DNA of 64,000 bases from an uncultured cyanobacterium (GCA_963703315.1 OY969811.1:2944001-3008000), one strand, 5' to 3'; numbered from the stretch's first letter, positions 1-64,000 are shown. Numbers and translations: made by a program. The notes: generated from the sequence alone by a model not told the origin.

Positions 1-2
1 CA

Positions 3-1085
3 ATTGATACGATTGCGCGACTTGGTGGTGATGAGTTTACAATTCTCGTGGATGACATTCAAGATGCGGGTGAAGCTCTCGTAGTTGCGAATCGGATTCT
101 CAACAAATTTCTCTCACCAGTAATTATTAAAGGAGAAGCAATTTTTCCGAGTGCTAGTATCGGGATTGTGATTAGTACTCCTGATTACGATAATTGTATG
201 GATTTGCTCAGGGATGCTGATATCGCCATGTATCGCGCCAAAGCTTTAGGTAAAGGGCGCTATACTCTCTTCGATCAAGAGATGTATGAGCAAACACTAA
301 GGTTGACGCAGTTGGAGAGTGAACTCCACTATGCGCTAGAACATCAAGAATTTGAGCTTTATTATCAACCAATTGTCTCTCTAGAAACTGAAAAACTATC
401 TGGATTTGAAGCCTTAATTCGTTGGAAAAATCCCAAACGTGGTTTTATTTCTCCCATCGAGTTTATCCCCCTCGCTGAAGATACAGGATTGATTATTGCT
501 GTTGGTGATTGGGTCTTAAAGGAAGCTTGTCATCAATTACAGCAATGGCTACAGCAATTCCCTGAAGCTGCTGGTTTGAAGATGAGTATCAATCTCGCTA
601 GTCATCAAATTCGTGAACCAGATCTATTAGATAAATTAGACAAAATTCTTGAAAAGACTGGTATTGATGGCAATTCCATCCGTTTAGAAATTACAGAAAG
701 CACCTTAATGGATCAAGGTGAAGAAACGATTAAGAAGCTTTCGCAATTAAGAGCGCGGAATATTCAATTGAGTATTGATGATTTTGGACAAGGCTATTCT
801 TCCCTTAGTTATTTACATCGATTTCCCATTAATATTCTCAAAATTGATCGCGCCTTTGTCAATCAGATGAGTGATGGTGGTGAGAATATCGAAATTGTGC
901 GGACGATTACGATGTTGGCGCATACTTTAAACATGAGTGTGGTTGCTGAAGGTGTAGAAACACTCCAGCAAGCCGAAATCTTAAAACAGTTAGGTTGTGA
1001 GTTTGGTCAAGGTTATCTCTTTTCTAGACCTTTAACTGCTGCCGATGCAGAAATGGCGATCGCCAAAAGTATAGCGCAAGAATAG
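3..1085 (+). CDS. GGDEF-EAL domain protein (diguanylate cyclase/phosphodiesterase), 5' end outside the window
   Basis: Frame open from position 3 reads IDTIARLGGDEFTIL (intact GGDEF); later YQPIV, FEAL, LEITES, IDDFGQGYSS, LKID and AEGVE EAL motifs. Confidence 0.93.
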   Translation: MDTIARLGGDEFTILVDDIQDAGEALVVANRILNKFLSPVIIKGEAIFPSASIGIVISTPDYDNCMDLLRDADIAMYRAKALGKGRYTLFDQEMYEQTLRLTQLESELHYALEHQEFELYYQPIVSLETEKLSGFEALIRWKNPKRGFISPIEFIPLAEDTGLIIAVGDWVLKEACHQLQQWLQQFPEAAGLKMSINLASHQIREPDLLDKLDKILEKTGIDGNSIRLEITESTLMDQGEETIKKLSQLRARNIQLSIDDFGQGYSSLSYLHRFPINILKIDRAFVNQMSDGGENIEIVRTITMLAHTLNMSVVAEGVETLQQAEILKQLGCEFGQGYLFSRPLTAADAEMAIAKSIAQE

Positions 1086-1125
1086 TTAAGAATGGTGGCG
1101 CTTTGCGCCACCATTCTTAACTATT
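1081..1125. repeat. Perfect 21-bp-arm palindrome with GGCGC-TTT-GCGCC core (REP-like / terminator)
   Basis: aatagttaagaatggtggcgc ttt gcgccaccattcttaactatt; left arm contains the TAG stop of the EAL gene. Confidence 0.85.
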
Positions 1126-1142
1126 GGAATTAGCAAAAGTTA

Positions 1143-1252
1143 TACTAAGTAGCTAGGCATAAGTAAACTTAAAACCTAGAAGCTTGTGCCGCCCGCTACG
1201 CGGGCGGCACAAGCTCTGGTTTTGGGTTTTAACTGTGCTGAGCTACTTAGTA
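1143..1252. mobile_element. MITE/REPIN-like element with TAAGTAGCT termini and central GC hairpin
   Basis: tactaagtagct...agctacttagta terminal inverted repeats around agcttgtgccgcccgc-tac-gcgggcggcacaagct; a related copy lies at 50053-50156. Confidence 0.7.
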
Positions 1253-1283
1253 TTACTTTTGCTAATCCTGATATAGAAGATTT

Positions 1284-2513
1284 ATGCATTACCAGCCAAA
1301 AACAATCAAGATTTTACGCTATCCATTTAGCCTCGTAATTAGCGCGATCGCTCTGATATCAGGAAGTTGCACTGTCATAGAACCTAGCCTGAAATCGCCA
1401 GTTGCTCAACCGACAGCATCAGCGATCGCTACGAATAATACAATTAATAAAGAACGTAATCCGACTGGTTTTAAACAAATTACATTAGTCAAAGATTTAG
1501 AAAGACCTTGGGGAATGGCTTGGTTGCCTGATGGCGCGATTCTGATTACTGAACGAGTTGGCAGAGTCAAAATCTTGCGAAATGGATTACTAGAGGAAAT
1601 TGCGATCGCGAATATTCCAAATCTATTCATATCTGGACAAGCAGGTTTGCTGGATATCTCGTTACATCCACGCTTTGACCAAAATAATCTGGTCTATCTT
1701 ACTTACTCTTCTGGAAACCTCCAATCTAACTACACCAGTGTTTTACGAGCCAAATTTGATGGCAAAGCTTTGGTTGAGCCGCAAGTGATTTTTGAAGTTA
1801 AGCCATCAAAGTCAGGAAATCAGCATTTTGGTTCGCGGATCGCTTGGCTGCCTGATCAAACAATGCTGGTGGCGATCGGTGATGGGGGAAATCCACCTTT
1901 AGCATTAAATGGTGAACTAATTCGCAATCAAGCCCAAAAGTTAGATAGTCAGCTTGGCAAAATTCTCCGCATCAAAGATGATGGCTCCATTCCCTCTGAT
2001 AATCCCTTTGTAAAAAACTCTAGCGCTAATCCTGCAATCTGGAGTTATGGACATCGCAATATTCAGGGGTTATTTGCTGATCCCTTATCGCAGCAAGTCT
2101 GGGCAACAGAGCATGGTGCAAGGGGTGGGGATGAATTAAACCTCATCGAAGCTGGCAAAAACTATGGCTGGCCAGTTGTCAGTTTTAGTCAAGAATATAT
2201 TGGTGGCAAGGTTTCCACCGAAACATCTCGTCCTGATATGGTCGATCCCAAATTGGTATGGACTCCTTCGGTCGCACCGTCAGGACTAATGATATATCGT
2301 GGCGATCGCTTTCCAGAGTGGAAAGGCAATCTCTTTGCAGGAGCCTTAGTATCGAAGGAAGTTGTTCGCATCAAAATAGAAGCAAATAAAACCGTAATTC
2401 AAGAAAATATTCCCATTGGGCAAAGGGTACGTGATGTAAGGCAAGGGAAAGATGGATTTATTTATATTCTGACCGATGAACAAGCGGGGCAATTGATTCG
2501 ACTAGAGCCATAA
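1284..2513 (+). CDS. PQQ-dependent sugar dehydrogenase (glucose/sorbosone dehydrogenase family), probable lipoprotein
   Basis: PWGMAWLPDG, GQAGLLDISLHPRF, HFGSRI, YGHRNIQG, EHGARGGDELN and GKNYGWP motifs; N-terminal lipobox-like ISGSC. Confidence 0.9.
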   Translation: MHYQPKTIKILRYPFSLVISAIALISGSCTVIEPSLKSPVAQPTASAIATNNTINKERNPTGFKQITLVKDLERPWGMAWLPDGAILITERVGRVKILRNGLLEEIAIANIPNLFISGQAGLLDISLHPRFDQNNLVYLTYSSGNLQSNYTSVLRAKFDGKALVEPQVIFEVKPSKSGNQHFGSRIAWLPDQTMLVAIGDGGNPPLALNGELIRNQAQKLDSQLGKILRIKDDGSIPSDNPFVKNSSANPAIWSYGHRNIQGLFADPLSQQVWATEHGARGGDELNLIEAGKNYGWPVVSFSQEYIGGKVSTETSRPDMVDPKLVWTPSVAPSGLMIYRGDRFPEWKGNLFAGALVSKEVVRIKIEANKTVIQENIPIGQRVRDVRQGKDGFIYILTDEQAGQLIRLEP

Positions 2514-2518
2514 GTCAT

Positions 2519-2557
2519 CCAAGAGAATTGCGGCGCTTTGCGTCGCAATTTTCTTGG
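2519..2557. repeat. GCGC-TTT-GCGT core palindrome between convergent genes
   Basis: ccaagagaattgcggcgc ttt gcgtcgcaattttcttgg. Confidence 0.75.
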
Positions 2558-2564
2558 GGATCTC

Positions 2565-3521
2565 CTAACTAGTTTGCTTGTAGCCTAGTTTTAAGAAAAT
2601 ATTTTCGAGAGTATCTTGAGTGCGATGGAAGTTAGAAATGGGAATTTCGGCTTCAATGAGAGATTTTAGTAATGTCGCGCAGTCTTCAATACTACCCAAA
2701 AACTGTACCCGCACGCTGGACACCCCCGATAGAACTTCTATCTCTTGGACTAGGGGCGATCGCCTTAATACAGTTTGCAAATCTTCGAGATTGCCTAAAG
2801 TTGAGATTAATAACTGTTGTTGATCCTGATTGCTGCGATCGTAAAGCTCTTGTAGACGCGAACTCTCAACTAGCCGACCTAGCTCCATAATACCGATGGA
2901 TGTACAGATTTCCGCCAGATCGCTCAAGATATGCGATGAAATCAGAATTGTCATCCCCTGTTGTTGCAGAGATTTAATAATATTGCGAACCTGCACCCGC
3001 GCAAGGGGATCGAGTCCTGATACGGGTTCGTCCAGCAATAGTAAGGTCGGGTTATGAATAATGCTGCGAGCAAGGCTAAGACGTTGTTTCATCCCGCGTG
3101 ACAGTGTGGCAATTACTTCATTCTTTTTCTGTTGTAATTCCACTAGCTCAATTACTTCATCCAATCTTTGCGATCGCTGTGGATCTCGCAAAAAGTATAG
3201 ACGTGCAAAATAATCAAGATAATCCCAAACGGTTAAGTCATCGTAAAGGGGAAAGTCATCAGGTAAATAGCCCAGTTGTCGCTTTAGTTCAGGATTATTG
3301 TGACCTCGTAAAAACCGCGCTCCATTAATATAAATCTCGCCTGCGGTAGGTTCTTCGGCAGCCGCTAACATCCGAATCAAGGTAGTTTTGCCAGCACCAT
3401 TAGGACCAATCAGTCCATAAACTTCACCGCGATCGATCTGCAAGTCGAGATGATTAACGGCAACATGATTATCAAACTGTTTTGTCAATCGGTGAGTGCG
3501 AACCGTCGGTACTACTGTCAT
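2565..3521 (-). CDS. ABC-2 type transporter ATP-binding protein
   Basis: Walker A GPNGAGKTT, signature LSRGMKQR, Walker B LLLLDEP, H-loop ISSH. Confidence 0.93.
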   Translation of the reverse strand: MTVVPTVRTHRLTKQFDNHVAVNHLDLQIDRGEVYGLIGPNGAGKTTLIRMLAAAEEPTAGEIYINGARFLRGHNNPELKRQLGYLPDDFPLYDDLTVWDYLDYFARLYFLRDPQRSQRLDEVIELVELQQKKNEVIATLSRGMKQRLSLARSIIHNPTLLLLDEPVSGLDPLARVQVRNIIKSLQQQGMTILISSHILSDLAEICTSIGIMELGRLVESSRLQELYDRSNQDQQQLLISTLGNLEDLQTVLRRSPLVQEIEVLSGVSSVRVQFLGSIEDCATLLKSLIEAEIPISNFHRTQDTLENIFLKLGYKQTS

Positions 3522-3624
3522 GAGATTGATCTAAAAGTTACAGCTATGTTAACCTTCACCTTGCAAATTGTGAAGATATTGCCAACACAACTTTAAATCT
3601 GACTCTACGTAACCACAACCCTAT

Positions 3625-5532
3625 TTATACATCTCCTTGTCGATAGCGATCGATCAAATTTGGTAAATGGTCAAAACCATCAACACCAATGATTGGGATT
3701 AATTGCGATCGCTGTTGTTGTAAAAGAGCAGCGAATTTCTCTGCCCCCAACTTTCCTTGCAAAATCACCACCAACGCTGCTGACTGTTGCCATGCTTTGC
3801 TATGTCGCTGTTCGAGCAGATACATCCCCAAACTCGCGTGATAGGTGGCTAGTTCTAATTGATTGAGTTGATAAAATGCTTCTCCAAGATAGGCATGACT
3901 AAGAGCTTGTAAATCGCGATCGCCGATTTGTTGAGTGATGCCAAGTCCTTTCTCTAGGGCAATCTGTGCTTGACTGGGCTGTGCGATCGCAATATAAGCC
4001 GTACCAAGTCCCACCCAACACAGTGCTTGATTTTGGAGATCATTCAGTTTCTCTGATAGCTTTTGTCCACGTTCCAAATGGTTGATCGGAGTTTCCAATT
4101 CTTCGGGAGTAATCGATTCCTGTTGTCGAGCTAGCATTACTTCGCTATAACCGAGATTTGCCAGAGCATTAGCTTCCCCTTGTCGATCGCCATGTTGTCG
4201 CGCTAAAATCACGGCTCTCTGAGCTTGTGATTCACTAGTATTAAAATCTTTTTGAATGAGACTAATCCGACTGAGGTGATTGAGATTGGCAATTTCGCAT
4301 TTTTGATCACCGACTTCACGGGCAAGATTGAGCGCTTCTTGATGCAGGGTGATCGCCTGATTGTGATGTCCCATCCAAGCTTGGGAATAACCTAAAACCG
4401 TGAGAATGCGTGCTTTTTCCTGAGTATTCTCTGATTCTTTGAGAGGCTGATCGAGATAGTTAATCGTTTCGCGGAAACTTTCACCAGAAAAGGAAGCAAA
4501 AACACCACCATAGAGCGGAAAGTTTTCGCGTTGGGCAAAGCTTCTCAATGTCTGTAAACTTAGTCGGAAGCAAATCTTGGCAAGATATTGGCGATCGCCT
4601 TCTGCTAATTGGGATGCATTGGAAGATACATTGGAGAAGCCACTACTGAGTTCTCCCCAAATCATCGCAAAGGCAATAAAGGTCACGCCTGTCAGATGTA
4701 ATCCTGCTTTAGCATCATAGGGTTGCTGATCAAACCAATGCACTAAGCCATTTTGTAAATATTGCAATAGGATCACTAGCTCAACCCAAGCACTGATATC
4801 AATGCTGAGTTGGGATTGGGCGATCGCTGCTGCCGATTGATTGAGCGCTTGTCCTGCAAAAAGATCGCGGGGTAGAGGACTAGTAATCTGTTGTGACCAA
4901 ATATGCCAAGGACCTGTTACTTTGGTGCGTTCAAATCCCACCTGTCGCTGTGGTTCATAAAGCCAACTAACGAGAGAACCTTCCAAAAGGTCAAAGGATG
5001 CTAAGCCGCGAGTCAGTCCATTGGCAAACTGACGTAATGTAAATGCTTCCGTATCATCGGGCAGACTTTGGGCAGATTGTTGTAATAATTGGGAAAGAAG
5101 TTGAATATGTTGACGTTCAAAAACGGGCGTATGATTGGGGTCAAGAACTTGGATCAAAGTGGATAAGCGATCTTGCGGTTCCGCATTCAGGATCGTCTGT
5201 AAACCTCTAGTGCAAGCATCTTGAAGTTGGTAGTTTTTTTGCCACTGTTCCCATGCATCCTTGAGAATCTTCATAGCGCGAAGTTTTTGAGTAGCTTTTG
5301 CCCTTTTCACTTCATCGGTTTGAGCATCAAAATTTGCTTGAAGCACATCAGCTTGTTCGGCGACGGCTCTCTCAAATATTTCCCCTGTGCCAGCTTCAAG
5401 ACTTTCGCTCAGAATGCGATAGACGTGTTCTTTGGAAAGCAACTTGCCATTTTCTATATTAAGAATTATGCGCTCAACAAAAATAATGTAGCGATCGCGA
5501 GTTGTTAGAGGTTTGTTGGCAGAATCTGTCAT
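3625..5532 (-). CDS. Tetratricopeptide repeat protein
   Basis: C-terminal TPR-like repeats (EANALANLG, ALCWVGLGTAY, HAYLGEAFY). Confidence 0.8.
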   Translation of the reverse strand: MTDSANKPLTTRDRYIIFVERIILNIENGKLLSKEHVYRILSESLEAGTGEIFERAVAEQADVLQANFDAQTDEVKRAKATQKLRAMKILKDAWEQWQKNYQLQDACTRGLQTILNAEPQDRLSTLIQVLDPNHTPVFERQHIQLLSQLLQQSAQSLPDDTEAFTLRQFANGLTRGLASFDLLEGSLVSWLYEPQRQVGFERTKVTGPWHIWSQQITSPLPRDLFAGQALNQSAAAIAQSQLSIDISAWVELVILLQYLQNGLVHWFDQQPYDAKAGLHLTGVTFIAFAMIWGELSSGFSNVSSNASQLAEGDRQYLAKICFRLSLQTLRSFAQRENFPLYGGVFASFSGESFRETINYLDQPLKESENTQEKARILTVLGYSQAWMGHHNQAITLHQEALNLAREVGDQKCEIANLNHLSRISLIQKDFNTSESQAQRAVILARQHGDRQGEANALANLGYSEVMLARQQESITPEELETPINHLERGQKLSEKLNDLQNQALCWVGLGTAYIAIAQPSQAQIALEKGLGITQQIGDRDLQALSHAYLGEAFYQLNQLELATYHASLGMYLLEQRHSKAWQQSAALVVILQGKLGAEKFAALLQQQRSQLIPIIGVDGFDHLPNLIDRYRQGDV

Positions 5533-5601
5533 ATAGATTTTATTTCTAGCTAATCAGTACAGGGCAAAAAGTTGCTTACAAAGGTCTTGAAACACTGCAT
5601 T

Positions 5602-6273
5602 TCACTCTAGCAGATCAGGGCGGCGTTGCTTAGTACGCAGGATTTGTTGTTCTTTTCTCCATTCTGCAATCAATTTATGATTACCCGATCGCAATACTTC
5701 AGGAACTTCCCAACCACGAAACACAGGAGGGCGAGTATATTGCGGATAATCTAACAATCCATCTTCAAAACTCTCAAACTTGAGCGAATCTTCCTTCCCA
5801 ACTGTCCCCGGTCTGAGGCGAACAACTCCATTAATTAATGCCAGTGCAGGAATCTCTCCACAGGTCAATACAAAATCACCAAGAGAAACTTCGCGAGTGA
5901 CTAAATGTTCGCATACTCGTTCATCAACGCCCTCATAGCTTCCACAAATGAGAACTAGCTGATCATAATTAGCGAGTTCCTTAAACATTTCCTGCTTCAT
6001 TGGCTCACCCTGCGGCGTTAAGTAAATTATTTCGCGCTTGGACAAGCTAGGTAATGATTCCACCGCCGCAAAAATAGGGTCAGGCTTCATTAACATTCCC
6101 ACACCGCCGCCGTAGGGTTCATCGTCTACGCGATGGTGCTTATCGGTAGTGAAATCTCTAGGATTGGTCAGATAGACGCTAGCAATTTGATTGGCGATCG
6201 CCTTACCTAGCAAACTGGTCTGCAATGGCGAAGTAAAAAATTCAGGAAAGAGAGTGACAATATCTATACGCAT
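5602..6273 (-). CDS. trmD: tRNA (guanine37-N1)-methyltransferase
   Basis: MRIDIVTLFPEFF, VDDEPYGGGVGM, CGSYEGVDER, SLGDFVLTCGE, YPQYTRP. Confidence 0.97.
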   Translation of the reverse strand: MRIDIVTLFPEFFTSPLQTSLLGKAIANQIASVYLTNPRDFTTDKHHRVDDEPYGGGVGMLMKPDPIFAAVESLPSLSKREIIYLTPQGEPMKQEMFKELANYDQLVLICGSYEGVDERVCEHLVTREVSLGDFVLTCGEIPALALINGVVRLRPGTVGKEDSLKFESFEDGLLDYPQYTRPPVFRGWEVPEVLRSGNHKLIAEWRKEQQILRTKQRRPDLLE

Positions 6274-6355
6274 AAATAAATTTTACCCGAACCAATGCTA
6301 TTTTTTGAAAGACTCACTGAGTGAGCTTTTCAAAAAATAGCATTGGTATATTTGG

Positions 6356-7606
6356 ATGTTAACTGTCTCTGAAGTCGAAAAAATAATTTTAGATTTAGTA
6401 AAACCTTTTAATCCTGAAATTGATAGTGAAATCTTGCCATTGTCGCAAGCGCTAAACCAAATTTTGGCAGAGGATATCCAAAGCGCCCTAGACTTTCCCC
6501 ATTGGGATAATTCAGCAATGGATGGCTATGCTCTGCGTTATGCCGATTTAGAAGATTTGCCAGATTTACAGTTAGCGATCGCTACCGACGAAATTCCCGC
6601 AGGTACAGCGATCGCTCCTCCCTTAGCTAAAGGTGAATGTATTCGCATCTTTACGGGCGGAATGCTGCCCATTGGCGCAGATACGGTGATTATGCAAGAA
6701 GATACTGAACGGATTGGTGATTTTCTACAACTTAAAGTCAAACCCATGCAAGGTGAATATGTGCGCCGCAAAGGTGAATTTATCAAGGCAGGGACAACTC
6801 TGGTTAAAGCAGGAGCTAAATTAGGAGCAACCGAAATTGGTGCAATCGCCTCTGCAAACTGTCAACAGGTCAAAGTGTATCGTCAACCTAAAATTGCCAT
6901 TATTTCTACGGGCAGTGAACTGGTGAGTCTCGGCTCTCAAGCACTTCAGTTAGGACAGATTATTGATTCTAATTTATATGCTTTGTCAGCCTTAGTAACC
7001 CAAGCTGGTGCGATCGCCATTCCCTATGGCTCAGTTCGCGATAATCAAAATGAACTAGAAGCAATCATTCAAAAAGCGATCGCCACAGCCGATATGGTTA
7101 TCTCTACAGGCGGCGTTTCCGTTGGTGATTATGATTATGTGGATGAAATATTGGAAAAGATCGGAGCGAATATCTATGTGCGCTCAGTGGCGATTAAACC
7201 GGGAAAACCTTTAACCGTAGCTTCCCTCACACGCACTCTTAAAGTGAATAAAAGTGAGGATAAAGTTCTCTATTTCGGAGTTCCCGGTAATCCCGTTTCG
7301 GCAATGATGAGCTTTTGGCGATTTATGCGTGGGGCGATCGCCAAATTAAATGGAACTAACGAAACTTGCTGGTATCCCGAATTTATCCAAGCAATGACTA
7401 CAGAGGATTTACATTCGCAAGGCAGACGCGAAACCTATCTGTGGGGAAGGTTAAGCTATCAAAAAGGGAAACCGATTTTTCAACCTGTGAGTAATTATAG
7501 TTCTGGAAATTTGATGAGTGCGATCGGTGCAAATGCCCTCGCTGTAATGCGTGTCAACCAAAGCTATCTGCCTGCGGGAGACCAAGCGATCGTCATGCTC
7601 ATTTAA
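6356..7606 (+). CDS. moeA: Molybdopterin molybdenumtransferase
   Basis: DNSAMDGYA, IRIFTGG, STGSELV, TGGVSVGDYDYV, IKPGKP, PGNPVSA. Confidence 0.95.
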   Translation: MLTVSEVEKIILDLVKPFNPEIDSEILPLSQALNQILAEDIQSALDFPHWDNSAMDGYALRYADLEDLPDLQLAIATDEIPAGTAIAPPLAKGECIRIFTGGMLPIGADTVIMQEDTERIGDFLQLKVKPMQGEYVRRKGEFIKAGTTLVKAGAKLGATEIGAIASANCQQVKVYRQPKIAIISTGSELVSLGSQALQLGQIIDSNLYALSALVTQAGAIAIPYGSVRDNQNELEAIIQKAIATADMVISTGGVSVGDYDYVDEILEKIGANIYVRSVAIKPGKPLTVASLTRTLKVNKSEDKVLYFGVPGNPVSAMMSFWRFMRGAIAKLNGTNETCWYPEFIQAMTTEDLHSQGRRETYLWGRLSYQKGKPIFQPVSNYSSGNLMSAIGANALAVMRVNQSYLPAGDQAIVMLI

Positions 7607-7658
7607 AGAATTTAGAGTGGCGGCGCAAAGCGCCGCCACTCTAAATTCTTTAAATGAG
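7598..7658. repeat. Perfect 29-bp-arm palindrome with GGCGC-AAA-GCGCC core
   Basis: ctcatttaaagaatttagagtggcggcgc aaa gcgccgccactctaaattctttaaatgag; the left arm includes the last two codons and stop of moeA. Confidence 0.88.
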
Positions 7659-7885
7659 ATTTGGTATAACTTATATATAACTATACAATTTGAAAAGTTA
7701 TAGACAATGTTTACTAGTCTTACACTAAACTAGTTAAGGCTGCGAGAGAAGAAATAGAATCAATCTGTTTCCATCAATCTGTGTGCAATTGACAACTATC
7801 GGTATCAAGCACATGTATGCAAAATTCTCATCTTATGTGTTGGGCATATTTTCTAGCCGCTTACATCATTGAGGATGTTTGTCGT

Positions 7886-9091
7886 ATGCCAGCAGATTCA
7901 AACAGTTTAGCGAATGAGAATATCCTGACTCTTTTAAGAGCATATAGAGTTTCTCCATCAGAAAACTTAGAACAGCAGCTTGTGGAAATTTACACAGGGT
8001 TAATTAGTGAGACAATCACTTCCTTGCCAATTTCCTTAATTAATCAAACTCGAATTGGCGATCGCCGTTCTAGCGATCGCGTAAATTTAACTGAACGCCG
8101 TGTGTCCAATCAAAGGTCTGGAGAACGTCGCTCTAGCGATCGCGAATTAATAGAAATTGGTAAGCAAGGCTTAAAGAAAGCAATCACCCAATTTAATCCA
8201 GACCAAAATCAAGATTTCTCAGAATTTGCGCGATCATATATATATCAGCACCTAGAGAACTTTTTGCAAAGACAACACTTAGATAACCGTAATGAGCCAC
8301 AGGATGAGGAAGATGTTGAACTTGTAGCTACACCTACACGCAAACAAGAAACTCTCGAAATTTTGCAAGCCTATCGGGCGAATCCATCCACGAAATTACG
8401 CAATCAACTCGTAAATCTAAATATCGGCTTAGTCCGCCGAGAAGCTTATCACTGGAAAAATCAATGCCAAGAAAGTTTTGAAGACTTAATGCAGGTTGGC
8501 TCAATCGGACTAATTAATGCGATCGAACGTTTTGATGTCAGTAAGGGCAACGCTTTTAGTTCTTTTGCCGTGCCATATATTAAGGGAGAAATCCAGCATT
8601 ATCTACGAGACAAAAGCCCCACGGTGAGGATGCCTCGTGCATGGTTAACAATCTATAACCAAGGTTGCAAAATTATTCGTAATAGACGGACAGAGACGGG
8701 GCGGGAACCATCTAGTCAAGAAGTTGCCGATGAGTTAAATATTACCGTTGGCGAATGGTATGACATCAAGCTTGCCTGTCAAAACCGATCGCCACTTAGT
8801 CTAGACACTCCCATCGATCAAAGTGAGGATGGGACAACATCCATCGGCGATCTCGTTACTGATCAAAAATATCAAAGTTTTCAACTCGCCCAAGAAGATA
8901 ACATCCGTCTCCAACAAGCTCTCGATCTCTTAGAAGATCGCACCCGTGAAGTGGTCGAATTTGTATTTCTCAAAGAATTTACCCATCGTGAAGTTGCCGA
9001 AACTCTTGGCATTAGTGCTGTCACCGTTTCACGACAAGTCAAGAAAGGATTAATTGCGCTCAAAAAGATTTTGGCTACGCCTATCGAATAA
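7886..9091 (+). CDS. Group 3 sigma factor, SigF/SigB-type, with N-terminal extension
   Basis: EDLMQVGSIGLINAIERFD, FSSFAVPYIKGEIQHYLRDK, region 3 GREPS, region 4 THREVAETLGISAVTVSR; ATG at 7886 follows GAGG. Confidence 0.9.
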   Translation: MPADSNSLANENILTLLRAYRVSPSENLEQQLVEIYTGLISETITSLPISLINQTRIGDRRSSDRVNLTERRVSNQRSGERRSSDRELIEIGKQGLKKAITQFNPDQNQDFSEFARSYIYQHLENFLQRQHLDNRNEPQDEEDVELVATPTRKQETLEILQAYRANPSTKLRNQLVNLNIGLVRREAYHWKNQCQESFEDLMQVGSIGLINAIERFDVSKGNAFSSFAVPYIKGEIQHYLRDKSPTVRMPRAWLTIYNQGCKIIRNRRTETGREPSSQEVADELNITVGEWYDIKLACQNRSPLSLDTPIDQSEDGTTSIGDLVTDQKYQSFQLAQEDNIRLQQALDLLEDRTREVVEFVFLKEFTHREVAETLGISAVTVSRQVKKGLIALKKILATPIE

Positions 9092-9129
9092 TAAAAAAGC
9101 ACTCACCGAAGGTGAGTGCTTTTTTATTA
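9089..9129. terminator. Bidirectional intrinsic terminator between the sigma factor gene and atpC
   Basis: taataaaaaagcactcacc gaa ggtgagtgcttttttatta, perfect 19-bp arms with A/T tracts. Confidence 0.8.
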
Positions 9130-9139
9130 CACCCAAGAC

Positions 9140-9544
9140 TTAAATCGCAGTAGTTGCTTGCACTCTAGCGCGAGCAGTCCGCAAGTTTTGTTCCGCTTGA
9201 ATTTTACCTTGCTTGTCTTCAGGCTTTAAATTAGCCAAAGCTTGTTCAGCTTGTTCTAACTTTTTACGGGCTTCTTCAGGGTTAATATCGCTACCCAATT
9301 CGCCACTACGCACCAAAACAGTGACTTCGTTTTCTTCGACTTCAGCAAAACCACCCGTAAGAGCGATCGCTGCCCAAGCCTTATCTTTACGAAAACGCAA
9401 TACACCTGTTTCCAGTGCTGAAATCAGAGGAGCGTGATCAGTTAAAATACCTAATTGCCCTGTGGAACTAGGTAAAATCACTTCCTCTGCCACAGTATCC
9501 AGAATCGTATGATCTGGAGAAATTACTTTTACAGTTAGGGTCAT
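9140..9544 (-). CDS. atpC: ATP synthase F1 epsilon subunit
   Basis: LPSSTGQLGILTDHAPLISAL, GGFAEV; directly downstream of the beta subunit. Confidence 0.97.
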   Translation of the reverse strand: MTLTVKVISPDHTILDTVAEEVILPSSTGQLGILTDHAPLISALETGVLRFRKDKAWAAIALTGGFAEVEENEVTVLVRSGELGSDINPEEARKKLEQAEQALANLKPEDKQGKIQAEQNLRTARARVQATTAI

Positions 9545-9574
9545 TTTTTAAAATATTTGGTAATAGGTTTTAAG

Positions 9575-9661
9575 TTTTAGCTTTTGGGCTGTTAGCTGTT
9601 AGCTATTAGCGTTTAGCTTCTCAAAAGCTAACAGCTAACAGCTAAACGCTAATAGCCAAAA
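9575..9661. repeat. Short tandem heptamer repeats (STRR-like, TGTTAGC/GCTAACA) in inverted arrangement
   Basis: ttttagc..tgttagc tgttagc tattagc gtttagc followed by gctaaca gctaaca gctaaac gctaata gccaaaa in the atpD-atpC spacer. Confidence 0.8.
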
Positions 9662-9664
9662 TGC

Positions 9665-11107
<1,443 letters not shown>

Positions 11108-11319
11108 TTACTCCAGCCTCTTAACTCAGAATCTAAAAAATTTGCGATGAAATGGCGTGCAAGAAGATGTATGCAAGAAAATGCAATACATCAGCCTGTA
11201 AAAGTTTAACTAAAAATTAAACTTTTCGCACTTACATATAAAGCTAACCGCTTCTCAAAATATCATTTAATGGGGATCGAAAGATCGCTGGTTTCCTGAA
11301 AACGATTAGATTTTCTGCT

Positions 11320-11832
11320 ATGGGTCAACTAATTTTATATATTGCGACTAGCTTGGATGGTTATATTGCTCGTAGTTCTGGGGCAGTGGACTGGTTATTT
11401 ACAGATCAAGACTATGGCTATGATGATTTTTATGATTCAGTCGATCGCCTATTGATGGGACGCAATACCTATGAGCAAATCCAGTCATGGGGCGATTATC
11501 CCTATCCAGAGAAGCAAGGTTTTGTATTTTCAAAAACTATTCAGCAGGAGCAAGATAAAAATGTAACTTTTGTTGTTGGTGATTTAGTGAGTTTTGTTAA
11601 AGACTTAAAATCACAGGATGGTAAAGATATTTGGCTAGTTGGTGGAGCGGCGATCGCGAAAACCTGTTTAGAAAATCATCTGATTGATAAATTTATCCTC
11701 TCAATTCATCCGATCATCTTAGGGGAAGGTATTCCTTTATTCCCTCCACCTCTTCCAACATTGAATTTAAAGTTAGAACACAGCCAAACTTTTGATACAG
11801 GATTGGTACAGCTTACCTATCAAGCTTTATAG
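11320..11832 (+). CDS. Dihydrofolate reductase family protein (RibD C-terminal-like)
   Basis: IATSLDGYIA, LMGRNTYE, IWLVGG, PIILGEGIPLF. Confidence 0.9.
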   Translation: MGQLILYIATSLDGYIARSSGAVDWLFTDQDYGYDDFYDSVDRLLMGRNTYEQIQSWGDYPYPEKQGFVFSKTIQQEQDKNVTFVVGDLVSFVKDLKSQDGKDIWLVGGAAIAKTCLENHLIDKFILSIHPIILGEGIPLFPPPLPTLNLKLEHSQTFDTGLVQLTYQAL

Positions 11833-11894
11833 CAAAGCTCTGTAAGCACAAATAAAAAAGCAGCGCGAGGCGCTGCTTTTTTATTTGTGCTTAC
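11828..11894. repeat. TATAGC-ended element fragment with perfect 25-bp-arm palindrome (GCGC-GAG-GCGC core); likely bidirectional terminator
   Basis: tatagcaaagc (contains the DHFR stop) then gtaagcacaaataaaaaagcagcgc gag gcgctgcttttttatttgtgcttac. Confidence 0.78.
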
Positions 11895-11899
11895 GTAAC

Positions 11900-13207
11900 C
11901 TAAACAGAAACGGTCTGCCACTCTAGACGCTCTAAGGTGTGAGAACGCTCTAGCGCACGCTCAAAGCTATCGAGTTTGGGTTCAATCAAGAATGGCTCAC
12001 CGACATAGCCTTGAATCGCTTCTTGAGTCTTGAGACCATTACCTGTGATGTAGACAACAGTAGTTTCTTCAGGATCGATTTTGCCAGCTTCAACCAGCTT
12101 CTTGAGAACAGCGATCGTCGTGCCACCAGCAGTTTCGGTAAAGATACCTTCAGTTTCTGCAAGGAGCTTCATCGCTTGGATGATTTCATCATCGTTAACT
12201 GATTCAATGTTGCCATTGGTCTTGTGAGCAATGTCGATCGCATAGATACCATCAGCAGGATTACCGATCGCTAAGCTCTTAGCAATGGTCTTAGGCTTGA
12301 CAGGGGTAATAAAATCGCGACCTTCTTTGTAAGCAGCAGCGATCGGTGAACAGCCTTCTGCTTGTGCGCCACTGAAGCGAACAGATTTATCATCCACTAA
12401 GCCCACCTTCACAAATTCGTTAAAACCCTTGTAAATCTTGGTAAATAAAGAACCAGAAGCCAGAGGCGCAACGATGTGATCGGGTAACTTCCATCCGAGT
12501 TGTTCGACAACTTCATAGGCGAGGGTTTTGGAACCTTCAGAATAGTAAGGACGGAGGTTGATATTTACAAAGCCCCAGCCGTGAGTATTGGCTACTTCTG
12601 AACAGAGGCGGTTTACTTGATCGTAGTTACCATGTACAGCGAAAACTTTAGGATTGTAAATGGTTGTACCGAGGACTTTACCTGCTTCGAGATCAGAGGG
12701 AATGAACACACAACACTCTAAGCCTGCATGGGCAGCTATCGCGGCGGTGGAGTTTGCCAAATTACCAGTACTCGCACAGGCAACGGTGGTAAAACCTAGC
12801 TCACGGGCGCGGCTGAGGGCTACAGAAACTACGCGATCCTTGAAGCTCAAGGTGGGCATATTGACAGCATCATTTTTGATGTAGAGGTTTTTGATGCCGA
12901 GACGCTTAGCAAGGCGATTTGCCTTGATCAAGGGAGTCATGCCAGTGGAAACATCGATATAGTTTTCAGTCTTAACTGGTAAGAAATCGCGATAGCGCCA
13001 GATCGAGAGAGGACCAGCTTGAATAGTTTCACGGCTGACTCTAGCGGCGATCACATCGTAGTTATAGGCAACTTCCAGAGGGCCAAAGCACAATTCGCAA
13101 ACGTGCATCGCCTTAGCTTCATACTCTGCACCGCACTCTTTGCACTTGAGATTACTAAAGGTGTCAACACGTTCGCTGGTGTAAGGAGAAACAATCGTTG
13201 CAGTCAT
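11900..13207 (-). CDS. thrC: Threonine synthase-like PLP-dependent enzyme with N-terminal zinc ribbon
   Basis: CKECG..CELCFG ribbon, PTLSFKDR (PLP lysine), ASTGNLA, EGSKT, ITGNGLK; start placed at MTATIVS. Confidence 0.85.
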   Translation of the reverse strand: MTATIVSPYTSERVDTFSNLKCKECGAEYEAKAMHVCELCFGPLEVAYNYDVIAARVSRETIQAGPLSIWRYRDFLPVKTENYIDVSTGMTPLIKANRLAKRLGIKNLYIKNDAVNMPTLSFKDRVVSVALSRARELGFTTVACASTGNLANSTAAIAAHAGLECCVFIPSDLEAGKVLGTTIYNPKVFAVHGNYDQVNRLCSEVANTHGWGFVNINLRPYYSEGSKTLAYEVVEQLGWKLPDHIVAPLASGSLFTKIYKGFNEFVKVGLVDDKSVRFSGAQAEGCSPIAAAYKEGRDFITPVKPKTIAKSLAIGNPADGIYAIDIAHKTNGNIESVNDDEIIQAMKLLAETEGIFTETAGGTTIAVLKKLVEAGKIDPEETTVVYITGNGLKTQEAIQGYVGEPFLIEPKLDSFERALERSHTLERLEWQTVSV

Positions 13208-13270
13208 GTTCTTGGTCGCCCTTTTATTGTTAAAGGTTTTCGTTTGATTTTTTACTTTAACGAACCTTAA

Positions 13271-13320
13271 CACGCTACTAAAATAGTCGTCAAATATACC
13301 CGACTAAAATAGTCGGATAT
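13271..13320. promoter_or_regulatory. Tandem Rrf2/IscR type-1-like operator
   Basis: ATACCCGACTAAAATAGTCGGATAT (13296-13320) and a degenerate copy 25 bp earlier (CACGCTACTAAAATAGTCGTCAAAT). Confidence 0.7.
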
Positions 13321-13360
13321 ATCTCTAAAGCAATAACAATAATATTAAGCGATCGCTATA

Positions 13361-13476
13361 TATAGCAAAGCAAGAGTTGGTTAGTACAAACTAAAAACCC
13401 AGAAGGCGAGTTGCGGCGCGGAGCGCCGCAACTCGCCTTCTGGGTTTGTGTCCTAAGCAAAACTTTTTTTGCTATA
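13361..13476. mobile_element. MITE-like element with TATAGC...GCTATA termini and central GCGC-GGA-GCGC palindrome
   Basis: Right end gtgtcctaagcaaaactttttttgctata is identical to the copy ending at 31846. Confidence 0.75.
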
Positions 13477-13658
13477 GTTCTTGAAACTCTCGCTTGAGTT
13501 CGTTAAGTACTAGCAAGGAAAATAACTTCTTAAACTCGTTCATAGTTTAATTCCTTCTCTTTGAATATTCTTCAACAAAGCAACATCTTTAGCATTAAAT
13601 CGGTCTTCACTCATGGGAATGATGGAGACAATCTCATCGTAGTCTAATAGGATTTTGA
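13477..13658 (-). pseudogene. Relic of a minimal nucleotidyltransferase (MNT)-like gene pair
   Basis: Minus strand reads KILLDYDEIVSIIPMSEDRFNAKDVALLKNIQREGIKL*, overlapping (ATGA) a second truncated frame MNEFKKLFSLLVLNELKREFQE; both ends are cut by repeat elements. Confidence 0.5.
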
Positions 13659-13773
13659 TATAGCTATAGCCATTTTAGTTAAGACATAAAACCCAAAAGA
13701 GAGTTGCGGCGCGCCGCGCCGCAACTCTCTTTTGGGTTTTGGGTTTGTCCTAACATAACTGGCTACCGCTATA
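13659..13773. mobile_element. MITE-like element with ~28-bp imperfect TATAGC terminal inverted repeats and central GCGC-GCC-GCGC palindrome
   Basis: tatagctatagccattttagttaagaca ... tgtcctaacataactggctaccgctata around aaaacccaaaagagagttgcggcgc gcc gcgccgcaactctcttttgggtttt. Confidence 0.75.
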
Positions 13774-13920
13774 CAAAGTATTGTTGCCCGTCATCGCAAA
13801 ACTCAGAAACATAGATAGTTCTGGTAAATTCAATGGAGTTGATTTCTCCCCAATCGATGTTGAGATTCTAACCCCTGACCTCCAACAAATTGATGCAGGG
13901 GATTGCTGTAAATACTGCCT

Positions 13921-14229
13921 TTACTCAGCTTCCAGAGGAGCCATAGTTAACCCTGCTTGCTTTAACTGCGCGTGATAAAGCTCAGCTTGCTCCATTGGTC
14001 CCACCCAGACGATCGCTAAGCCTTCAAAATGTACTTGATTAGTTAATTCCCACGCTAGATCTTCGGTCATGTGGGGAACATATTTCATCAAAGATTCAGA
14101 AACGTGTTCAAAAGTATTGAAATCATCATTTAACACAATGACCTTATATTTGGGGTAAGGCTTGCGTATTACCTCCCGCACAGTATCTTTAACTTTTTCG
14201 GGGGTTTGAACAGCAGCAAAAATAGCCAT
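13921..14229 (-). CDS. clpS: ATP-dependent Clp protease adaptor
   Basis: YKVIVLNDDFNTFEHV, VHFEGLAIVWVG, EQAELY. Confidence 0.93.
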   Translation of the reverse strand: MAIFAAVQTPEKVKDTVREVIRKPYPKYKVIVLNDDFNTFEHVSESLMKYVPHMTEDLAWELTNQVHFEGLAIVWVGPMEQAELYHAQLKQAGLTMAPLEAE

Positions 14230-14516
14230 AATTACAACAAACACTTTACTTCATTGATTATCTCAAAATTAATATAACTGTTGCGACCTCTTAGCAAAGC
14301 CGTAAAAAAATATTTTCTAAGACTTTTAAGATAAAGCTTAAGTACGCTATAATTAAAAACCTATGACTATAGGTTGAACTAGAACTCTCTTGCTAGGGAC
14401 ACCAAATTATAGACATAGGATGTAAACCGCAAAAAGCTGTAATGCTTGCTGCTCTTACATTTCCGGGAGGAAACCAAAAAATCTCAAGGAGAACAGGAAC
14501 AAGGATAAATTTAGTT

Positions 14517-15557
14517 ATGGTCAATCGGACAAAAACTGCTACTACCACCAATGTCGGCTTTACACATGAAGATTTTGCCAAACTCTTAGATAAGTACGAT
14601 TATCACTTTAGCCCCGGCGACATTGTTGCAGGTACAGTATTCAGCATTGAGCCTAGGGGCGCACTTATTGACATTGGCGCAAAAACAGCAGCATACATCC
14701 CCATTCAGGAGATGTCGATCAACCGAGTTGACCAGCCTGAAGAAGTTTTGCAAAACAATGAAACCCGTGAGTTTTTCATTCTCGCTGACGAAAACGAAGA
14801 AGGACAGTTAACTCTCTCGATTCGTCGTATCGAGTACATGAGAGCATGGGAACGTGTCCGTCAGTTGCAAGCAGAAGACGCAACTGTGCGATCGCTTATT
14901 TTTGCTACCAACCGTGGTGGCGCATTGGTCAGAATCGAAGGACTACGCGGATTTATCCCTGGTTCACACATCAGCACCCGCAAGCCTAAGGAAGAATTGG
15001 TTGGCGAAGAATTGCCACTCAAATTCTTGGAAGTAGATGAAGACCGTAACCGTCTTGTCCTCAGTCATCGCCGCGCCCTCGTCGAGCGCAAGATGAACAA
15101 GCTCGAAGTTGGCGAAGTTGTGATCGGTGTGGTACGCGGGATCAAGCCCTACGGTGCATTCATCGATATCGGTGGTGTCAGTGGTTTGCTGCACATCTCG
15201 GAAATCTCCCACGAGCATATCGAAACTCCTCACAACGTCTTCAATGTCAATGACGAAGTGAAGGTGATGATCATCGATCTCGATGCCGAACGTGGTCGGA
15301 TTTCGTTATCTACCAAACAACTTGAAGCTGAACCTGGTGATATGGTCAAAGACCCTCAACTGGTTTACGCTAAAGCCGAAGAGATGGCTGCTAAGTATCG
15401 TGAACAACTAAATGCACCTCCTGCGGTCATGGAAATCCCTGTTGCCGCAGTTGAAGAGGAAGAGTATGAAGTTCCTGATGCAATGGAAGAGCCAGAAATT
15501 CCTGAAGAAGTTGTAGCTGAAGCAGTAGAAGAAACTGAAACTGAAGCTGAAGCTTAG
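14517..15557 (+). CDS. rpsA: 30S ribosomal protein S1
   Basis: Three S1 domains (ALIDIGAKTAAYIP, GLRGFIPGSHIS, YGAFIDIGGVSGLLHISEIS); cyanobacterial Rps1a type. Confidence 0.96.
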   Translation: MVNRTKTATTTNVGFTHEDFAKLLDKYDYHFSPGDIVAGTVFSIEPRGALIDIGAKTAAYIPIQEMSINRVDQPEEVLQNNETREFFILADENEEGQLTLSIRRIEYMRAWERVRQLQAEDATVRSLIFATNRGGALVRIEGLRGFIPGSHISTRKPKEELVGEELPLKFLEVDEDRNRLVLSHRRALVERKMNKLEVGEVVIGVVRGIKPYGAFIDIGGVSGLLHISEISHEHIETPHNVFNVNDEVKVMIIDLDAERGRISLSTKQLEAEPGDMVKDPQLVYAKAEEMAAKYREQLNAPPAVMEIPVAAVEEEEYEVPDAMEEPEIPEEVVAEAVEETETEAEA

Positions 15558-15588
15558 TTAGGTATGAAGGAAAGTTAATATTTTCTAT

Positions 15589-15625
15589 AAACAAGGTGAG
15601 GCTTTCTTACCTTGTTTTATTTTTT
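15589..15625 (+). terminator. Intrinsic terminator after rps1
   Basis: aaacaaggtgag gcttt cttaccttgttt followed by a T-tract. Confidence 0.7.
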
Positions 15626-15629
15626 AGTA

Positions 15630-15658
15630 CTGACAACTGTAATCTTATAGGTTACAAT
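15630..15658 (+). promoter_or_regulatory. Putative higBA promoter with palindromic operator between -35 and -10
   Basis: CTGACA-17 bp-TACAAT overlapped by the palindrome TGTAATCT-TAT-AGGTTACA. Confidence 0.6.
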
Positions 15659-15753
15659 TGCCTCTATAGATAAATATTTAGTTAAGCATTTTCTGAATCG
15701 GAGGTTTTAATGAATATATCAGTCAGTCGCATTTAGAAATGAAATAAAAAATA

Positions 15754-16026
15754 ATGATAAAAAGTTTTAAGGATAAATTGCTTGAGAAATTACTAAATGG
15801 TGAAATACAAGCAACAAGTAAAGAACACAAAAAACTACAAAAGAGACTTGAACATATAGACTCAGCTTCAAAAATAGAAAATCTTAAGTTACCTGGATAC
15901 GATTTACATGAACTAAAAGGAAAGAAAAAAGGTGTGTGGGCTATAAAAGCATCTGGAAACTGGCGAATTACATTTAGGTTTGAAAATGGTCATGCTTATG
16001 AAGTAAATCACGAGGATTATCACTAA
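15754..16026 (+). CDS. higB: HigB-family (RelE/ParE superfamily) toxin
   Basis: MIKSFKDK, LHELKG, SGNWRITFRF, C-terminal EDYH; lies upstream of an HTH antitoxin. Confidence 0.88.
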   Translation: MIKSFKDKLLEKLLNGEIQATSKEHKKLQKRLEHIDSASKIENLKLPGYDLHELKGKKKGVWAIKASGNWRITFRFENGHAYEVNHEDYH

Positions 16027-16032
16027 GAATAA

Positions 16033-16074
16033 AAGTCAGGGATGTGATTTTATGTAAAATCACATCCCTGACTT
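16033..16074. repeat. Perfect 20-bp-arm palindrome between toxin and antitoxin genes
   Basis: aagtcagggatgtgatttta tg taaaatcacatccctgactt. Confidence 0.85.
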
Positions 16075-16115
16075 CTAGAAGTAGCGTATTTATAACGCAA
16101 AGAAGAGGTACTTTT

Positions 16116-16427
16116 ATGAATGAATTATTAGAAAGTTTAAAGAATAGAAAAAACAGACCGTCTCATCCTGGAGAGATTATCTTAGATATTTTGGAAGATG
16201 TAGAGATTTCTCAAACTCAGTTTGCCAAAATGCTAGGGGTATCTCGCCGAACAGTTAATCAAATTATTCGGGGACATAGACCAGTGACTGTAGATATGGC
16301 AATCAGGATTGGGAAGGCTTTGGGCAATGGTCCTGAGTCATGGCTCAATCTTCAGCAAAAGGTAGATCTTTGGGATGCTTTACAGAAGTATGAAGAAGAA
16401 TATGAGAAAGTATTGACGGTTGCGTAA
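16116..16427 (+). CDS. higA: HigA-family antitoxin (Xre HTH)
   Basis: HPGEII, SQTQFAKMLGVSRRTVNQI, WLNLQ; GAGG upstream of ATG 16116. Confidence 0.9.
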   Translation: MNELLESLKNRKNRPSHPGEIILDILEDVEISQTQFAKMLGVSRRTVNQIIRGHRPVTVDMAIRIGKALGNGPESWLNLQQKVDLWDALQKYEEEYEKVLTVA

Positions 16428-16430
16428 AAT

Positions 16431-17228
16431 TTGAAAAAGCGTTTAGATGTTTTATTGGTTGACTTGGAGCTTGCACCATCGAGGGAGCAGGCTCAAAAGT
16501 TTATTCGAGCTGGCTGGGTACAGGTCAATCAACAGGTGATTGATAAGGTTGGCACTGAGGTCAAGGATGATGCGGTGATTTTGGTGAAGCAACGATCGCC
16601 TTTTGTGTCGAGAGGCGGCGAGAAATTGGCAGGAGCCTTAGCTAAGTTTGCAGTAAATTTGCGCGATCGCACTTGTTTTGATGGCGGCATTTCGACAGGC
16701 GGATTTACGGACTGTATGCTCAAACAGGGTGCAGCAAAAGTCTATGGGATCGATGTGGGCTACGGACAAGTTGCTTGGGAAATTCGCAGTGATGAGCGAG
16801 TTGTGTTGCGAGAACGCACGAATTTGAGACATCTCACGTCTGAGGATTTATATACACCTGAAGATATCGTTCCCGACTTTGCAGTATTAGATTTATCGTT
16901 TATTTCACTGACGAAAATTTTGCCTTCGCTATGGAATTTGTTGCGATCGCCCCGTGAGACTTTACTTCTAGTCAAACCCCAATTTGAGGCAGGTAAGGGT
17001 CAAGTTGGCAAAAATGGCATTGTGCGCGAACCGAAAATTAGGGCTGAGGCGATCGCCAATGTTTTAACAACTGCTCAAGGTTTAGGTTGGCAATTTCAAG
17101 GTTTAACGCCTTCACCAATTCAAGGACGGACTGGTAATTATGAATATTGGCTATGGCTAAGTGAGAAAACTTCAGAAATTACTACACCTAGCTTTGAGGA
17201 TATTTTGGTAATTGCTCAAGATAAATAG
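16431..17228 (+). CDS. tlyA: TlyA family rRNA 2'-O-methyltransferase
   Basis: KKRLDVLL S4 domain, FVSRGGEKL, STGGFTD, DLSFISL, LVKPQFE. Confidence 0.93.
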   Translation: MKKRLDVLLVDLELAPSREQAQKFIRAGWVQVNQQVIDKVGTEVKDDAVILVKQRSPFVSRGGEKLAGALAKFAVNLRDRTCFDGGISTGGFTDCMLKQGAAKVYGIDVGYGQVAWEIRSDERVVLRERTNLRHLTSEDLYTPEDIVPDFAVLDLSFISLTKILPSLWNLLRSPRETLLLVKPQFEAGKGQVGKNGIVREPKIRAEAIANVLTTAQGLGWQFQGLTPSPIQGRTGNYEYWLWLSEKTSEITTPSFEDILVIAQDK

Positions 17229-17291
17229 ATCTGTAGCCCAAAAGAGAGTGGCGACGCGGCGCGTCGCCACTCTCTTTTGGGCTACAGATCT
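17227..17291. repeat. Perfect 31-bp-arm palindrome (GACGC-GGC-GCGTC core)
   Basis: agatctgtagcccaaaagagagtggcgacgc ggc gcgtcgccactctcttttgggctacagatct, beginning within the tlyA stop. Confidence 0.88.
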
Positions 17292-17450
17292 TAACGCTTC
17301 TTAACAAGCTAACCTTATTTCTAGATATAACTACCCATAAACTAAACACTAGTCGTAAAATAAGCTGTTATATAGGTATATAAACTGCAATTTATCAGCG
17401 AAATCTTCTAGCCGTATAAAAACAGCATAATCAAGAAAACAGTACGAACT

Positions 17451-18530
17451 ATGGTAGCTACTCCTTCTAAACCCAATGTAAGCCAGTCAAACCAACAAAA
17501 GGTTAATGGAACTGGCAGACGCGATAGTATTTTGACCCCACGCTTCTACACCACTGACTTTGAAGCGATGGCAAATATGGATATCTTCGATCTTACGCCA
17601 GACTACGAAGCAATCCTCGAAGAATTCAAATTTGACTATAACCGTCGTCACTTTGTCCGTACTGCCGACTTTAACCAAAGTTGGGATCATATTGATCCTA
17701 AAGTGAGAGAGCATTTCCGTGTATTTTTAGAAGGATCTTGCACCTCAGAATTTTCAGGCTTTCTGCTCTATAAAGAAATCGCTGTCAAAATCAAAGACAA
17801 GAACCCTCTGATGGCAGAAATCTTTAGCTTGATGAGCCGCGATGAAGCACGTCATGCTGGTTTCTTGAATAAAGCAATGCCAGACTTTGATTTGCAACTT
17901 GACCTTTCGACCCTATCGAAAACCAAGAAATACGTTTATTTTGCACCGAAGTTTATTTTCTACGCGACCTACCTCTCTGAAAAGATTGGCTACTGGCGCT
18001 ATATCAAGATTCACCAGCATTTCCTCTCTCATCCTGAATATCGCATCTACCCAATCTTCAAATTCTTTGAAAATTGGTGTCAAGATGAAAGCCGTCACGG
18101 TGACTTCTGTAGTTTGCTTCTCCGCAGTGAAACCAATAATATCAAGGGTATCAGAGCTAATCTCTGGAGCAAGTTCTTCTTGCTATCAGTCTTCGCAACC
18201 ATGTATCTAAATGATATTTGCGTTCGCAACGAGTTCTATGAATCCATCGGCATGGATACCAGAAAGTATGTCGATGAAGTTCTCCGCGAAACTAATCGTG
18301 ATGCTGCTAAGGCATTCCCTGTAATCATGGATTTAGAAAATCCTAAGTTCTGGTCTTGCCTGAAGAAGTGCGAAGAGAACAATGCCAAGTTAGTCAAAAT
18401 TGATGAATCCAATGCTCCTGAATGGTTGAAGAAGATTCAAAAGCTGCCTTACCTTGCTAATAATGGCTTGCAGTTCTTGACGATGTATCTACAACCTTCT
18501 ATTCCTACTCCAAAGGGTGTAGTTCTTTAA
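17451..18530 (+). CDS. acsF: Mg-protoporphyrin IX monomethyl ester oxidative cyclase
   Basis: LTPRFYTTDF, EFSGFLLYKE, DEARHAGF, YLSEKIGYWRY, WCQDESRHGD. Confidence 0.97.
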   Translation: MVATPSKPNVSQSNQQKVNGTGRRDSILTPRFYTTDFEAMANMDIFDLTPDYEAILEEFKFDYNRRHFVRTADFNQSWDHIDPKVREHFRVFLEGSCTSEFSGFLLYKEIAVKIKDKNPLMAEIFSLMSRDEARHAGFLNKAMPDFDLQLDLSTLSKTKKYVYFAPKFIFYATYLSEKIGYWRYIKIHQHFLSHPEYRIYPIFKFFENWCQDESRHGDFCSLLLRSETNNIKGIRANLWSKFFLLSVFATMYLNDICVRNEFYESIGMDTRKYVDEVLRETNRDAAKAFPVIMDLENPKFWSCLKKCEENNAKLVKIDESNAPEWLKKIQKLPYLANNGLQFLTMYLQPSIPTPKGVVL

Positions 18531-18553
18531 GAAATAATCGCAAAGCGATGAAT

Positions 18554-18592
18554 CAACAAAAAGGGACTCGCTTTGCGAGTCCCTTTTCGTTG
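18554..18592. terminator. Hairpin between convergent acsF and pntB
   Basis: caacaaaaagggactcgc ttt gcgagtcccttttcgttg. Confidence 0.7.
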
Positions 18593-18593
18593 G

Positions 18594-20006
18594 TTAAATT
18601 TGTTTTAGCTCGTTTGATAGCTTGGCAACCATATCCTTAGCACCTCCAAATAACATCATTGTTTTTTGTTGATAGAACAGGTCATTTTCCACACCCGCAA
18701 AACCTGCACTCATGCCGCGCTTAATCACGATCGCATTTTTAGCTCTATCCACTTCCAGAATTGGCATTCCATAAATGGGGCTAGCCTGATTCGTGCGTGC
18801 CGCAGGGTTGACTACATCATTTGCACCGATAATCAACACCACATCGGTATTCTCAAATTGAGTATTGATGTCATCCATATCGTATAGCTGCGAATAGGGA
18901 ACATTGGCTTCGGCTAGTAGCACATTCATGTGACCGGGCATCCGACCCGCCACAGGGTGAATCGCAAATTTCACTTCCACACCTTTGCGCTCTAGCAGAT
19001 CCGACAACTCACGGACAGCGTGCTGGGCTTGGGCAACTGCCATGCCATAGCCCGGAACGATCACGACCGATCGCGCATAGCCTAACATCATCGCGCATTC
19101 TTCAGGATCAATAGTTTTCACGCTTCTGTTACTACTATCGCTGGTATCACCATCTGATACTAAAGGTGTACCAAAACCACTAAATAGAACATTGGTAAGG
19201 GTGCGATTCATTGCCTTACACATAATCTGGGTAAGAATTAAGCCTGATGCACCAACTAATGCGCCCGAGATAATCAAGACATTGTTCATTACTACGAAAC
19301 CTGCGGCACTGGCGGCAACCCCTGACAGGGAGTTAAGTAGCGAGATCACCACTGGCATATCACCGCCACCAATGGGAATCACGAACAATATGCCAACTAA
19401 TAATGAGATCACATTAATTCCCACAAATCCCGCGAGATCGGCAGGATTGGCAATTAGCAACGCGGCTCCAACGGCAAAGGCAACTAATAGGGCAATGTTA
19501 ATGAATTGTTGATAGGCAAAGCGAATTGGTGCGCCTTTCATGATTCCTTGCAGTTTGGCAAAGGCAATCATACTGCCCGTAAAGGTGATATTACCGATCA
19601 AGATGCTGACAATAATCGAGAGGTTATCGACGAGGGGTAAGGTCTGACCATGACTGATCACGCGCCAATATTCACCTACAGCAACTAAAGAAGAAGCTAG
19701 ACCTCCTAATCCATTTAATAAGCCCACCATCTGAGGCATATCAGTCATGGCGACTCGATAAGCAATCAGGGAACCGATCGCCGATCCGATCGCGATCGCT
19801 ACCATAATCAAGCCGTAGCTCAATACTTGCTTATCAAGTAATGTGGCGATGACGGCTAAGAACATCGCGATCGCCCCTAGCAAATTACCACCCCGCGCTG
19901 TGGCAGGTGATCCCATCTGTTTGAGACCAATAATAAAGAGAGAAGCTGCAACTAAATAAGTTAATTGGATTCCCGTTGGCACATAATTCAAGATGTTTTC
20001 TAACAT
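18594..20006 (-). CDS. pntB: NAD(P) transhydrogenase subunit beta
   Basis: GGGDMPVVISLLN, PGYGMAVAQAQ, HPVAGRMPGHMNVLLAEA, GANDVVNP. Confidence 0.97.
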   Translation of the reverse strand: MLENILNYVPTGIQLTYLVAASLFIIGLKQMGSPATARGGNLLGAIAMFLAVIATLLDKQVLSYGLIMVAIAIGSAIGSLIAYRVAMTDMPQMVGLLNGLGGLASSLVAVGEYWRVISHGQTLPLVDNLSIIVSILIGNITFTGSMIAFAKLQGIMKGAPIRFAYQQFINIALLVAFAVGAALLIANPADLAGFVGINVISLLVGILFVIPIGGGDMPVVISLLNSLSGVAASAAGFVVMNNVLIISGALVGASGLILTQIMCKAMNRTLTNVLFSGFGTPLVSDGDTSDSSNRSVKTIDPEECAMMLGYARSVVIVPGYGMAVAQAQHAVRELSDLLERKGVEVKFAIHPVAGRMPGHMNVLLAEANVPYSQLYDMDDINTQFENTDVVLIIGANDVVNPAARTNQASPIYGMPILEVDRAKNAIVIKRGMSAGFAGVENDLFYQQKTMMLFGGAKDMVAKLSNELKQI

Positions 20007-20012
20007 GGTAAT

Positions 20013-20303
20013 TTATGCCTCTTTCTTCTTGAACATTTGCAACATCCGATCGGTGACCAAAAAGCCCCCGACGACGTTGATGGTGGCGCAGACGACGGAT
20101 ATCAATCCCAGAATGACGGAGAGATTAGGATTTACATCGCTACCTGCGACAATGAGAGCGCCAATTACCGATATGCCTGAAATCGCGTTAGAGCCAGACA
20201 TAAGAGGGGTATGTAATGTCGGTGGCACTTTGTTAATTACTTCAAATCCTGTAAAGGAAGCAAGGGCAAACACAAATAGAGCGCTGATTAATGATTCGTT
20301 CAT
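20013..20303 (-). CDS. pntAB: NAD(P) transhydrogenase subunit alpha part 2
   Basis: LHTPLMSGSNAISG, INVVGGFLVTDRML. Confidence 0.94.
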   Translation of the reverse strand: MNESLISALFVFALASFTGFEVINKVPPTLHTPLMSGSNAISGISVIGALIVAGSDVNPNLSVILGLISVVCATINVVGGFLVTDRMLQMFKKKEA

Positions 20304-20323
20304 AGTTAATATTTATGGATTGA

Positions 20324-20356
20324 GATTAGGGTTGGCGCTTTGCGCCGACCCTAATC
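20324..20356. repeat. GGCGC-TTT-GCGCC core palindrome inside the pnt operon
   Basis: gattagggttggcgc ttt gcgccgaccctaatc. Confidence 0.72.
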
Positions 20357-20366
20357 ATCTAGTTGA

Positions 20367-21512
20367 TTAAGCGGTTACTACTAATTGAGAGAGAGCATCT
20401 TTGACACGCTGATTACGGATTTCCCCAGCATGGGTAATGCAAGTGCTGCTGATAATGTCATCTTCAAAATCCAGATTGAGTTCGCCTTTCTTGATCAAGT
20501 GATTGAGAAGATTGAGCAAGTTCTTCGCATATTTTTGGGAAGCATGGATGGGCATCGAAGCAGGTAAATTGATAGGCGAAATGATGGTTACGCCATGACG
20601 CACCACATCTTTACCAGCTTCAGTTCCTTCACAGTTGCCCCCCTGCTCACCAGCCAGATCGACGATGATCGAGCCGCGTTTCATCTGCGCGATCATCGCA
20701 TCGGATACCATTACAGGTGCTTTGCGTCCAGGGACTTGAGCCGTGGTAATCACAATATCGGCATCCTTAATATGCTTCGCTAGAATTTCTTGAGCGTGCT
20801 GTTTGGCAGCTTCCGAAATCTCCTTGGCATAGCCACCTACGGCAGTGGTGTCTTCTTGTAAAGTCACATCAATAAATTTCGCGCCCAGACTCTGCACTTC
20901 TTCACGCACCGCAGGACGAATATCGTAAGCCTCAACCTGTGCGCCCAGACGACGCGCCGTCGCGATCGCCTGAAGTCCTGCCACACCTGCACCGAGAACA
21001 ACAACTTTTGCAGGAGGAATTGTTCCTGCTGCCGTAGTCAACATCGGTAGATATTTTGGTAAGGCGGCGGCGGCAATGAGAACGGCTTTGTAACCAGCGA
21101 TCGATGCTTGAGAAGAAAGAGCATCCATGCTTTGCGCCCGACTACTGCGCGGGATCATTTCCATGCTCATCGCCGTCACTCCCTGATGGGCGAGGCGGCG
21201 AATCAGTTCGGGTCTACCTAAAGGATTGAGGAATCCAATCGTAATTTGTCCTTTCTTGAAACTGCTTACTTCTTCTTCACGAGGTGCGCCCACCTTCAGC
21301 AAAACGTCTGATTCACTAATGAGAAAGTCTTTATCATTAATTATCTTAGCGCCGACTTCTTCATAAGCCGAGTTTGCGAAGAAAGAAGATTCACCAGCAT
21401 GACTTTCGATCAAAACTTCTAAGCCATTTTTGACTAAACGACCTACCACTTCAGGAATTAGAGCTACTCTACGTTCACCAAATTCTATTTCCTTGATAAC
21501 GCCTATCTTCAT
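20367..21512 (-). CDS. pntAA: NAD(P) transhydrogenase subunit alpha part 1
   Basis: ERRVAL, RAQSMDALSSQ, GAGVAGLQA, GGNCE. Confidence 0.95.
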   Translation of the reverse strand: MKIGVIKEIEFGERRVALIPEVVGRLVKNGLEVLIESHAGESSFFANSAYEEVGAKIINDKDFLISESDVLLKVGAPREEEVSSFKKGQITIGFLNPLGRPELIRRLAHQGVTAMSMEMIPRSSRAQSMDALSSQASIAGYKAVLIAAAALPKYLPMLTTAAGTIPPAKVVVLGAGVAGLQAIATARRLGAQVEAYDIRPAVREEVQSLGAKFIDVTLQEDTTAVGGYAKEISEAAKQHAQEILAKHIKDADIVITTAQVPGRKAPVMVSDAMIAQMKRGSIIVDLAGEQGGNCEGTEAGKDVVRHGVTIISPINLPASMPIHASQKYAKNLLNLLNHLIKKGELNLDFEDDIISSTCITHAGEIRNQRVKDALSQLVVTA

Positions 21513-21538
21513 TCATGCACCTTATTCGCGTATTTGCA

Positions 21539-21640
21539 ATAGCGTCACAGCCTTTTTCAAGCAAGCGAGGTATAGAGAATTGTTTCTCCGCCTAAGGCGG
21601 AGAAACAATTCCGTACTTCACTAGACTATGAAACGCTATA
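21539..21640. mobile_element. MITE-like element with ATAGCG...CGCTAT termini and central hairpin
   Basis: gaattgtttctccgcc taa ggcggagaaacaattc core. Confidence 0.55.
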
Positions 21641-21759
21641 AACTATTGTTTATCTTTTAAATATGTAAACTTATTTAAGATCGTAACTGTCTTTATCTAA
21701 TCAATTCTTTAGACAATCTTTACTGTGTGAGCAAGGAAACTTTACAAAGGAATAGACTT

Positions 21760-22587
21760 TTAGGACTTTGCCTTGATTACCTCTTCGGTTAGCGCAACCC
21801 ATTGAGCTACATCAAGATCTTCGGCTCTAACTTGAGCATTAATACCCATATTTTCTAAAATTAGAACTAATTGATCGCGATCAATTTCGGAAATGAGATT
21901 ATTGCGTAACATCTTCCTTTTTGTGGCAAAGCCGAGAGTGATTAAACGCTCTAGAAATTTAGGATCGCTGGCTGTGGTGACTGGAGGACGGGGAATAATG
22001 CGAACTACTGCGGAATTAACCTTGGGTGGTGGGTAAAAGGCAGATGCAGGAACATCGCAAATGAACTGACAATCTGCTAGATACTGAATCTTGACACTGA
22101 GAGCATTGTAAGCTTTGTGACCTGCTTTGGCGGCAAGGCGATCGCCGATTTCCTTTTGGACTAAGAGGACAATCTGCTCAAACTGTTGAATTGGTTCTGA
22201 AAGATTTCCCAATAGTCTTTTGAGAATTTCGCCTGTGATGTTGTAGGGAATATTGGCAATGACTTTATTAGTTTGCGAAGGAAGAGGAATATCGAGAATA
22301 CTTCCCTCTATTAATTGGAAGTTCTTTTGATGCATGGTTTTGCGAAGCTTTTCGCAAAGATCGCGATCAATTTCTACTGCCGTGAGGGATTCGACAAAGG
22401 GTAGAAGTAAACGGGTGAGATTGCCAGTACCAGGTCCTATTTCTAAAATGCGATCGCTAGACTTTAACTGCCCCGCCTGCAATATTTTGTTAAGAACGGC
22501 ATCACTCCGTAGCCAATGTTGCCCAAACTGTTTGCGCGGACGGATGGTTTTGCTAGGAATGTATGCTGGTTTATCGAGATTGGTCAT
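21760..22587 (-). CDS. rsmA: 16S rRNA dimethyladenosine transferase
   Basis: FGQHWL, LEIGPGTG, ANIPYNIT, FYPPPKVNSAV, RAEDL. Confidence 0.96.
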   Translation of the reverse strand: MTNLDKPAYIPSKTIRPRKQFGQHWLRSDAVLNKILQAGQLKSSDRILEIGPGTGNLTRLLLPFVESLTAVEIDRDLCEKLRKTMHQKNFQLIEGSILDIPLPSQTNKVIANIPYNITGEILKRLLGNLSEPIQQFEQIVLLVQKEIGDRLAAKAGHKAYNALSVKIQYLADCQFICDVPASAFYPPPKVNSAVVRIIPRPPVTTASDPKFLERLITLGFATKRKMLRNNLISEIDRDQLVLILENMGINAQVRAEDLDVAQWVALTEEVIKAKS

Positions 22588-22704
22588 TGCGATCGCTAGT
22601 TAAAAGTTAGATGGTGCGAAACGAGTTACTTACGCTATTATCGCTAGGTTAGCATCACTCAAAACGATCCCCAAATTATTATCGCTAAGCTGTTAGCGCT
22701 AAAT

Positions 22705-23295
22705 GTGCAAAGACAATCTTCTTCGTTTACTATTCGTCACGCTAGCTCTAGAGATGTCGGTCATGTCGCAGATATCTTGACCGAGAGTTTTTATCGTAGC
22801 TCCGATCGCAAGGTCAATCTTTTGCTACGTTGCTTTACAGATTTGGTATATCCACTCTTACGCTACGGGATTATGCTCGATCTCAGTAGCCGAGTTGGTG
22901 AAAAACTGCCCTGCTATGCTTGTCTGATTGCCACCCATCCTGCCAACAAATCCCAAGCGATCGCCTCTCTAGAAATTGGGCTGCGCTATGTACCTGTAAA
23001 TCCTCACCATATATTTTGGTTAGGTCGCGAAATGGAGCAGTATCCCTATATTTTTAATCTAGCTGTACATCCTCAATGGCGGCGACGCGGTGTAGCAAAA
23101 CAACTTTTACTCGCCGCCGCCCAAACAGTTAAACAGTGGGGCTTTGCTAGTTTATATATGCACGTGCTAGAAGATAATCAACCTGCGCGTAATCTTTACG
23201 ACTGTCTTGGATATCAATTACATAGCCAAGAGGGTCATGTAAATTATTGGCTATTGGGTCGTCCACGACGATTTTTATTACAAAAAAATTTATAG
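22705..23295 (+). CDS. GNAT family N-acetyltransferase
   Basis: YIFNLAVHPQWRRRGVAKQLL, NQPARNLY..LGY. Confidence 0.9.
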   Translation: MQRQSSSFTIRHASSRDVGHVADILTESFYRSSDRKVNLLLRCFTDLVYPLLRYGIMLDLSSRVGEKLPCYACLIATHPANKSQAIASLEIGLRYVPVNPHHIFWLGREMEQYPYIFNLAVHPQWRRRGVAKQLLLAAAQTVKQWGFASLYMHVLEDNQPARNLYDCLGYQLHSQEGHVNYWLLGRPRRFLLQKNL

Positions 23296-23414
23296 CTGTC
23301 GCAAGGGGCTTAGCAACTCTACTGAAAGCTGCATAGTTAATCAACGCTAAAATTTGAGATCAAGTTACAATATTGATCTGTTGAAATAACTTATCAGGAG
23401 TACATCTGCCAACT

Positions 23415-23846
23415 ATGACCATCGCAACCGATATCCCTAACCCCACCGATCTCCACCACACCAGAGACAATGACCAAAGCTACCGCATGGCTCAAGCAGC
23501 AGTAATCGCTGCGGACGATCGCAAGGGAGAAAATATCGTTTTACTCGCGATCGGTGAAGTCTCGACTTTAGCAGAGTATTTTGTGATTGCATCGGGATTT
23601 TCTAAGGCACAGGTGCGGGCGATCGCTGGTGCGGCGGAAGAGGCGATCGAAGAAAAATTTGCACGGAAACCCCGAAATATTGCGGGGGAACAAGATGGCA
23701 CTTGGATTTTGCTAGATTATGGCGATCTGATTGTCCATGCAATGATGGGTCAAGAGCGTGAATATTATGATCTTGAAGCATTTTGGGGTCATGCCCCCAA
23801 GCTGGAAGTAGTTTTACCTACTCCTGAAGCTCAAGTCGTAGAGTAA
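23415..23846 (+). CDS. rsfS: Ribosome silencing factor (iojap)
   Basis: DDRKGENI, YFVIASG, WILLDYGD, REYYDLEAFW. Confidence 0.95.
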   Translation: MTIATDIPNPTDLHHTRDNDQSYRMAQAAVIAADDRKGENIVLLAIGEVSTLAEYFVIASGFSKAQVRAIAGAAEEAIEEKFARKPRNIAGEQDGTWILLDYGDLIVHAMMGQEREYYDLEAFWGHAPKLEVVLPTPEAQVVE

Positions 23847-23847
23847 T

Positions 23848-24028
23848 TAAAACCTTTGGCGCACGCGCCGCGTGCGCCAAAGGTTTTAGGGTTTTATTTG
23901 TGAATTAAAAACCAAACCCAGTAAATACCAAAACACAAAATGGTGACACCATTTTGTGTTTTGGTATTTACTGGGAAGGCTTAGAAAAAAGTAGAGACAG
24001 CGCTTTGTCCCATCTCTACTTTTTTCTA
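23848..24028. repeat. Cluster of three palindromes (23848-23888, 23917-23975, 23982-24028)
   Basis: 19-bp perfect arms with CACGC-GCC-GCGTG core; 29-bp perfect arms with a 1-nt spacer; 16-bp arms with a degenerate GCGC-TTT core. Confidence 0.8.
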
Positions 24029-24093
24029 GGCATTGACAACACAGACAAGCGATAATTAACAAATCTCGTTTACATTTGGACATACTAGAATTT

Positions 24094-24318
24094 ATGAAGG
24101 TTGGCGATCGCGTTCGTGTTAAGACAGCATTAAATGTCTTTCATCACCCTGAACACAAGGGTAAATCTTTTGATATCGCAGGATTGGAAGGTGAAATTGT
24201 GCGTGTACATAAAGAATGGAATGGTCGTCCGATCAGTCCTAACTATCCCTATGAAGTTAGATTTAACCCTAAATTTGTTACGCATTTAGGCGATCATGAA
24301 TTAGAGTTAGCTAACTAA
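24094..24318 (+). CDS. ftrV: Ferredoxin-thioredoxin reductase variable subunit
   Basis: MKVGDRVRV, FHHPEHK, WNGRPISPNYPYEVRF, HL..ELE. Confidence 0.92.
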   Translation: MKVGDRVRVKTALNVFHHPEHKGKSFDIAGLEGEIVRVHKEWNGRPISPNYPYEVRFNPKFVTHLGDHELELAN

Positions 24319-24377
24319 CTTACGGTTAAGGAAGGTCTGCATTGCCTACAGACCTTCTTGCCACAAGAGGTTTACTA

Positions 24378-25388
24378 ATGGAAGCCACAATTTTCAGTAT
24401 TGTTTTCGCTCTTTTTAGTGGTACTTATATCTATCGCTCTTTTCGGATTATCGAAGAAGGACAGATTGCCCTAGTTGAGAGATTTGGTAAATATCAAAAA
24501 ACGATGGAACCTGGCATTAATATCGTTTTGCCATTTCTTGATCGCGTTGCCTTAGTGCAAAGCTCCCGCGAACAGGTTTTAGAAATGTCGCCACAGCCCT
24601 GCACGACTTCCGATAGCGTCAGTGTCAGCGTCAGTGGTGTGATGTATTGGCAAGTTACTGATCTCAAACAGGCAAGATATAACATTGAGAATGTCGATAA
24701 ATCGCTGATTGTGTCCCTCGCCACTCAAATTCAAACACAGATTGGACGATGCGATCTCGATAATATTATTGGTGGGCAAGAGCGCATTAACGAAGAGATT
24801 TTGCAGGGTATTTCTAGCGATACTAAAGATTGGGGAATCAGGGTATTGCGCGTGAGATTAGGGGAAATTACAATTCCTACATCGGTGCTGTTATCGATGG
24901 AAAAACAAAAAGCAGCAGAAATTGAGAAGAAAGCGATGATTTCCCTATCTGAGGGTGAAAAGACTTCGGAAATTAAAAAGGCGGAGGCAGTGGCACTTTC
25001 CAATCGGGTTCTCGCTGAATCAGAGCGCCAAGTCCGTTTAGAACAAACTGAGGCGATGGCACTATCGATTGAACGCATTGCCGATGCGATCGCCAATCAT
25101 CCGCATGGACAAGAAGCAGTCCAATATTTATTAGCTCAAAAATATATAGAAATGGGACAAGCGATCGGGCAAAGTCCCAGCAGTAAGGTTTTATTTATGG
25201 ACCCACAGTCCATTCCGGGGGCAATTCAATCGTTACTAGCGATGACTGATAGCAAGATGGCTGAGGCGATCGCTAAGCAACCTTTTGGCGCAAGCAGCAA
25301 TATTCCACCATCATTACGCAATTTACCTGAGATTAAACCTTTTAAACCACCGTCAGCAAATGAGAATATTGATCCAAGCAGTAATTGA
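24378..25388 (+). CDS. SPFH/band 7 (stomatin/QmcA-like) membrane protein
   Basis: N-terminal TM, LVERFGKY, PGINIVLPFLD, WGIRVLRV, EAVQYLLAQKY. Confidence 0.9.
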   Translation: MEATIFSIVFALFSGTYIYRSFRIIEEGQIALVERFGKYQKTMEPGINIVLPFLDRVALVQSSREQVLEMSPQPCTTSDSVSVSVSGVMYWQVTDLKQARYNIENVDKSLIVSLATQIQTQIGRCDLDNIIGGQERINEEILQGISSDTKDWGIRVLRVRLGEITIPTSVLLSMEKQKAAEIEKKAMISLSEGEKTSEIKKAEAVALSNRVLAESERQVRLEQTEAMALSIERIADAIANHPHGQEAVQYLLAQKYIEMGQAIGQSPSSKVLFMDPQSIPGAIQSLLAMTDSKMAEAIAKQPFGASSNIPPSLRNLPEIKPFKPPSANENIDPSSN

Positions 25389-25746
25389 TGGAAATGACAG
25401 AAATGAGCAAGGATGACAAGCTGAATAAGATTTATAGCTTTGCCAAAATCTTGCTCCTCCATCTGATCAAACAACGCGCCGAAAATCGCACTACGCGATC
25501 ATGGGATCTTTCAATTAAAAATTTAGTGCGAGAAATTCAGCGCACCAACCCATGGAGTAAGGCTAAAGGTAATTATTGCGAACAGAACTACGCGAGGCGA
25601 TAGAAGAGGCTTTTGAGATTGCACTAGATGCTGCTGCGGGTGAGGCTTTTGAGGGCAGATATGAGTCTGATGCGTTGGGTGCAATGGTCGATCGCGATGC
25701 AATTATCAATCAGGCGATCGCTTTAATTTCTGGTAGTAATGTGTGA
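25385..25746 (+). pseudogene. DUF29-like protein, apparently N-terminally truncated and frameshifted
   Basis: EMSKDDKLNKIYSFAKILLLHLIKQ..RSWDLSI continues in another frame from about 25585 as ELREAIEEAFEIALDAAAGEAFEGRY...ISGSNV*. Confidence 0.7.
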
Positions 25747-25783
25747 GATAAAATCAAAATATTGATAAATCAGTGTTCAACGT

Positions 25784-26414
25784 ATGGAAATTATTACTCA
25801 TCTTATTGTGGCTGCGATCAAGATCATTGTTGATTCTGGGGTATTAGGTAAGATTGGCGATGGTGCAATAGCTAAAGTTGGTGAAAATGCTGTTGATGGT
25901 GTTGGCAACCTGTCTCAGAGATTATGGTCAATGCTAAGTTGATTCTGGGGTATTAGGTAAGATTGGCGATGGTGCAATAGCTAAAGTTGGTGAAAATGCT
26001 GTTGATGGTGTCGGCAACCTGTCTCAGAGATTATGGTCAATGCTAAAGCAGAAAGCTCCTGATACTGATACGGTCAAGAAATTGGGTACAGGAAAAGAGG
26101 TTGATTATCAGCAAGCGGTGATTGATGTAGAGGCGATCGCTGATGATCCTGATGTGGTGAAGTTGTTGGATGAGGTGCGATCGCTACTATCCAGCAACAA
26201 GGAACTAGCAGATAAGGTTGAGGCTTTAGCGGCACAAGTTAAATCTAAAAATATTCAGGTAGCAGCTAAAGACTTTAAGTCGGATGAGTTGGAATTTGGA
26301 GGCAATCAGAAAATATCGTCAACTGAGTCTAAGGCGGTTAATAAACAAACTGGATTTGATAGTGTGAAGATTAAAGGTAAGGCTACGATCAAACTCAATC
26401 AACAAATTAATTAG
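25784..26414 (+). pseudogene. Bell/HeLo-like putative effector with C-terminal amyloid-like motif, frameshifted by an internal duplication
   Basis: Removing one 109-bp copy restores a 173-aa ORF MEIITHLIVAAIKIIVDSGVLGKIGDGAIAKVGE...LNQQIN*. Confidence 0.65.
25829..26046 (+). repeat. 109-bp tandem direct duplication
   Basis: 25829-25937 and 25938-26046 are identical except one base (gttggc vs gtcggc). Confidence 0.95.
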
Positions 26415-26606
26415 GTGATTACTATGCTCGAAGCTCAAGATTTACGACCTTTGCTCAAGGAGTTATTGCGTGAAATGTTTACGCAGGAGCGTGATTTGTT
26501 GGCTGAGTTGATTTATGAGGTTATGGAGGATGTGGCGATTGCTAGGGCGATCGCTGAGGGTAAGGATAGCGAAAATGTTGATCGAGATGAAATCTTAAAT
26601 TTATGA
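26415..26606 (+). CDS. Small acidic antitoxin-like protein with no adjacent cognate toxin
   Basis: 63 aa, EVMEDVAIARAIAEG..VDRDEIL pattern typical of RelE-associated antitoxins; stop overlaps the NLR start (ATGA). Confidence 0.55.
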   Translation: MITMLEAQDLRPLLKELLREMFTQERDLLAELIYEVMEDVAIARAIAEGKDSENVDRDEILNL

Positions 26607-28933
26607 GCGATAAATATAATCAAACAGGAATTAGCGGTTCTACCTTTGGCGATAACGCTCAAATTGAGATTAAGCAGGAGATTAAAGCATCACGCCAAAA
26701 TCAAGCAATTCCTAGCAATGTACGGCATGGTTCACCCAACTTTGTCGGGCGAGAGGAAGAACTTGCAGAGATTCATACAAAACTGCAAGCGGGTCAGGGT
26801 GTAATCGTCTGTGCGGTGGAGGGGATGGGTGGTGTCGGTAAGACCGAACTTGCTCTGCAATATGCGACTCGCTATCAACAGGAATATGTGGCGCAGTATT
26901 GGTTGTCATTGCGGGAGATGGGATTGGCTCAGGCAGTGGTGACGATCGCTAGTCCTTATCTTGACTTACCCGAATCAATGCGATCGGCTAGTCTAGATCA
27001 ACAAGCAGCATGGTATTGGCAAAACTGGTTGCCTGAGACTGGCAAGCTATTGGTGATTCTCGATGATGTACCGAAGGCGGAGAGCATTCCCAATGTTGCC
27101 ATGCCCATCGATCCGCGTGTGCGGGTATTGGTAACGACGAGAGAACGGGAATTGAATGTGGGTTTTGAGTCTGTGCCTCTGGATGTGTTGTCAGAGGAGA
27201 AAGCACTGGAACTGTTAAGAAAAATAGTTGGCGCGGCAAAGGTAGATAAAGAACTTGTCACTGTCAAAGAGATTTGCAATACTCTGGGTTATTTGCCTTT
27301 GGGCTTAGAGTTAATTGGTGAATATCTGAGCAAAAATCGCTTTCTGACTTTTGCCAAGTTACAAGAAAGGTTAAATCTTGCCGATGAATCAATTGCACGG
27401 GAACGCAAGTATAGGTTTTATGGCGATCGTGGTGTGGAAGCAGCAATCCAACTGAGTTGGGATGACATCAGTGCTGGCTCTCAGAGAGTGGCGATGTTGT
27501 TAGGGCTGTTTGCACCTGTTGAGATTTTGTGGGAGTTGGTGGCTGAGATTGGAGCAAGTGCCGAAATTACGGAAGCAGAACTCAATGAGGCTAGAGGTCA
27601 GTTAGACAGTTTGCATTTGATTCAACCAACTGATGAAGAATGCAACTTTTATAAGATTCATACGCTAGTGCGTGATTTCTTTCGTACCAAGCTATTAAAA
27701 GCTGAAGAGAATCATCAGTTTCGGCAAGCATTTGTAACCAGTTTGCTGGCTATAGCTAAAGAAATACCCCAATCACCAACGCGAGATTTGATTGCAAAGA
27801 TAACTCCAGCTATTCCTCATTTAGATTTGTTGAGTCGCGAAATGCTGAGTGATATTCTCAATCGTGAAGAGGATTTGGTGTGGGCGTTCTTAGGAATTGC
27901 TTTTTACTATAATGGTCAAGGGCTATATGATTTGGCAATTCCACATCTAGAAAACTGCCTCAAATCTACGGAGTCATTATTAGGTGTCACTCATAGAGAT
28001 GTTGCACTTACCATGAGCAACTTAGCCGCAAACTACATAAAAACAAGGCAATATCAAAGGTCAGAGACTCTCCTTCTGCGATGTATAGAGATTTATCAAA
28101 ATACATCAAGAGAAGATGATCCTGAACTAGCACCAGTTTTTAACAACTTAGCCTCACTGCAAAAACAAAAGGGTAATTGGAACAAGGCTTTATATTATTA
28201 TCAAAAGTCTCTTGTACTTATTGAGAAAAAGTGGGGAAATCAGCATATAAAGGTAGCCACTATCTACAACAATGTTGGAGGAGTTTATGAATCGCTATGT
28301 GATTATGAACAAGCTGAGATGTTTTTTGTACTGTCGCTCAAAATAAGGGAAAGTTTTCTGGGTGCAGATCATCCAGATGTAGCACAAAGTCTTTGTAATC
28401 TTGCAGGAATTTACAGATTACAAAATAAACGTATCGAATCAGAAAACCTCTACATCCAATCAATTAAGATAAGAGAAAGTAAGCTAGGAATAGATCATGT
28501 TGATGTTGCTATTACCCTCAATAACCTTGCACTACTTTATTATGATTGGCAGAGATATTCTGAGGCAGAGTTTCTATTAAAAAAATCTCTTTTTATTAGG
28601 GAACGTCAAGTAGGAGCAGACCATCTTGATGTCGCCCAAAGTCTTAACAATCTTGCTTCACTGTACTACTTTCAAAGGAATTATAGCGAAGCCGAACCGC
28701 TCTATCTGCGATCGCTTTCCATTAGGGAACGTCAACTAGGAGAAGACCATCCCGATGTCGTCACTAGTCTCGACAATCTCGCAAGTTTGTACGAGTTGCA
28801 AGGAAGATATGAGGAAGCAGAGCCACTCTATGTAAAAGCATTAGAAATTCTGGAAGTTTCTCTAGGAATGGAACATCCAATTACACAAAAGTGTCGCGAT
28901 AATCTCCAGTCTCTACGCGATCTACAAAACTAA
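26603..28933 (+). CDS. NB-ARC (STAND) NTPase with TPR repeats (bacterial NLR)
   Basis: FVGREEEL, Walker A GMGGVGKT, Walker B LVILDDV, VTTR, LGYLPLGL, HTLV, then 42-aa TPRs (HPDVAQSLNNLA type). Confidence 0.93.
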   Translation: MSDKYNQTGISGSTFGDNAQIEIKQEIKASRQNQAIPSNVRHGSPNFVGREEELAEIHTKLQAGQGVIVCAVEGMGGVGKTELALQYATRYQQEYVAQYWLSLREMGLAQAVVTIASPYLDLPESMRSASLDQQAAWYWQNWLPETGKLLVILDDVPKAESIPNVAMPIDPRVRVLVTTRERELNVGFESVPLDVLSEEKALELLRKIVGAAKVDKELVTVKEICNTLGYLPLGLELIGEYLSKNRFLTFAKLQERLNLADESIARERKYRFYGDRGVEAAIQLSWDDISAGSQRVAMLLGLFAPVEILWELVAEIGASAEITEAELNEARGQLDSLHLIQPTDEECNFYKIHTLVRDFFRTKLLKAEENHQFRQAFVTSLLAIAKEIPQSPTRDLIAKITPAIPHLDLLSREMLSDILNREEDLVWAFLGIAFYYNGQGLYDLAIPHLENCLKSTESLLGVTHRDVALTMSNLAANYIKTRQYQRSETLLLRCIEIYQNTSREDDPELAPVFNNLASLQKQKGNWNKALYYYQKSLVLIEKKWGNQHIKVATIYNNVGGVYESLCDYEQAEMFFVLSLKIRESFLGADHPDVAQSLCNLAGIYRLQNKRIESENLYIQSIKIRESKLGIDHVDVAITLNNLALLYYDWQRYSEAEFLLKKSLFIRERQVGADHLDVAQSLNNLASLYYFQRNYSEAEPLYLRSLSIRERQLGEDHPDVVTSLDNLASLYELQGRYEEAEPLYVKALEILEVSLGMEHPITQKCRDNLQSLRDLQN

Positions 28934-29418
28934 TGAATATGACTCCTAAAAGTATTGTGACTATTTATGACAAACAAGGGCGTGATTACCAAATTGAAGT
29001 TAATGAGCATGAGTCCATTCTTTCGCTTAAAGTTTATCGTTCGTTGGATTGTGTTGGACTAAGGGATATGGTCGGTCATATCGACTGTGTTTTTGAGTAT
29101 CCTAATGAAATGGTTCTAGGAGATATTCACTTTGAAGACAAGATAGACCGTAACCGACTAAAACGCATTTATGCATTTTTTCATCAAGAACCGAAAAACT
29201 ACCGCAGGCTGAGACTAGGAACTGCCACACTAAAATTTCTCATCAAATATATTAAGGAGAAAGGAATCAAAAAGCTTCATGGGTCAATAACTCAACGCGA
29301 TCTTACTGCTAACCCGAATCTAATCAAATGGTATCGAGATAATGGTTTTACAGTAGAAGCTCTAACGGCTCAAGAAATAGACAATAGTGTAGCCAAAATC
29401 TGTCTTTACCTGCTATAA
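28933..29418 (+). CDS. GNAT-fold hypothetical protein
   Basis: YRRLRLGTATLKFLI and LIKWYRDNGF resemble GNAT motifs A and B; TAATG overlap with the NLR stop. Confidence 0.6.
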   Translation: MNMTPKSIVTIYDKQGRDYQIEVNEHESILSLKVYRSLDCVGLRDMVGHIDCVFEYPNEMVLGDIHFEDKIDRNRLKRIYAFFHQEPKNYRRLRLGTATLKFLIKYIKEKGIKKLHGSITQRDLTANPNLIKWYRDNGFTVEALTAQEIDNSVAKICLYLL

Positions 29419-29444
29419 CGCCTAAAAACTACTTGACTGTAAAG

Positions 29445-29479
29445 GCGATCGCGGGTGTATTTTGGTTTTGATTTAGGCG
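29445..29479 (+). repeat. HIP1-containing direct repeat, copy 1
   Basis: GCGATCGCGGGTGTATTTTGGTTTTGATTTAGGCG. Confidence 0.85.
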
Positions 29480-29487
29480 TGGAATTG

Positions 29488-29898
29488 TTACTGAATCTGT
29501 AAAGTAAATTCTTGTATTTCTCTATTGCTAGCAGAATAATAGCTAACATTACCATCAGCAATCCTCACCACCTTTCCCATCCGCTTTGCTTTTACATTAA
29601 ACTCAGAGTTACGGAAGAGATTTCTGAGTAGAAGAGAGATTTCGGAAGCACGAGAATCTGGCAAATTAAAGCAGACTATACAAAAATATTCACTTATCGC
29701 TACTTTTCGCCAAAAATCCCGCTCATTGATAGTAATAAATGCAGGCTGCGCTTCTTTTCGCAACAACATAGGAATCGCTTCATCTTTAATAATCGAGTTA
29801 GGGCGCAAGTCCGTAATAAAGCAGACATTACCCTGATACCACTTGCCGATCGCCTGTTCTAGATTCGCTCCTAAAAGTTGTTCGTCAAGGACAATCAT
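29488..29898 (-). CDS. PIN-like (DUF5615/VapC-like) toxin
   Basis: MIVLDEQL, IKDEAI and FITINERDF acidic PIN pattern; overlaps the DUF433 gene stop. Confidence 0.7.
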   Translation of the reverse strand: MIVLDEQLLGANLEQAIGKWYQGNVCFITDLRPNSIIKDEAIPMLLRKEAQPAFITINERDFWRKVAISEYFCIVCFNLPDSRASEISLLLRNLFRNSEFNVKAKRMGKVVRIADGNVSYYSASNREIQEFTLQIQ

Positions 29899-30176
29899 GC
29901 TGCACTCAAAATAGGAAGACTCTCAAGAAAATGAGTTGTCACAACTTGAATCGCCTCAGCGATCGCCTCACGCGAAACCCTTCCCCGAAAACCAAGCACA
30001 ATATTTTCAACATTCTCACCCTTAGCTAAGCGCTCCATCACACCCGCAATCTCAATCCGAGTGTACTTAAAAGTTGGGCGATCGCCACAAACTCCCATAG
30101 CCCGAACAACATACTGCCCTAGTGGATAGTAGCTATAGGATTCGCCATTAATTATTTCAGTGACAAGCGATCGCAT
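29895..30176 (-). CDS. DUF433 family antitoxin
   Basis: GVCGDRPTFKYTRI..VMERLAKGE..VSREAIAEA. Confidence 0.8.
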   Translation of the reverse strand: MRSLVTEIINGESYSYYPLGQYVVRAMGVCGDRPTFKYTRIEIAGVMERLAKGENVENIVLGFRGRVSREAIAEAIQVVTTHFLESLPILSAA

Positions 30177-30338
30177 ATAAACTTTTTCATCCAAAGATTT
30201 TAAAACAGTCATCTCCCAAACCAATAATAAACTTTCTTCTTGTCAATACAAAAGCCATATTTTTGTAATTATATCACGGCAAAATTGCGCCCAATCCAAG
30301 TAGATTTTACGCACATCCATAATTTTTAAAGTAGCCAA

Positions 30339-30378
30339 GCGATCGCGAGTGTATTTTGGTTTTGATTTAGGCGATCGC
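30339..30378 (+). repeat. HIP1-bounded direct repeat, copy 2
   Basis: GCGATCGCGAGTGTATTTTGGTTTTGATTTAGGCGATCGC. Confidence 0.85.
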
Positions 30379-30389
30379 TAAAATATGTC

Positions 30390-30418
30390 TTGACCACAAG
30401 TAACATATAAGTTACTCT
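30390..30418 (+). promoter_or_regulatory. Putative TA promoter with palindromic operator
   Basis: TTGACC-17 bp-TACTCT overlapped by AGTAAC-ATATAA-GTTACT. Confidence 0.6.
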
Positions 30419-30428
30419 GGTGTCTAGT

Positions 30429-30800
30429 ATGAAAGTCCAAGAATATATCCAAGAAGATGGCTCAAACCCCTATCAGAAATGGTTCGATAATCTAGATACG
30501 ATCGCTGCGGCAAAAGTGACAGTTGCAAAATCACGTCTAGAGTTAGGCAACACATCAAACATCAAATGGTTTGACGGAATTGGTGAATATCGAATTGATT
30601 GAGGCGCAGGATACCGAATTTACCTAGCCCAAGATGGCAGTCAACTCATAGTTCTATTTGGTGGAGGCACGAAAAAAGGTCAGCAATCCGATATTGAACG
30701 AGCTAAAGAACTACATCAAGAGTATAAAAGACGTAAAAAAGAGGCTAGACAAACAGCCGTAAAAGAAGAAATTGACAAAAAGAAGAAAAAGAAAAAATGA
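30429..30800 (+). pseudogene. RelE/ParE (HigB-like) addiction module toxin with one in-frame stop
   Basis: [40 protein letters not shown] at 30600-30602 where Trp (TGG) fits; frame ends overlapping the antitoxin ATG. Confidence 0.85.
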
Positions 30801-31129
30801 CAACTATACCCCTAACACGCGACTTTAAAGAAACAGTTAATGCAAGAGTCCAAAGAGATACAGCATTTGCCGCCGCTTTACTTGATGAAGCTATTTCCCT
30901 TTTCCTCAATGGTGAACCAGAAACCGCAAGACTCATATTGAGAGATCTCGTTAATGCCACCATCGGATTTGAAGAACTAGCGATCGCCACCTCAAAACCC
31001 AGTAAAAGCCTTCATAGAATGCTCTCTGCAAAAGGAAATCCCACAATGGATAATCTCACCGCTATTCTCAAAGTTTTGCGTAAAACCCTTCAAGTCGATA
31101 TCAAAGTACAGACTGTTAATTGTGCTTAA
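30797..31129 (+). CDS. Addiction module antidote / HTH transcriptional regulator
   Basis: [38 protein letters not shown]. Confidence 0.85.
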
Positions 31130-31139
31130 AATATTTCTG

Positions 31140-31179
31140 CTGATCGTGAGTATATTTTAGTTTTGATTTAGGCGATCGC
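31140..31179 (+). repeat. HIP1-containing direct repeat, copy 3
   Basis: CTGATCGTGAGTATATTTTAGTTTTGATTTAGGCGATCGC, 35/40 identical to copy 2. Confidence 0.8.
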
Positions 31180-31278
31180 TTAGTTTATATCCGCCAAGTT
31201 TCAGGCTATGCGATCGCCTAAAGTACTCATCCAAACTCCCTAATTGGCGATTATCCTTCTATCTAAATTTGTAAATCA

Positions 31279-31764
31279 ATGTCATCAAATATTGCAGTTA
31301 CTGAATTTGTGAAACCTGCGATCGCTTTAGGTAGTTTACGCAGAGTGCATCACATTGCTTTAAATGTTCGCGATATGCAAGCTTCCTGTGAGTTCTATGG
31401 CAATATTTTAGGACTACATCAACTTGTTGGTGATCAAGTTCCCAGCACTCTCGTGGATTTAGTCGCCGCAGGTAAAGTTGCTAACTTTATCACTCCCGAT
31501 GGAACTGTGATCGATCTATTTTGGGAACCAGACTTAACTCCACCAGATCCCAATCCACAGATGCAATTTACTCGCGCTAATCATCTTGCTTTTGATATTG
31601 CCCCTGAATTGTTTGATCAAGCTGTGGAAGTATTACGATCGCATCAAGTAGCGATCGAAGGTGAACCTGTGACACGTCCGACTGGTAGGGGCATTTACTT
31701 TTACGATCCTGATGGATTTTTAATTGAAATACGCTGTGATCCTATAGAAAAGCAAACAAACTAA
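31279..31764 (+). CDS. VOC family (glyoxalase/bleomycin resistance) protein
   Basis: VHHIALNVRD, NHLAF, IYFYDPDGFLIE. Confidence 0.92.
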   Translation: MSSNIAVTEFVKPAIALGSLRRVHHIALNVRDMQASCEFYGNILGLHQLVGDQVPSTLVDLVAAGKVANFITPDGTVIDLFWEPDLTPPDPNPQMQFTRANHLAFDIAPELFDQAVEVLRSHQVAIEGEPVTRPTGRGIYFYDPDGFLIEIRCDPIEKQTN

Positions 31765-31846
31765 AACCCAAGAAGCAATTTGTGGCGCTCCGCGCCGCAA
31801 ATTGCTTCTTGGGTTTTGTGTCCTAAGCAAAACTTTTTTTGCTATA
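31743..31846. mobile_element. TATAG..GCTATA MITE-like element overlapping the VOC gene 3' end
   Basis: Left end tatagaaaagcaaacaaactaaaaccca is an internally deleted version of 13361-13401; right end is identical to that of the 13361-13476 copy. Confidence 0.75.
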
Positions 31847-31854
31847 TAGTATTT

Positions 31855-32418
31855 TTATGGGATAGAACTAGCTGCTCTATCCATAAACTCTTGCCAAGTG
31901 TCATTAGGTTGCCAAATTTTGTGTAAATCAGCGATCGCTTGCTCATGGTTTATGCCCCCTCGCAACCGACGATAGAGATAGACAAAGACTGACACACGCA
32001 TATTTTTGGCGCAATGGACAAATATCTGCTGCCCTTTTCTTTTAGCGATCGCCTCTAAAAATCTATCTAAATCATCAATGGTTGGATGCTCCCAAATTAC
32101 AGGAATTGAGATATATTCCATGCCTAAAGATGCCACTATCTCAGCTTCATTAGCGATCGCCCCTTCTGAAGTCGGCAAGGCAAGGTTAATCACCGTTTCA
32201 TAACCAGCATCAGCAATAATCGCAAACTGTTCAATCCTCGGTTGCCCTGAAGTGGCGAGTTGGTCAGATATTGATAAAAAATTTACAATCTCATGTAGGC
32301 GATCGCTATTCGAGTTAGCAAACAGTTTAGTTCCCATTTCTGTTTTGGCGGAAAAAATTAGATAGATAATCAGCAATGTAATGCCTAGTAGCATTGGCAT
32401 CCCATCAATATTCATCAC
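31855..32418 (-). CDS. Cys-dependent phosphatase-fold (DSP/PTP-like) protein with N-terminal TM peptide
   Basis: LATSGQP, VINLA, YISIPV, active-site-like [10 protein letters not shown] (HCxxxxR). Confidence 0.8.
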
Positions 32419-32954
32419 ATTTGTTGCAAATACTTTTCACTTCCTAACTCTTCTAACTTTTCTTGCTTCTCCATTACCATATCCTTGAGAGATTGACGAT
32501 AAGCGATGACTTTTGTGAGAAGCTCAGGATTGTGGCTGGCGAGAATCTGGACGGCTAGCAGTCCTGCATTATCAGCATTGCCGATCGCCACAGTGGCGAC
32601 AGGAATTCCTTTAGGCATTTGCACAATCGAATAAAGGGAATCAATACCGCTAAGTTGTCTAGTAGAAACTGGCACACCAATTACAGGCAGAGGTGAAAGC
32701 GCCGCCACCATTCCTGGTAAGTGGGCTGCACCACCTGCTCCCGCAATAATTACTTTGATGCCGCGAGTATGGGCAGTTTTGGCAAATTCCACCATTCTCT
32801 CAGGGGTACGGTGTGCAGAAATAATCGCGACTTCGTGGGGAATATCAAATTGTTGGCAAATAGCGATCGCGCCTTGCATGGTGGGTAGATCGGAGTCGCT
32901 ACCCATGATGATGCTGACTTGTGGTTGATGTGAATTACTGTCTTTTGGTTTCAT
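32415..32954 (-). CDS. purE: N5-carboxyaminoimidazole ribonucleotide mutase
   Basis: [39 protein letters not shown]; exact start uncertain. Confidence 0.96.
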
Positions 32955-34758
32955 TGATTTGCCATTGTTTTGTAGTTTCATTCCAAACTAAGCTCATTCG
33001 CAAAGTTTCAGGAAAAGTAGCTTTATCTTTGCGATAGGTGAGATCAATATCAATGATTGCAGAGTTCTCTTTAGATTCAACAAGACGCGCATCCTTAATT
33101 GAAACTTGATCGACAGTTCGCCACCAATCAGTAAAAGTAGAATATCCACCAGCCCGATCGCTTTGAAATTTGGGAGTGAGGTTTTTCCATGCATCTTGAA
33201 ATTGGCGATCATTAATCAGACTATAATAATCTCTAATTGCTTGTTCTGGAGAAGGCTTTGCAGGTGATGGCGTTGGTGTTGGAGTCTTTGATGGCGTTGC
33301 CGTGGGCGTGGGTGTAGATGCAACTTGTGGTAAATCGCTGCCAGTAATTCGCTGCACTGGATCTTTGGCATTAGGGCTAGCAAAGGCACAATAGGCATCA
33401 TTAATAAATTTGAGATGATCCTGTAGCTTAGCCTTACAGCTTTCCATATCTTGGAATTGACTGGTATAGACTTGCTGAAATTGACTATTTCCTAAATTGG
33501 CATAGTCTGGGATCCAAAATACGCCTGCATCTTTATAACCTAGAGATTTTAATTTTTCTACTCTGAGATTCGCTTTGTCTAAATCTGCAAAAGCAGAATC
33601 TGCTAGAAAATAGAATGGAACTTTGGTGGCTGACTTACTGAAAGGAAAGATTTTATTCCAGAGAGCAACGATACCGCCATTTTGAGAGACGACTACACCT
33701 AGTGAGATCGCTGCTCCAATTGCACCACCGACAATGACTATTGCAAATAACTGACCGAACACCTTTTTCTTAGGATCTTGTTGGGGCTGGTAGACATAAA
33801 CAGACTGATCGGGAATTGTCGGTGGTATATATCCTCCTCTAGGATTGACCGCAACAGTCTGCATACTCGACATTGCTGGGGTGATCGGCAGCGTTTTAAG
33901 AGAATTTGATGGATTTAAGGGCTGATTTGGTTGCAATGCTGCTAGCATTTCTCGCGCAGAGCTATAGCGATCGCGGGGGTCAAATTGTAAAACCTTCGCA
34001 AATATTGCCTTTAAATCCGCACTAATTGCCATTACCTGAGACTGCCAAAGCACTTCCCCCGTTTGAGGATCAGTACCAATCTCTTGCGGATATTTACCCG
34101 TCAGCGCAAAGATCGCCGTTAAAGCCAAACTATACAGATCACTAGCAAAAAATGGTCTACCCGCAGCCTGTTCTGATGCCATAAATCCCGGTGTGCCAAT
34201 CACAATCGAATGTGCTTGCTGCGAGGAACTGCGGATTGTGCTGACATTGAGCGTTTCCTTAACTGCACCGAAATCTATTAATACAGGTTCTCCCGATCGC
34301 AAAATAATGTTGTCAGGCTTGATATCTCGGTGAATAATGCCGCGATCATGGACATAGATTAGAGTTTGCAAAATGCTGATGAGTAATTTTCTCACCGCAT
34401 CTTCATTCCATTTTCCATTACGTTCAATTGTTTCCGTAAGAGTTAGCCCATCAATCCATTCTTGAACTAAATAAAATAATCCATTTTCCGCAAAATTCGC
34501 ATAGAGTTTAGGAATATAACGACTTTCTTCACCCAAAGTTTCTAGTACCGCCGCCTCACGGTGAAATCTTTGTTGCAGTAATTCATACATTTGCGGATTG
34601 TCAGCAACGGGTTTAAGCTGCTTAATCACACATCGACGGTTCGAGGGCATTTTGGTGTCTTCAGCCAAATAGGTTTCCCCAAAGCCGCCACTACCTAGGA
34701 CGCTAGTGACGCGATAGCGGTTATCTAAAAGGTTTGACATCATGGGGGTTGTATTCAT
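32935..34758 (-). CDS. Hanks-type Ser/Thr protein kinase with TM segment and C-terminal extracytoplasmic domains
   Basis: [37 protein letters not shown]; hydrophobic TM; PT-rich linker. Confidence 0.93.
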
Positions 34759-34763
34759 CGCTA

Positions 34764-35876
34764 TTAGCGATCGTACAGCATAAATAGTGTTTTGCGTTGC
34801 CTGCAAGGTTCTGGAGTTTGATTCCCGATGAGTTCAAGCTGATCCTTAATCTCTTGTTTTAGGTTATGAAAATCTGATTTTTGAGATGCTAACGGATCGT
34901 CAATCGAATATACTTGCACGATCGCTTCCCTTCCTTTGGCATAGAAATCACCCATTTTTAGGATCTTCCAATGATCGCTAAGTCCATCGCGTACTGCTTC
35001 AGAAAATACTAAAAATCTATTTAACTGTCTAGTTAGCGATTCAATTCTTGAGGCAACATTGACTGCATCGCCGATTACTGTATATTCTTTTTTGATTTGA
35101 GAACCTATATTTCCTTCTAAAACCGTTCCTTTTGATAATCCAATACCAATATAGAGAACTCGTAAGGGGCTATTAACAGGTGCGCGATCGCGTAAAATCT
35201 CTAATTCTGAGAGAATGTTTAGACTTGCTTGTAAAGCTTCATCGGCGCGATCGCCATCGAAATATGCCATCACACAATCGCCTATAAATTTTGTGACTTC
35301 CCCACCCTTCGCAACGATCTCTGAAGTGCAAACTGTAAAAAATTGGTTTAGTAACTCTACAACCTCGGTCACTTGTAATTTTTCAGTAATACTCGCAAAG
35401 CCCATCACATCCGCGAATAAAATGATTTTTTCAGTATAGCGAGGAATTAAAGTAAGTGGATTGATGCCATTTTCCATAGCCTGCAAAACCCCTGAATGAG
35501 TATAATTCGCTAAAACAGCTTTTGACTCTCCCAAGGCTTGCAGCAATATCTTGATCGGTTGAAGTAAAGTATCGGTGTTATCTTCTAGCCTGATTACTTT
35601 CATCGACCAATTGGGGAAATATTTCTCAGTAATGTTTCGCTCCAACTTAATACATACAACTTGATGGTGACGATCATCTTTTAAGATTTTTTCATACAAA
35701 TGATCGATACGATCTTCCTCACCTTCCAAAATTTGCAAAAAAGTTCTGTTACAACTTAGTAAAATTCCTGTAATCCCCTCCTTAGCATTATTTACTTGCG
35801 AAATATTTTCGATGTTTTCTATTTCCGTTCTCGTAAGCGATCGCGAGAAGTTACTGATATAGGTTAGCCTTTTCAT
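34764..35876 (-). CDS. Photoactivated adenylyl cyclase (BLUF + class III cyclase), downstream copy
   Basis: MKRLTYIS, FLQILEG, DDRH, WSM BLUF motifs; FADV, TKFIGDCVMA, YTVIGDAVNVASR cyclase motifs. Confidence 0.93.
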   Translation of the reverse strand: MKRLTYISNFSRSLTRTEIENIENISQVNNAKEGITGILLSCNRTFLQILEGEEDRIDHLYEKILKDDRHHQVVCIKLERNITEKYFPNWSMKVIRLEDNTDTLLQPIKILLQALGESKAVLANYTHSGVLQAMENGINPLTLIPRYTEKIILFADVMGFASITEKLQVTEVVELLNQFFTVCTSEIVAKGGEVTKFIGDCVMAYFDGDRADEALQASLNILSELEILRDRAPVNSPLRVLYIGIGLSKGTVLEGNIGSQIKKEYTVIGDAVNVASRIESLTRQLNRFLVFSEAVRDGLSDHWKILKMGDFYAKGREAIVQVYSIDDPLASQKSDFHNLKQEIKDQLELIGNQTPEPCRQRKTLFMLYDR

Positions 35877-35948
35877 AAAATTGCGATATTGATAAGTTAT
35901 ATTCATCGCTAATTAGCGATTGATCGTACAGAATAAACAGTGCTTTGC

Positions 35949-37025
35949 TTACACTAACTCTGGGGTTTGACTACCAATCATTTCCAGATGCTGTGTAATT
36001 TCTAGTTTTAACTTTTGAAAATCTGATTTCTGGAAAGTTAAAAGATCATCAATCGAATACACCTCAACGATCGCCTCTTTGCCTTTTGCCTTAAAATCGC
36101 CCAGTCGCACAGGTCGCCAGCGATCGCTTAATCCCTTACGCACCGCCGCCGAAAATACTAAGAACCGATTTAACTGCCTAGTCAATGCTTCAATGCGTGA
36201 GGCAACATTCACCGCATCCCCGATGACGGTATATTCTTTTTTAGTTTGAGAACCAATATTTCCTTCCAATACAGTTCCCTTCGACAATCCAATACCAATA
36301 TAGAGAACCCGCAAAGGACTATTCGCAGGTGCTTGATTGCGTAAAATTTCTAGCTCGGCAAGAATATCCAAACTTGCTTGTAAAGCTCCATCTGCCTGAT
36401 CGCCATCAAAATACGCCATCACGCAATCACCAATAAACTTAGTTACTTCACCACCTCTAGCAGCGATCGCCTTCGTACAAATGGTAAAAAATTGATTGAG
36501 CAAATCAACCACTTCTGTGACTTCTAATTTCTCCGTAATGGTGGTAAAACTAATGATGTCGGCAAAGAAAATGATTTTTTCAGTATATCGTGGCGTAAGC
36601 GTGAGAGGATTAATGCCTTTCTCAATGGCTTGCAAAACCCCTGACTGGGTGTAGTTTGCCAAAATTGTTTGTGATTCGCCTAATGTTTGGAGCAAAATCT
36701 TGATTGGTTGCAACAAAATATCGTTATTTTCATCAAGGACGATTACTTCCATTGACCAATCAGGAAAGCGGCGCTGTAAGACATTTAGTTCCGATTTGAG
36801 GCAGAGAATTTGATTATGTCGTTCATCTTCTAAAATCTTTGTATAAAGTCTGTCAATTCTATCTTCTTCTCCTTCTAAAATCTGAAAAAATATCCCCCCA
36901 CAACATAGTAAAACTCCCGTGATGCCTTCCCTAGAGTTATTAGTTTGAGAGATATGACCAATACTTTCAATTTCCTTTTTGGTAAGCGATCGCGCAAACT
37001 TACTGATGTAGGTTAACCTTTTCAT
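35949..37025 (-). CDS. Photoactivated adenylyl cyclase (BLUF + class III cyclase), upstream copy
   Basis: MKRLTYISKF, FFQILEG, DERH, RFPDWSM; FADI, TKFIGDCVMA, YTVIGDAVNVASR; bPAC/OaPAC architecture and length. Confidence 0.95.
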   Translation of the reverse strand: MKRLTYISKFARSLTKKEIESIGHISQTNNSREGITGVLLCCGGIFFQILEGEEDRIDRLYTKILEDERHNQILCLKSELNVLQRRFPDWSMEVIVLDENNDILLQPIKILLQTLGESQTILANYTQSGVLQAIEKGINPLTLTPRYTEKIIFFADIISFTTITEKLEVTEVVDLLNQFFTICTKAIAARGGEVTKFIGDCVMAYFDGDQADGALQASLDILAELEILRNQAPANSPLRVLYIGIGLSKGTVLEGNIGSQTKKEYTVIGDAVNVASRIEALTRQLNRFLVFSAAVRKGLSDRWRPVRLGDFKAKGKEAIVEVYSIDDLLTFQKSDFQKLKLEITQHLEMIGSQTPELV

Positions 37026-37174
37026 ATAACTGAGATATTTATTTTAACGAAAGAATTTTATTCCCAACATAATTTAAGCCCCTCCCCTACTTACTTGTAA
37101 CTCAAATAACAACCGTAAGGTAATCAGCAATAAAGCGTAACTATAGTGCAGTTTTTTAATACTGCTTTAAGTAT

Positions 37175-37196
37175 AAATGTATCACGAAATACATTT
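37175..37196. promoter_or_regulatory. NtcA-type box TGTA-N8-TACA
   Basis: AAATGTATCACGAAATACATTT between divergent PAC and rpiA. Confidence 0.6.
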
Positions 37197-37280
37197 TGTT
37201 TGGACGGTTTCTCGATTGCTGCTCACAGGTTGCGATAGGATTAAAATTACTACTTTTAAGTTTATAAATAAGTATTTACC

Positions 37281-37994
37281 ATGAGTATTTCTGCTGAAGA
37301 CATTAAGAAGTTAAAACAAGAAGTTGGCATCGCGGCAGCACAAAGAGTGAAGTCGGGCATGGTAGTTGGTCTAGGCACTGGCTCCACAACTGCCTTCGCG
37401 ATCGAGGAATTAGGACGACGCATTGCGACAGGTGAACTCACCGATATTGTTGGTATCCCCACTTCTTTCCAAGCTTCAGTCTTGGGCAAAAAATATGGTA
37501 TTCCCATCCGTAGCCTTGATGATGTCGATCGCGTAGATGTGGCGATCGATGGTGCTGATGAGGTTGACCCCAATAAAACCTTGATTAAGGGCGGCGGCGC
37601 TGCTCACACCCGCGAGAAAGTTGTCGATTCCTTCGCTGCACTATTTATCGTCGTGGTTGATGAATCTAAACTAGTCGATAAACTAGGTTCAACTTTTGCC
37701 GTACCCATCGAAGTTTTACCGATGGCAGTTGCCCCTGTCACTAGAGCCGTCGAAAAGTTAGGTGGCAAGCCTGAACTACGGATGGGTGTTAAAAAAGATG
37801 GTCCCGTCATTACCGATCAAGGCAACATGGTTTTAGATGTTACTTTTGAAGCAATCGCTGATGCTGCCGACCTAGAGAAAACCTTAAACAATATCCCTGG
37901 GGTAGTCGAAAATGGTCTATTTGTCGGTGTCACTGATGTGATTTTAGTCGGTGAGTTTAAGGACGGAAAACCTCAAATTCGCGAGATTTCTTAA
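37281..37994 (+). CDS. rpiA: Ribose-5-phosphate isomerase A
   Basis: [30 protein letters not shown]. Confidence 0.97.
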
Positions 37995-38077
37995 CCCCTC
38001 CCTAGCCCTCCCCTTGCGAAGGGGAGGGAACGAAATTTCTCGTCTTCCCCCTTTGCAAGGGGGAATTAAAGGGGGTT
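37995..38077. repeat. Double C/G-run hairpin repeat between convergent genes
   Basis: ccctcccctt gcg aaggggaggg and ttcccccttt gc aagggggaa; resembles short dispersed repeats common in cyanobacteria. Confidence 0.6.
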
Positions 38078-38675
38078 ATATTTTTTCGCCACTAATAATA
38101 AACATAGGGCTAACGGCAGCAAAAACTTGACGATTGCCACGAGTTTCTAAGCGGTTTACCGATGATTGTACAACTTCTACATTACGAGCTTGTAACTTCG
38201 CGAAGCTCTCCGAAATTGCATATAAACCTTCAAGACTATTTGTAGTAGCGATCGCCCTGCCCTCTGACTGTAAACGCTCCCAACTATATTCAAGAATTTC
38301 CGATACCGATCGCCCACCTTCGATACAAATGCGATCGGGGTTAGTTGTAAGGCTAGTCAAACATTCTGGCGCACTGCCAATTTTGATTTCCACATTATTT
38401 ACCCCAAATTTTTTGCAGTTTACGGCAATCAACCCTGCTACATCTTCATCCCGCTCGATCGCCACAATCTGTCCTTGAGGACATAGTAAACCTGTCTCAA
38501 TCGGAATCGTCCCAGTACCTGCACCAATATCCCACAGCACCGAGTTAGCCTTGAGCCGCAACTGTCCAATAATTAAGAGTCTTGTTTCACATTTGCTCAT
38601 GGGTATTCCTGGTAAGCGATCGAATAATTCGTCAGGAATGCCAGGAGTGACATAAGACCAGATAAGTTCAGGCAT
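38076..38675 (-). CDS. cbiT: Precorrin-6B C15-methyltransferase (decarboxylating) subunit
   Basis: TPGIPDELF, MSKCETR, WDIGAGTG, GSAPECL. Confidence 0.9.
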   Translation of the reverse strand: MPELIWSYVTPGIPDELFDRLPGIPMSKCETRLLIIGQLRLKANSVLWDIGAGTGTIPIETGLLCPQGQIVAIERDEDVAGLIAVNCKKFGVNNVEIKIGSAPECLTSLTTNPDRICIEGGRSVSEILEYSWERLQSEGRAIATTNSLEGLYAISESFAKLQARNVEVVQSSVNRLETRGNRQVFAAVSPMFIISGEKI

Positions 38676-38709
38676 GAGCTTAGCGCACAATATGGTTAAA
38701 CATGATCAA

Positions 38710-38811
38710 TATAGCGCAGATCCTAAGAGTAAAGGGGACGCTAAGCGCCCCCTTTACTCTTGGATATTGTGACCAGACAAATAGGGAACTGCGCTATGCG
38801 TGGTTCCCTAT
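38710..38811. repeat. TATAGC end followed by two GCGC-core hairpins
   Basis: aagagtaaagggg..cgc taa gcg..cccctttactctt and atagggaac..gttccctat. Confidence 0.55.
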
Positions 38812-38816
38812 GACTT

Positions 38817-40718
38817 TTAAACTGTTGCCGCCGTGCGCTTGCGTCTGCCAGCACTAACCGTACCCGTAGTCGTCGGCACTTCACTATTGGTAGAGACAAC
38901 AGCCGCAACGTTGCCATTACTTCCATTTTCAATCTTAGGAATAACTTTGCCGCTGCCTGATTTGAGGGTTACACCTAATGCATTGGGCTTAGGTGCAGGG
39001 GCAGGTGCAGACTGGGTAGAATTTGGAGGTGTTTGTAATAGGAATACAATCACTGGTTTACTTTGAATATGTTGGCGCAACACACGGGTGAGGTCGCGCT
39101 CAAGTTGTCCACGTAAGCCAGTCCAATCTACTTCTAGAGAACCAACATTACGGGCAAAGTTGTCCCAAGAATTAGCTAAGGAATTGTCGATCGCCTTGGC
39201 AACTAAAGCAATAATTTGGGAATGTTCCATCGGTAGAACCACACCGCTTAATTGAATGTCTGGATTTGTGGCAAGCTTACCATCAAGACCCACAGACACC
39301 GCGATCGAGAAGATACCTTCACCAGAAATTTGTTGGCGATCGCGCAATACATCACCTTTCACCATGCCATCGCGAGATGAGTCAACTAGTTCGACACCAG
39401 AAGGAACCTTATCGACGATTTTCATGTAGTTTTGGCAAACTTCAACCACATCACCATTTTCGGCAATGACGATATTTTCGCTAGGAATACCCATTGCTTC
39501 CGCCATCTTGGCGTGCTGCTTCAGCATTCTCAATTCACCATGAGCAGGGAAGAAGAACTTCGGACGGACAAGCGCCAACATCATCTTATGCTCTTCTTGA
39601 GAGCCATGTCCTGAAACGTGAATACCTTTATCATTACCATAAATCACATTCGCACCCAGAGCCATCAATCTGTCAATGGTACGCACCACAGGAATAGTAT
39701 TGCCTGGGATTGGATTAGCAGAGAAAATAATCGTATCGCCTTGACGAACTTCCAGTTGTCTATGGCTGCAATGGGACATTCTGGTTAACGCCGACATTGA
39801 CTCACCTTGCGAACCTGTAGTCAAAATTAGAATTTGATCATCGCGGTAATGACGCAGATTTTGCAAAGGTTGGAATAGATCATCACGGCACTTGATATAG
39901 CCGAGGTTACGGGCATGGGCTATCACGTTTAGCATCGATCGCCCAACCACGCCAACCACACGCCCTTGTTTATCAGCGATATCCAAAATCATGTTTACAC
40001 GATGCACTGAAGAAGCAAAGGTGGTGATAATCACGCGACCTTTTGCCATCATGATGTATTTCTCAAGGTTAGGATATACGGCTCTTTCCGAAGGCGTAAT
40101 GCCGGGGCGTTCCGCATTAGTCGAATCACTAATTAAAGCCAATACGCCTTTTTCGCCATGTTCAGCTAGACGTGCAAGGTCAAAGAATTCACCATCAACG
40201 GGAGTATGGTCAATTTTGAAATCACCAGAGTGAATTACCATTCCCGCAGGTGTATTAATCGCGATCGAGAAACTATCGGCGATCGAGTGGGTATTGCGAA
40301 TGAATTCCACAAAGAAGTTTGCACCGACCCGAACAACATCACGGGGCATGACACGGCGGAGTTCGGTACGATTGAGGACACCTGCTTCACGGAGCTTATC
40401 CTCCAGCAAAGCCATCGCCAAGCGAGGACCGTAAATAACAGGGATTTCAAACTGTTTCAAATGGAAAGAAATTGCCCCAATATGATCTTCATGACCATGA
40501 GTGACGATCATTCCCTTGATCTTATGCTTGTTGTCACGCAAGTAGGTCATGTCGGGCAAGACCACGTTTACTCCCGGCATCATGTTGTCAGGGAAGGACA
40601 AACCACCGTCAAGGAGCATGATTTCGTCGTTATATTCAAACACCCATGTGTTTTTGCCGATTTCATGAAGTCCACCGAGGGCAATAATTTTGAGAGCAGG
40701 CACGTTAGATGTAGTCAT
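38817..40718 (-). CDS. rnj: Ribonuclease J
   Basis: LGGLHEIGKN, THGHEDHIG, HSGDFK, TGSQGE, HVSGH. Confidence 0.97.
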   Translation of the reverse strand: MTTSNVPALKIIALGGLHEIGKNTWVFEYNDEIMLLDGGLSFPDNMMPGVNVVLPDMTYLRDNKHKIKGMIVTHGHEDHIGAISFHLKQFEIPVIYGPRLAMALLEDKLREAGVLNRTELRRVMPRDVVRVGANFFVEFIRNTHSIADSFSIAINTPAGMVIHSGDFKIDHTPVDGEFFDLARLAEHGEKGVLALISDSTNAERPGITPSERAVYPNLEKYIMMAKGRVIITTFASSVHRVNMILDIADKQGRVVGVVGRSMLNVIAHARNLGYIKCRDDLFQPLQNLRHYRDDQILILTTGSQGESMSALTRMSHCSHRQLEVRQGDTIIFSANPIPGNTIPVVRTIDRLMALGANVIYGNDKGIHVSGHGSQEEHKMMLALVRPKFFFPAHGELRMLKQHAKMAEAMGIPSENIVIAENGDVVEVCQNYMKIVDKVPSGVELVDSSRDGMVKGDVLRDRQQISGEGIFSIAVSVGLDGKLATNPDIQLSGVVLPMEHSQIIALVAKAIDNSLANSWDNFARNVGSLEVDWTGLRGQLERDLTRVLRQHIQSKPVIVFLLQTPPNSTQSAPAPAPKPNALGVTLKSGSGKVIPKIENGSNGNVAAVVSTNSEVPTTTGTVSAGRRKRTAATV

Positions 40719-40933
40719 AGGTTATCTCTTGTGTAAAGTAAAAAATAAAAGGTAAAAAGGAAAAAATTGAATGTTCAAAATGATTCAATTTAATGAGGAA
40801 GAACAAAACTTTGCGGTTCTAAATGCTTGGCTAGAATGACTAAAAAGGTATAGTTCCCCCACCAGTTCATTCTCAGTAAAAGCAGTAAAACTCTATGTCT
40901 CTGGATTTAAAGTTCACTTAAAGTTCTCAGAAG

Positions 40934-41827
40934 TTAGGCAAGGATTCCTACTTGCTCTAATACAGCTTTGAGCTTGGCTTCAAGTTCAGCAGTACCTGCA
41001 ACTAGAGGCGATCGCACCACGCCCGTATCTAATCCTAATAAGCGTAAAGCTAACTTTAAAGGAATTGGATTACTAGTTAAAAATAAAGCCTTAAACAAAG
41101 GAAAAAGCTGAATATGTATTTGTAAAGCTTCCTGAACTTTACCTGCGGTAAAGGATTGCATCATCATTTGTAGTTGCTTACCAACTAAATGCGAGGCAAC
41201 ACTAACAACTCCCTTTGCACCCACTGCCATCAAGGGCAGTGTTAGAGAGTCATCTCCTGAATAGATCGCAAAATCGGCTGGTGTGAGGGCGCGAATTTGA
41301 CTGGCTTGATCTAAATCGCCCGTTGCTTCCTTAATCCCGATGATACTGGGAATCTCAGCGAGTCTCGCAACGGTTTCAGGCTCTAGTTTGCAACCTGTAC
41401 GACTGGGAACATTATAGAGAAGAATCGGAAGCTCTGGTGCAGCCTCAGCGATCGCTCGAAAATGTTGATAGAGTCCTTCTTGCGGAGGTTTGTTGTAATA
41501 CGGTGTTACTTGCAGTGTACCATCTAATCCGAGATGTGCAGCTTTTGTCGTGGCTGCGATCGCCTCAGAAGTGGAATTTGATCCTGTACCTGCCATGATT
41601 TTCGCTTTACCAGCGATCGCCTTTTGCAGCACCGAAAACAACTGATATTCCTCATCCCAGCTTAGGGTTGGTGATTCACCTGTGGTCCCGCACACCACAA
41701 TCGTATCGGTTCCCGTCTCCACCAAATGAATGGCAAGCTTTTCTGCTTTCGCATAATCGACATTCCCTTCTATGTCGAAGGGAGTAATCATGGCTGTTAG
41801 TAAACGTCCGAAATCGATTTCACTCAT
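40934..41827 (-). CDS. dapA: 4-hydroxy-tetrahydrodipicolinate synthase
   Basis: [33 protein letters not shown]. Confidence 0.97.
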
Positions 41828-41869
41828 AGATACTCATAAAATAGAAGCTTGTCGAAAGCTGATAAACCT

Positions 41870-42886
41870 TTAGAGAAGAGACTTAGCAATCAATAATTCC
41901 GCAATCTGGACTGCATTCAGTGCCGCACCTTTACGAATTTGATCGCCACATAGCCATAATTCCAAGCCATTCGGATGCGAAATATCTTGGCGAATTCTAC
42001 CTACTAGTACATCATCTTTGCCACTGGCATCAATCGGCATTGGGAAGTAGTTTTTGCTAAAGTCTTCAACCAACTGCACCCCAGCCGCCGATTCTAGAAT
42101 TTCTCTCGCTTTTTCGACGGGAAAAGGATGGGCAAATTCTAGATTAAGGGCTTCAGAATGCGCTCGTAATACGGGAACCCGTACACAGGTTGCCGTGATC
42201 CGAATATCTTGATCACCAAAAATCTTGCGAGTTTCATTCACCATTTTCATCTCTTCCTCACAATAGGAATTGTCAGTCATCGGTGAATTATGGGGAAACA
42301 GGTTAAACGCGAGGGGATAGGGCAGAATCTCAGCTACAGCAGGTTCACCGTTGAGAATTGCTTGTGACTGCACTTTTACCTCTTCCATTGCCCTTGCGCC
42401 TGCACCACTTGCCGATTGGTAAGTAGCAGCCACAATCCGTTTGATTGGCTGTACTTGATGCAGAGGATAGATTGCCACCGTCATCAAAATGGTGGTGCAA
42501 TTGGGATTAGCAATAATGCCCTTATGATGAGCCGCCGCTTCAGGATTGACCTCTGGCACAATCAAAGGCACATCGGGATGCATCCGAAAAGCACTAGAGT
42601 TATCAATGGATACGGCTCCTGCTTTCGCGGCGATCGGCAGCCATTTTTTGGAGATACTCCCACCTGCGGAAGCAAGCACAATTTGGACATCATCAAAAGA
42701 AGACTCGGTGACAGCTTCAATGATCAAATCTTCGCCAGCAAAGCGCACTGACTTACCAGCCGATCGCTCTGATGCAAGAACCTTTAGTTTTCCTAAAGGG
42801 AAATTTCTCTCTTCTAGCAATGCTAAAAGCTCTGTGCCGACCGCACCTGTTGCTCCAAGAATGGCAACGTTATATTTCCTACTCAA
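41870..42886 (-). CDS. asd: Aspartate-semialdehyde dehydrogenase
   Basis: GATGAVG, DNSSAFR, ANPNCTT, TCVRVPV, RKGAALN. Confidence 0.97.
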   Translation of the reverse strand: MSRKYNVAILGATGAVGTELLALLEERNFPLGKLKVLASERSAGKSVRFAGEDLIIEAVTESSFDDVQIVLASAGGSISKKWLPIAAKAGAVSIDNSSAFRMHPDVPLIVPEVNPEAAAHHKGIIANPNCTTILMTVAIYPLHQVQPIKRIVAATYQSASGAGARAMEEVKVQSQAILNGEPAVAEILPYPLAFNLFPHNSPMTDNSYCEEEMKMVNETRKIFGDQDIRITATCVRVPVLRAHSEALNLEFAHPFPVEKAREILESAAGVQLVEDFSKNYFPMPIDASGKDDVLVGRIRQDISHPNGLELWLCGDQIRKGAALNAVQIAELLIAKSLL

Positions 42887-43024
42887 TGAACCTCCAAAAT
42901 AAAAACATCAAATTAAGTGGAAAACTTTTGCTAAGCCCAAGAGATGACTTATGTGTAGCTTTGTCATTTCTGTCTTGCTTAACCATATATTAACAAACTT
43001 TCGGAATATTGCTAGCTTTTTTGT

Positions 43025-43297
43025 CTATGGTCCTGTAAAAATTGCATCTTCAACATCTTGACGGCTGAGGGAGTAGGGAAAAGCCCGTTGGACTTCTTTG
43101 CCACCATAAGCATCTTGAATATAACGGACACGAATATCCTCAACATCCATGATGATTTCCGCTTGCCATAATGGTCGGGTGACGCGCCAAACGTTAGGAT
43201 TGGATTGATCTTGGTCACAACCCTGTGCGTCTAACCATGCTTCGAGTGCTGGCAGAGGGTGATTGTAAAGCGGAGTTGTTGGGGATGGGAGCGCCAT
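43025..43297 (-). CDS. DUF3143 family protein
   Basis: LPSPTTPLYNHPLP.LE.WL, FPYSLSRQDVEDAIF.GP. Confidence 0.85.
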   Translation of the reverse strand: MALPSPTTPLYNHPLPALEAWLDAQGCDQDQSNPNVWRVTRPLWQAEIIMDVEDIRVRYIQDAYGGKEVQRAFPYSLSRQDVEDAIFTGP

Positions 43298-43377
43298 AGG
43301 TGACGATTTTACTGGAAATTTACTAGAAAGATATGTAGATGGCTGCATTTGGATGCAAAAAGATAGCTACGCCATTT

Positions 43378-43851
43378 TTAGTTTTGGTATAAGGAAGTGA
43401 TCGCTTCGGGGAAAAGGCGATCGCCACGCAGCAAGGCAACTAAAACTACGAGAACTAGACAGGCAACTAGCGTACCACCAATTAACAAGAGTGCAAATAG
43501 CTCTCCCCCAGATAAAGGTCTTTCAGTAGGTAAGCCGTCATCATCAATAGTTTGCAGATTTTTAGGAAACTGATTTTGTGATTTTACACTATTGCTAGAG
43601 CCTGTTTTGCTGGTGTAATCAAATCGTGAAAACTGAATACGACGATCATAGGCACTACGGCGATCGGCATTGCTGAGGGTGGCGTATGCTTCGTTAATTT
43701 GCCGAAAATTTTCTACAGCAATATCTTTAGGCAATACGGTAGTATCAGGATGATAAGTTTTGCTGAGATCACGATAGGCACGACGAATTTCGACTTCATT
43801 TGCCCAGGGTGTGACACCGAGAATAGCGTAGTAAGTTTTAGCTTGACTCAT
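43378..43851 (-). CDS. J-domain (DnaJ-like) membrane protein
   Basis: YYAILGV, HPD motif, INEAYATLS, RPLSGGE plus C-terminal TM. Confidence 0.9.
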   Translation of the reverse strand: MSQAKTYYAILGVTPWANEVEIRRAYRDLSKTYHPDTTVLPKDIAVENFRQINEAYATLSNADRRSAYDRRIQFSRFDYTSKTGSSNSVKSQNQFPKNLQTIDDDGLPTERPLSGGELFALLLIGGTLVACLVLVVLVALLRGDRLFPEAITSLYQN

Positions 43852-43882
43852 CACGATCTTCACTAAGGGTTTTGTATTTTAC

Positions 43883-44015
43883 AAGGAACCAGTTATTTGT
43901 GGCACGGCTTCGCCGTGCTACAAACAACTAGTTCCTTATGAGGAAAACACAACTCATCTAGTTTTTGGCTTTTATATCTTATTTTTATATCTTAACTTTA
44001 CTGGCGGTTGCTATA
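43883..44015. repeat. Palindrome with GGC-TTC-GCC core and downstream GCTATA end
   Basis: aaggaaccagttatttgtggcacggc ttc gccgtgctacaaacaactagttcctt ... ggcggttgctata. Confidence 0.6.
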
Positions 44016-44072
44016 GTTTAGTGATTATTATTTTAGTCTGACACGTTCCATTCTTTGAGTTGTGCTATTTCC

Positions 44073-44975
44073 ATGCCTTGGACTCGCATTATTAGTGCTT
44101 TGTTAGTCATTCCGCTCGTATTAGCGGCGATCGCTATTGGTGGTTGGGCTTTTACCGCAGCTTTTGCGTTGCTGGTAGTTTTTGGGCAGATGGAATATTT
44201 TGCACTGGTGCGGGTCAAGGAGATCGTACCTGCTAGCAAAATCACAATTTTCTTGAGTTTAGCATTACTCATCGTTTCCCAATTGAATGTAAATCTTGCC
44301 GATGCCATGATCCCGATCGCGGGTACATTTATTTGTTTTTATCTGCTATTTCAGTCCCGTATTGCCACGATCGCCGATATTTCAGCATCGATATTAGGGT
44401 TATTTTATGGCGGCTATTTACCGAGCTTTTGGGTGCGGATCAGGGGCATTGGTGATGGGGCAAGTTTTCAAGTCAGCGATCGCTTGATGCAGCTTGATTT
44501 TTTTAGTCATTTACGCAATCTGGAACAACTCCAATTTGCAAGGATTACTTTCCCTGTATCTGATGGTTGTATTTATGTCCTCATGGGTTTTTGTTGTATA
44601 TGGGGATCGGATGTAGGCGCTTATATATTTGGCAAGATTTTTGGACGCACCCGCCTGTCCGATATCAGTCCCAAGAAAACTGTCGAAGGGGCGATCGCAG
44701 GTTTACTGTGCTGTTGTGCAACGGCGATTATTTGGGCATTTAGTCTAGGATGGACGCATTGGGGTGTATCTGGCACAATTTTAGGCTTATTAATTGGGAT
44801 CGCAGGTTTGCTAGGAGATCTCACCGAATCAATGATGAAACGTGATGCTGGGGTCAAGGATTCTGGACAAATTATGCCTGGACATGGGGGCATTCTCGAT
44901 CGCGCTGATAGTTATGTGTTTACTGCCCCATTGGTCTATTACTTTCTGACTTTAATCCTGCCCCTTGTCCGTTAA
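44073..44975 (+). CDS. cdsA: Phosphatidate cytidylyltransferase
   Basis: SDVGAY, ISPKKTVEG, GDLTESMMKRDAGVKDSG, PGHGGILDR. Confidence 0.96.
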   Translation: MPWTRIISALLVIPLVLAAIAIGGWAFTAAFALLVVFGQMEYFALVRVKEIVPASKITIFLSLALLIVSQLNVNLADAMIPIAGTFICFYLLFQSRIATIADISASILGLFYGGYLPSFWVRIRGIGDGASFQVSDRLMQLDFFSHLRNLEQLQFARITFPVSDGCIYVLMGFCCIWGSDVGAYIFGKIFGRTRLSDISPKKTVEGAIAGLLCCCATAIIWAFSLGWTHWGVSGTILGLLIGIAGLLGDLTESMMKRDAGVKDSGQIMPGHGGILDRADSYVFTAPLVYYFLTLILPLVR

Positions 44976-45013
44976 TTGCGCCATTTGCATAAACCGCATG
45001 ACAAGTTGGATCG

Positions 45014-45056
45014 TTGGTGGCTTTCGTTTGGGTAAATCCCAAACGAAAGCCACCAA
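45014..45056. terminator. 19-bp-arm hairpin between convergent cdsA and ileS
   Basis: ttggtggctttcgtttggg taaat cccaaacgaaagccaccaa. Confidence 0.7.
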
Positions 45057-45115
45057 TGCCAGCAAATAGGTCGATAAATCGTAATTGAGTTACAGCTTAT
45101 GTTAAATGAACTGCT

Positions 45116-48004
45116 CTAGAAAGTACCTGCTAATGCACCAACACAGCGATCGCAAATACGGGGATGCTCAGCCAACTCACCGATATGGGTGGAGTAGTTC
45201 CAGCAACGGGGGCATTTTTCGCCATCGGCTTTGACCACAGCAATCTTGAGGTTCTCGGCTTCACCTGTGAAGTCAGTAGTAGTTAAACTATCGACGATCT
45301 CCGCTTGGGAAACGATGAAAAGATAACGCAACTCTTCACCGAGAGAAGCTAAATAATCCTTTTGGGTTGGATCAGATACAGATAGCAAGACTTTTGCTTC
45401 CAATGGTGCGCCAATAAGTTTACCTGTTCGTGCTGATTCCAAGACTTTATTGACTTCCGATCGCACTTCACGGAGATATTCCCACTTATTTGCCAGTTCA
45501 TGCTTCTGCCATTCATCATGAGCCGTAAACCAACCCGATTGGAAGACTGACTTGGTAGGTGCGGGATAGGGTAAGTGTTGCCAGATATCTTCAGCAGTGT
45601 GAGCTAGTACGGGTGCGATCGCTTTCGTAATCATTTCTAGGCAATACATCAACACCGTTTGGCAACTGCGGCGACGGGCAGCATTTGGCGCACTGATATA
45701 GAGCCGATCTTTGGCAATATCTAGATAGAAGTTAGATAAATCGACTGTGCAGAAGTTTTGGATGGCTTGAAAGAATCGCGAGAACTGGAATTTCTCGTAT
45801 GCTTCGGTGATGTCCTTGGTAACTTCAGAGAGACGATGCAGGATATAGCGATCGCTTTCTGGTAAATCGGCATAGGCAACTGTATCTTTTGTAGGATCGA
45901 AGTCAAAGAGATTACTCAGTAAGAATCTGGCGGTATTACGAATCTTGCGCGATACATCGGACATTTGCGCCAAAATGGTCTTACCGACAGGAACATCACT
46001 GCTATAATCCACACTTGCAGCCCAGAGACGAATCACATCAGCACCGTAGGGAGGTTCTTTTTTCTGGTCTTTACCGCCATTGATCACCACCATCGGATTG
46101 ACAATATTGCCAAGGGATTTACTCATTTTCTGACCCTTCTCATCCAGCAAAAAGCCATGAGTTAGTACCGTCTTATAAGGTGCATAACCATTGGTTGCCA
46201 CGCTGGTCAAGAGGGACGATTGGAACCAGCCACGATGTTGATCGGAGCCTTCTAGATAGATATCCGCAGGATAGTTGAGTTCGTAGGGAACTAGCTCAGA
46301 ATCATGGCTTTCCCCACCAAGTACGGCTGCCCATGAAGAACCAGAGTCAAACCAGACATCCATTGTGTCTGTACCCTTACGGTATTTGCGACCATTATTT
46401 TTGTAGGCTTCAGGAAGCAAATCATCTACTTCTCTTTCCCACCAAATATCAGAGCCATGTTCACGGATTAACTTTTGAATATGCTGAATGGTTTCCTCGG
46501 TAAGCAAAGGCTCATTAGTTTCTTCGTCATAGAACACAGGAATCGGTACACCCCAAGTGCGTTGACGCGAAATACACCAATCTGATCGCTCTTGCACCAT
46601 TGAGGTAATCCGATTCTCACCAACCGCAGGAATCCAGTTAACTTCTTTGATCGATTTTAAAGCTTCCTCACGGAAACCATCAATGGAGGCAAACCATTGC
46701 TCAGTGGCGCGAACAATCACAGGCTTCTTAGTACGCCAATCATAAGGATATTTGTGGTTATAGGCTTCTTCTTTAATCAGGGTTCCATTAGCAGTCAAAA
46801 TTTCGACAACTTTGGCATTACCTTCTTTGAGAACGCTCAAACCTGCTAATTCTTCGCCAGCATCTTCATTAAAAATACCGCGATCATCGACAAGCGAGAT
46901 CATGCCCAGATGATATTTTCTGCCCACTACAAAGTCATCTTGACCATGATTAGGAGCCGTGTGGACTAAGCCAGTTCCAGATTCGGCGGTAACATGATCG
47001 CCCAGCACAATTGGACTAGGGCGATCAACAATTGGATGCTTAGCAATGGTTCCTTCGAGAACATCACCCTTGAATGTGTATTTCACTTCCAAATCTTGCT
47101 CAAAGGTGGCGGCTAGCTTCTCAACTAGTTCTGTGGCGACGATATAGTTCTTGTCACCAGCAGCAACGATGCTGTAGCTGAGATGAGGATTGGCACTAAT
47201 GCCCAAGTTGGCAGGGATCGTCCAAGGTGTCGTTGTCCAGATCACGGCATGGAGATTTGGCAGATCGGAGATCGCCTTTAACTTCTCGCTAGATTGAGTG
47301 ATAGGAAACGCAACATAGATACTACGCGAAATATGATTTTCAGGATATTCCAATTCCGCTTCCGCAAGTGCCGTATGGGAACTGGGTGACCAGTACACAG
47401 GTTTCAAACCGCGATAGATATAGCCTTTCAAAGCCATTTTAGCGAATACACCAATCTGCGCGGCTTCATATTCAGGCTTGAGGGTGTAGTAGGCGTTTTC
47501 GTAATCACCCCAAACCCCTAAGCGCTTAAAGACCCCCGCCTGTTCCTCAATAGTTTGCAGTGCAAATTCCTTTGCCCTTTGTCGCAACTGTAAAGGCGTA
47601 AGATTAACCCGTTCTTCAGCTTTGATATTTTGCAAGACCTTAAGCTCAATTGGTAAGCCGTGACAGTCCCAACCTAGGACATAGCGGGCTTTGCGACCAC
47701 GCAAAAGTTGATAGCGATTAATAATATCTTTTAACGACTTGCCCAAAGCATGACCCATGTGCAGCGTACCATTGGCGTATGGGGGGCCATCATGGAGCGT
47801 AAAGATATCCCCATTGTTATTGCTGCTCAAGTCTTCGTAAATCCCTTGCTCCTGCCAAAATTTTTGAATCTCTGGTTCACGCGCGATCGCATTTGCCCGC
47901 ATCGAAAAGTTGGTTTGCGGCAAGTTAACGGTGTCTTTATATTGGTTTAAGTCGGCGGAACTATCCGTGAGATTCTCAGATTTGGCTTTAGGAGCAGATG
48001 TCAT
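45116..48004 (-). CDS. ileS: Isoleucine--tRNA ligase
   Basis: HDGPPYANG, HMGH, WTTTPWT, KMSKS, C-terminal CPRCW..CDRC zinc finger. Confidence 0.98.
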   Translation of the reverse strand: MTSAPKAKSENLTDSSADLNQYKDTVNLPQTNFSMRANAIAREPEIQKFWQEQGIYEDLSSNNNGDIFTLHDGPPYANGTLHMGHALGKSLKDIINRYQLLRGRKARYVLGWDCHGLPIELKVLQNIKAEERVNLTPLQLRQRAKEFALQTIEEQAGVFKRLGVWGDYENAYYTLKPEYEAAQIGVFAKMALKGYIYRGLKPVYWSPSSHTALAEAELEYPENHISRSIYVAFPITQSSEKLKAISDLPNLHAVIWTTTPWTIPANLGISANPHLSYSIVAAGDKNYIVATELVEKLAATFEQDLEVKYTFKGDVLEGTIAKHPIVDRPSPIVLGDHVTAESGTGLVHTAPNHGQDDFVVGRKYHLGMISLVDDRGIFNEDAGEELAGLSVLKEGNAKVVEILTANGTLIKEEAYNHKYPYDWRTKKPVIVRATEQWFASIDGFREEALKSIKEVNWIPAVGENRITSMVQERSDWCISRQRTWGVPIPVFYDEETNEPLLTEETIQHIQKLIREHGSDIWWEREVDDLLPEAYKNNGRKYRKGTDTMDVWFDSGSSWAAVLGGESHDSELVPYELNYPADIYLEGSDQHRGWFQSSLLTSVATNGYAPYKTVLTHGFLLDEKGQKMSKSLGNIVNPMVVINGGKDQKKEPPYGADVIRLWAASVDYSSDVPVGKTILAQMSDVSRKIRNTARFLLSNLFDFDPTKDTVAYADLPESDRYILHRLSEVTKDITEAYEKFQFSRFFQAIQNFCTVDLSNFYLDIAKDRLYISAPNAARRRSCQTVLMYCLEMITKAIAPVLAHTAEDIWQHLPYPAPTKSVFQSGWFTAHDEWQKHELANKWEYLREVRSEVNKVLESARTGKLIGAPLEAKVLLSVSDPTQKDYLASLGEELRYLFIVSQAEIVDSLTTTDFTGEAENLKIAVVKADGEKCPRCWNYSTHIGELAEHPRICDRCVGALAGTF

Positions 48005-48123
48005 ATTTTTATGTTGATATTTAAGCTATTTATATAGAGCAGGGCGATCGCTATTATAGTTAAAACATGGAGATCAATGCTTAGCATAGATAGAAATACT
48101 GTCAAAAATACTGGTTGCGTCCT

Positions 48124-48735
48124 ATGGCACTCAAAATCGGTAAATTAGAAATTGGGTTACGTTTGCTCATTTCCCTAGCCGCGATCGCGATCGCCTATGG
48201 ATATTTAGGAAGTAGCATCTGCACATTATTGCGTTCTGGTGATTACCTAACCTCAGGCTTATTATTCTTGCTAGGTGTGACCAGTATATTTGCCATACCC
48301 CAAAGTCTCGGAGGACTGTTAGCGGCGATCGCCTCAGTACTGATTGTCTATTGGCAAGTCAGCCTCAACTCTAGTCTAATTACGACAGGTGTTTGTATAG
48401 GGCTTTATTTGCTAAGTTTCCAAGACCTGCGTTACGATCCTGAGCCAGATAAAAAACTATCCATAACCGAGATTATCGCTACATTAATTACTCTCGCCTT
48501 CACAGTCACAACCACCCTGATCATTTTGAAGTACCCAGTTCATTGGTCAGCTAGCATCACCATCGGGGCGATCGCAGGGGCAATTACTCTTATTGGTAAA
48601 CAACTAAGCTATATAGATTTGTCTGAAAAAGTAATTTGGCGATCGCTGGGTATAGTAAGCGGAACTGGTTTGGTGACTGGATTTGTCATTAGAGCTATTT
48701 TATATGCCACAAGCAAGCCCGTATATCTCTTTTAA
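48124..48735 (+). CDS. Hypothetical multi-pass membrane protein
   Basis: About 200-aa ORF with several hydrophobic segments; no recognised motif. Confidence 0.65.
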   Translation: MALKIGKLEIGLRLLISLAAIAIAYGYLGSSICTLLRSGDYLTSGLLFLLGVTSIFAIPQSLGGLLAAIASVLIVYWQVSLNSSLITTGVCIGLYLLSFQDLRYDPEPDKKLSITEIIATLITLAFTVTTTLIILKYPVHWSASITIGAIAGAITLIGKQLSYIDLSEKVIWRSLGIVSGTGLVTGFVIRAILYATSKPVYLF

Positions 48736-48841
48736 ATTCTATTATTTAATCCCTTAGCGTAAATTCCCCAACGCTCTGCGGCGAGATAGTTAATTCAACC
48801 ATAAAATTCAACCATAAATGGACATTGCCTAAATTACAAAT

Positions 48842-50023
48842 ATGACTATGACGTTATCTACGGTAAAACAGATTTTTTTACAAATAGTCTTGTATTTTTT
48901 TGTCCCTTTAGGAATTTATTTCTGTTCCCATCTTGTGCATCCAGATTGGTATAAACACTTTGTTTATCAGGCTTGGGGATTTCTGCAAGGAAGACTTGAT
49001 CTATGGAATTTACCTAGTTACTACTTGGATCTAATTCACTGGAAAGATAAAGTTTACCTACCGAATCCTCCATTACCTTCAATTTTGCTGATGCCTTTTG
49101 TGGCTATTTGGGGTATCGCCACAGAACAGCTTCGGGTATGTATGCTATTTGGTTCCATAGACGTTTTCTTGGTATGGATATTGCTAGGGCGCATGACTAT
49201 TCAAGGTGCGTTAAGGATTGGGTTAACTATTCTGTATGGATTCGGTACGGTGCATTATAGCGCCAGTATCATCGGCACAATTTGGTTTTATGCCCATGTT
49301 GTTGCCGAATTTGGAATGTTGTTAGCTCTCGTAGAATTTTTTGGAAAACGTCGCTTTGCCTTGATTGGATTTTTCATGGGGCTAGCTTTTTTATCCCGAC
49401 AAGCCACTATTTTGGGTTCTCTGTTTTTCTTGGGATGGCTAATATGGGAACGCCCTGAACGTTGGCTTCAAAAGGGATTAAGTTTTGTCGCAGGTTTTGC
49501 GCCGCCATTTTTATTTCAATCTTGGTTTAACTGGGCGCGGTTTGGAGACCCAATGGAATCGGGATATATGCTGCAAAACTATTATTCATCGGTGCAAGCC
49601 CCTGCCATCCAGAAATATGGCTTGTTTAACATCGCCTATATTCCCAAGCATCTCAAGCTAATTTTTACAGGGATGCCTGATTTTTTACCGCAATTTCCTT
49701 TTGTCCGCCCTAATCCCGAAGGAATGAATATTTGGCTAACTACCCCTGCGTTTTTTGCACTAATTACAGCTAACTGGTTAGATCTGTTCGTGATTTTGGC
49801 AGGGCTATCCGCTTTTTTAATTTCTCTACCAGCAATGATTTATACCGCCACAGGTTGGGTACAGTTTGGCTACCGCTATACTCTCGATTATTTACCCTTT
49901 CTATTTGTGGCGATCGCTAGTGGTTTGCAAAGAATGCCGAAAGTTTTAGCATGGAGCTTAATTATTGCCTCGGTAGTTGTAAATACTTGGGGAGTATATT
50001 GGTCAGTTAAATTAGGATGGTAG
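48842..50023 (+). CDS. Integral membrane protein, probable GT-C glycosyltransferase
   Basis: Multi-TM; YLP.PP.P luminal motif, NWARFGDP, QFGYRY. Confidence 0.65.
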   Translation: MTMTLSTVKQIFLQIVLYFFVPLGIYFCSHLVHPDWYKHFVYQAWGFLQGRLDLWNLPSYYLDLIHWKDKVYLPNPPLPSILLMPFVAIWGIATEQLRVCMLFGSIDVFLVWILLGRMTIQGALRIGLTILYGFGTVHYSASIIGTIWFYAHVVAEFGMLLALVEFFGKRRFALIGFFMGLAFLSRQATILGSLFFLGWLIWERPERWLQKGLSFVAGFAPPFLFQSWFNWARFGDPMESGYMLQNYYSSVQAPAIQKYGLFNIAYIPKHLKLIFTGMPDFLPQFPFVRPNPEGMNIWLTTPAFFALITANWLDLFVILAGLSAFLISLPAMIYTATGWVQFGYRYTLDYLPFLFVAIASGLQRMPKVLAWSLIIASVVVNTWGVYWSVKLGW

Positions 50024-50052
50024 AAGCCTGAGAGAAGATTGCCTCTGTCTAA

Positions 50053-50156
50053 TAAGTAGCTGGGCGCAATTAAATATAAAACCCAAAAAGCTGTGGCGCA
50101 CGCTGTGCGTGCGCCACAGCTTTTTACTCTGGTTTCTAATTATGTCAAGCTACTTA
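50053..50156. mobile_element. MITE/REPIN-like element with TAAGTAGCT termini
   Basis: taagtagctgggcgcaattaaa ... aattatgtcaagctactta around aaaaagctgtggcgcacgc tgt gcgtgcgccacagcttttt; the terminal TTA is the stop of the next gene. Confidence 0.72.
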
Positions 50157-51584
50157 GTACAACCATTGAGATCTAGTGAAGAGATCTATGCCATATATTG
50201 CGAGACTGGCAAAACTGATCGCAATGATTAAGTAAGAAATAAGAAACTTACCAACAATTTCTTCCAGCATGATGTAGAAGGGTAGAATTAAAGCAATATA
50301 GCGAGTATTAGATAACCAAAAAGACTGAGAAACAATTACAATCCACTGAGCGATGCTCCATGACAATAACCCATAGGATATTCTTTTCCTTTTATGGAGC
50401 ATAGAGATAATATAGAATATGACAACTATTGGTAATATAAAAGTTGAGGCTTGATCAGTGTAGATTGTAATGCTATCTATCCAGTCTCCCTTGACTATAC
50501 TTCCTGTATTGTAAATATACTGTGTTAAAGGATTTACTAATTCTTTATTCCAAATTTTTTTCATAAAGACGTTGTAATAGAAAGGATCATTAAACAACCA
50601 AGCATTAATAGTAAGATAAATTAAAGTCCCCATTGGTATTACTAACGCTTGAATTAGGACATTTTTTCTTGTTTGCCATACTTTATGCTCAATGCAATGA
50701 ACAAGATAAGGAATGACACAGAAAACTCCTAAAGATCGAGTAAGTGCAGCACAAAATCCCGCGATAACTGCAAGAGAATAAGATCTTTTTTCTAAAAAAT
50801 AGAGAAATAAAGCAGTTGATGCTAAAAATATACCCTCCGTGTAAATCATATTGAAGTAGATAGAAATTGGCGTTAGAAAAAAAAGAATCATAATTCTCCA
50901 AACCTTACGATTCTCAAATCCTGATTCTAAAAGAAACATTCCAAATGCAATATGTCCAATTATAGAACCTACATTTGATATCACTAAGCCTGCTAAGTAA
51001 GGATTACCAAAAACAAATGTAAATAAATGAATTAATAGAGGATAGAAAGGCGGAAAAACGATAAATTCTACTCCTTTGCCAGCGCTTTGATAACCATGCT
51101 GTGATAGGAATATATAATGATGAGCATCGTTATAACTAAATCGATTAAGAAAATCTTGCCAACTCATTCCTGGATAAGTCGATATTAATTGATAACTAGT
51201 TATTGCTACTAGAATTATCTGATACAGAATCGCGATCGTAACTAAACCCTTATTACTATAAAAATACTTCTTAACCCCATTTTGATTGCCCGTGAGATTT
51301 TGCAAGATGAGCAACTTACTGCTACAAAATGCCTTAACAATAGTAAATAGTTGGGAAATCAAATATATAGGGTGAATATTTGCATCATATTTGTGGCGAT
51401 CGCTAGCCGCATCGATAAAATTAATTTCAGGAAACCAAAATTTATTTCTTTGTTGATCGGCGGGGACTTTGAGGGCGTGACCTGTAAAAAAGGTATGACA
51501 AACTAGACAAGAGTATTTACGATCACCGTTGATTGTTTTACCATGATCCTGAAATTGGTTACTTTCGCACAGAGGACATTGCAT
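50154..51584 (-). CDS. GT-C mannosyltransferase-like (PIG-V-like) membrane protein with N-terminal zinc ribbon
   Basis: YNDAHHYIFLSQHGY, FPPFYP, YTEGIFL, TRSLG, SNTRY; N-terminus CPLC..YSCLVC. Confidence 0.75.
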   Translation of the reverse strand: MQCPLCESNQFQDHGKTINGDRKYSCLVCHTFFTGHALKVPADQQRNKFWFPEINFIDAASDRHKYDANIHPIYLISQLFTIVKAFCSSKLLILQNLTGNQNGVKKYFYSNKGLVTIAILYQIILVAITSYQLISTYPGMSWQDFLNRFSYNDAHHYIFLSQHGYQSAGKGVEFIVFPPFYPLLIHLFTFVFGNPYLAGLVISNVGSIIGHIAFGMFLLESGFENRKVWRIMILFFLTPISIYFNMIYTEGIFLASTALFLYFLEKRSYSLAVIAGFCAALTRSLGVFCVIPYLVHCIEHKVWQTRKNVLIQALVIPMGTLIYLTINAWLFNDPFYYNVFMKKIWNKELVNPLTQYIYNTGSIVKGDWIDSITIYTDQASTFILPIVVIFYIISMLHKRKRISYGLLSWSIAQWIVIVSQSFWLSNTRYIALILPFYIMLEEIVGKFLISYLIIAISFASLAIYGIDLFTRSQWLY

Positions 51585-51676
51585 TGCATTTCAGGTTAAT
51601 TTTTCAGGTTAAATTTTCAGACAATCGACAGCATTAATATATTAAGTCTTCCCCTATTTGTAAATGACCTACGACA

Positions 51677-52345
51677 GTGCATAAAAAATTTCTAATTGGT
51701 GTGGTTGTTTTTTTGATTCTATTGAGCGGCTGGATTACTTTTAGCAACGTTGACCAGTTGAATCAGATTCAAGTAATTGTTCACAATGCAGGTTGGTGGG
51801 GTTATCTAATTTTTGTGATTGCCTATGCGATCGCCACTTTACTGATTTTGCCTGTGACCGCATTTAATATTGCAGGTGGAGCGCTTTATGGTGCAGTGAT
51901 GGGGTTATTACTGACAACAATGGGGGCTTTGATATCAGCATTGCTAGCTTTTATTTTGGCGCGATCGCTCAAATTTTCAGTGGCGGATGAGCGATGGGCA
52001 AAGGTAAGCGTAAATTTGGTAGCAGGGGGTGTAGGCTATTCCTTTGCTGCAAGACTATTGCCTGTCATCCCCTATAGCGTAGTTAGCTTGATTGCAGGAT
52101 TAAGTCCGATTAAACGCCGTGATTATTTATTAGGAACTTTACTGGGAACTCCTTTAGGAATTGCTCCCTTTGTGTTTTTAGGAAGTACAGGTGTACAAGT
52201 ACGCGATCGCCATGATCTATTACCTTTATTGGCTAGCAGCATGGGATTGGGATTGCTGATTGTGGCGGGTATATGGTATCAGCAACATCAAAAAACAGTT
52301 CAAGTCGAAGTCATAGAGGATGATTATGCAAAATTTAGAGAATAA
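51677..52345 (+). CDS. TVP38/TMEM64 (DedA/VTT domain) membrane protein
   Basis: AGGALYG, RLLPVIPY, YLLGTLLG. Confidence 0.88.
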   Translation: MHKKFLIGVVVFLILLSGWITFSNVDQLNQIQVIVHNAGWWGYLIFVIAYAIATLLILPVTAFNIAGGALYGAVMGLLLTTMGALISALLAFILARSLKFSVADERWAKVSVNLVAGGVGYSFAARLLPVIPYSVVSLIAGLSPIKRRDYLLGTLLGTPLGIAPFVFLGSTGVQVRDRHDLLPLLASSMGLGLLIVAGIWYQQHQKTVQVEVIEDDYAKFRE

Positions 52346-53771
52346 TCTTGAGCAAAATCTCGACAAAAATATAGATAGCCCTAGTCAATCACAAGTACCA
52401 CAATGGGATTGGTACTTAGTTTTCGGTGGGTTAGGCATCTTCGCAATCGCCTTATTTTTGCATTTTTGGCAACTGGGTAAAATTCCCTATCCTGTTTTTG
52501 ATGAAGTTATGTTTGGCAAATACGCCGAAGAATATCTAGATGGTGCGCCCTCATGGGAAGGACATCCGCCACTAGGTAAGTTTTTCATTATGTTGGGGAT
52601 TCTGCTCTTTGGACGTAATGAATTTGGCTATCGGTTTCTCGGTGCTTGTTTTGGATCGATCTTGCCACTATTAGCGATCGGATTAATTTATCGCCTCACT
52701 TACAAACGGAATCTCGCCTTATTGTCAGGGTTGTTTTTAGGTAGTGATGGCTTATTTTTAGTGGAGTCGCGCTTAGGTTTAATCAATGTATTTTTAGTCG
52801 CTACGGGTTTCACCTCACAAATTTTCTTACTGGCAGGTTTAGAACATAAGGGTAAATTACGCACATTTTTACTCTGTTGTGCAGGATTGCTCTTAGGTGC
52901 GGCTGCCTCCGTGAAATGGAATGGATTGGGATTTAGCTTATTATTGTTTTTGCTTTTGCTATGGGTTGGCACAATTGCCAAATTTTTTCCCAAACATTTA
53001 AGCCGATTGGGAATACTCGCAGAAATTACGAGTCTACGTTGGTGGGAATATCTACTCTGTTTTGTCATCAGCCCGATCGCCTTTTATTTGGTGCAGTGGA
53101 TTCCTTTGTTTATGCTAAATTCGGGCGATATCTATCAAGAAAGTGGGTTTCAGGCACTCCCTTCATTTTGGAACTCATTAGTTAAGGTGCATCAGCATAT
53201 TCTTTGGTGGCATTCGGCAGATATTGTAACTACCCTTGATCCCGCCCATCCTGTCCATCCCTACTGTTCGGCGGCAATTTCTTGGGCGGTGATGGCAAGA
53301 CCTGTGGGCTATTATTTTCAAAATCAGAATGGATATTTTACAGTGATGCAGGGGATCGGCAATCCGATTTTGTGGTGGTTCTCGACCCTCGCGATCGCCT
53401 TGATTACAGTCGCCTCAGTTTTACCAAATTTACCCAAATTTTACAAAAAAGCCAATGTCGGTAGTACCAACTATGTACTTTTAGGATATTTTTCTAACTA
53501 TGTGCCTTGGTTAATTGTGAAGCGATGCCTATTTGTCTATCACTACATGGCGGCGGCAGTCTTTAGCTTTGTCGCATTGGCATGGCTAGTTAATCAAATG
53601 TTGGAGCAGAAAGGAATTTACCGCTATTTTGGCTATGGAATTATTGCTTTAGTTATCTTCACGCAAATTTTCTTTTTACCAATCTGGATTGGCTTACCAA
53701 TTCTGCCCAGTGATTTCTATCATCGGATTTGGTTTATGCCAGACAGAATATCAGGATTCAATTGGATTTGA
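52326..53771 (+). CDS. Protein O-mannosyltransferase (PMT, GT39-like)
   Basis: VFDEV, HPPLGK, VESR, VKWNG, HPYCS, GNPILWW, FVYHY. Confidence 0.9.
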   Translation: MQNLENNLEQNLDKNIDSPSQSQVPQWDWYLVFGGLGIFAIALFLHFWQLGKIPYPVFDEVMFGKYAEEYLDGAPSWEGHPPLGKFFIMLGILLFGRNEFGYRFLGACFGSILPLLAIGLIYRLTYKRNLALLSGLFLGSDGLFLVESRLGLINVFLVATGFTSQIFLLAGLEHKGKLRTFLLCCAGLLLGAAASVKWNGLGFSLLLFLLLLWVGTIAKFFPKHLSRLGILAEITSLRWWEYLLCFVISPIAFYLVQWIPLFMLNSGDIYQESGFQALPSFWNSLVKVHQHILWWHSADIVTTLDPAHPVHPYCSAAISWAVMARPVGYYFQNQNGYFTVMQGIGNPILWWFSTLAIALITVASVLPNLPKFYKKANVGSTNYVLLGYFSNYVPWLIVKRCLFVYHYMAAAVFSFVALAWLVNQMLEQKGIYRYFGYGIIALVIFTQIFFLPIWIGLPILPSDFYHRIWFMPDRISGFNWI

Positions 53772-55040
53772 GATCTTTGAGGTTGATTGCCAGTGAGTCA
53801 TTTGGAAGATGAGAACTAAAAATAAAATTCCATTCACAGCGCTGATTGCTAAAGTCAAGCTCTGTATCCATAAATTAGGAACTGTGACATACCAAGCTTC
53901 ATAGTTATAACGGAAATAAACATAGGCGACATTTATGGAATTGGTAATTGTAAAGCCCCAATACAACCACTTAACTGTGGGGATTAAGGCGATCGCGATC
54001 GCTAAAAAAGCAAGGCTATACAACATATAGCGTTCATGCATCCTTGTAGGTAACATGAAAAATCCGATCAGCATCGTAGCTAACGCTAGGGAATGAGTTG
54101 CCAATTGTTCCTGTTGATCTCGTTGCTGATAAAGAAATATCCCCAACCATCCCAAGAGTATGACCAAAGAAACCAAACCAATTACCTTATAGCTAATCCC
54201 CCAAAATGTCGCATAGTCCCGTTCCCAATTTGCCCAGCCCCAAAAATTAAAAGCATTAACCGAAGCAAAGTTGTAATAGTCCGCCGTACGCTGCAACCGT
54301 TTATATAGATATAAAAATGGTGTGGTGATTCCATATTCAGTAAATCCATAAAATGGCAACGCAGCCAACCAGATTAATCCTAAAGATCCCATCGCGATCG
54401 CCCCCCATTTCCACCAAGCTTGCCGAAACCATTGGGAAAGCAATAAAAACGGCGCAATAAATAACCCTTGCGGTTTCACGATCACCATTACCGCGATTAA
54501 CAATCCTGCTCTGATCACATGATTTTGTTCAATTAGATAAAAAGCCAACAGCATCAACAAAGTCATTACCCCATCAATCTGTCCCCAAACCCCTGACACA
54601 AACCACATCAAAGGATTAAAGGCATAGAGTAGCCCCAACTTATACCCCTTGTCGCTGTAGGGTCTCAGAATTTGGGCGATCAAAAATGCAGAGCCAATAT
54701 TAGCTAAGACAGGTGGAATTTTAATTAACGCTGTGAATAACCATCCATCGGCATGACTGAAATGGGGATCAAAAAACTGATAGATTTTCCCGATCGCCCA
54801 CAACACATACAAATAAACAGGGGGATAGTCGCAGTTGGAATAGTTATAAAAGTTCCCCAATCCCTGTCGGACTATATCTATAGCCCAAGCCTTATATAAG
54901 TTCATATCAATACCAAAGGCGATCGGCACGCTAATTAGTAGAAGTTGGCAAGCCAAAGCGATCGCCAGTCCTATATAAAATTTTTGCGAATCCAACTTAT
55001 AAAAATCTAGCTCTAATTCTTTGTTTGCGATATTAGCCAT
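53751..55040 (-). CDS. GT-C membrane glycosyltransferase (GT87/PMT-associated type)
   Basis: DYPPVYLY, FNP, WGQIDG, KPQG, SVNAFNFW, PTRMHERY. Confidence 0.8.
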   Translation of the reverse strand: MANIANKELELDFYKLDSQKFYIGLAIALACQLLLISVPIAFGIDMNLYKAWAIDIVRQGLGNFYNYSNCDYPPVYLYVLWAIGKIYQFFDPHFSHADGWLFTALIKIPPVLANIGSAFLIAQILRPYSDKGYKLGLLYAFNPLMWFVSGVWGQIDGVMTLLMLLAFYLIEQNHVIRAGLLIAVMVIVKPQGLFIAPFLLLSQWFRQAWWKWGAIAMGSLGLIWLAALPFYGFTEYGITTPFLYLYKRLQRTADYYNFASVNAFNFWGWANWERDYATFWGISYKVIGLVSLVILLGWLGIFLYQQRDQQEQLATHSLALATMLIGFFMLPTRMHERYMLYSLAFLAIAIALIPTVKWLYWGFTITNSINVAYVYFRYNYEAWYVTVPNLWIQSLTLAISAVNGILFLVLIFQMTHWQSTSKISNPIES

Positions 55041-55137
55041 GAAGCTTGTGCATTGGGTTTATGTTGATCAGCTCGAAATGTTTGTAACTTTTGCCTCTGT
55101 CGTGGGTAGTATATTGCAGTCAGGTTGGTAAAAGTTT

Positions 55138-58100
55138 ATGTCTGATTCTAAGCAAAGCCGTAAAATTAATCGCTTTTTTGCCGAATTTATCGCCAAGTTA
55201 AGAAAATGGCTCAATAAAATTGGCAGTCCTGTACGGATTAGTTGGCGGTTTGTGCGTCAATTACTAGGCGCATCAAAGGGGCGCGGCAAGGGGGCGGCAG
55301 GTTTTGTATTACCAACTGTGACCTTAGTGACTTTGCTAGTCACGTTATTAGTTGTGACCACTGTCGCTAGATCGTCAGATCGGGCAAACACGGCATCCAA
55401 TGCCCGCCAAGAACAAGTATTTAGAAGTGCCGCAACACCGATTATTGATCGCGCTCGTGCCAAAATTGATAAGCTGATCAATGACCCAAAACTACCCCGC
55501 ACAACACCACCTGAAACAACCCTAGATAGCGTCATCACCAGTGATGGAGGCACATATACATTACCCGATGAAACTCGTTTACAGCTAGTTTATAACTTCG
55601 ATGGTACGGCGGGGATTAAGTACGGAGGCAGTCAACTAGAAAATAAAGAGTATGTCTCCACCGCTTGGAAATTTCCGATTGATACCGACAACAATGGTAA
55701 GTTTGATTCTTACGGTTTGTATAGCATTCTCTTCCGTACCCGTCCTCCCTCAAAAGTAAATACCCGTCCCATTGTTCCCATTGAATCAAGATCGCTGCCA
55801 ATGGAAGAGGGGGTTCTATCAAGTGCCTGTGTATCAGCAGGCGATGTCAGCAACATTGCTAGTGATGGTGGTTGGACAACATCTAAAGACAAAAAGCTCC
55901 GTAAATCTTTCTTTGTTTATGCAGTTACTGTTCCTATTACCAGCGAGGAAAGTTATAAGGTTAATGGGGCTTTACTACCAGGATATGAGCTTTACAATGG
56001 CAGAACATCTATTAGTGCCGTTGAACTCCAACAAGACCGTGCGAGAACACCACAGAACAACAACGCGGTCTTTTTTGAAGGAGATACAGAGCTAGTTAAT
56101 GTTGCCACCTTCCGTCTCAATGGTCGGGTATATAGTGCTGGCAACCTCATGGTTGGTGCAGCAGCTAATAACCCGATTACTTTTTATCAAGTTAGTAGCT
56201 CTGGGGGTGTACCCGCAACTGCACCAACACTTCCTGGGCAAGTACCTCTACAAGCAACAACTAATCCTGATTGGTTTGGATCTTGCTATTACGAAAGACA
56301 AAATAGCTTAATTGCCGTAGCAGGGAATGTCGTCGAAGGTGATGCGGTTAGCTCTAATCCTGCAACACTTTCATCACAGTCAACAGGAATTGGGGCGCAA
56401 GCTGCTGCTTCACCTCCTAGTGGCGTGGTCAGTGTTCACTTATTTCTGGGCAATGGTAAACCGCCAGACACCGCCACCGATACAGGTTTGGCGGCAGGCA
56501 CAAGGATTGGGATCAAACAAATTACCGATACAGGCAATCCTGATACTTCTACAGTCAGTGCCAATAGCAGTGCGAACCCACCAAGAAACCTTAGTTCTAA
56601 ACTAGCCCTCAATGACTTTGCCTACAATCGCCGCATTGGCGCACTCGTTGATCTAGCGATCGCCAGACCTCAAACTACTGATCCTGTTTCTGTAAAAGAA
56701 GACTTTACAACAAGAGTTGCCGATGAAGCTTTATCATCCACAACAGAACAAGAAACCGCCAGAAGAGCAGCCTTTACGGTTTACTTTGGAGAAAGAATTC
56801 GCAAAGTCTCCTTTGCTGACGTATCTTCTACAACCACTGAAAATTTATCGTCCCTCGCGCTTGTAGAAATTCCTGTAACAGGTCAAACACCAGAACTAGC
56901 TCCTGGTCCCGGAGTGACTCGAATTAACTGGATGTTACCTAGTTTTGCCAATGCTAATTTTGGTAACACTAATTTCAGTCTTGCTACGGGTGTTGACTTC
57001 GATGGTAAAGGTGGCATTTTAGATGCCAATGGAGTTACCCTCTTAAAACCAAGCGCTCTCAATGGGCTAGGACTAGCGGCTGGTACTCCTGAAGATGTTA
57101 CCGAAAACAACGAAAAAATGTTGGGCGATCGCGTCCTCGTGGGCAATGGGTTGCCAGCAAGATGGCTCAAGAAAAGCGACATCACAGGGGCATTGCAATT
57201 TGTTGGCGAAAATGAACCCAATTACATCTCGACACTTGATAACTCCATTTTTTGGAACAGTACCAATGAGAATAGCCTGACAAACGTTGATCGTTATCGC
57301 TATACTCGCGCTGTCTCTTTGAGCAATTTGGGTGTAAGCGATCGCGGTGGATTTTGGGAACTCTCAGCAGCCCTTAACCCTGCTATTCCCGATGTTAACG
57401 CACCAACTACGATCATTCCTGAATCATCGCCTAAAACAGGTGGGCTGCGTGTAGTCACTAATGCAGGTATCTATAGCCGTCGTCCTGCTGATACATTTCT
57501 CCCTCGGTTCCGCACTGGCGTTCCCGACAATTCAAGTACAACTTGGAATGAGTCCAGTATGCCCATCTGGAATGGTCAGGCGATCGATAATCCTATCACC
57601 ACCATTAATGAAACTAATTTTGCTAAATCTGGAAATCCTGCCACTAACCTCGATCCAACGGTAGATGGCGAACAGGAAACCCAAAACTATGTAGTCTGGC
57701 AAGACTCCATGCCAATGACTAGTGCAAATGCTGCTGATAATCGCAAAGGCGATCTACAAATGCGGGCAACGGCAGTCTATCACTACAAATCTGATGCCTA
57801 CAACGCTGTCAGCACTCCAGAAGACTATCAAAGACCGCTCGCCTGTGTTAGCAGCTATTATGATCCGACCGACGCAACAACCGCCAAAAATGCTTCTGGA
57901 ACTCCGTGGAATGGCGGAGTGGGCGGTCGATCTAATAATGGACTAGTGTATCGAGTTGGATTGACTGCGGCGGATCTATCATTTACTAGCATCAGTTACA
58001 ACACCACCACTGGGTTATTCTCTGGTTTTGCAGATGCTGCCAGAAGACCCGCAGATCCCACTAATTCGGCATCTTCCTATGCTGATCGGCTTGCTTATCA

Positions 58101-61100
58101 GGCTAACTTGATCTTCCCCAATGGTCGCTTTGTTAATGAGCCATTAAGAGAAGTTCTCAAGAAAAAAATTACGACTCCATCGGCAAACTTGACTCTGCCA
58201 CAGCAATCGACCCTAGATTCTAATCTCTGTGCTTTACAGATTTTGAATGGCTCTGTAGCTCTAGCAAATACCAGCACCAGCGCCGCCACCATTAGTCCAG
58301 CTACAGGTTTAACCTCTGCGGAAATTCCTCATGGTACATTCCGCGAAAGTGCCTTCTTAAATGGTAGAGAAGTCAAATCGCTCAATCGCAATGAGTCCCT
58401 AACCGAAGCAGCAGTTGGGAATAGTCCACGCGGAACCACCGCCGCCGACAATGGTTTACCCATTATTCAGCCAAATCGGGGCGACATTTATGACCTCGAA
58501 ATAGAGCAACGTCAACCCCTCGAAATCCGCGCCACTGATATCGATATGGATCGGATGCGTGGTTCTAAAATTGTTGGTGGCAATAATACAGGTGTCGCTA
58601 CTGACTATCTGCTTCCCTATAGCGGTATCGTCTATGCAACCCGTGAAGATGCTCTCGAAGATCTGAGTTACTACAAAGTTGCGATCGATGCAACTACTTG
58701 TCCTCCCGTTACGGCTGGTAATCCTTGCCCAACATCCGATGCCGATCGCAAAAACCTTAGTTCTACTGACTTTAAGCTTGATCCCACCCGCAAACCTAGC
58801 AGCATCCGTCTAATTAATGGCTATCGTCTCTGGCGCAGTGCCTTAGTAAACACAGCCGCAAGTTTAGGAAATACCGATGGTACACAAGCTGTATCTAATG
58901 CCACCTATGCCACCTTCCCTTGGACAGAAGCAACCAAAGGCGAAAAGGGTTTAATCCTTGTTTCTAATTTGCCAGTTTACGTCAAGGCACAACGCGATCC
59001 CGTCACTCCTGCCAACAGACCTGGCTTCAACAGACACACCAGAGAAGAATTTACCCTAGCGCTAAATGAAAATACCGCCAGTCCTGATACGATTTGGGAT
59101 AACTTCTATCAGCGTCATGCTAACAATGGACCTGGGGATAGCCTGAATCCTAACTTTGCCTGTCGCCCTAACCCACTTACTACTTGCGTCGATGGTGATG
59201 AGTGGCGACCTGCAACGGTTTTGGCAGATGCGGTAACAGTGCTATCGGCGAACTATCGTGATGGTTATCGCATTGATGGCGACTATGATCTTAGTAATAA
59301 TGCCAATACCTCTACTAGCATCAACTGGCAGTCACAGCTAAATCCTTCGCTATTCCCCAACGACCCACGCAAAAATAGCAGTTATGTCCTCGACAGACGA
59401 CGTTCTGGCTTCTTTAATAATAATTTTGCCACCAGCGCTCTATGGCTAAATCGCCGTAACTCCGATCTTGTAGCTGTTCCTGACTCCGACTATTGGCCTG
59501 CCAACCCTGCGGCAGCAACTCCAGACAATGGCAACCTCGCTAGTTACAACGCGAATGGAGTTACGCCGATCCAGCGTCGGATTAACTTTAGTGAATATGG
59601 CATGGAGATTTGCCGCAAAGTCCCTGTCAGTGAATGTACTTTCTCCGACTGGGTTAAGGCTGGGGCTGGTACAACGACTTTACCTGCATTTAATACCACT
59701 ACAGGAGTCGTTTCTACGGCACCAGGCGCACCCCGATATATTTCCAATGCCGACTCACGTTTTGCGCGTCGTCTTTCGTTCTTACGTTTTGACGATATTT
59801 ACAAAGACGGCAATATGCAGATGGTTTTTGCCCACAATAGTTGTAGTGGCAATAATGGGGTATGGCCAATTGGCATTGGTGTGACCAGTGGCTCTGATGC
59901 CACAAATGGCTTTACCTATCCCCATATTATGGGTAACCTCACTGCTCCTTTTGACCTTAGTGCCACTGCCAACCAGAATAGTTATGGCACTGTACCCTGT
60001 CCTGAAAGAGGCATTAGAGTTAGCCTTACCAACGATGCATCAGCACCAGAAGGACGTAGACGTGATCAAAACTCCAATTTACAAACCTTAGAAGCACAAC
60101 TTGGTAATGACAATCTGCCTGTTCCTGTCTTTACGAATGCAAACAGCGTAACTACTTCGCCCGATAATACAACTTCTACGGCTGCACCATTACCTACGAA
60201 CCGAGCTGGTCGTAGTACTAACAATGCGGTTTATAGAAGGTTTGACTTTAGTGCTGAGATCACTGCCGCAGAGAGAGCTAATTTACCAGTAGGTCAATCA
60301 ATCCGAGTAAAGGTTACAGTCAGTTCAAACAATACTGGTACTACTGTACCAGGGGAAATTCCACCAGTGACAGGGCTACCGACATCAGCACTGCCTACTA
60401 AGTTTGCACAGATGTCTGAGGGGACTGACGGCACAAACACTCATAACACTAAAGCTGACTACATCAACCGTCTCTATAACCCATCTACTACCGCACTGGC
60501 GATGACAGTTCCTAGCCCTGTAACTATTCAGTCAAGCTTGGTTAATGGCAGTGTCACCACCAGCACATCAACACTTGCGAGTATCCCTGTTACTGCTAAT
60601 GGTGGTCAATATCCACGCCTTGCAGTTGCCGCCGCAAATAGTCCTGAAACTGTTGCCCCTGAAGTTGCGGCTTGTCCAGCCAATCAATACTGCACGGTAT
60701 TAACTTGGACTGGACCAACTAATACTGCTACAGATCCTAATATCAAAACCGTATCAGTACTAGTGGTTCGAGACAGCGCCCATGAGTCAAACAGTGACGA
60801 AACGTTTACAGTCCGACTTGATAACATCAGAGGTCCTCAAGCCACCTATGGCACAAGGACAAGAACAGGAACAATCCAGAGAGACAATCAGAATGCACCT
60901 AATCCCCTTTGTGAATCGGGACTGACTAATACTTACACGAATAACGATGATCTCATAACCACTGCGACTGCTGCTGTCACTTGTCCCACCCCAACTCCCA
61001 CCCCAACTCCCACCCCAACTCCCACCCCAACTCCCACCCCAACTCCCACCCCAACTCCTACCCCAGGTGGAGGTGGTGTTGGTTCAATTACACAACCTAC

Positions 61101-63933
61101 ATTTGCGAGCTTGACAAGGTCATCAAGATTACCCTTCTCCATGATTTCATCCCCTGCGGCAGCCTATCCTTTCCCCCATGCCACTGGAGATAATTATGTC
61201 CGTCCATTCATACCACCATCAGACACGATCAACTCTGGAACTGCTGGTGGGCGCTATGTATGGGGTGATGATGTCAATGGCAATGGAACTATTGATCCTA
61301 ATGATCCTAAGGAAAATATTTTCCCCAATATCCCACCCCGTCCAGCCGCAGGTGGCGAAATCCCAATGTTGCCTGGTAAATTTAGTGAAGGGCTGACATC
61401 TGGTAGCAACCATATGTCCCCAACTCGCCCAGGCAACGCAAATCGTACACTATGGTACAAAACTGTAACAAATGATGGCAACTACATTGGTGAAAGTGGT
61501 GGTATTGCCTACCAAAATAATCGCAACCTGTTTGTGAATAATCTGAGTTTCCCTATACTTGGTGCAGGTTCTAATGGATATAAAGCAAACCTCAATTCTA
61601 CTGGCAGATTAATCTTGCCACCAACGCCTTGTATTAATGTTACTGATGGCACGGTGGATGCATTGTGTACTAGCAAGACCTACAACTTTGGAGCCAATGC
61701 ACCTACTGATAGCTCCACAGATTTACTCAACCTCAACCTGCCTTATAACCCCCATTACCCCTCTAACAACACTAGCAAGGTCAATACCACATTAACAACC
61801 AATACTGATGAACCAGCTACCAGCTTTACGGTCTGTGGTGGTACGGGTAAAACTCACAGATATCAGGCGATCGAGCGTCCTTCCCTAACTAGGAGTGATA
61901 TTAGTGGACTCAATTATCCTGTTACTAATCCTGTAACGTATGTCAGTTGCAATCAAACAACAGGCTTTGCTGGTGAAGCAATCAGAAACTTTGTGGGACG
62001 AATCACAACCACAACCACAGCAGGTTCTGGTAATAACTTTGACACCCTAAATCTTACAGGTGGTACTGGTCTATTGAGTTTCAACCTCTTACCAGGAAAT
62101 GCTGCCTTTAAGGGATTGAATCCTGATGCTAGTGGGACTACGGCTGGCAGCCTTATTGATGTGGCTTTGAGGGCAGTCAATACTGATGCTGACAACAGAG
62201 TTCATGTATATAACCTTGCTAATTTAGGAATACTCGATGGTGGTACTCGTGACTTGACTGGCACAATTACCTTCAGAGCTAACTGCGCTAATCCAGTGAC
62301 AGGTGCTACGACTACTTGCACACCAACTAGTGTACGGCGTGGTCCTAGTCCTGTGTTTATCATGCGAGGTGATTATCAGGAAAGTATTAGATTTAAGGGT
62401 CTAAAAGTTCAGTTAGATGGAGTTGATCCCAATAATATTTTCTGGGTATCTTCTCGTACACAGAAGAGAATAAACGCTAAAACTAGTAGCGGAAATTTCG
62501 TCCTTGCGCCAGGGGATGGAAAAAATCCCTTAATCGCAGTGGGTAAAAAGATTGTATTTTCTGACCAAGATCCTGCTAATACAGTGCCTGTTGGATTAAG
62601 TGCCAATACTACCTACTACATTCTTACCAACAATGGTGGAACTGGTAACTCTTCTAAAATTACCCTTTCACTAACACCGCCGCCAGTGGGAGTGGATTGT
62701 TCAGTAAATACTCCGCCTATAAGTTGTCCTCCTGCGATCGGTACTGTTGGAGGGAATGCAAATTTCTCGGTTGGTGCTGAGCCTAGCTTTATCTTTGAAG
62801 GTTCTAAGTTATATCCAAATATTCTGACTGGCAACTTCTTAGGTAACACCAATCCTAATACTCCTCCTCTTACGGAAGACAACACTTCTGTATTCATGGT
62901 CAGAAAAGATGCAGCCGAGGACAAAGACTACAACTCTTTTAGAGGGGTACGCTTCCTTGGTCTATGGGGTGATTATCAGAAGGTTAATAATGAAACTCTC
63001 TTTGTGGCGATGACCACAGTTGATCAACCCGCATTACTGCCCGTCGTCCAACTCCATGTGCCGAATAGCATTGGTGGTACAACGGCAACCATTGATCAGC
63101 CGACAGATGTGGTCAACCAAGGCGGTATCAACGGCACACCTCAAGGCACTGGTGCTAGTAGTAGCCGCTCAGGGCAATGGACAATTCGCCCCACCCAAAC
63201 TGAGGTGAATGTTTACTTTGTCGCAGGTAGTACTCCCTCCCGCAATGGTGTGCCATATACAGCCTCCAGCACCCAATATGGTAAAACCGCAGGAGACAAT
63301 GCTACTGGCACAGCAGTAACTGATGGTGTCGGTGAGACTGGTGGCGGCTTAGCCAACTTTGTCCGCTTCCTTGAAAACTGGGAAGATGTATCGATTAAGA
63401 TCGCAGGTGGTTTTATCCAAAACACCAAGAGTCGGTTTGCTACGGCTCCCTTTGTACCAACTGCTCCCTTAGTCACCAATGGCGCAGGAGTTGTAGTTAG
63501 TGACACCACAACTGTGTTCCTCAACCCTGCTCATCCAGGTACTGGCATTACGACAGGTAGTTATTCTGGAGGCTATAATCTGCAATATTTATCGACGACG
63601 GTTAGTCGCATTCCTTACTACTCTGCACCAATTCGTCTCTGGGGCTATGATGTGGGGCTGTTGACACAGCAAACCGATCGCTTTGCTGAGCGTTTTGCCA
63701 CACCGATTAAGGGTGCTAATGAGTTCTTTAGAGAGGTAAGTGCTGATGACCCTTGGGTTGAGGCTTTACTCTGTGCCTTAGAACCAGCGACTCCGACTAA
63801 TATTGCAGTTACACCCAATCTTTACACCAAACGAGTACTACGTGGTAGCGATCGCCGTCAAGCCTGCGATACTAATCCTGCCTATGGTGCAACTGCTGCA
63901 AGTGATAGCCCCGCAATTACCTATGTTCCTTAG
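55138..63933 (+). CDS. hpsA: Hormogonium polysaccharide biosynthesis protein HpsA-like giant prepilin-type protein (2931 aa)
   Basis: Basic leader then G|FVLPTV prepilin-like site; IDRARAKI, TAWKFPIDTDNNGKFD, DLQMRATAVYHY, GGLANFVRFLENW, PYYSAPIRLWGYDVGLL. Confidence 0.85.
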   Translation: MSDSKQSRKINRFFAEFIAKLRKWLNKIGSPVRISWRFVRQLLGASKGRGKGAAGFVLPTVTLVTLLVTLLVVTTVARSSDRANTASNARQEQVFRSAATPIIDRARAKIDKLINDPKLPRTTPPETTLDSVITSDGGTYTLPDETRLQLVYNFDGTAGIKYGGSQLENKEYVSTAWKFPIDTDNNGKFDSYGLYSILFRTRPPSKVNTRPIVPIESRSLPMEEGVLSSACVSAGDVSNIASDGGWTTSKDKKLRKSFFVYAVTVPITSEESYKVNGALLPGYELYNGRTSISAVELQQDRARTPQNNNAVFFEGDTELVNVATFRLNGRVYSAGNLMVGAAANNPITFYQVSSSGGVPATAPTLPGQVPLQATTNPDWFGSCYYERQNSLIAVAGNVVEGDAVSSNPATLSSQSTGIGAQAAASPPSGVVSVHLFLGNGKPPDTATDTGLAAGTRIGIKQITDTGNPDTSTVSANSSANPPRNLSSKLALNDFAYNRRIGALVDLAIARPQTTDPVSVKEDFTTRVADEALSSTTEQETARRAAFTVYFGERIRKVSFADVSSTTTENLSSLALVEIPVTGQTPELAPGPGVTRINWMLPSFANANFGNTNFSLATGVDFDGKGGILDANGVTLLKPSALNGLGLAAGTPEDVTENNEKMLGDRVLVGNGLPARWLKKSDITGALQFVGENEPNYISTLDNSIFWNSTNENSLTNVDRYRYTRAVSLSNLGVSDRGGFWELSAALNPAIPDVNAPTTIIPESSPKTGGLRVVTNAGIYSRRPADTFLPRFRTGVPDNSSTTWNESSMPIWNGQAIDNPITTINETNFAKSGNPATNLDPTVDGEQETQNYVVWQDSMPMTSANAADNRKGDLQMRATAVYHYKSDAYNAVSTPEDYQRPLACVSSYYDPTDATTAKNASGTPWNGGVGGRSNNGLVYRVGLTAADLSFTSISYNTTTGLFSGFADAARRPADPTNSASSYADRLAYQANLIFPNGRFVNEPLREVLKKKITTPSANLTLPQQSTLDSNLCALQILNGSVALANTSTSAATISPATGLTSAEIPHGTFRESAFLNGREVKSLNRNESLTEAAVGNSPRGTTAADNGLPIIQPNRGDIYDLEIEQRQPLEIRATDIDMDRMRGSKIVGGNNTGVATDYLLPYSGIVYATREDALEDLSYYKVAIDATTCPPVTAGNPCPTSDADRKNLSSTDFKLDPTRKPSSIRLINGYRLWRSALVNTAASLGNTDGTQAVSNATYATFPWTEATKGEKGLILVSNLPVYVKAQRDPVTPANRPGFNRHTREEFTLALNENTASPDTIWDNFYQRHANNGPGDSLNPNFACRPNPLTTCVDGDEWRPATVLADAVTVLSANYRDGYRIDGDYDLSNNANTSTSINWQSQLNPSLFPNDPRKNSSYVLDRRRSGFFNNNFATSALWLNRRNSDLVAVPDSDYWPANPAAATPDNGNLASYNANGVTPIQRRINFSEYGMEICRKVPVSECTFSDWVKAGAGTTTLPAFNTTTGVVSTAPGAPRYISNADSRFARRLSFLRFDDIYKDGNMQMVFAHNSCSGNNGVWPIGIGVTSGSDATNGFTYPHIMGNLTAPFDLSATANQNSYGTVPCPERGIRVSLTNDASAPEGRRRDQNSNLQTLEAQLGNDNLPVPVFTNANSVTTSPDNTTSTAAPLPTNRAGRSTNNAVYRRFDFSAEITAAERANLPVGQSIRVKVTVSSNNTGTTVPGEIPPVTGLPTSALPTKFAQMSEGTDGTNTHNTKADYINRLYNPSTTALAMTVPSPVTIQSSLVNGSVTTSTSTLASIPVTANGGQYPRLAVAAANSPETVAPEVAACPANQYCTVLTWTGPTNTATDPNIKTVSVLVVRDSAHESNSDETFTVRLDNIRGPQATYGTRTRTGTIQRDNQNAPNPLCESGLTNTYTNNDDLITTATAAVTCPTPTPTPTPTPTPTPTPTPTPTPTPTPGGGGVGSITQPTFASLTRSSRLPFSMISSPAAAYPFPHATGDNYVRPFIPPSDTINSGTAGGRYVWGDDVNGNGTIDPNDPKENIFPNIPPRPAAGGEIPMLPGKFSEGLTSGSNHMSPTRPGNANRTLWYKTVTNDGNYIGESGGIAYQNNRNLFVNNLSFPILGAGSNGYKANLNSTGRLILPPTPCINVTDGTVDALCTSKTYNFGANAPTDSSTDLLNLNLPYNPHYPSNNTSKVNTTLTTNTDEPATSFTVCGGTGKTHRYQAIERPSLTRSDISGLNYPVTNPVTYVSCNQTTGFAGEAIRNFVGRITTTTTAGSGNNFDTLNLTGGTGLLSFNLLPGNAAFKGLNPDASGTTAGSLIDVALRAVNTDADNRVHVYNLANLGILDGGTRDLTGTITFRANCANPVTGATTTCTPTSVRRGPSPVFIMRGDYQESIRFKGLKVQLDGVDPNNIFWVSSRTQKRINAKTSSGNFVLAPGDGKNPLIAVGKKIVFSDQDPANTVPVGLSANTTYYILTNNGGTGNSSKITLSLTPPPVGVDCSVNTPPISCPPAIGTVGGNANFSVGAEPSFIFEGSKLYPNILTGNFLGNTNPNTPPLTEDNTSVFMVRKDAAEDKDYNSFRGVRFLGLWGDYQKVNNETLFVAMTTVDQPALLPVVQLHVPNSIGGTTATIDQPTDVVNQGGINGTPQGTGASSSRSGQWTIRPTQTEVNVYFVAGSTPSRNGVPYTASSTQYGKTAGDNATGTAVTDGVGETGGGLANFVRFLENWEDVSIKIAGGFIQNTKSRFATAPFVPTAPLVTNGAGVVVSDTTTVFLNPAHPGTGITTGSYSGGYNLQYLSTTVSRIPYYSAPIRLWGYDVGLLTQQTDRFAERFATPIKGANEFFREVSADDPWVEALLCALEPATPTNIAVTPNLYTKRVLRGSDRRQACDTNPAYGATAASDSPAITYVP
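60985..61065 (+). repeat. 12-bp tandem repeat (CCCACCCCAACT)x6 plus partial, encoding a Pro-Thr linker
   Basis: Directly readable; encodes (PT)13P. Confidence 0.95.
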
Positions 63934-63949
63934 TCGATAGTGCTAAAAG

Positions 63950-63986
63950 GGAAGAGTATGCAGCGCTTCGCGCCGCATACTCTTCC
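63950..63986. repeat. GCGC-TTC-GCGC core palindrome after hpsA
   Basis: ggaagagtatgcagcgc ttc gcgccgcatactcttcc. Confidence 0.72.
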
Positions 63987-64000
63987 TAAATATAAATTAG

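What the first reader, a model, noticed from the sequence alone, without database searches (positions are those of the whole stretch)
25784..28933. Candidate amyloid-signalling NLR/effector pair sharing a 25-aa motif
Seen: the last 25 aa of the small upstream protein (26337-26411, VNKQTGFDSVKIKGKATIKLNQQIN) align without gaps to the N-terminus of the NB-ARC-TPR protein (26612-26686, KYNQTGISGSTFGDNAQIEIKQEIK). Seven positions are identical (Q,T,G,A,I,Q,I), with F/I, I/F and L/I swaps and an alternating beta-strand pattern. The small protein has a weaker pseudo-repeat just before this (KNIQVAAKDFKSDELEFGGNQKIS). It also has a hydrophobic Gly-rich N-terminal helix followed by a helical domain. 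The NLR has no N-terminal effector domain, only this peptide. Established: fungal NWD2/HET-S uses the same logic (one repeat on the NLR, two on the effector), and Bell-domain/BASS gene pairs are described in filamentous bacteria. Inference: this is a prion-like immune or cell-death switch. I do not recognise the QTG-x9-AxIxxxQxI motif as a named family.
Basis: partly seen in the sequence, partly recalled or inferred. Interest (0 to 1): 0.88.

Follow-up and report, generated by a model that had tools for sequence, protein, structure and literature searches.

The report
Cyanobacterial amyloid-switch pair, effector broken
This is a cyanobacterial immune sensor and cell-death effector of a known amyloid-signalling type, with a slightly shortened shared tag, but in this genome a short duplication has broken the effector gene, so the local switch is probably dead.

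Summary
The NB-ARC-TPR gene is intact, with about 35 residues ahead of its nucleotide-binding domain.

The effector is a Bell-domain protein: a 61%-identical homologue and its NLR are in the published BASS dataset. The motif is nearest to BASS4 but one residue shorter in all three repeats; exact strings were not found in that dataset, and formal membership is inconclusive.

Sequence similarity within the pair is weak (shuffle p about 0.04). Co-occurrence supports it: this NLR head alone follows this effector tail in 6 of 8 loci and other tails in 0 of 20, across different spacers, while tails are swapped freely among Bell domains.

Verdict: a variant of a known system, probably inactive here. 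The more novel lead lies in relatives and elsewhere in this genome: NLRs and small proteins carrying two or three different amyloid motifs in tandem, a possible relay network. The scan's index held no look-alike.

The parts
25385..25746 (+). Remnant of a DUF29-like gene, 5'-truncated and with a 4-nt deletion
   Evidence: DNA alignment to homologues; an intact homologue matches PF01724 DUF29, E 2.6e-7
25784..25942 (+). 5' part of the Bell-domain effector gene; reads 52 aa, including the hydrophobic first helix, to a premature stop
25829..26046 (+). 109-bp tandem duplication (two copies, one mismatch at 25903/26012) that shifts the effector frame
   Evidence: junction and raised-depth unitigs in run X1, single copy in run X4
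25941..26414 (+). 3' part of the effector: open 157-aa frame with the rest of the helical Bell domain and the amyloid-type tail; first ATG at 26040 gives 124 aa without helix 1
   Evidence: 61% identity over 108 aa to the L043 protein, whose tail is in the published Bell-side set
26247..26318 (+). Effector pseudo-repeat R1; acidic in relatives (mean net charge -5), drifted to -1 here
   Evidence: strand-turn-strand in the model of intact homologue P0014
26337..26411 (+). Effector repeat R2, basic (+3), BASS4-like and one residue shorter than the canonical repeat
26424..26606 (+). 60-aa RelB-like antitoxin ORF with no toxin partner; its stop overlaps the NLR start
   Evidence: PF25734, E 1.7e-12; followed by a ParE/RelE-type toxin gene in L002 and L059
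26612..26686 (+). NLR N-terminal motif R0 (single repeat)
26603..28933 (+). Intact 776-aa NB-ARC-TPR NLR-like protein (Walker A aa 74-81, Walker B aa 149-155, 42-aa TPR repeats in the C-terminal half)

Best explanation
This is a BASS-type amyloid-signalling cassette of a Pseudanabaena-like cyanobacterium. In the intact form found in relatives, the TPR array senses a cue (probably infection; inferred). The NB-ARC domain then oligomerises and stacks the single N-terminal R0 motifs into a cross-beta nucleus. That nucleus templates the two C-terminal repeats (acidic R1, basic R2) of the Bell protein, which frees its hydrophobic first helix to damage the membrane and kill the cell. Shown here: gene anatomy, Bell-family identity, co-occurrence of head and tail classes, and a predicted helical bundle plus two strand-turn-strand units. 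Inferred from BASS1/3/11 and HET-S work: amyloid formation, templating, membrane attack and defence. In this genome the 109-bp duplication separates helix 1 from the tail, so the cognate effector is most likely not made and the local switch is probably inactive (about 70%). Family-level reading about 80%.
For: (1) The L043 homologue (61% identity) has a tail identical to Bell-side entry A0A256BCT7, and its NLR start is identical to NLR-side entry OYQ63523.1 in the published BASS dataset. (2) In 31 distinct effector/NLR pairs the mean cognate tail-head score is 48.4 against 32.2±2.7 permuted; 0 of 20000 permutations reach it. (3) The window-type head as sole motif follows the window-type tail in 6 of 8 loci and other tails in 0 of 20; all 8 window-type tails precede an 18-span head. 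(4) The match holds over three different toxin-antitoxin spacers and a fourth unclassified spacer. Tail class is not clustered on the Bell-domain tree: 16 changes against 15.4 shuffled. (5) An AlphaFold2 model of intact homologue P0014 (122 sequences, pLDDT 68.8) gives helices over 4-116 and strand pairs at 118-140 and 149-171. (6) R2 scores best on a canonical BASS4-type profile; 6 of 4954 background termini score as high. (7) Broken state; run X1 holds the junction unitig and the repeat unit at raised depth; the upstream DUF29-like gene is also damaged.
Against: Pair identity is 28% (7/25), below the 43-56% of pairs shown to cross-seed in 10.1101/2020.01.06.895854, though close to the about 30% quoted for HET-s r0 against r1/r2 in PMC8086366. 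Shuffle p is about 0.04, and the R2 profile ranks R0 1508 of 2477. Window-type tails score higher against the dual-motif heads of BASS5 loci (47.7) than against their own neighbours (39.2), and the global permutation signal comes largely from BASS3 and BASS5 pairs. Three of 8 canonical BASS4 effectors precede 18-span heads, so length matching is not strict. Motif classes were defined after seeing the data, the loci are kin, and all five window-type heads in the tree sit on one NB-ARC clade. In the sections I read, no BASS4-type motif was tested experimentally.
Confidence: 0.7

Rival explanations
1. The NLR still signals in this genome, in trans. Its R0 seeds the related first motif of the dual-motif NLRs elsewhere in the genome, whose second (BASS5-type) motif activates the intact Bell-BASS5 protein. 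Or the duplication collapses in some cells and restores the gene.
For: The genome has an intact Bell gene with a BASS5-type tail (C1:1065658-1066089) and two NLR frames with dual heads (C1:1060382-1063894 and C1:38839-41229). The window NLR is intact. Eight distinct dual heads and relay-like ORFs with two or three motifs occur in relatives. The duplicated copies are 99% identical.
Against: No interaction data. R0 differs from the first motif of the dual heads in the middle of the repeat. The small multi-motif ORF has no homologue in this genome. An IS630-like insertion (family name from recall) interrupts the second locus between the Bell and NLR genes.
Confidence: 0.15
2. The head-tail match is inherited linkage. 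Tail, spacer, head and NB-ARC move as one block, the window-type head has drifted and no longer templates this tail, and the NLR acts through some other partner.
For: Weak pair similarity. Window-type heads are confined to one NB-ARC clade. A stray piece with the last bases of the tail, the toxin-antitoxin pair and a degenerate head start lies in L114, so such blocks do move.
Against: The spacer was exchanged at least three times with the match kept. The same RelB-like spacer also joins BASS5 tails to heads that contain BASS5, and no incompatible combination was seen among those loci. The head is conserved at 72-92% identity among window-type members.
Confidence: 0.1
3. The duplication is an assembly error and the source strain has an intact, working pair.
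For: Run X4, from another study, has one contig without the extra copy that runs into the same NLR start. Most homologous Bell genes are intact. The X1 junction unitig has 30 letters on each side, one short of the tool's 31-letter rule, and X1 may be the source sample.
Against: X1 holds a 60-nt unitig that exists only if the junction does (depth 6.7), and the 109-nt unit at depth 15.3 against 9-10 in the flanks. Neighbouring decay in the DUF29 remnant and R1 drift fits a real lesion. Other relatives have broken Bell genes too (L020, L026).
Confidence: 0.07

Closest known systems
Bell-domain/NLR gene pairs with BASS motifs (10.1101/2020.01.06.895854; dataset in PMC8086366 supplement 1)
   Same: Small helical protein with a hydrophobic first helix and an acidic residue 2, C-terminal motif shared with the N-terminus of a collinear NB-ARC-TPR gene within 5 kb, filamentous cyanobacterial host; close homologues are entries of the dataset.
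   Different: The effector gene is frameshifted here. An antitoxin-like gene separates the pair (188 bp, against 10 bp or less in 57% of published collinear pairs). The exact motif strings were not found in the searchable part of the dataset.
BASS4 (cluster C06; mapping inferred from matching cluster sizes)
   Same: Two repeats on the effector and one on the NLR; Q-x-x-hydrophobic-x-x-V-x-I-x-G-x-A-x-I pattern shared with cyanobacterial C06 entries; best-scoring class for R2.
   Different: Q-to-Q span is 17/18/18 residues (R1/R2/R0) against 18/19/19 in canonical Pseudanabaena BASS4 pairs; the Gly-Asp turn before the last strand is missing; R0 does not score better on BASS4 than on other classes.
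Bab/Agp (BASS11) abortive-infection system of E. coli (10.1101/2024.11.07.622273)
   Same: Bell-type effector with a C-terminal amyloid motif matched on a sensor's N-terminus; MEPIS-like start in most family members.
   Different: The sensor is NB-ARC-TPR rather than TPR-GreA/B-PIN; the motif family differs; there are two repeats; function here is untested.
Fungal NWD2/HET-S (HRAM)
   Same: One repeat on the NLR and two on the effector; about 30% identity between r0 and r1/r2. Opposite charges on the two repeats recall HET-s salt bridges (recalled, not from a call).
   Different: Bell domain rather than HeLo, with no direct sequence homology according to PMC7889193; NB-ARC-TPR rather than NACHT-WD.

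Membership tests
Bell/NLR BASS gene pairs | Effector homologous to Bell-domain proteins | tested here: met
   61% identity over 108 aa to the L043 protein, whose tail equals Bell-side entry A0A256BCT7; 164 representatives at E<=1e-3, of the 150 listed mostly short proteins with BASS-like tails
Bell/NLR BASS gene pairs | Hydrophobic N-terminal helix, acidic residue at position 2 or 3, helical bundle | tested here: met
   E2 and hydropathy 2.02 in the 52-aa piece; helical bundle in the P0014 model. In this genome the helix is cut off from the tail.
Bell/NLR BASS gene pairs | Collinear NB-ARC/NACHT-repeat gene within 5 kb with no N-terminal effector domain | tested here: met
   188 bp gap; NB-ARC from aa 51, TPR repeats
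Bell/NLR BASS gene pairs | Motif shared by effector C-terminus and NLR N-terminus and co-varying across pairs | tested here: met
   6 of 8 against 0 of 20; permutation 0 of 20000. The single pair is weak (205 of 5000 shuffles reach its score).
Bell/NLR BASS gene pairs | Intact effector ORF joining Bell domain and motif | tested here: not met
   109-bp duplication, stop after codon 52; intact in relatives
Bell/NLR BASS gene pairs | Amyloid fibrils, prion propagation and NLR-to-effector seeding | not testable with these tools
   Requires experiments
BASS4 (C06) | Match to the BASS4 profile on both sides | tested here: inconclusive
   The authors' HMMs were not available. On a narrow profile from session proteins: R2 5.3 bits (6 of 4954 background termini as high), R1 2.8 (42 of 4954; a BASS7-type profile gave 4.5), R0 1.0 (170 of 4954; no better than other classes)
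BASS4 (C06) | Two pseudo-repeats on the effector | tested here: met
   compare C06 entry A0A2S6CW54
HeLo/HELL/Babybell fold | Structural match to a solved HeLo, MLKL, CC or Bab domain | tested here: inconclusive
   Moderate-confidence model; best Z 5.6, plant resistosome chain 6j5t_G at Z 5.3 (rmsd 4.2, 77 aligned), within the noise for helical bundles
Bab/Agp-type antiphage system | Phage-triggered abortive infection | not testable with these tools
   Requires infection assays

The most novel reading that the evidence does not exclude
Pseudanabaena runs a combinatorial amyloid-signalling network rather than isolated gene pairs. Bell domains swap among at least four amyloid tails. NLRs carry two different motifs in tandem. 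Small non-Bell proteins carry two or three motifs (this 18-span type, BASS5, BASS3) and sit between a BASS5 effector and a BASS3 NLR, as relays that convert one amyloid code into another. The window's NLR, orphaned by the duplication, could feed this network through its 18-span motif.
Probability: 0.25. Interest if true: 0.72.

Novelty: new variant of a known kind. Interest (0 to 1): 0.38.

Why it matters
At the level of the finding it adds a shortened BASS4-like motif and a natural loss-of-function allele to a described system. The function of Bell/NLR pairs was called unresolved in 10.1101/2024.11.07.622273, and I saw no test of a BASS4-type motif in the sections read. The Pseudanabaena allele series is the useful part: near-identical Bell domains with different tails, matched heads, a one-residue change in repeat length, and dual- and triple-motif proteins. 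It would let one test directly what sets specificity in amyloid templating, and whether bacteria relay signals between amyloid codes.

Tried and rejected
Complex prediction of tail (3 copies) with head (3 copies): no answer, score 0.02 against a mark of 0.32; no evidence either way.

First AlphaFold2 run on 9 sequences: pLDDT 42, unusable. Fold searches: no Foldseek match at E<=0.001 and no Z>=8; Bab, HeLo and MLKL were not among the rows shown, which excludes nothing. PDB sequence search with the Bell profile: best E 0.52.

Pfam, NCBIfam and PADLOC gave no family for the effector. The NLR hit only a generic PADLOC TPR model and scored under the NCBIfam FxSxx cut-off. The ESM Atlas gave unnamed cyanobacterial clusters at 0.93-0.94 and one cluster with 18% HetE-N at 0.91, a lead only.

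The promoter scan found nothing above chance. The loose BASS4 regex gave mostly noise and was ignored. The X2/X5 joint skipping 26593-28894 has unknown sequence between and was not interpreted. Taxa of the more distant 18-span tails (P0132, P0141) stay unknown.

Rejected: a new motif family unrelated to BASS, because the pattern, two-repeat layout and genomic interchange with canonical BASS4 pairs tie it to C06; and a new kind of system, because the homologues are published.

Full report
OBSERVATION. The NLR is an intact 776-aa NB-ARC-TPR protein with about 35 residues before the nucleotide-binding domain. Two things were not reported. First, the small gene is broken: a 109-bp tandem duplication (25829-25937 / 25938-26046, one mismatch) gives a stop after 52 codons and leaves the tail in another frame, whose first ATG yields 124 aa without the hydrophobic helix. 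A single-copy allele would have 173 codons. Second, a RelB-like antitoxin ORF lies between the genes.

IS THE BREAK REAL? I laid 4 of the 22 listed runs, all as contigs. Run X1 is near-identical and may be the source sample. Run X4, from another study, has one 1307-nt contig that skips the extra copy and continues into the same NLR start. So the intact allele exists in nature and the duplication is probably real here. The upstream DUF29-like gene is truncated and frameshifted. R1 has drifted from the family: net charge -1 against a mean of -5 in 26 relatives.

IS THE MATCH MORE THAN CHANCE? For the pair alone, barely: score 31, reached by 205 of 5000 shuffles. A profile of 6 distinct relatives' R2 ranks R0 1508 of 2477 N-termini. 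The comparative evidence is stronger. Homologues occur in 19 of 36 same-genus genomes and 0 of 24 others searched with this query; named hits are mostly Pseudanabaena. From loci L001-L077 I kept those with a full tail and an NTPase gene in view, dropped five rows with no clear NLR start (L025, L038, L045, L051, L052) and collapsed duplicates, leaving 31 pairs. The mean cognate score was 48.4 against 32.2±2.7, reached by 0 of 20000 permutations. Among the 28 pairs with no second effector between, the window-type head alone followed the window-type tail in 6 of 8 and other tails in 0 of 20 (Fisher p 7e-5). The loci are kin and the classes were drawn after viewing, so this p overstates. Two checks reduce the linkage worry. 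Tail class is not clustered on a 27-row Bell tree (16 changes, 15.4 shuffled), and the match persists over different toxin-antitoxin spacers. Against: window-type heads sit on one NB-ARC clade, 3 of 8 canonical BASS4 tails precede 18-span heads, and window-type tails score higher on dual heads than on their own neighbours.

WHAT IT IS. The effector belongs to the Bell family as published. The L043 protein (61% identical) has a tail identical to Bell-side entry A0A256BCT7, and its NLR start is identical to OYQ63523.1 in supplement 1 of PMC8086366. Other tails and heads in my loci match clusters C03, C06, C07 and C12. I map these to BASS3, 4, 5 and 7 by matching cluster sizes to that paper's Table 1; this mapping is my inference. 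The window's repeats follow the cyanobacterial C06 pattern but are one residue shorter in R1, R2 and R0 than canonical Pseudanabaena BASS4 pairs (read). The strings GKATI, GDNAQ, KVAGKA and NQQIN were not found in the held, cut supplement file; that set is largely redundancy-filtered, so this is not proof of absence. A home-built profile puts R2 nearest BASS4 but does not resolve R1 or R0. The tail type is common: 27 of the 120 top homologues. A model of intact homologue P0014 shows a helical bundle followed by two strand-turn-strand units.

MECHANISM. By analogy with tested BASS1/3 pairs and Bab/Agp: the TPR array senses, NB-ARC oligomerises, R0 nucleates, R1/R2 are templated, helix 1 is released and the cell dies. 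Each step is inferred here. The opposite charges of R1 and R2 fit alternate stacking. Identity of 28% is below the 43-56% of tested BASS pairs but near the HET-s figure. In this genome helix 1 and the tail are on separate frames, and no other Bell gene with this tail was found, so the local switch is probably dead.

BEYOND THE WINDOW. The genome has an intact Bell-BASS5 gene and two NLR frames whose heads carry an 18-span motif followed by a BASS5-type motif. Eight distinct dual heads occur in relatives. In L023 and L063 a Bell-BASS5 gene is followed by a small non-Bell ORF ending in two or three different motifs and then by a BASS3-headed NLR; L064 has the same three-motif ORF after a Bell gene. 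This looks like a relay. I did not find it described in the passages read or in searches; figures and bioRxiv supplements were not seen and may mention it.

PAPERS SEEN. 10.1101/2020.01.06.895854: abstract, all Results, first part of Discussion, passages. 10.1101/2024.11.07.622273: abstract, two of three parts of the main section, Discussion, passages. PMC8086366: Materials, passages, supplement 1 parts 1, 40, 42 and 53 of 241, and two term searches. PMC12261475 and PMC7889193: passages only. The scan's index had no look-alike by place or sequence; a word search gave two notes on other BASS-related loci.

VERDICT. A real feature and a variant of a known system, probably inactivated in this genome. 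Interest 0.38. The relay network is the lead worth following.

Noticed in passing
L063:996-1517 (+); L064 from about 1934 (+); L023:887-1339 (-); L066 from about 793 (+): Small ORFs with a roughly 95-aa domain (no Pfam hit for L063) ending in tandem motifs: three in L063 and L064 (18-span, BASS5-type, BASS3-type), two in L023. In L023 and L063 they lie between a Bell-BASS5 gene and a BASS3-headed NLR; candidate amyloid relays. No homologue in this genome.
   Followed up: partly
G000:C1:1060382-1066726 (-): Second locus: domainless BASS4-type tail remnant, DUF29-like gene, intact Bell-BASS5 gene, HicAB-like pair, IS630-like insertion (family names from recall), and a 1171-aa NLR frame with a dual 18-span + BASS5 head.
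   Followed up: partly
G000:C1:38381-41229 (+): Third NLR frame (797 aa) with a dual head, overlapping an upstream 166-aa ORF that the Bell profile did not hit; its partner is unexplained.
   Followed up: no
L002, L004, L009, L012, L016, L017, L018, L073: Eight distinct NLR N-termini with two different motifs in tandem. The published entry OYQ63523.1 has this layout but is listed under one cluster only.
   Followed up: partly
L024 / L040: Two Bell genes in tandem (BASS4-type, then BASS3-type tail) ahead of one BASS3-headed NLR.
   Followed up: no
loci L001-L073, between Bell and NLR genes: The spacer is nearly always a toxin-antitoxin-like or DUF29 cassette (RelB/ParE-type, nucleotidyltransferase/HepT, HicAB-like, DUF29), unlike the mostly adjacent published pairs.
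   Followed up: partly
L114:495-1049: Stray piece with the last bases of a tail, a complete antitoxin-toxin pair and a degenerate NLR start, without Bell or NLR genes.
   Followed up: partly
window 26593-28894: Contigs of runs X2 and X5 join across this span at high depth with unknown sequence between, so the NLR may be absent or replaced in those strains.
   Followed up: no
window 28933-30224: A 161-aa ORF overlapping the NLR stop (no Pfam hit) and an opposite-strand DUF433 gene with a 136-aa partner; the same pair follows a broken Bell gene in L026.
   Followed up: no
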